64,000 nucleotides of DNA from the human T2T-CHM13v2.0 reference genome, Homo sapiens (GCF_009914755.1 NC_060925.1), one strand, 5' to 3'. Shown: positions 1 through 64,000, counted from the first letter of the stretch. Notes: generated from the sequence alone by a model not told the origin. Numbers and translations: made by a program.

Positions 1-125
1 GGGAGTAACAGTGGTATCTACCTGATATAATTACTGGCGGGATTAAAGGAGCTAATATCTGTTTGGTGCTCAGCATGGTGGTTGCCACAGAGATGGGACT
101 CAAGAATTATGGCCTATGTGCTGTG
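1..125 (+). mobile_element. MIR fragment
   Basis: MIR core-like ...tatctacctgat...ggattaaa..agctaat...gtgctcagcatggtg. Confidence 0.55.
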
Positions 126-3100
126 TTGTCATTGTTATTATTACTACACCCCACTCTGCCTTCAGAAGTTCCCCCAGTGGATCCCTCAGCACCTGAATTC
201 TAGTAAAGAGAGAATGCATGGGTTGGGGGGGTGCTTTCTGGGGCTGCCCTTGTTTACATGCACACAGAGCATGCGTTCTCCCACGTGAGATGGTAAAATG
301 GAACCACAAGATCTGTTTGCACTGGCCACACCCACATTTTTCAGTGCCAGTTCCTCCCCCTCTGGACCATCTGCCCCCTTTCCTGCTTCCCTTCCTTCTT
401 GACAAAGAAAACAAGATATTGACTCAAGAGAACAGACTCAGCAAATGCAACAGGAAAGTAAGAAAGGGCTGCAGAAGTTGCCACTGGCTCCTCAGCTGGA
501 TTTCTTGTTTGGAATGGTCCCACAAGTCCCAAGCCATGCTGTGTGTCAGGACTGTGCCCACCCAAAGATGATTTCCCTGAGGTGAGGATGGATTCTGTCT
601 ACAAAGTAGGGAAGGTACAGCACAAATACTGGCTCTTTTGAAAGTGGCCAAAAGTCACAAAGGGATGGCCAGGCTTCTTAGTGTATCCTGGCTTTCAAAC
701 TGTCACTTGGGGCATCCTTGGGGCATGATATGGTCTTGGCATCAGAATATTGCATCAGAAAATGGAAAAAACTAGAAGTTGGAAAAACACATCGGACTCC
801 AGGAACTTTGGGGTGTTCAAAAATGGATCAATTCATTTATGCACTCATTCAATTCCATCATATCATATTTATCATGCTCATATTATGATAAGATACCAGG
901 ATTTGGCCTTGCAGAAGCAAAGATGGTGTCAATTGAGGTATGAAATGGAAGACCAAAACACAAACCCGACAAATCTGTGAAATGGAATAAAAAGAAATCA
1001 CCACTCTGTTCATTTGATTTTTCAATAAGCTTTTCTTTCTCTTTCTCCTTCCATCCATGTGGTAACCAGATGCAGCTGGTAGGTAAGCAGGCAAGCACTG
1101 CTCCTCATTTTACAGATGAATAAGAAACAAACTGGCTTCCAAGTCTTGGGGCTCTCCCCATGTGTGCTGCAGGGCTGCACTGGATTAGAGTCCCCCTGGC
1201 TGGGACATGCAGACTTCCGGTAGGTTCAAATGTCTCTCTAGTCACTGCTGTTAGTGTTTTACCCCGCCTCTTTGTTTCAAATGTGAGGCAGTAGTAAGAT
1301 TTCAACATGGCAAGCAGGTTGTTCTCAGAGGGTTGGAAGGCAGGGACCCTAGAACACCTGTAAATACCATGTTCTGCCCACAGAAATGTGTAGGATAATC
1401 TGTGTGTGCGAAGCACTGGTTGGGTAGGAAGCAGTGAAGGGTGGGCACAAAGCTGAATGCACCTTCGCTCCTGCCTCAAGGAGATTGCTGTTCAGAAAAG
1501 GGATCAGGCGTAACGACAACTAGTTGTACCAGACAGCCAAATAGTAAAATAGTGTAAAAGGGTGTTACAAGGAGTGTGCTGAGAAGGGCAGAGCGTTAAT
1601 GCTCACTCACAGACTCGCAGGAGTTGTCATAGAGGCGAGGCAGGGGACCTAGAAGGCTTCAGCTGTCAGGGGATGGGAAGTGGTTAGTCTAGAGTGAGTG
1701 GTGAGTGGGCTGGGAGGAAGTGGAAGCCGAGGCCCGGGAGATAGAGGGGGCCCAAATGCCTGGGAAAGGGCCTTGGGCTCCCTTCAGTAGGCAGTGGGAG
1801 TGGGGTGGCGTGGCATTTCTAGAAGATGCCACTGAAGGCAATGTGTAGGATGCCAGCGGGGAAAGTGAGCTGGGAGCCTGCTGTAGGCATCTAGCCAGAG
1901 AGCAGGCTTGAACTAGAGCAGAGGGGTGGGAAGAGGACAGAGCTGAGCACGCCTACAGGACTTGCAACACCTGGTGGGGGTGGAGGCAAGAGAGGTCAAG
2001 AAGGGTGTGGGGTCCCTGCCTGTGTCCTGGGCCAGCAGCATCCAGGGGCAGCAGCCTCCAAGTCAAGGCCAGGCCCTGTCAGGAGCAGTTTGCCCCAGGT
2101 GACTGTCAGAGGTTTTAATAAAACAATTAAAAATAATTTGTGTCTCTGATAATAGTCCGGCCTGTTTTGGGCTCAGTAAAAGCTCAGGGGCTCTGAGGTA
2201 ATTAGGAGAACAGTTTGGGCCACAGCTGCCTGTCATGAAGAAATCAGGAAGCTGCCAAGCATCCTCTGACTTGGTTTCTACTCACCACCAATTATACCTG
2301 AGTTAGATGTTGGCTTTGAGGTCCTGAGTGGGGACCACTTCCACTGATTTCCTCTTCTTGGGGGCTCTTCAGGGTGCCTGTTGGAACACCCTGAAGAGGT
2401 GCTTTTTAAGGATGTGCTTGGCCACAGCCACTCTTTCCAGAGCCACAAGACCCAAGGGTAGCAGGATCAGGAGCACGGGGAGGGGCGGGGCAGGGTAGGC
2501 ACTGTGGTGTCTGTGGTCGTTGTAATTAGGTGACTGCCTGCTTCCCCAAAGATGGTGGCTCCCCCACTCACCTCCCCTGGGGAGTCTAACTTGGAAAATA
2601 AATGATTCTCTTTGTCCCTTGAGTTACCTGAACCTTCCCCAGCAAGAAACACCCCAGGCCCAGGAGGTGGGTGCTCAGGGAGCTGCCTTCATCATTACAA
2701 AAGTGCCCCTCTTCCCTTCTCCTCCTCCCCGGCTGCTGTGGGGTGGAGGGGCTCCAGGCTTTGTCCTGGTGCCAGGGTGAGAGCAGCCATCCCCCACCAC
2801 CTTGAGCTTATTGCCGGATGCTGTGCTTGAAAAATTTTCGTGGAGCCCTCACCCCTCTGGCAGGAGATATTTTTACCTGTCTGCCTCCCAGTCACACTAT
2901 TTTTTCTCCTTTCAAGAAGATTCGCAGTTCACTTGCTCCGACCTCCTTCTCTCACAGGAGCTATTCTGAGCTGCAAGCCACCTCTGTTGCTAAGTGACAA
3001 GCTGGCACCAAGGGCCTTCTCGGCACTCGTGCCCCTCTGCGCTGTGCTTTCAGGGATGGAGGCACTCCTTTCAGAGAGTACCTTGCAGCTTCATCATCCG

Positions 3101-3744
3101 ACGTGTTGCTCGTGAAAGCCACTTCACAACCCACCCCAGCTACTAAGGGGGGGATAATTAGAATACGGCTGGGCTGGCTGTCACCACATCTCTACCATGC
3201 TCCAGTGGGCTCTCAGCTGATGGAGGGTGGCAGGGCAGACAGAACTTACCTTTCGCATCCATTGTTACAGGTGCCTGGGGCAGGTGGCTTCTTGCTCACA
3301 CCCATAAGCAGGAGGGACTCTCAACAGATATATGCTAGAGCTGAAGGGGGTCTTGGAGGCCATCCATGCCAACCCATTTTACACACAGGAAAACTGAGAT
3401 CCGGAGAAGTTAGGGCAATAGTACCAGTTTGCACGGTAGGTTGGTCAGGCCCAGCACCTAGCTGGCCTGCTGATGCCTGGATTATGGCTGGTTCCATGAG
3501 ATACATGGGTACGGGAAGAGAGGAATCGCCCCTCTCAGGGTCCTTCTCTGATCCTGATGCTTCTCCCAGACAAGGCTTTGGGGTCATTGGCTGGGTACAC
3601 TTTGGATTCCCAGGCCCTGCCTGCTCTAAAAGCTCACCTTTCACCAGCACATGGCTTCAGGGAACTGGGGGTGGAGCAGGGAGGGTTATTCCAAGTCACT
3701 ATTTCCACTGGGGTATGAATTGAATGAGAGCTGAAGAAGAGGTA

Positions 3745-3950
3745 CCATTCATGAGCACTTCTTGGGTGCCGGCATGGTTCTAAGACCAGTACAATGTATC
3801 CTCCTCACAGTATGGTGAGGTGGGCACCGCTGGCACCCTCCCTTGACACATGAGGAAACTGAAGCTCAGAGAGGCTAGAAAAGTTGCCCAGGCCAGGTGG
3901 CTGGCAAGCAGTGAGCTGGGGTTGGAACCCAGGCCATCTTACTCCTGAGC
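3745..3950 (-). mobile_element. MIR
   Basis: atgaggaaactgaagctcagagaggctag...ttgcccagg. Confidence 0.7.
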
Positions 3951-4699
3951 AGGATCACCAACCCATGTTGGTAAAAAAAAAAAAAAAAAAAAAAAATGGT
4001 TTTAAGCGGTCTCAAGCTATTCCAAACATGAGGTACATTTTAATAACAATAATGCTAAACTTTTAATACAGGCCGTGTTTTTATTAATAATAATATTGCT
4101 GGTCTTTTGGGTCCAAGCTGGTAGCTGCGGGACCTTTGCCTGGCTTCCTTTGACACTGGGGTGTGGTGCATGGTAGGACTTTCTAGGGGGTGCCCTAGGT
4201 GGACACCAGTTCTGGAGAAGAAAGTGGGCATTGCTGAGGTGGTGCAGGATGCTTCTCTCCACCCACCTCCACTCCCATGGTCAGCTCTCCTTGGCCTTTC
4301 TTGAGAAGAAATGGGATTGATGGGACCAAATATCAATATGGGGACTTACATATTTTTTAAATGCATAAAGGTAAACAATGCAAGGCTTCCAGGCAGTGGC
4401 TGCTACCATTTGGGTCCTTTCTGTGTGCCAAGCTCTATGTCAGGCACTCTGTGTGCGGCTGCTCATTGGACCCTCACAGCAGCCCTCCCTGGGAGATGGG
4501 AGCCATCATTAAATGCAACCTTTTCACCCATGAGGAGACAGACGCTCACATAATTAAAGTGCCTTGTCCAAGAGCACACAGCTAGTGTGTGGCCAAGGCC
4601 CCAGGGCTGCCCACCTCCCTCAGAGCACCTGCCCCAGTCCTCACACACAGCACAGCCGTGCTCCTCCCTCCCCAGCACACCTCTCCCTGTCTCCGCCTC

Positions 4700-5160
4700 T
4701 CATTCTGCCCCGGGGCTCTGGCCACCTTGCTCTTCCTGGAATTCCCAGGGCTGTTTCCTTTTTGGGAGCTTTGTGTCTGCTGTTCGCTCTGCCAATGCTC
4801 TTTCCTGTCATTCACGCCTCTGCTCAAATGTCACTTCCTCAGAGATGCCCTTCCTGACTGCCCCCCAACCCCCGCATCCAGCATAAAAGAGCCACCTGCC
4901 AGCTTGCTCCACCCCTCCGGTGTGACTCCCCTGGAGTCACATGGAGATACATGGAGTCACCCCATGTATCACCCCTGGCCATTACATTATCCATCGATTT
5001 CTTTAGTATCCGGCCCTTCCACATGAAATGCAAACTCCACAAGAGGAGACACTTTGCCTGTTTTGTTTGCTGCTGTATCCCTCACACCTAGAACAGAGGC
5101 TGGCATATAGGAGGCACTCAGGAAATGTATGTCAGGTGAGTGAGTGAGTCAATGAATGAA
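4700..5160 (+). mobile_element. L2 3' fragment
   Basis: tctgctcaaatgtcacttcctcagag...cctagaacagaggctggcatatagg...tgaatgaa. Confidence 0.75.
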
Positions 5161-7795
5161 GTGAGAACTCTCAACTCCAGGCCTGTCTGGCTTCACAGCT
5201 CATGCCTCCCACTCCCACACCCAGTGATCTTCTCCCTGTGTCCCCCACCTCTACTGAGTCTGACTCTGTCCCAGACAAGGCTCTGTTCAGGGTGTTAGGA
5301 GAACCTGAGTAGCTTTGGGCAATTCAGTTCCTCTCTCTGGGCCTCAGTTTGTTCAGAGATAAAATGGGAATGTTGAGTCGGACAATTGCTAGGGTCCCTC
5401 AAGCTTTAATTTCTGAGTCTGACCCTGTTGTCACCTGGGCATATTCACTGGACACAGAGGGTTCCAGTCATGACTGCAGCCCAGCCCAGTGCCTCAGCCT
5501 GGAGGTTTGTGCGAGCCCTTTGCATCCTGCAGACCTAATGGCACAGGAGTTCTTGGGCCCCCATCCCTCAGTGCGGGATGCGCATGGCGTCAGTGACATC
5601 TTGGGAAGAAGGAGGAAGCTCGTATTAGCTGATGCCCTGTGGTTGCTGGATGCTGCTGTAGGTATCCTCCTTCTGCTTTACCAGAATGTCCTGGAGTCCT
5701 CTTCTTTTAAAATGATGCTTTTTTCCTCCCAGCCCTTTCTCATCTTGGTGACCGAAGCTGCCACTCACTAGGCTATTTATGGAGAAACATGTGCTCCAAT
5801 TGGTCAGCAGCAAGATAAATTCTGCAGACTTGCAGGAAACTCCCTTGGTTTTCTCTAGTTGTGGCTTGATGATCAGTAAATCATACCTAATGCACTGCTC
5901 TGATCAAACCCTGCTGCAGGCAGAGTGGCTGGAGACAGGCTCTGAGCCAAGGAACTCTAGTGATTGCAGGCTCCAGAGGGACCCCCACCCTTCTTCCCAG
6001 ATCTCATCTTTAGTAACAGCTCTGTATGTAAGCTGTAGGGGACGGGGAGATGCCTTGACAGGCAGCCGTTTCTCTGTTTGCATGCCCTGCAGACGGGGAC
6101 CTGCTGAGTGAGGAGAGGAGCTCGCCCTGGCAGCCCAGGCAAGGACACAGGCCTCTCCGTTGCGTAACTCCTAGGGCCGTACTTCACTTGTGTAGCACAG
6201 GCAACACGGCAGCCCTGGGGGGAGGCCCAGGGCTGAAAGTTCCACAGATGCACAAGTGCCACCCGTGGGGCACCTTTTAGGATGCAATGGGGTGTTCAAC
6301 TGACCCACTGGGAAGTGAGTCCCAGCAGAGAGCTTCTTATAGGGAATTCTGTGGTCCTCTAACCAGGCTGGCCCTGTCATAGTTACCCCAAAGCCTAACC
6401 CTGTCTATGCTTGAGGTGTGAGGGGGCAGTCACTAAAGACTCACTGTTCCCTTGGAAGAGGAGGGCAGCAGGTGTCACCTGCTAATGTGGTCCAAGACCT
6501 GGCCTACGGAGGGCTAGCCAACCCCATAAACCTCCCAGTTTCATTACATGTGTAACAGGGCCTGGCTGGCAGGTCTCCTTGATGGTCAGGCCTTGGCTGG
6601 GGTCAGCCAGGATGTCTGGGTCAAGGCTGGCAGGAAGGACGGGCCTGGCCCTTGAACTGCACAGCAGCCTTGCCTGTGCCATTCAGGTGGCACGTACCTA
6701 CGAGGAGAACAAACGGAGCCCAGCTTCCAGAGACAGCTCTTTCCCTTAATAAAGTAATTACAGAGCTGGGTAAGTTACATCCCTAGAAAGATGCAGGGCA
6801 ACCGCAGGCTGGGGTGTGTGTGTTTAATTTTAAATCCTCCAACCTTCCCTTAATGAGGGGGTGCCTTGAAATATAACGGAATGGTGGAATTCTTCAAAGG
6901 CTTCGTTTTCTTGGTGCTTTATTTCTTTAAGGGAAAGCATGAAAGACAAATGAGGACTGGCAGGAGTAGGGGAGGGTTTTGCCTCCTCCGCCCATGTCGT
7001 GCAGACATTATCTGCTGTAAAACTGTCGCTGAAGGATGGAGAACCAGCTCTTGGCTGCAGAAGTCCTCAGATAATGTCAGTGCTGAGCAATGACCCAAGA
7101 TTCATTGGCACTGAGCAAACAGCCCTTGGCTTCTGGTGCCAGAATCTTTAGCTGAGCCTGGTCAACCAGTCCAGCTAGGGGAATGGAGATGCCATCGGCA
7201 CTGGTGTCCAGGGGCCCCCTGGTGATGGCTCAAGAGCCTTTTTTTTTTTTTAAATCACCTGGGGATCCTGTAAAAAGGCAGAGATTGATTCAGGAGGTCT
7301 GGTGCGAGCCTAAGATGCCCCTTTCTAACCAGTTCCTGGTGCAATCCCTGCATTTTGAATGAAAAGGCCCTAAGGAAGGAAGGCGCTGGCTTCCGTGGCT
7401 TCCGCCATGTGGTTTTGGCTAAGCAGAACACCTGGAAGGGGAAGGCTGTATGGGCCTCCAAAGGGGCTTGAGCACTCTAAGCTCTGCAGTATGGAAGAGG
7501 GAAATGTCTTCACGGATAACGCTCTACTTGGGTTCGGAGTATGGCTTTGCCTATTTTGCCCCTTTAGGTTTACTTTTCAAATAATGCTCGGGTCAAGCCT
7601 CTGGAGAAACTGAGTCTGTAGGCCTTGAGCTCCTCACCGGGCAGCCCCTGATGGGGAGCTAGGGCAAGCTGCATATATGAGGCCCTTGACCTGCCTCACA
7701 GTGTGATGGGGAGTTAATTTGGGTTGTGTCCACGTTGGGCTCCTCACCTTCCTGGTGTGGTCAGATAATCCTTTACTGCTCACCTGGTTTCCTAG

Positions 7796-7882
7796 GTCCC
7801 TGAATGAGAAGGAGCTGACAGCAGCTGAATTCCATCTTCTCTGTGTGCTGGGGAGCAGGGCTACACGGCCCAGGTGGCATCA
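7796..7882 (+). other. SLC6A17: 5'UTR portion of first coding exon (exon 2) of SLC6A17
   Basis: Pyrimidine-rich acceptor ...ggtttcctag| at 7794-7795; no CpG-island promoter nearby, so exon 1 lies upstream of the window. Confidence 0.8.
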
Positions 7883-39414
<31,532 letters not shown>

Positions 39415-40809
39415 CCACTGCCCAAGCCCTGCCCGCCTCTCCCCCCACGCTCAACCTGCCCACTTGTCCAGGCCTGGCCTCTTTCTTGAGGTGGCCACCA
39501 GGCCCAGGCCAGGCCCTTTGCCCAAGAAGAGAGGGTCTGCCCTGCCTCACTCCCCTCTTCAGTCCCAGTAGACTCTGCTCCCTAGCCCTGAGCAGGAGGC
39601 TGGGAGCAGCTCTGTTTCCTAATTCAGGACCCCACTCATCTAGCCCTCCAAGAGCCTCCGCCAAATTGTAGCCATGTAATTGGAACAACCCATAAGGCCT
39701 GCTTCCCAGTCCATGGGAGATTCCAAGTGGCCACTGCAGGAGTCACTCACCTCCCTCTCTCCCTGTAACTTGCCACCTGCAGTTCTTAGGGCTGTGGGGT
39801 CAGATGGTGGTGGTGAGAGGCCTTGGGGCTGGGGAAGGAGAGTGGACTTTGGCTCACTCTGCCATGAGAACAGGACACCATCCTGCCCAGCCCAGACGGG
39901 GTTGCTCCTGGTCCAAGAGGCTACCTGCTCCAAGGCGGAGGGTGGGAGCAGGTGTGCCAGGGCTCAGGGCTCAGACTTGGGAGGGCCTAGGCAGAAGCCC
40001 CAAGTTCTGTTTTCTGAGGTATGTGCTGCCCTTGGCTTCAGCATGAGCCTTGGTAGCAGAAGGTGAGGAACCTCCTCTGCCCTGGTCCCTGGGTGGAATC
40101 TTCCCATGTCCTTGGCCCTGCCTGGGGTGTGTGGTGTGTGCTCCTGCATCTTGTCTGGGAGTGCAGTGACCGGGACCAGAACCTTCCCCACCTCAATTAG
40201 GGCTTAGCCATCTCCCTGTCCCCAGCACCCCTCCCCAGCCCACAGTGGTGGCCTCTGCCTCTTTCCTGGAGAGAGAAGGACAGTGCACGGAGAGGTTTCC
40301 AGAGCACAAATTGTTGGTTCCTAGCACAAATTAGATGGTTTGGAGCACAATGGTGAAGCACACTCCCCTCCCTCCTCACCTGGGGTCCAATGTTCTGTCT
40401 AGTGGCAGCTTTTCCCCTGGAACAGGGGTCCCTGGAGTTCACAGGCTTATCCCCAGGAAGCCTCACTCCTGGGGAAAGACAGATAATTTCACTGCCCCTT
40501 TGAGCCACCACTCACTCTCCTTATTACACAAGCACAGCCGCCCAGTGTGCACATCATGTGCAGACACCTTGGAAACCTTTCCCAAGCCTTCCTGGCCCAC
40601 AGTGGCCAGTGCCATAGGCAGTGCTGTGGACAGTAGAGGCTGCCAAAGGCAAGGGCTGGTCTTCAGGATGGAGGCCAGCCTGTGCAGAAGGCTGCAGCTG
40701 ACAACAGCGACCCCACCTGCCATTACCTTCAGGGCCTCCTCTGGAAGAGAACCCATTCTCAGAGTGCAGCCAGGGAGGAACCTGACCCAAGAGTAAATGT
40801 CTGCAGAGA

Positions 40810-40952
40810 GATGGATGGATGGATGGATAGATGGATGGATGGGTTGGGGAGTGGGGGTGGATGGATGGATAGATGGATGGATGGATGGATGGATGGGTTG
40901 GGGGGTGGGGGTGGATGGATAGATGGATGGATGGATGGACGGATGGGGTGGG
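40810..40952. repeat. Compound (GGAT)n / G-run repeat in SLC6A17 3'UTR
   Basis: Three blocks of (GGAT)n-AGAT-(GGAT)n, each followed by a GGGTTGGGG..TGGGGG-type G-run. Confidence 0.95.
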
Positions 40953-43148
40953 GGAAGGAAGGAAAGGAGGGAGAAAGGAGGGAATACTGGCTCCATCTTT
41001 GAGAGCTCTGGTGGGCAGGGCAGAAACAGGCCACAGTGCTCAACCCGGACACCCTCACGAAGGGTCGCAAGTCACTCTTGTGGCTCAGATTGCTCTTAGG
41101 ACCTGGAGGGACAGACCAGAATCAGGGTCCCCTCCTTTACCCCTGAGTTCCTTACTGTTCCCCCAAGCCTGGGAGCAGTCTATCCCCCAACCCTGCCATC
41201 TCCCTTACTCATCCCTCTTCCACAGCTTCCCCTTTCTAGCCCCCTCTGCCCTACCTGTCTTTCCTGAGTGTTTGAGGGGAGAGAGAGACCCACATCTCCC
41301 CAAAGAGATGAGCTTTTGGGGCACAACATCCCACCGCAGTCCCCCTCACCCGACAACACCTCCTACCTGGCCCCTTGCCAAATCCCAAGCAGAATTAGCA
41401 ACAGGAAAAGCAGAGCCCCAGGAGAGACACTCTACTATATATACTCTTCTATATATTCTGTTTCTATTGTATATTCACTCTGTACATGTGGGTGTAAATG
41501 CTGTTAAATGACAAACCCAATATTATACTGTGGCTGGTGGACTATTTTCATCCTCAGTGCTGTACAGATCTATTTTCATTGTATATTTGATATATTTTTA
41601 ATTTTGTAGCGTGTGGCTGGGCCAGGCCCCAGCGGGAGGGGCTGAGCTGGGGCTGTGTGCTTGCTAGGTGTGGGCGCGCTAGTGCTCGTTGTAGCCTTTT
41701 GCTGTGTCTTCGCTGTGTGTTAGACGTAGGGCCTAGAGCTCGGGGTGTGTGTGTGCGTGCTGTGTGTATGGTGTGCACATACGTGAGTGTGGGTGTGTGT
41801 AGCGTGCTGATCTGTGACTCCCAGTGTTCACCACCTTCCTGAAGACCACGCTCCCTCCCCCTGCCTCCTCCTCCTCCTCTTGGCTCTATTGGGAGCCTCA
41901 GGGCCGGCAGGGTGCTTCGGGAGCCCCCTGCTACGGGGAAAGGCATGTGTTTCTTGCTGGTGACTCATTGCCTTCACACCACTGGGTTTGCCAGAAACAG
42001 GGAAGGAGGGCGTTAAGGGAAAAAAAAAATCCTCAAATTTATTTACCAGTCAGCTTCTTGCTGTTCCCAGTAGAATCGCTAGCTCTTCTCCAGAGGAAAA
42101 GTACTAGGATTCTTAAGATGGCGAGACCCCAAGAGGGATCTCATAGCACTGCTGCATTTGCCGTTGACGCAGTCCTGACAGTGTTTGAAAAGGGCCGCCT
42201 GCCCCCTCCCCACTGTGCTTTTGATGCCTTTGGAGTCAAAGGCAGGTGGGGTCACCTGATGAGCTAAGATCCAGCCCCAGAATCCTGGAGGAGCAGGAGG
42301 TAGCAGGAGAGGACCAGGTCCCCAAGTCCCTTCACAGGGTCCCCACCCCCACTGGCTTTGGTGCTGTCCACACAGTGCCCACCAGAAGGCAGAGGGAACT
42401 CCAGGGCAGGGATGTGCCTGAAAGAGTCAACAGTCCCCTGATCCCCTACCTCTGCCTGCCCTCCAGCCCCATCACCAGCTTCTTGCTCAGGGAGACTTCC
42501 GCCCTCCTCACTGAGGCAACATGAAGCCCGAGGCCCAGATGGGGGCTGAACAGGTAGGGCACATCAGTTAATGCCAGTGAGGTCAGCTTCTGCCCTCCAG
42601 CAATACATGTGCAGGGGTTGCTGCTTTCCCAGTGCCAGGAGAACCCCCGCTCCGAGTCAGCCTGTGTGGGTCATGAGGCTGGGGCCCAGGAGACACGGTC
42701 CCAGGCACTGCACAGGCCTGCAGTATTACCAGGCGGAGGGGCTGCTTTTCTGCCCTTCCTCACCCCCACGCCCCACCCCACTCCCCCAGAGTACTCCCCA
42801 CTGTGAAAAGAGCTGGAAACTAAACTGGTTAGAATGAACCTGGCTCCCTGAGCATCCCTGGATCCTTCAAATAGGCCCTGAGATGTGAGGTCTGCTGCTT
42901 CACTGGGGCCCGATGACTTTGGCTGGGGGAGGGGGCCTAGGGCCTCTTCTCATTGAAAGCTCTGCTTTATACAGACCCAAGCATACACACCAGGCCGTCA
43001 CTTTGGGTTCTGGCATAAGTTCAGAACAATTCAAGTCCATGTGTCCCATGGCTGGTCAGAGCCCTGGGTCAAAACCACTCAGCCCAGGGGAGGGGATGAG
43101 GCATTGTCACCCTAGACCCCTCTTCCTCTCTCCCCCACCATAGTGTGC

Positions 43149-43154
43149 AATAAA
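43149..43154 (+). terminator. Polyadenylation signal AATAAA of SLC6A17
   Basis: gtgcAATAAAgtgtctgttcttacca, with a CA cleavage candidate ~43169-43170 and U-rich downstream sequence. Confidence 0.85.
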
Positions 43155-44128
43155 GTGTCTGTTCTTACCAAACCCTTCTTGCCTTTCTCACCTGCTCTTG
43201 CAATGAGGGAGAGGGAAGGGTGGCCAAGGATCCTGCGGGAAGCTTTGGGGTGAAAAGCTTGGACTGGGATGGGTGGACAGGACTGCTGAGGGGGGTTGTG
43301 GGTGCTGGCTGGCTGAGGAGCAGCGCGGGGAGTGTGCACAGGTTCATATCTGTATTTTCCTAGGAATTGTCCTAGGTATTAACAATGCACACACTTGTAG
43401 AGGGCCCTATTGGGGTCCAGCGATTCCACATGTCTAATTTCCTGTCATCTTTGCAACCGTTTCCTAAGGGAGACCCTTTGCTGGCTACATTTTTCCAGGT
43501 GAAACTGCATCTGAAATTAGGATGGTATTTGGTGGTCTCTTACAGGACCCTGTAGGGGAAACTCCTGTCCCACCTGACTACCAGGAAAAGCTATACTTGT
43601 CAGCCTGGCAAGGGTGGGGTGTGTGGAGGCCCACCTCAGGGAAGGACAGGGGTGGGAAGGTGCCAGTGTTGAGAGGTCTGACAGCAAGGACCAGGACTCT
43701 CTTGGGTGCTGGGTTGGGGGGGGGGTGGGCTCCCCTGGAACAGGCATATTCTAAAGTTCTGCCCCTCTCTTCAAGATAGCTATCCCTCTTGCAAACTTCA
43801 GTAGAAGGTAAAGACGAACTAGGGGATCTGACATCACCTCTGTTCTAACATTCCAGCCCCAAGTATTCATTTATTAAACACCCACTGAATACTCAGCACT
43901 GTGAAGAACGGACTGTGCTGGTGGCTGGGAAGCTCTTCTTCCTGCCTCACCCTCTAGGAGCACCGACATTGAAAGAAACAAGAAGTCTGGCTCCTGGAGG
44001 AGGCCTCACCCCCACCCCACCCAGCTCCAGGCTGGAATGATGCTGCTTGCACTCAGACGCACACAGCCAAGGACCCTGAAGGAACCTGCCATTTTCTTCT
44101 CTTGCCATAGAAAGTGTTGTTCCAGGAA

Positions 44129-44147
44129 TAGCCACCAGATGGCAGGA
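44129..44147 (+). promoter_or_regulatory. CTCF-like motif downstream of SLC6A17
   Basis: TAGCCACCAGATGGCAGGA fits the core CCASYAGRKGGCRS. Confidence 0.6.
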
Positions 44148-44674
44148 AAACCTTTCTCGCCAGATCATAGTCTGCTTGCCTTCCTCTCTGTCATTTATTC
44201 CTTTGTGGGTTAGTTTATTTGTTGAACAAACATTTATTACGTACCCACCCTGGACAGGCTCCATGCCAGCTATAGATGAATAAAGATAAAATCAGCCCCT
44301 GCTGTCCTGAGTTTGGCAGAGGGAGGGGACCGGCCCTATAACTCCACATCTCCCCATGTATCTTTCAAACCAGGAAATGGCCTGGTGCTGAAAGTCACTC
44401 CTTGTCAAGTATTCAGTCTTTTGGTTGAAGGTAATGTTTTTGGTTGAGATGCAAGCCCTCTTGCCAGGAGGGGCACACAGATCCACCAAGATGCAGCATA
44501 ACAAGGGCTTTGGTTCCAAGGAGCTCTAGAGTCATACTTCTCAAGTTCAAGTTCAAATGCCACCCAGCTTCCTGCTTCCTGGGAGGCCTTGAGCGAGTCA
44601 TTTAATCGCTCTGAGCTTAAATGTCCTAGTCTGTAAAACAGACATAATAAATAGATTCAATGAGATAACACATG

Positions 44675-45175
44675 TTGGTCCAGTTATCTATTGCTGTGTT
44701 CCAAGTTACTCCAAGTCTGAGCGGCTTAAAACAACCATTCTATCTCGCAGTTTTCTGAGTAAGGAATTCAGGCAGGACTCGTCTGAGCAACTCTTCTGGT
44801 GGCAACCAAGGTCACTCAGTGATATTCAACTAGCAGCGAACTAGTCTGGAGGGTCCAAGGCAGCTGCCCTCACATTCACTCAAATGCCGGGCACTCCAGT
44901 GAGAATGGCTGGAAGACTGAGTTCAGCTGGGCCTGCCGGCCAGAGTGAGCACCTACAACTGCCTCTCCAGCATGGCTACTTGGCCAGACTTCTGACTGAA
45001 GGGCTTAGGGTCCCCAGAGAGACCATTTCAAGAGACAGGAGGTGGAAGCTGCCAGGTTTTTAAGGCCTGGGGCTGGAAAATGGCACAGTACCTCTACCAT
45101 CTTCTGTGGGTCACAGCATCTGCCCAAATAAAGGGGAGGGCACACAGAAGCCCCCCTTGTTGATGGGGAGTGGGG
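44675..45175 (-). mobile_element. MaLR LTR (MLT1G/H-like)
   Basis: cagttatctattgctgtg...gcggcttaaaacaacc...ggaattcaggcagg...ggaagctgccag. Confidence 0.7.
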
Positions 45176-45965
45176 AGAGTCTGGCTGCCCATGTAATGGG
45201 CTGATTCTAGAGTGTTAGGGATCTTTGTCATCAGTCACCTGCACATGCATGGAAGCCTTCTCCTGAGGGGATGTCAGCTTAGAGACACAGAACTGGGACA
45301 CACAGCAGGTCATTTCTGGTGGGGAGGTGAGTGGTTAAGTTTGGGCCCTGGGTGGAGGGAGCAGTCAGAGGAGGATGAGAAGGGCATGCAGGAGGACAGG
45401 TGAGGCCACTGCTTCTGCCTCAGGTTTGCCCCAGGGCAGGTGGCATGAGTGGTTTGAATCATGGGTCTGTCGCCAACCATACCACCTTGGGGAAGCCACT
45501 TTAACCCTGGAATCTCCATTTTCTGATCTGTAAAAGGAGGACGACAATAAAATCTCTTCCTTAGAGATGGTATGAGGGAAAAATGAACTTCATCAGTAAC
45601 ATCTACTGGAATACAGTATCGACTTCTTTCCATATGGGGATACAATAGGTGCTCATTAAATATTTCCTTCCTTCCTTCTTGCGATCCTGGGCAAGGCCAT
45701 GGGGCCTACTTCATTCTGGGGGCCCCATCACCCATGCAATGAGCCATCTCCTAAAGCTATTCACAAAGGACAGTTTCAGCCTAAAATCCAGAGAAGCCAA
45801 GGAAGGAAGGCAGAAAAGGAACTCTCTCCAGGAAAGGGAGTACCAGAGTGTGGGGGTCTCACTGATCCTGTACATTATCATGTTCACCCCAGCAGTCACC
45901 ACCAGACAGCTCCAGTCATAGGGACTTGGGCCAAGGCTAAAGTATTCCACAGACCACAAGGCTAT

Positions 45966-46543
45966 TGTGGGGTTTTGTTTTTGTTTTCTTTGTTGTTGGT
46001 TGGCCCCAAATTCTTTTTAATACTTCTCCCATCAAAAGTGGAGTCTATGCTCCTCCTCTTGAATCTGGGTGAGCAAATGCTTCCTGTGACCAACAGGGTA
46101 TAGTAGAAGTGATGCTATGTGACTTCCAAGGCTAGATTAGGAAAGGCCGTGCCACTTCCACCTGGTGTTCTAGGGATACTCATTCTAGAGGCAGCCAGCT
46201 GCCATGTAAGACAGCCAACCACCCTGAGACTGCCATGCTAGGGAGGCGATATGTTTGCAGATGCTTAGGTTGACAGCTTCAGCTGAGCTTCCAGCCAACA
46301 GCCAGTGTCAACTGCCAGCCACATGAACACAGCATACTGAACGTTTAGCCCAGCTGAGCTTCAGATGTTTGCAGCCCGCTGACATCTGATTGTAGCTGCA
46401 TAAGAGACCCTAAGCAAGAACTGTTCAACTGAGCCCTTCCTTATTTCCTGACCCATAAAATAATAAACAAAATAAAATGGCTGTTGGGTTTATATCACTA
46501 CATACTAGGGGTAATTTGTTTCATAACAATAGTAACCAGAATA
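45966..46543 (+). mobile_element. MaLR LTR (MLT1H-like)
   Basis: tggccccaaattc...gaagtgatgctatgtgacttccaaggctag...cagctgccatgtaag...ggggtaatttgtt...aaccagaata. Confidence 0.8.
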
Positions 46544-48896
46544 TGAACCTTAGTGATTATCTGGTCAAACCTCCTTGTACAACAATGGGGGAAACGGAGG
46601 CCCAAAGAGGAAAAGACCAGACTTCCCACAACCAAGCAAGGGGAAGATCGGGGCCAATGCCTGGGTTTCTTGACTCCCAATCTAGTGCACTCTCTGCCAC
46701 ACAGCAAGAAACTGACAGGGAGGACTCCTCCCCCGCCACCCCCCGCCTCATTAATTCCATGCATCAAGCAAGCATGAATCAGGTATTTTGAGTGCCTGGG
46801 ATTGTGCTGAGCACTGGGAATATACAAAGGACCAGGCAAGAGTCCCTGGCTCGCAGAGGCAGTCACAATCTGACTTGGGCATCTCCCTTCCTGGCACACT
46901 CACTGGTGCCAGGCACGCTGCTGCATTCTTTAATTACATCATCTTAGGTGGGAAGAAACCTTGAGATGGGAGAAGACTATGCCTGTCATTCAACCACAAA
47001 CCCTTACAAAGATTGATCCATGCCAGGCACAGTCCTGGCTGCAGAGCATAAAGACTCAGTGGGGATCTGCTCTCTGTCCCTGGGTCTGAGCTGCCTGGGT
47101 TCTGGGTCCCTCCATTCTGCCCAGGGCTGACCCAAGCAGGGAAGAATCCCTGGACTTCAGGAGCACCCAAGAGGAACCTGAGTTTGGCCTGTCTCTCCAG
47201 ACACCTGCTTCCCCTTTCCCCAGGATATTGCTGGAGGGGACTGGGCCCATCAGGACTAATTAACTCCTCTAATGGAATGAACCAGTTTTTCCTGGAACTT
47301 AGCCCAGGTGGGAGCAATCTCTACTTTTCTAGATGGAGAAATGCTAAGTGTCAAGAGGTCTTGCCAGCCGGACCCTGGGCTAGCGTGCATGTGGCAGGCG
47401 CGGTGGCGGGAGTGTGCTGTCTGGATGCAGGCTGAGTTCCCAGCCCAGGAGCCTTAAACAAGGAGGCCTCTAGGGTCCACTCAGCTGGTGGCCCCCGTAT
47501 CGTTCTCTGTCCTTGGCCCAACACCAGCCCTAGCTCCGTCTCTCAGAGTTCGCTGCTGCTGCTTAGGCCTGACATCCCTAAGCGGGGGGAAGGTGTCCAT
47601 GAGCTAACACTCAGGTCCCCTCCAACCCTATGACTCCAGGTCCATAGTGTATGAGGCCCTGAGCCCTGCCCAGGCCCGAGCTTCTGATCTCTTCTCTTTA
47701 AGAGCTGGGCCTTCAAAGGCCACCTTTGAGCCCCAGATACAACTTCACTGGGATTACCACAGCAACCCAACCCTGCTTTCAGTCCTGAGGCAGAGCCATT
47801 CTACTGATCTTCACAAGACCTGAATTACTAGGGCTAGGTTCTCCCCAGAGCCCCTCCCCCACCAACCCCCCTCCCCCCAAAGAAGGCTCTCACATTTGAT
47901 TTGGAGCCTGCAAGTCTCTGCAGGCTGCTTGGGGTTGGGGGAGGCAGGATGAAGTGAGCTGAGACGCAGACAGGAGGCTGCCAGCCTGCTCTTGCCTTCC
48001 CTTCTCTTGTTCCCCCATGAGCGGGGAGGCCCTATCACCCTCTAATGAGTCTGATAAAGCAATTCAATTTTCCAGGCTGGGAGAGAGTGAGGCATGCTGG
48101 GAAAGGATGCTGGCTCCTTGGCCTGGACCTGAAGGAGGGTCAGTCCCTGGCAGGAGCTAGAATACCAAAAAGGGAAAGTGTGAGCACCAATGGATAGAAC
48201 CTTGCCTTGGCCTGGAGCCCCTCACCACAAACAGGTTTCAAAGAAGGAAGATGGAGAGGAGATTGGATGGCTCCAGTCATCCTAAAGAGGCTGAGCCCAT
48301 ACAAAGCTCCCAGTGGGGAAAGGGGAAGGGTAAACGGCTTTGATTTCAGGCTTTCAGCTTCCTACGGACAGGGTCAGCGTCGGCACTCAGAGGGTGAGGA
48401 CCTTATTATGCGGGTGGAGGGGGGGCCTGGAAAGGGTGCAGGTGCTTGACAGCCTCCATCGGTGCCCCTTTAGAATCTCCCATGGCCCTCTCTTCCTATT
48501 CTTTCACCACACCCTCACCCCTGATGAGGGAAACCCGCTGTGGCTGACACCTTCTGTGAACTGGCTTTCAGACAGGTGCTCTTCCCTGACAGCCTGAAGA
48601 AGCCAGGGCACTAAGGAGAGGACAAAAGAGAAAAGGTGAAAATGAGGGAAAGAAGCTTGGGGAACTAGGAATTTCCAATAGTGGCTGCTTTGTGGTCTTG
48701 CTTAAGCCTGTCAGGTATCAAGGTCTTGGAGGAATGAAGAAGGGAGGGAGTAGGCAGAGTCCCAATGGCAGAGTTAGGCTAGAAGATGTACCTGAGGTCC
48801 TGGAATCAACAGGAAGCCCAGAATCAGCTGCCACCCCATCTGCCCACATCACAGCCCCCAGAGCTCAGGGCGAGGTCTGGAGCCAGGATGTTCTAG

Positions 48897-48915
48897 CACC
48901 ACCAGAGGGCAGCAC
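48897..48915 (+). promoter_or_regulatory. CTCF-like motif upstream of KCNC4
   Basis: CACCACCAGAGGGCAGCAC fits the core CCASYAGRKGGCRS. Confidence 0.65.
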
Positions 48916-50679
48916 CCTCACATCCATGGTAGGCTGTGTCACAGTAGCCTGGGCAGGGGGCTCTCCTATCCTTCCCCGGCTCTGTGTTTTGAGGGAACAC
49001 CAAGACCTCACACAAAGAAATGATGGGGACAAGTCCCATAGTGCTAACTGCAGCATATCGACTCCCTCAGAGAGGTACACGTAACAGGTGAGCCCAGAGT
49101 TCTAGAATAAACCTTCAGCAAGGGTGAGGCATTCTCTGGAGGCCTCAGGACTGAGGCTGAGCTCCCCTCTCCCGAGCTGGTCAGTGCACAGAGCTGGGAG
49201 TCCTGGCCCCATGCACCTTTACCCAGCTGCCTCTCTCAGGCTGGGCCCTCTGTTTTTGTCAGCTCTTCCTAGGTTCCTATGCCTGTGTCCCAACTTTCTG
49301 ATCTTCCTCCCTTCCCTCTTGGCCTCCTTTTTCCCTGGCAGCTTTCTCCCTTTACCCATCTCCCCAGGTGCTCATCACTATCCACAAGCACCGCAGAGTG
49401 GAAGCACCAGTTGGGCAGATTTACTAGGATGAGTGGCTGTTTTATTCACTGATGTATTTCCAGTACCCGGAACTGCTTCTGGCATATCGTAGGTATTCAA
49501 TAAGTGTTCATTGAGTTAATAAGTCAATCAGGGGTGGGATACTATGGGTTTTGTCCCCTTGCCTACTACACTCCCTTTGTTACAATTACTGAGCTCAGTC
49601 ATCCTGATGAACGGAAAGCAGGGGAGAGACCCCAAGGGACTTTGCCAGGACACGGACCAGATAGGACTTGAAAGTTATTCATTACATTAATATTCTGTGG
49701 TTCTTTCTTCCTCACTCCAGTTTCTGGCCTGTCCCGGGTCTTCTCTTCCCAGTCACACTTGGGATATTTCTTTTCACTGCAGCAAACTCAAAGACAGCTA
49801 AACTCTGAAATACAAACATCAGTTTCGAGGAGCAGGGACTGGGCACAAAGGGGGTGCCAGTAAATGTGTGTTTCTGATTAAGTCACCTCCCCTGCGTGTC
49901 AGTACAGATCATCAAAGATCATTGTCATTTTGGTTTTCTGGCCTCATTAATAATGAGACTTTTGCTTGTAAAAATCCCTTGCATTGGCACTGAGCTTTTA
50001 ACCTTTCCTGAGACACACATAGGCCCTTGTCTTGTTTTTCTCAGTTGAGCTAGGTACTGCCTGATCTGGAACTGGGAAGGTGCACAGGTGTCCAGGGCAG
50101 GTGTGTCATTCACCTTTCATTTCTGCCTCAAGATCTCTTTACATCATCCAGACAGGCATGGAGGCTGCCTGAAGCTGTAAAAAAGAAAAAAAAACCCAAT
50201 GGGGATTAATATGAAGATGTAAAATAGGTTCTGGACTTAACAAAAACAAATGAATCTGGAAATTGCTCTTGGGATAGGGCCAGTAAAGTCCTGTTGGTGC
50301 CTACGTTTTGGGTATGGCAGCTTCTCAATCACTTAGCAAACAGGTTCTCAGAGGCAGGCACTGTGGGAGCTATCAAGATGAAAAAGCACAATGCCGCCTG
50401 CAGGAGCTCAGGGTTAGGGAGGGGAGAGGAGACATATACACAGGCAAAGTCAAATTGTAATGGGTAGAATAAGAGTAGAAACAGGAAGGGGTCATGAGGC
50501 AGGACACGGGCATTTCCTATGTGGACCCCAGAGCAATGACGAGCAAAGGCTTTAACTAATGACTTTTCAGGGCCACCCACCCACTCCACATCCATAAAAC
50601 ATTTCGCGATGAACACAGCCAGAGCTACGGTTTCCTTCCATCCGGCACAAGAAGCGCTTCTCTGCCCAAGGCCACCCCG

Positions 50680-53300
50680 TCCTCCATTCCATCGCGGGGA
50701 CTTTGGTGGCTGGGACAGAGGCGGAGAGCATCAAGACCATGGGTGTCTTGGGCTACGTTGGGCCTCCGAGGCGCAGGATGCGGGGCGGGGTGGTCAGAAG
50801 GCCCCAACACGGTCCCTGGGAAAGGAGAGGGCAGCCTGATCCTCGCGACAGCGTCTCTACCCTCTTTCTTCCTTGGCCTTCCGTCAGCCGCAGTGAAACG
50901 GCAACAGTGCGACCAGCTTGGCGGGGAGGGGGCGAGGGACGAAGCAAGAAGAGCCGGGCGGAGGTTAGAGGTCAGGGGTCGAGAGCGCTTCGGTGTCAGC
51001 GGGCTGCGGTGGGAGGAGCTGCGGGCCCGGGGGAGGCGCGGAGCAGGGCTGAGGGGGGCGGGAGGGGTTGCCGGCGGAAGCGCGCAGGGGCGGCGCGCTG
51101 GGCTGGGCACTGGCGGCGAGGAGGTGACGCGCTTGGTTGGGGCTCGGCTCCGGGGAGGAAGACTGCGCTCGGTCGCCAGGGCCTGCAGTGAGTCGGATCG
51201 GCCCCGCGCTGCGCCGCGCCCCGCCCACCCCGCCCCGCGAAGGGCGCGTCTGGGCGAGGCGGGGCCCCGGAGGAAAAGGCGCCACTGGGGCGTGGCGGCC
51301 GCTGCCAGCGCCGGAGGGAGACCATGAGCCCCTAGGGCCCCAGCCCACCGGCGCCGAGGCGCCCCCTCCCCTATGCCACCTCGCGCCCGCCCCCTGCCGC
51401 GCGCGAGCCAAGGCCGGCGCCCCGCCCGGAGATGGGCAGACGCGTAGATGGCGTGGCTCCCAGCGCCGCCAGATCGCAGGAACCAGGCGCCGGGGCGTTG
51501 CGCTGAGGCTCCCTCTCCGCGCGGCCCGGGAAGCCTGCAGGTGTCCTTGGCCGCTCGGCCGCCGCCCCCGGTACACCTTCGCCAGTGCCCAGAGCCCGGC
51601 TCCCCAGAGCGGCCCCGCCCCCCAGGCTCGGCGCCGCGCAGGACGCCCCGTCTGAGGCACCCCCGCCCCAGCGCGGCCCCCGCAGCGCTGCGCCCGGTCC
51701 GGCGCAGCTCCCAGCCGCGGACGCAGGACCCGAGGCTCGCTCCTGCGGGCGCGCTTGTTTTCCAGCTGCCGCCTCGCCCTGCGCAGCCCCCGCCCGCCCG
51801 GCCGCCGCTCTCTGCTCTGCCCCGCCTGCCTTCCTCGCCCGGCGCTGGATTTATGAATGGGGGGAAGAGGCCACATGCCGCCGCCGCCGCCTCGTGTTGA
51901 CCGCAAGCAGCCCGGGCCCACGGAGCTCCGGCTGCCGTGAGAGTGTCGGCCTGGCCCCGGCAGCCGCTCGGAGGACTTGTTGCTGCTGCGCTGCCGCCGC
52001 TGCGGGGAAGCCGGCTATTCCGGGGCTTGGTGCGGTCTTGGAGCCGGAGGGTGGCCCGTGTGAGCGCGAGCGCCCCGGACCTTCGCGGTGCGCGTGGACT
52101 GTGCGCTTCCTCGTCTTTGGTCGGGGTGAAGGCGGGGGCGTGTCCCCGGCCCAGAGCGTTTGTGTGTCCCGTCGTAGCGGGGGACCGCGTGTGTGCTTGC
52201 TTCTACTTCCCCGGGTCCTCCCTCTCTGCGCCTCCCTCTCTCCGGAGCTTCCTGCCCTAACCCCAACCACCTGTGTACCGGAGAAATCCAACTCCTCCCG
52301 CTCCGCGTCCTAGGGGGATAGGCAGGGGCAAGCCCAAGCCGCAGAGGGGGCCGCCACCGCCTCCTGCCTCCTCTTCGTCTCCTCCCCCTCCCCCGTCTGA
52401 CGCTGCCTCCTCGGGAAGGGTGTTTGGAGGGCAGCGGCCGCCCCAAGCCGGAGCCCCGCAGCGCTTCTTATGATCAGCTCGGTGTGTGTCTCCTCCTACC
52501 GCGGGCGCAAGTCGGGGAACAAGCCTCCGTCCAAAACATGTCTGAAGGAGGAGATGGCCAAGGGCGAGGCGTCGGAGAAGATCATCATCAACGTGGGCGG
52601 CACGCGACATGAGACCTACCGCAGCACCCTGCGCACCCTACCGGGAACCCGCCTCGCCTGGCTGGCCGACCCCGACGGCGGGGGCCGGCCCGAGACCGAT
52701 GGCGGCGGTGTGGGTAGCAGCGGCAGCAGCGGCGGCGGGGGCTGCGAGTTCTTCTTCGACAGGCACCCGGGCGTCTTCGCCTACGTGCTCAACTACTACC
52801 GCACCGGCAAGCTGCACTGCCCCGCGGACGTGTGCGGGCCGCTCTTCGAAGAGGAGCTCACCTTCTGGGGCATCGACGAGACCGACGTGGAACCCTGCTG
52901 CTGGATGACCTACCGGCAGCACCGCGACGCCGAGGAGGCGCTCGACATCTTCGAGAGCCCGGACGGAGGCGGCAGCGGCGCGGGGCCCAGCGACGAGGCC
53001 GGCGACGATGAGCGGGAGCTGGCCCTGCAGCGACTGGGCCCCCACGAGGGAGGCGCGGGCCATGGCGCCGGGTCTGGGGGCTGCCGCGGCTGGCAGCCCC
53101 GCATGTGGGCGCTCTTCGAGGATCCCTACTCCTCCCGGGCCGCTAGGGTGAGTGGCAGGAGCCCGTGTCTCCCCATCTTGGGTCTGCAAGGGGTCCGTGG
53201 TGGGTGGTGGGTAGGGGCCGGGAGGAGCAGGGACCGAGCCTGACTTACCTTACCACCGCAGATTGTTCCCGCCTTCCTCTCAACCCCCCTCCGTGGCTCG
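50680..53300. promoter_or_regulatory. CpG island / GC-rich promoter of KCNC4 (boundaries approximate)
   Basis: Abrupt rise in GC and CpG density; many GC boxes (GGGCGG/CCGCCC); spans the 5' region and coding exon 1. Confidence 0.92.
52470..53147 (+). CDS. KCNC4: Kv3.4 voltage-gated K+ channel, coding exon 1 (inactivation ball and T1/BTB domain, 226 codons)
   Basis: [28 protein letters not shown] ball peptide; T1 motifs [40 protein letters not shown]; donor AGG|gtgagt at 53148 (phase 0). Confidence 0.98.
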
Positions 53301-54139
53301 CAGGGGAATTACACACTCCCACCCTCTCCCCTGCACGCTCCATCAGGAGATTGCACACACTTGACTTACTACTTGGACCCAGTCCCAGCTGCCTGCTTTG
53401 CCGCATCCCCTCCAGTGAGTGGGGTGCCCAGCTCAGCTCCTCCACCCCCTTCTTTGGTCTGCACAGGCTGCCCTATCTTCAGCTGCCCTCCACTCCACAC
53501 AGGACTACGGTCCTGGAAGAGCTGGAATTTGGTCTTCTGATGGGGGCAGGCAGGGTTGAGAGGAAGGAAACTAGGGTGGGTTTTGTTAGATGCTTCCATG
53601 CCGTGCCACCTCATTTACATCCTCCCAGCAGCTCAGTGTGCTCACAACTATGCACTTCAGAGAGGAGGATATAGGCTTCAGCATCTTAAGCTCAGAAGAG
53701 GCAAAGCTGAGACCACAATCCGGCCTCCTTTCCAGGTTTAAGAAAGGCATTCTTTCTGCCAGGGAGGATACCATGCCCCTGAGGCTTCCTGCACACCTGG
53801 GATGTCCTGGCCTCAGCTGGGGTGAGAGGAGAATTAAACACGAAGGGCCTAGCGTTCTAGGCTCTGCAGGCTCCCACGGCCAGTGGCCAGCCACAGGCTT
53901 CCTGGTGATGATACCAGATTTTTGTTGCCGCTTCTTTTCTTTCTGCTGCAGCACAAACTGTCTTTCCAGAAAGCCCTGGTTCAGGTTACTGCTTGAAATG
54001 GGTGTATGAGGGAAGGGGGAAGCACAGGTTGATTTAGGCAAGACCTACCGCCTCCTCCCCAAGTAAATCCAGTTTCCCTAACTCCTTTAGGTGAAAGGGG
54101 AGAACGGGGGAGGTGCTTCCCCCATTATGCTTCGACAGC

Positions 54140-54140
<1 letters not shown>

Positions 54141-54167
<27 letters not shown>
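54141..54167. repeat. Poly(A) tract (others at 3973-3996 and 27402-27418)
   Basis: 27 consecutive A. Confidence 0.9.
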
Positions 54168-54172
<5 letters not shown>

Positions 54173-57100
54173 GAAGGATGGCTTTAGATTCTTTAAAGAA
54201 AGAAAACTCTGGGGGCTGGTGTCGGATCTCATGGTCAGCAGCCTAAAGCCTGGCTGGAGTCTGTCTGGGAGACAGGAAAGAGCAATGTAACTTGTTGGGT
54301 CTGGGGACTGCTGCTTGCTGTGGAACCTGGTTGGTTCCTCCAGCATCCCAAATTGTCATGTTAATGAGTCTCAGAGCACCCTCCCTTTCCCAGCACCCCT
54401 GTGCTGGACTCCTTCCTAGTCATAGAAGAAGGCAGGGTAGGGAATTGGGGAACAGGCCTGCAGGGAAAAGCCAGGCTGGCATAAATGCCAGGCCAGGGCA
54501 GATGCATCTTCTGCCTGGAAGAGAAGGGAGGAGCAGAGGTCTCAGGGGCCATGGCATACCGGGCTGGGGCTGCAGGCAGCCACGAGAAGGCAGGGATCTT
54601 TCTCAGGACTGACAACAAAGCTAGAGGCAACTGTCTGGGTTTCTTTCCTTGCAGCCCTGAGACTGGCTAAGAAGGTGAGGGCATAGTGATGCCCCTGGCC
54701 TGGGTCTGCTGTGAGTTCTACAGACTTCTCATGTAGGTCACTAACCTTGCTAGTGTTAGCACTTGGCTGTCTGCATTAGGGGAGAGAGGGCAGGCACACA
54801 TCATTCAGACTCTTTCAAAGTTGGGGGTCGGGGAGGAGAGATAGAGATAGAGATGGGGAAAGGGGACAAACCAGGGAAGCAGGGATGAGATGAGGTGGTT
54901 AGGGGAGCTAGGCCCTATTTCTGAGCATTCTGGGACTTCTAGGGGCTTTTCACCTGCTCTTCTTCCCCTCTGGAATTCCAGGTGGCACCCCACATATCAT
55001 TGAGTTTATTTTCTTCCTAACTCACTGCTGAATGGCCAAGCCAGGGGGCCTCTTTGAGTAAGCTCAGAGCCTGGCCTGCCCCTGGAAGTCTTCCCAGGAA
55101 CCCAGGGTGCTTTGCCCCTTTGACATGGAATCACATCAGCCCAGGCATTCCAGTTGAGGTCTTGAAGTTTATGATGGAGCAAGGTTAATTCTTCCATTTA
55201 AACATTGAGAAAACCAGGATTCAGAGACATTAAGTTTCTTGCCAAAGACATTTAACTAATAGCAGAGGCAGGAAACCACCCCTAGTTTCCAGCCTTCTGG
55301 TTGTTCATCCTGATGTGAATATCTGGATGGAGCTCTGGCCAACACATGCACTAAAAGAGGACTTGCCTCCTGCTCAGGAGCCCAGGCAAAGGCAACCCTC
55401 ACCTGCTCCCGGGACACACAAGTGGGAATACATAATTTTTACAAATTAATGAATAACTGCTCATTATTGAGCACCCCAGACAGATACATTGCTGTATATA
55501 CTTTACATTAATCTCTAATCCTCCCAATAAACTTAAAACCCGGTGATTATCCCCGTTTAATAGATTGAGGCTGTGAGAAGGTAAACAACTTGCCTGAGAT
55601 CACACAGCCAGATAGTGGCCAGGCTTTGAATCAAAGCCAGAGTCCCTGACTCCCAAGCCCTTGCTCTTGTGATTACAACACCTTCTTTCCACTGAACTAG
55701 GCTGTTTTTGAGGCAGAGAGCTTGTTTCTTACTGTAGCCTGAGAAATGTCCTTCTGAGGTTCTGTACCTCCTGTGGATGACATCAGAAAACCCAGGGGCA
55801 GATGGAGACGTCAGAAGGAAGACTTACTGTATTACCCCTCCAGGCCTGAGGGTACTATGCCATGCGGGGAGTTCTGGGGCTGCACTTTCCCCCCTCCATT
55901 TGCCCCTGGCTTGTCACACTGTCCCATCCTTCCCAGCCCTGTTCCCCCCGGTATATGTGCTACCTTCCCTCGCTCACAGCTACCTCCTCCCTGGAAGGGC
56001 CCGCAGCACTGTGGGGTGGTGGGCGAAGAGGGAGAGAGGAGCAGTGCTCTGCCCTGAGGCGTCCTTTCGCACACAGCAACCTGGTCATTTGAGTAGTGCG
56101 TTATGACAGGAGCAAAACGATACAAATGGAAAGTGAACTGAGCTGATTATGAGAGCCTGTTGCCTAGCTACAGGCCTGGCCCAAGGAGCTGTTCCGCTCA
56201 GGCAGGCTCCTGGACTGGGATGCTCACCCCTGCTCCACTGTGCTGGGCCCATGGGCAGCTGCTGCTGTGGTTCCGTTTCTGTGGCCTGAGCTGGGAACAG
56301 GTACGAGGGGCAGGGCAGAGTGAAGGCTCACCGTGGAGACTTCACAGCCTCAGGGGGCCCAGTGGAGGTTTGGCAGCATCCGAAACTTTAGAAACCTGCA
56401 CCTTCTTTTCTGAGAGCAGACAAGAGGCCTGGAGAATGGGGCCAGGATGCCCTTCCCCTACCCTAGTCTCCAAGGTCTCCAGGGCAGGGCTGGCTTTAGC
56501 TCAGCTATCAGCCTTATTAAGGATTACAGTTCCTCTCCTTTGGCTAAATCAGCACATTTTTCCTGTGATGTTTCCCTTTTGAGTAGAGGAGGGGACCCAC
56601 AGGAACTCCCTGCTCCAGGAAGGCAGCTCCAGCAGGGTCTTCCCCTTTGTTAAGTGTCAGTTACTATGTGGGAGGCTTGGCCTGTGCTTTCTGCTACTAC
56701 TCATCTGGCCTAGGTGAGGCAGATATTGTTAACATCTGTGTATCAGTATACAGATAAGGAAACAGGCCTGGTGGGGCTTTCTCAAGGTCGCACCACTTGT
56801 GGTAGAACTAGGATCCAAACCTAGGTCTCATCAATCTAAGTCTGTGCTCCTCCTATGGCCTCTGGCTCCTGCCCAGAGAGGATCTCTGGTTTCCAGAGGG
56901 TGGCCCCTCACTGGAGAGCTTCTTCCTCCACTCTGCTCTTATCTGTTCCTTTACTTCTCACTCCCCAGAATTGGTCAAGGATAACCTCTCTTCTCACTGT
57001 GGGATTTCCATAGGAAAAATGAAGGGAGGCGTGGCTGGGAGAAAAGACTAAGGGAAGCTCCCTGGCCCAGGCAGAGCATGAAACCAAGGCCTTCTAGGAA

Positions 57101-59289
57101 AGGAGCAGAGCTGCATTCCTGCCTGCCCGCTTCTGAAGTTCCCTGGCTTCTCTGGTCCGGGCATTGCCTGGGGGACAGGTCAGTGATCACGACAGGCTTT
57201 AAAGTGAGGGCCAGGACTCACTGATGCTGTGCCCTCTGAGCTAGGGTGAACCAGGAACCTGAGCCCAGGAGGGCAGTACCCTGGCTTTCTGAGCTCCCCA
57301 GGAGGGCAGTGCCAAGCCTGCCCGGGGCAGCCCCTCCACCTCCTTCCTGAGGAGCAGGCAGGGGCCAGGCTGAAGGCTGCAGGACTCCCTGCAGGCCCTG
57401 CCCGCAGGGCATCCTCCCAGTTTCCTCTTGGGTTTGTTTTCTTCTCTTGTTCTGAACAGATCAACATTTGTCTCTGAACATCTTGTCTCTGAATGCTGAG
57501 GTGTTTCTGGTTGTCACATTAGGGGTGGGGTGTGGAGTAGGGAAGGGGAGAAAGTAAACGAGCTATTTTGGAGACTCGGGGGAAGAGCAGGCAGGCAGGA
57601 GCAGAGCCAGGCAGCTTGGCCTTGAGGGTAGGAGACCCTGGGCCCTTCACCCCCACCCATGGGCAGTGTCAGCCTGGGATGCTGGGCACCAGAGCTCTGT
57701 GCAACCCTCATTCCCTGTGCGTAACTGACTTGCCATGACCTCTGGCCCTGCTCCCTGCTGGAATTTTCTTCAGGCTAAGGGGTGGTCACCTGGCCCCTAG
57801 CAGGGGTCCTTATCTGGAAGTGGACCTGGCTCGCTCTGGAGGGCAGCAGAGGTCCTAGGGCCCCAGCACCTAGAGGTATTACTGGGCATATACCCTTGTC
57901 ACTTTGTCCCAGTCAGTGGAGCTGATGACCTCTTCTTCTGACAGGCTCATCAGGACCAGGAGAGAGAGCAGGGGGTCACCTTGGCCCCAGTCATTCAGAA
58001 AACACTTACTGCGTACTTACCATACACATGTGGGGTTCTAGAAATCCAAAGATGAGTCAGAGGGGGCCATGCTCCTGACAAAAGCCAAGTCGGGTAGAGT
58101 AAGTGGCAGTCAAGGGAAATTAGGTGACAAGAAATGGCAACAGTAATACAAGACGGATCATGAGAGGTGCCACAGGAGTCGTAAGAAAATAAAGTTCAAT
58201 AGGAAGTGAGAGGAGGAATCAATAAATCCCACCTCTACGTGGGATGAGGTGTAGGAGGTGTTCAGAGAGGCTTCCACAAGGAACTAGAAGTTGAATTGGG
58301 TGGGCCTTGTAGGATACTGACTTAGTGCCTTAAATAATTTTTTCAAAGAGTCACATTATAAATACATACATAAATAAATAAAATTTCCATGTGGGTAGAG
58401 CTAAACCATATGCAGCGTTAGGGAAAGGGGGAATTTTCTGGTCAGGTGACCAGCTCAAGCAGAGCTTGGACAGTGTGGGGCCTGGGTGGGCAATAACCAG
58501 GAATTCCATTTGACTGAATAGCGGGTTCTTGGATAGTGATCCGGGCTAGACTGAATTCCTTCTGGGGTAGGGACTCATCCGTTCTGGGCAACCCAGAGGC
58601 CCTGAGAGGCCCCAAGTGCTGGCTCGTCGGAGGGTGAGCATAGGTAGAGGTGGGTTCTGGACACTGGGACCAGAAGGTCCTGGCTCAGCATGGGGTGGGG
58701 GCAGGGCCAGGTCCTGTTCCTAGGGGCACCCATGGAGGGGAGAGGAGGGGATGTTTCTCTGCTGGGACCTAGGCCTTAGTGCGGGCCCTCAACCAGGAGC
58801 CAGGGATAGCTCAGAGATGCTTTGTTTGGCAGACCTTCTCATTTCCTGCCTCTTACCCCCGGGACTGCCCCACTGTCTTCCAGCACTGCCTGGGCACAAG
58901 GATCTTGCTTCCCTGGAAGGCTCAGTCCCTCAGTCCCTCACCCCATCCCCACAGATCTTACTCTGCCAGTGTCTTTGGCTGTGTTCTCAATTTTCCCTTC
59001 TCCTACACTTCATCCTTAATATAGGTTTTTGGGCCTGAGTCTCCTTATGTTTATCTGTCCATCTGTCTCCCTGGCCCTTCTTCCTGGGCTCTCCTCCCCT
59101 GCCCCCGCTGATTGTATGCAGTTCCCAATGATTGGTGTCTGTCACCTCTCCCCTCGACCCAGCCTGTGCCAGATTCCTGGAATGCTCTAGGCTTTGTGCT
59201 GAGTTTTACAAGTATCATTTCTTTGCATCCTCAAAACAACTGTACCAGGTAGATACTACCCTCATCCCCTCAAACATAGCAAGCAGATT

Positions 59290-59620
59290 GTAGCCTCAGG
59301 ACCTTTGCACTACTCATCCCTTCTGCCTCGAACTCTCCGGTTCTTCGTATGACTCACTCCTTCACTCTTCAGGGCTGTTCAGGTGTCACCTTGTCATTAA
59401 GGCCTTACCTGACCTCTCTATTGGAAACAACTCCCCTATCCTCCCACCCGTTATCTCCTTTTTCTCTTTATTTTTTTTCATAACCCTTAGACCACCTGAC
59501 ATACTGTGTATTTTGCTTGTTTATTTGTTAAAGTCGGCCTCCACTAGAATGTAAGGTCCCGGGGCAAGGGTGGTTGTCTGGTATTTTCCCAAACACGGTG
59601 TCTTGTACTTGGTAGGCGCT
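59290..59620 (+). mobile_element. L2 3' fragment nested in a MIR
   Basis: cctcaggacctttgcac...ccactagaatgtaag...ggtaggcgctc. Confidence 0.65.
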
Positions 59621-59896
59621 CCCTTTTTCACTTTATAAATGAAGACCTTAAGGCTTGGAGAGGTTAAGGAACTCATGCAGGTCTCATATGCAGTCAGTAG
59701 CAGAGCCCAACTTGAACCCAGAAGTGTGTGGCTTTACATTTCTAGGGACAGTCCAACGGTGGGGTTGGTGGAGGAGGATGGTAATAGGGCTGAACAACTG
59801 GGCCTTTGGAGAGGGGTGAGTTTTCAACAGGACACAGGAGCCCAGGGGGCGCAGGGAGTTGGGAGGAGAGGCGCTCTCCTGCTTAGAGGATGGGAG

Positions 59897-59917
59897 CCTG
59901 CTGTCCAGGGTGCTGAG
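59897..59917 (-). promoter_or_regulatory. RE1/NRSE (REST binding site) in KCNC4 intron 1
   Basis: Minus strand CTCAGCACCCTGGACAGCAGG versus consensus TTCAGCACCNNGGACAGCGCC; both half-site cores intact with a 2-nt spacer. Confidence 0.75.
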
Positions 59918-61919
59918 ACCCTCCTGCATCCTCCCAGCAGGAGAGGAGCTGCCCCTGGTGGAGCCAGTTCACCGGCAGTTTTCTACTTGGGAAGTTTTGC
60001 CTTCCAGCAGAATCCATGCCCTTTGTGGTGGAAAGAACTAGCAGCTTCAGCCATGAAAATCAGGACAAGCAAGCACTCCTCCCTGGGCCTCAGTTTCTTC
60101 ATCTGTAAAACAGCAGAAATGGAGTTGAACTGGATAACTTTCTCAGTCTCCGTTTTTCACTTCTAAAAAGCAAAGATTCTGTGGTATTTTGGCTCCAGAT
60201 TCGGCTCACCTTCAAAAGCTGCACGCAGAGGACCCTAACCCTCCTCAACTCTTATCTCCATTTTATGGAGCACCTATTGGGTGCCAGGCATTTACCATGT
60301 AGAAGCTCATTTAATCCTACCGTAACACTGTGAAGGGGGTACTAGTACTGTCCCCATTTTATATAGAGGAAACAGGTGCAGAAGTTACCATTCATTTACC
60401 TGGTTGAGTGGCAGGGCCAGGATGAGGAATCCCGGAAGTCTAAACCCGGGCCCAAGGCTTCTAGTGTAGGGTTCCTTAGCTGTTCTCTGCCCTTAGTCTG
60501 TCAGCACAGGGGCCCATGAGAGGGAGGCTCGGATCTCCACTGCCAGCTCTGTAGGATGGCAGGATGGTCCAGTGGGGAATGAATAGAAGGCTCAAGGCTG
60601 AGGCTTTGGCCTCTAAGCAGGGTGGTGTTGCTGCAACCACCTCTTCTTCCCTTGGCCCCCTTTAGTGCTAGGAAGCCCTAGTCAAGGGAGCTGTGTATCC
60701 CTGCCCACAGGGATACACAGTGGATACACAGTGTGGACAGGTGAAAAGGCCTGGTGAAAAGCACCATTTGCAAGCAGGGTCAACCACTTATGAAATAATT
60801 CAGTTTGGGGAGCAACATAGGGCAGAAAGGAATAATTTGGGCCCTGAAGGGGAACCTGTAACCTCAGGACCCACCTGGAGCAAGGTGCCACAGCTCAGGC
60901 CGCATCTCTGTCTCCTTGGGGAGTGAGGGCTTCTTGGGGCCTGCTGAGTGCCTGCTGCCCCAGCCCTGGAGAGGCCACAGTGGAGATTGAGGCCCCACCA
61001 AGGTTTCAACAAAGGAGGAGGGGATTATACCTACCTGCTCGGTCAGAGGGGCCAATTGGAAAGAGCTTTGAGCTGAGAGTCAGGAGACTTGGCCTCAGTG
61101 TGATCCTGAGCAAATCATCTGCCCTCTCTTGTGCCTCTATTTCACTTAAAAAATGGGCACACATGACCACTCTTTAGCTCCCCTCCTCTTCTCAGGGTGG
61201 AGGTGAGGGGTAGCAGTTAATAGTAGATGGAACAGTTCTGTGTTTTGAAAAAAAGCAAAGGTGAATGGACAGACAGGAATCCAGGGGGTTGTTCCCTAAT
61301 CCAGGATGTGGCTGGTGCCCACGGGGCCTGAAGGACTCTCTTGCCTGCTGCAGAATGAGCCCATGGTGGTGGCAGTTGAGGAGGGTAGCAAGGCAGGCTC
61401 CCTGGCCCTGCTATGAGAGGATGGCCGGGGCCATGCCGCCCTCCCTCCCTCCCTCCCTCTGCTCACCCTCTTGGCAGCTCTTCCTGAACTTGTTTTTCCA
61501 AGTCACTAATTAACTTCACGCTCAGTTTCCCAGGTGGGCCTACTCTCCTGGCTAACTTTTCCTCAGAGAGCCAGCTTCTGCTTCCCATGGTTCCTGGCAG
61601 AATTGGGATATGCTGTCCCTGCCCCTTACCTCAACCACTCTGTTTTTCAGGAGAGAGGGTGGTGCCAGGACTGGACTCCTGGCATGGCCACGGCCACGGA
61701 CAGGCACTTTTGCCAGCCCACCTAGGGATGGCCATGGAGAGCCCACAGGCTGGAGCCATTTACTTAATGCCCATATCAGCCTGTATTGACTTGGCAGCCC
61801 CTTTCTCAGAGGAGGAAGAATGAGGCTAGAAAAGGAACTTAAATTTACCTTCACAGGGGAGAAGCAAGCAGGAAAAACTCCAGCAGTGTCGTAAAATTGG
61901 GAAAGTGTGTCTGTGTAAT

Positions 61920-62913
61920 TGTTATTACACATGCATTTCATCTCCATTCACCCCCTGGACCTAGCCTTCTCCTTCCATGCTGTTTCTGATCAACCCATCC
62001 AAGTTAAAGTGCGAATGAGGTACAGTGAGGTGTGTGATGGGGGACCTGTCCTAAGCCTGAGGCACACTTTCCCACGGGTGAAATAGCAGTCATCAGGGAG
62101 CTAACTGGGAACAGGATCAGTGATTCAGAGATGGCTTTCCCAGGCCTGTGAATTGACCCTGCCTGGGAGGTGGTGAAAACACTGTGGTATGACGAAAAGG
62201 TACAGCCTTTGAAGTTAAACAGTTCTGAGTTCAAATCTGGTTTTCATCCCTTCCAGGCTGTGTGACCTTAAGCAAGTATGTAACGTCTCTGATGTTCAGT
62301 TCATCCTGCATAAAATGGGATGATGAGGCGTGCCTCACAGGGTCATTGGGAGGATTGAAGGCGATTGAAGCATATACAGAGTGCTTAACAGTACCAGGCA
62401 CAGAAGAGACAGCTGATAACTGTTCATTCCCAGATTTTCCCCCTCAAACTTGCTCCTGCTCCAGTAGCCCTGGAGGTGCTGCTGCTTGCTTCATTTTCCC
62501 AGGTCCCCTTGTATTCTTCATTGGTGTTTTGCAGTACTAAGAACAAGGTATGCCCTCCCCATCCCAGTGCAGACTCCCAGGGAGGAAAACCTCTCTGAGT
62601 CCTCACTGGACAGGGGACGGGCACATGCCAGTGCCTGTCCACACAGCCAGGTGGAAGTCAGGGTAGGTCAGGCAGGCATGGGGATTACCAAATGGTACCA
62701 TGAGGCCACAGACCTCCCTTACCCACCTATTTAGGCTCAGCCGTCTGGTCAAGGAGGAAGCCCAGTCCAGCCATCGTGCAGGACAGGCGGCAGCAGGAGG
62801 CATGAGACTGGACCCCATCAGTGGGCATCCTGACAGTGGTGGATGGCACGGCATGAATAACACATGAAGCCTCCATAATTGGTGTTATTACACATGCATT
62901 TCATCTCCATTCA
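61920..62913 (+). repeat. Perfect 31-nt dispersed direct repeat (61920-61950 and 62883-62913)
   Basis: tgttattacacatgcatttcatctccattca is identical in both copies, 932 nt apart. Confidence 0.95.
62190..62420 (+). mobile_element. MIR
   Basis: ctgagttcaaatctgg...gctgtgtgaccttaagcaagt...ctgcataaaatggga...gtgcttaacagtaccaggcaca. Confidence 0.75.
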
Positions 62914-63294
62914 TAATGATTGGACACTTAAACCCAGCCGCCGTTCCTCTGCCGAGTGCTGCTGTCATCCTTCTAGCCGAGATCCCAGCAGCTGTCGAGA
63001 TCAGCCCCTGCCACTCTGATGCTGATGCGTATGGTTCCTTTTTCTTTGGAGCTCAGAGTTCCAGGAAATGTCAGTTTGTGGGAAGGAGTGAGACTGGTTC
63101 TTCTGACCAGACCACCCTCTCAACTGCCATGGTGCATGTTGTCTGCCTTTAGGGGCTTCCTCACCATCTAGGCAGTCAGCGGGGACATCCTAAGGTGAGA
63201 GGCAGGAGAAGAGACTATGGATAATAGGCTCAGCCAGCAGAAAGTGGTCCAGGGTCATTCCTTGCAGCAACCTGCCTCGGAGCATTCCTTCATA

Positions 63295-63620
63295 CAGTGG
63301 ACTTCAAACTAGTGTGCATTAGGATTACTTAGAAGGTTTGTTAAAACATTGCTGGATCTTACCCTTGGCATTTCTCACTCAGTAGCTTTAGGTCAAGTTT
63401 GAAATTTGTGTTTCTAACCAAAGGACCAGAGACCTAATGCTTCTGGTCCAGGACCATACTTTGAGGACCATTGCCTTAAAGCCCAGTTACTGCAACTGTG
63501 GTGCATGGACAGAGCCTCACCTGAGTGCTTATTACAAATGCAGAATCACAGGACCTGCCCCAAGCCTCTGGATCAGGAATGCATTGTAACAAGATTCCCA
63601 TTGCAGCTTGAGAAGCCTTA
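63295..63620. mobile_element. Two adjacent MER5-like hAT MITEs
   Basis: cagtggacttcaaact...catactttgaggaccattg, then cagttactgcaac...aaatgcagaatc...ttgagaagcc. Confidence 0.7.
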
Positions 63621-63933
63621 AAATGCAAATGGGTCAGAGGTGGGCAGAGCTATCAAAGGCAGGTCTAGCAGCTGTAGATACCTGACCAGTGTTTCCAGCC
63701 AAGAGCAGCTTCTATCTTTTGTGACAAAGATTGGGAAACATTGCCCGAGAGCCCCCAAGCATATGGATAAAGACCCTCTGAGGAGGGACTTCCAGCCCTG
63801 ACTCCATACGTTAATCCCACCTCTCACTCTGGAATGCCCTTCCTGGTAACCTTCATGCAGAAGTCCACGTCCCCAGCTGGGCCCATCCATCCCTGTCTGA
63901 CAGCTGCCCCCTGCTCTCCTCCCCTGCCCATAG

Positions 63934-64000
63934 GTAGTGGCCTTTGCCTCTCTCTTCTTCATCCTGGTCTCCATCACCACTTTCTGCCTGGAGACCCATG
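63934..64000 (+). CDS. KCNC4: KCNC4 exon 2, 5' part (S1 helix), truncated by window edge
   Basis: ctctcctcccctgcccatag| VVAFASLFFILVSITTFCLETH, in phase with exon 1. Confidence 0.96.

What the first reader, a model, noticed from the sequence alone, without database searches (positions are those of the whole stretch)
40290..40536. Tandem array of miR-218 sites, each with 3'-supplementary match, in the SLC6A17 3'UTR
Seen: ggtttccagAGCACAA-attgttggttcctAGCACAA-attagatggtttggAGCACAA-tggtgAAGCACA. Seed matches lie at 40303, 40323, 40344 (7mer-A1) and 40356 (7mer-m8), with a fifth AAGCACA at 40530. Known: miR-218-5p is UUGUGCUUGAUCUAACCAUGU (complement ACATGGTTAGATCAAGCACAA), a SLIT2/SLIT3-hosted, motor-neuron-enriched miRNA. 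Each of the four clustered seeds is preceded by GGTT, TGGTT, ATGGTT or ATGGT, matching the miRNA 3' end, while the linkers differ. Seed spacing of 13-21 nt is in the cooperative range. Inference: a switch-like repression cassette, a natural sponge, or a seed + bulge + 3'-pairing trigger for target-directed miR-218 decay. The gene may already be a predicted target; the array architecture is the notable part.
Basis: partly seen in the sequence, partly recalled or inferred. Interest (0 to 1): 0.8.

Follow-up and report, generated by a model that had tools for sequence, protein, structure and literature searches.

The report
Clustered miR-218 sites in SLC6A17 3'UTR
Four closely spaced binding sites for the neuronal microRNA miR-218 sit in the tail of the SLC6A17 messenger RNA; they arose by duplication of a roughly 21-base unit and most likely act as an ordinary, perhaps cooperative, repression cluster rather than as a device that destroys the microRNA.

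Summary
AGCACAA lies at 40303, 40323 and 40344, and AAGCACA at 40356 and 40530, all sense-strand in the annotated SLC6A17 3'UTR. Four hexamer matches in 60 nt occurred in 0 of 5000 dinucleotide shuffles.

The cause is a degenerate tandem repeat with period 21, 2.6 copies and 79% match. The recurring GGTT blocks are therefore largely inherited copies, not independent events.

The 3' pairing is short: 4-6 bp to miR-218 nt 14-19. It never reaches nt 13 or nt 20-21, and its offsets are -1, -3, -3 and -5. Its energy is not unusual against shuffled flanks.

The two printed miR-218 TDMD triggers, TRIM9 and SSR1, pair 8-9 bp to the miRNA's very 3' end. The TRIM9 duplex scores -22.9 kcal/mol against -14.7 to -16.9 here. 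TDMD is not supported.

Mouse Slc6a17 is already listed as a TargetScan miR-218 target. It rises by log2 0.43 (FDR 3e-6) in miR-218 hemizygous hippocampus, shows no significant change with antagomir, and has no CLEAR-CLIP chimera.

Best reading: a duplication-born cluster of weak canonical sites giving additive or cooperative repression. Cross-species conservation could not be tested here.

The parts
39415..43172 (+). SLC6A17 3'UTR (last exon after the stop codon), the context of all the sites
   Evidence: Hub annotation. The only canonical AATAAA is at 43149, matching the annotated end. A variant AGTAAA at 40792 also lies downstream of the array.
40297..40350 (+). Degenerate tandem repeat, period 21, 2.6 copies, 79% matches
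   Evidence: TRF. The repeat finder family D1 gives 71% identity between 40308-40328 and 40329-40349. In the unit alignment A1, only AGCACA is invariant across the 4 units.
40294..40309 (+). Site 1: GGTT (pairs miR-218 nt 14-17), 5-nt linker, 7mer-A1 seed match 40303-40309
   Evidence: TargetScan-like 3' score 3.5, offset -1. Duplex -16.5 kcal/mol. P(8 nt unpaired) 0.156.
40315..40329 (+). Site 2: TGGTT (nt 14-18), 3-nt linker, 7mer-A1 seed match 40323-40329
   Evidence: 3' score 3.5, offset -3. Duplex -14.7 kcal/mol. P(unpaired) 0.011, below the UTR median of 0.035.
40335..40350 (+). Site 3: ATGGTT (nt 14-19), 3-nt linker, 7mer-A1 seed match 40344-40350. An alternative TTAGAT block at 40331-40336 is complementary to nt 10-15.
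   Evidence: 3' score 4.0, offset -3. Duplex -16.4 kcal/mol. P(unpaired) 0.013.
40350..40362 (+). Site 4: ATGGT (nt 15-19), 1-nt linker, 7mer-m8 seed match 40356-40362. Its first paired base, 40350, is the A opposite nt 1 of site 3.
   Evidence: 3' score 2.0, offset -5. In one search RNAduplex preferred the site-3 register for this 30-mer.
40530..40536 (+). Site 5: isolated 7mer-m8 seed match, 174 nt downstream of site 4
   Evidence: 3 bp to nt 13-15 only. Duplex -12.4 kcal/mol, seed only. P(unpaired) 0.254.

Best explanation
The array is a cluster of four canonical but individually weak miR-218-5p sites: three 7mer-A1 and one 7mer-m8. It was created by tandem duplication of a roughly 21-nt unit in the SLC6A17 3'UTR, and a fifth isolated 7mer-m8 lies 174 nt downstream.

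In neurons that express miR-218, AGO-miR-218 complexes bind the seeds. Because the seeds are 13-21 nt apart, neighbouring complexes can act additively or cooperatively to lower SLC6A17 mRNA. The short GGTT-type matches pair with the only C-C step in the miR-218 3' half and may add a little affinity. They are mostly a legacy of the duplicated unit and are not needed for this reading.

Shown: the sites, the repeat, the pairing geometry, the mouse TargetScan flag and the up-regulation in miR-218 hemizygous mice. Inferred: direct binding, cooperativity, and selection for retaining the seeds.
For: - Seeds are on the sense strand of the annotated 3'UTR.
- 0 of 5000 shuffles reach the observed clustering.
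- The array is a tandem repeat.
- Spacing of 20/21/13 nt lies within the 13-35 nt optimum (Saetrom 2007, abstract).
- Local A+U is 55% against 44% for the UTR, placing the array in the top 8% of 74-nt windows.
- The only canonical poly(A) signal is at 43149, so the array is present in the annotated mRNA.
- Both mir-218 precursors are present in this genome: RF00255 at 94.5 and 92.3 bits.
[quoted passage not shown] It is up by logFC 0.434, p 2.5e-8, FDR 3.4e-6 in the sheet '1B miR-218-2 hemi vs wt', at logCPM 8.4.
- The same paper treats multi-site miR-218 targets as real: four MREs in Kif21b and two in Syt13 (passage).
- Between units 2 and 3, all 6 differing columns of 21 fall outside the 12 columns that face miR-218. 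The hypergeometric probability is 84/54264 = 0.0016 (my arithmetic on alignment A1).
- A review states that miR-218 tunes down a neuronal gene network in motor neurons (passages).
Against: - Three of the four clustered sites are 7mer-A1, the weakest canonical 7-nt type (established knowledge, recalled).
- The sites lie 889-942 nt from the stop codon and more than 2800 nt from the UTR end.
- Seeds 2 and 3 are predicted to be poorly accessible: P(unpaired) 0.011 and 0.013 against a UTR median of 0.035.
- In the antagomir experiment of the same paper, Slc6a17 did not change significantly: logFC 0.10, p 0.32.
[quoted passage not shown] The main text says the second source of its target list, beside TargetScan, was the Moore 2015 CLEAR-CLIP set from P13 cortex.
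- The authors say predicted miR-218 targets as a group did not rise in the hemizygous mice, so the Slc6a17 rise may be indirect (passage).
- The column test is post hoc. The six differences form two runs (alignment columns 2-6 and 12-14), so if they reflect only 2-3 mutational events the probability rises to about 0.08-0.18.
- Conservation of the human array in other species was not testable with the tools at hand.
Confidence: 0.6

Rival explanations
1. The array is a neutral tandem duplication. A 21-nt unit that happened to contain AGCACAA was copied by replication slippage. The sites exist but have little or no regulatory effect, and the GGTT match is coincidence carried along with the unit.
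For: - The array is a tandem repeat.
- Genome-wide, triple AGCACAA arrays are nearly all plain tandem repeats. 121 matches were found, and the 100 listed fall into 19 loci, most of them runs of overlapping hits.
- A 3' score of 3.5 or more occurs at 3-5% of arbitrary positions.
- Duplex energies are matched by 9-23% of shuffled flanks.
- There was no significant antagomir response and no CLEAR-CLIP chimera.
- The sites are of a weak type, sit mid-UTR, and two seeds have low predicted accessibility.
Against: - Units 2 and 3 are only 71% identical, yet every seed is intact.
- Mouse Slc6a17 is flagged as a TargetScan target and is up-regulated when miR-218 is halved.
Confidence: 0.27
2. The array is a TDMD trigger. 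Seed, bulge and 3' pairing at these sites change the AGO conformation and lead to ZSWIM8-dependent decay of miR-218.
For: Each site has a seed, an unpaired centre and some 3' pairing. miR-218 can be subject to TDMD, since the TRIM9 trigger lowers it and induces tailing (passages of PMC8653786).
Against: - The printed miR-218 triggers pair 8-9 contiguous bases up to nt 21: TRIM9 nt 13-21 and SSR1 nt 14-21 (supplementary file 2).
- Here the pairing is 4-6 bp and ends at nt 17-19.
- The TRIM9 duplex is -22.9 kcal/mol against -14.7 to -16.9 here.
- SLC6A17 occurs 0 times in the 4 searched supplementary files of that CLASH screen. File 1 was not searched, and the cell types named in file 3 appear non-neuronal, so this is weak evidence.
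- ZSWIM8 knockout did not raise baseline miR-218 in 293T cells.
Confidence: 0.03
3. The array is a natural sponge. SLC6A17 mRNA titrates miR-218 away from other targets in neurons where the mRNA is abundant.
For: There are five sites per transcript. The mRNA is abundant in mouse hippocampus, at logCPM 7.7-8.4.
Against: From established work on target-site abundance (recalled, not checked here), one mRNA species with a handful of 7-nt sites adds only a small fraction to a miRNA's total site pool. No chimeras were recorded in P13 cortex. No test was made here.
Confidence: 0.04
4. The repeated motif serves another trans-acting factor, such as an RNA-binding protein or a different small RNA, and the miR-218 match is incidental.
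For: 'AAATT' after the seed is also shared by units 2 and 3, so conservation between the units is not confined to the bases that face miR-218.
Against: - No Rfam family reaches threshold in 39000-43300.
- There is no stable structure: z +0.88, with 162 of 200 shuffles folding at least as well.
- The region is single-copy in the genome.
- The only invariant block across the four units is exactly the miR-218 hexamer.
Confidence: 0.06

Closest known systems
TRIM9 3'UTR miR-218 TDMD trigger, and the SSR1 candidate (Li et al. 2021, PMC8653786)
   Same: A natural miR-218-5p site in a 3'UTR, with a seed match, an unpaired centre and 3' pairing. The TRIM9 site was found in this genome at C14:45203345-45203364.
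   Different: TRIM9 and SSR1 are single sites whose seed-end helix covers nine miRNA bases (nt 1-9 and nt 2-10 in the printed brackets), plus 8-9 contiguous pairs reaching nt 21. The TRIM9 duplex is -22.9 kcal/mol. Here there are four weak 7-nt sites with 4-6 pairs ending at nt 17-19, at -14.7 to -16.9 kcal/mol.
Multi-site miR-218 targets Kif21b (four MREs) and Syt13 (two MREs) (Taylor et al. 2023, PMC10637775)
   Same: Neuronal mRNAs with several miR-218 seed matches in the 3'UTR, taken as direct targets in hippocampus (passage). Slc6a17 is in the same paper's TargetScan-flagged list.
   Different: I did not see the spacing of the Kif21b sites. The printed Syt13 pair is about 50 nt apart. The SLC6A17 sites are tiled at 13-21 nt and derive from a tandem repeat.
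Cooperative closely spaced miRNA sites (Saetrom et al. 2007, PMC1874663; Grimson et al. 2007, recalled)
   Same: Identical seeds 13-35 nt apart give optimal down-regulation (abstract). The spacings here are 20, 21 and 13 nt.
   Different: Cooperativity was not measured for this array. The site 3-4 spacing sits at the lower limit, and the two sites share base 40350.
Repeat-encoded miRNA site arrays (Schnall-Levin et al. 2011, repeat-rich coding regions; recalled, title seen only as a phrase that 60 papers hold) and engineered bulged-site sponges (Ebert et al. 2007, recalled)
   Same: Many sites for one miRNA generated by tandem repetition. The unit length here (20-21 nt) is about one miRNA length, as in synthetic bulged sponges.
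   Different: Those natural arrays are in coding repeats with many copies. This one has 2.6-4 degenerate copies in a 3'UTR. Engineered sponges pair far more extensively at the 3' end.

Membership tests
Canonical multi-site (cooperative) miRNA target cluster | Two or more canonical seed matches (7mer or better) to the same miRNA, on the sense strand of the mature mRNA's 3'UTR | tested here: met
   Three 7mer-A1 and two 7mer-m8 matches inside 39415-43172 on the + strand. The miRNA sequence was checked in print and in Rfam.
Canonical multi-site (cooperative) miRNA target cluster | Spacing between seed starts in the cooperative range (13-35 nt) | tested here: met
   Spacings of 20, 21 and 13 nt, against the Saetrom 2007 abstract. 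Site 5 lies 174 nt away, outside the range.
Canonical multi-site (cooperative) miRNA target cluster | mRNA responds to loss or gain of the miRNA | tested here: inconclusive
   Published mouse data only. logFC +0.434, FDR 3.4e-6 in miR-218-2 hemizygotes; +0.10, p 0.32 with antagomir; and predicted targets as a group did not shift in the hemizygotes.
Canonical multi-site (cooperative) miRNA target cluster | Physical AGO-miRNA occupancy (CLIP, chimeras) | tested here: not met
   [quoted passage not shown] The main text names the Moore 2015 P13-cortex CLEAR-CLIP set as its second target source. This is one tissue and one dataset. No motor-neuron data were seen, and of the 3 supplementary files of Moore 2015, file 1 could not be read and the two that were searched hold no occurrence.
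Canonical multi-site (cooperative) miRNA target cluster | Evolutionary conservation of the sites | not testable with these tools
   No vertebrate genome other than the window's own is held ('no relatives here'). There is only indirect support from the mouse TargetScan flag.
TDMD trigger | [quoted passage not shown] | tested here: not met
   4, 5, 6 and 5 bp ending at nt 17, 18, 19 and 19, with nt 20-21 never paired. Compare TRIM9 nt 13-21 and SSR1 nt 14-21, and -22.9 against -14.7 to -16.9 kcal/mol.
TDMD trigger | Seed pairing plus a central bulge or mismatch | tested here: met
   Seeds pair nt 2-7 or 2-8, and nt 8/9-13 are unpaired at all four sites.
TDMD trigger | miRNA tailing/trimming and ZSWIM8-dependent loss of the miRNA on trigger expression; dependence on conserved flanks | not testable with these tools
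   Experimental. Li et al. 2021 report these features for TRIM9 (passages).
Natural miRNA sponge / ceRNA | Sites contributed by the transcript form a sizeable fraction of the miRNA's total site pool | not tested
   Needs absolute copy numbers. Only the relative abundance is known, at logCPM 7.7-8.4 in mouse hippocampus.

The most novel reading that the evidence does not exclude
The tiled 20-21-nt units work as a multi-AGO platform. Each unit is a weak seed plus pairing centred on C16-C17 of miR-218. Several loosely 3'-paired AGO-miR-218 complexes held side by side on one abundant glutamatergic-neuron mRNA would sequester or destabilise miR-218. This would be a multi-site, short-3'-pairing route to miRNA turnover, distinct from the single extensive-pairing triggers known so far. 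It would help keep miR-218 activity low outside motor neurons, while the same array silences SLC6A17 in a threshold-like way where miR-218 is very high.
Probability: 0.04. Interest if true: 0.7.

Novelty: new member of a known kind. Interest (0 to 1): 0.3.

Why it matters
SLC6A17 encodes a synaptic-vesicle amino-acid transporter, and its mutations are pathogenic for intellectual disability (title of a cited paper). miR-218 is the motor-neuron-enriched miRNA whose loss causes neuromuscular failure (review passages).

If the array works as a cooperative cluster, it would be a compact natural example of how tandem duplication builds a strong miRNA response element out of weak sites. It would also be a convenient 70-nt cassette for testing cooperativity and the value of short, negative-offset 3' pairing.

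It does not open a new kind of mechanism. [quoted passage not shown]

Tried and rejected
- TDMD trigger: rejected on pairing geometry and energy, compared with TRIM9 and SSR1.
- Structured RNA or miRNA gene: the fold of 40270-40390 is no better than shuffles (z +0.88). Rfam gave only a sub-threshold mir-328 hit elsewhere in the UTR (E 0.7, 24.1 bits against a gathering score of 70).
- Transposon-derived or multi-copy element: the 191-nt region 40230-40420 matches only itself in the genome, and the 40-mer is unique.
- Independent 3'-supplementary sites: rejected because the units are repeat copies and the energies are not exceptional.
- The genome-wide 'control' patterns contain CG when read backwards. 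They are depleted for that reason, so I did not use them as a null.
- Literature in the main text: 3 of about 8.4 million papers hold both SLC6A17 and miR-218, and none links the two. 0 bioRxiv preprints hold both.
- Papers not held: Amin 2015 (PMC4913787), Amin 2021 (PMC8542606), the DOI I tried for Thiebes 2015, and Briskin 2020. Their motor-neuron knockout tables may bear directly on the claim and were not seen.
- Supplements: file 1 of the Moore 2015 supplements could not be read. File 1 of the Li 2021 supplements was not searched.

Full report
**1. What is there**

- AGCACAA occurs on the + strand at 40303, 40323 and 40344.
- AAGCACA occurs at 40356 and 40530.
- These five are the only AGCACA hexamers in the 3758-nt SLC6A17 3'UTR, 39415-43172.
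- Against miR-218-5p they are three 7mer-A1 sites and two 7mer-m8 sites. The base after the last two is C and G, so neither is an 8mer.

The miRNA sequence was not taken on trust.
- It is printed as the miR-218-5p mimic in PMC12903727, Table 1 (passage).
- A pattern search of the window's own genome found two perfect complements, at C4:20.51 Mb and C5:169.30 Mb.
- Both score as mir-218 precursors: RF00255 at 94.5 and 92.3 bits against a gathering score of 62. The 5p arm is visible in the alignment.

**2. Is it more than chance?**

As independent events, far more.
- 0 of 5000 dinucleotide-preserving shuffles of the UTR place four AGCACA within 60 nt (2 reach three).
- The shuffles carry 1.15 hexamers on average against 5 observed, and 0.74% of shuffles have 5 or more.
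- On the + strand of the whole 64-kb window, only two places have a non-low-complexity hexamer four or more times in 60 nt: this one and a GGATGG microsatellite at 40834.

The events are not independent, however.
- Tandem Repeats Finder reports a period-21 array at 40297-40350 with 2.6 copies, 79% matches and 5% indels.
- The repeat finder gives 40308-40328 and 40329-40349 as copies at 71% identity.
- In an alignment of the four units, only AGCACA is invariant.

Genome-wide, the pattern of three AGCACAA with 8-25-nt gaps has 121 matches. The 100 listed fall into 19 loci, and 21 matches were not listed. Most of those loci are runs of overlapping hits inside plain tandem repeats, for example C11:1.256-1.263 Mb and C2:237.07 Mb. 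Duplication is therefore the usual way such arrays arise. The tool's backward-read control contains CG and is depleted for that reason, so I did not use it.

The region is single-copy in the genome, so it is not a dispersed repeat.

**3. The 3' matches**

A TargetScan-style 3'-pairing scan gave the following.

| Site | Target block | miRNA nt paired | Offset | 3' score |
|---|---|---|---|---|
| 1 | GGTT | 14-17 | -1 | 3.5 |
| 2 | TGGTT | 14-18 | -3 | 3.5 |
| 3 | ATGGTT | 14-19 | -3 | 4.0 |
| 4 | ATGGT | 15-19 | -5 | 2.0 |
| 5 | 3 bp only | 13-15 | -1 | 3.0 |

- Nucleotides 13, 20 and 21 are unpaired at every clustered site.
- At arbitrary positions, a score of 3.5 or more occurs at 3.3% (UTR) to 5.1% (window), and a score of 4.0 or more at 0.9-2.3%.
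- Of the 25 other AGCACA hexamers on the + strand of the window, only 1 reaches 3.5.
- One unit with seed plus GGTT is thus a roughly 1-in-25 coincidence, and duplication then multiplies it.

RNAduplex energies of the 30-nt targets are -16.5, -14.7, -16.4 and -16.9 kcal/mol. The last of these re-finds the site-3 register. With the seed fixed and the 22 upstream bases shuffled, 15%, 9%, 11% and 23% of 1000 shuffles do as well.

In the passages I saw of McGeary et al. 2022 (PMC8940178):
- Offset is defined as unpaired target nucleotides minus unpaired miRNA nucleotides.
- Optimal offsets are 0 or +1, or more positive when nt 10-11 pair.
- Optimal pairing tracks G or oligo(G/C) in the miRNA.

The second point counts against sites 2-4, whose target loops are 3-5 nt too short. 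The third point counts mildly for them, since GGTT faces the only C-C step (nt 16-17) of the miR-218 3' half.

Site 3 also holds TTAGAT at 40331-40336, complementary to nt 10-15, which would be a +5 offset alternative.

**4. Context in the mRNA**

- The only AATAAA is at 43149, 24 nt before the annotated end. A variant AGTAAA at 40792 also lies downstream, so the array is in the annotated mRNA.
- The array is A+U-richer (55%) than the UTR (44%), in the top 8% of 74-nt windows.
- It lies 889-942 nt from the stop codon and more than 2800 nt from the 3' end.
- Local-folding estimates give P(8 nt unpaired) of 0.156, 0.011, 0.013 and 0.042 for sites 1-4, against a UTR median of 0.035.
- In the minimum-free-energy fold, the TTGGTTCCT of unit 2 pairs with the seed of site 3. 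The fold as a whole is no more stable than shuffles: z +0.88, with 162 of 200 shuffles at least as good.
- No Rfam family reaches threshold in 39000-43300.

**5. Published evidence**

Only 3 papers in the searched library hold both 'SLC6A17' and 'miR-218' in their main text. In the passages I read, none connects them: one lists SLC6A17 under miR-138-5p, and the others cite the two separately. No bioRxiv preprint holds both.

Supplementary file 1 of Taylor et al. 2023 (PMC10637775) does connect them.
[quoted passage not shown] The main text names two sources for its target list, TargetScan and the Moore 2015 CLEAR-CLIP set from P13 cortex.
- In sheet 1A (antagomir a.218 against control, P8 dorsal hippocampus) it has logFC 0.10, p 0.32.
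- In sheet 1B (miR-218-2 hemizygous against wild type) it has logFC 0.434, p 2.5e-8, FDR 3.4e-6, logCPM 8.4.

The authors caution that in the hemizygotes the predicted targets as a group did not rise (passage), so this up-regulation may be indirect. The same paper blocks four miR-218 sites in Kif21b and two in Syt13, so multi-site miR-218 targets are familiar.

The motor-neuron knockout papers (Amin 2015, Amin 2021) are not held. Their tables could settle the point.

**6. TDMD and sponge**

Li et al. 2021 (PMC8653786) identify natural miR-218 triggers.
- Their supplementary file 2 prints TRIM9 with pairing of nt 1-9 and 13-21, and SSR1 with nt 2-10 and 14-21.
- The passages read report miR-218 loss of 30-55% and A/U tailing for TRIM9, and a dependence on the flanking sequence for both.
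- I recovered the TRIM9 site from this genome. Its duplex is -22.9 kcal/mol, with nine pairs reaching nt 21.

The SLC6A17 sites have about half that 3' helix and never touch the 3' terminus, so the defining feature is not met. SLC6A17 has 0 occurrences in the 4 searched supplementary files of that screen (file 1 not searched). This is weak evidence, because the cell types named there appear non-neuronal.

The sponge idea was not tested. From recalled work on site abundance, one mRNA with five 7-nt sites should add little to the miR-218 site pool.

**7. Selection on the seeds?**

Between units 2 and 3, six of 21 aligned columns differ, and none of the six lies in the 12 columns that face miR-218 (TGGTT plus AGCACAA). 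The hypergeometric probability is 84/54264 = 0.0016 (my arithmetic).

This suggests retention of the miRNA-facing bases, but the evidence is limited.
- The test is post hoc.
- The differences form two runs. With 2-3 underlying events the probability is 0.08-0.18.
- AAATT after the seed is shared too.
- At about 29% divergence between copies, the duplication is probably not recent. This is an inference from a very small sample.

**8. Verdict**

The most likely function is ordinary seed-based repression of SLC6A17 by miR-218. It is strengthened by four sites tiled 13-21 nt apart, within the 13-35 nt optimum of Saetrom et al. 2007 (abstract). The array was born from a tandem repeat. Confidence is about 0.6.

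A functionally negligible neutral repeat is the main rival, at about 0.27. TDMD and sponge readings are each at a few per cent.

The gene is already a printed predicted target. What is new is only the description of the array's repeat origin and geometry, hence 'new member of a known kind' and modest interest.

Noticed in passing
window 40803-40986 (core from about 40834): A GGATGG/(GGAT)n-type microsatellite in the same 3'UTR, about 470 nt downstream of the array. It is the only other place on the + strand of the window with a non-low-complexity hexamer four or more times in 60 nt, and it is masked in NCBI's file.
   Followed up: no
window 40331-40336: TTAGAT in unit 3 is complementary to miR-218 nt 10-15 and overlaps the ATGGTT block by two bases. 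This gives site 3 an alternative 6-bp, +5-offset pairing register.
   Followed up: partly
window 27722-27729, 37943-37950 and 50384-50391 (+ strand): Three full 8mer matches to the miR-218 seed (AAGCACAA) lie outside the mature mRNA. Two are in SLC6A17 introns and one is between the KCNC4-DT exons. They are probably irrelevant to mRNA targeting.
   Followed up: no
G000 places listed, e.g. C16:67686649-67686668 (+), C14:77347208-77347227 (+), C18:60409441-60409460 (+), C6:116068051-116068069 (+), C1:57746788-57746806 (-): These genomic sites have the TRIM9-like architecture for miR-218: eight bases complementary to nt 13-20, a short bulge and a 7mer-m8 seed. Their gene context is unknown here. 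Any that lie sense-strand in an expressed 3'UTR would be better TDMD candidates than the SLC6A17 array.
   Followed up: no
window 41097-41170 (- strand): A sub-threshold Rfam hit to mir-328: 24.1 bits against a gathering score of 70, E 0.7. It is most likely chance.
   Followed up: no
window 40313-40351: Within the array, the TTGTTGG-type linker of one unit is partly complementary to the seed match of the next. This lowers the predicted accessibility of seeds 2 and 3, although the fold as a whole is no more stable than shuffles.
   Followed up: partly
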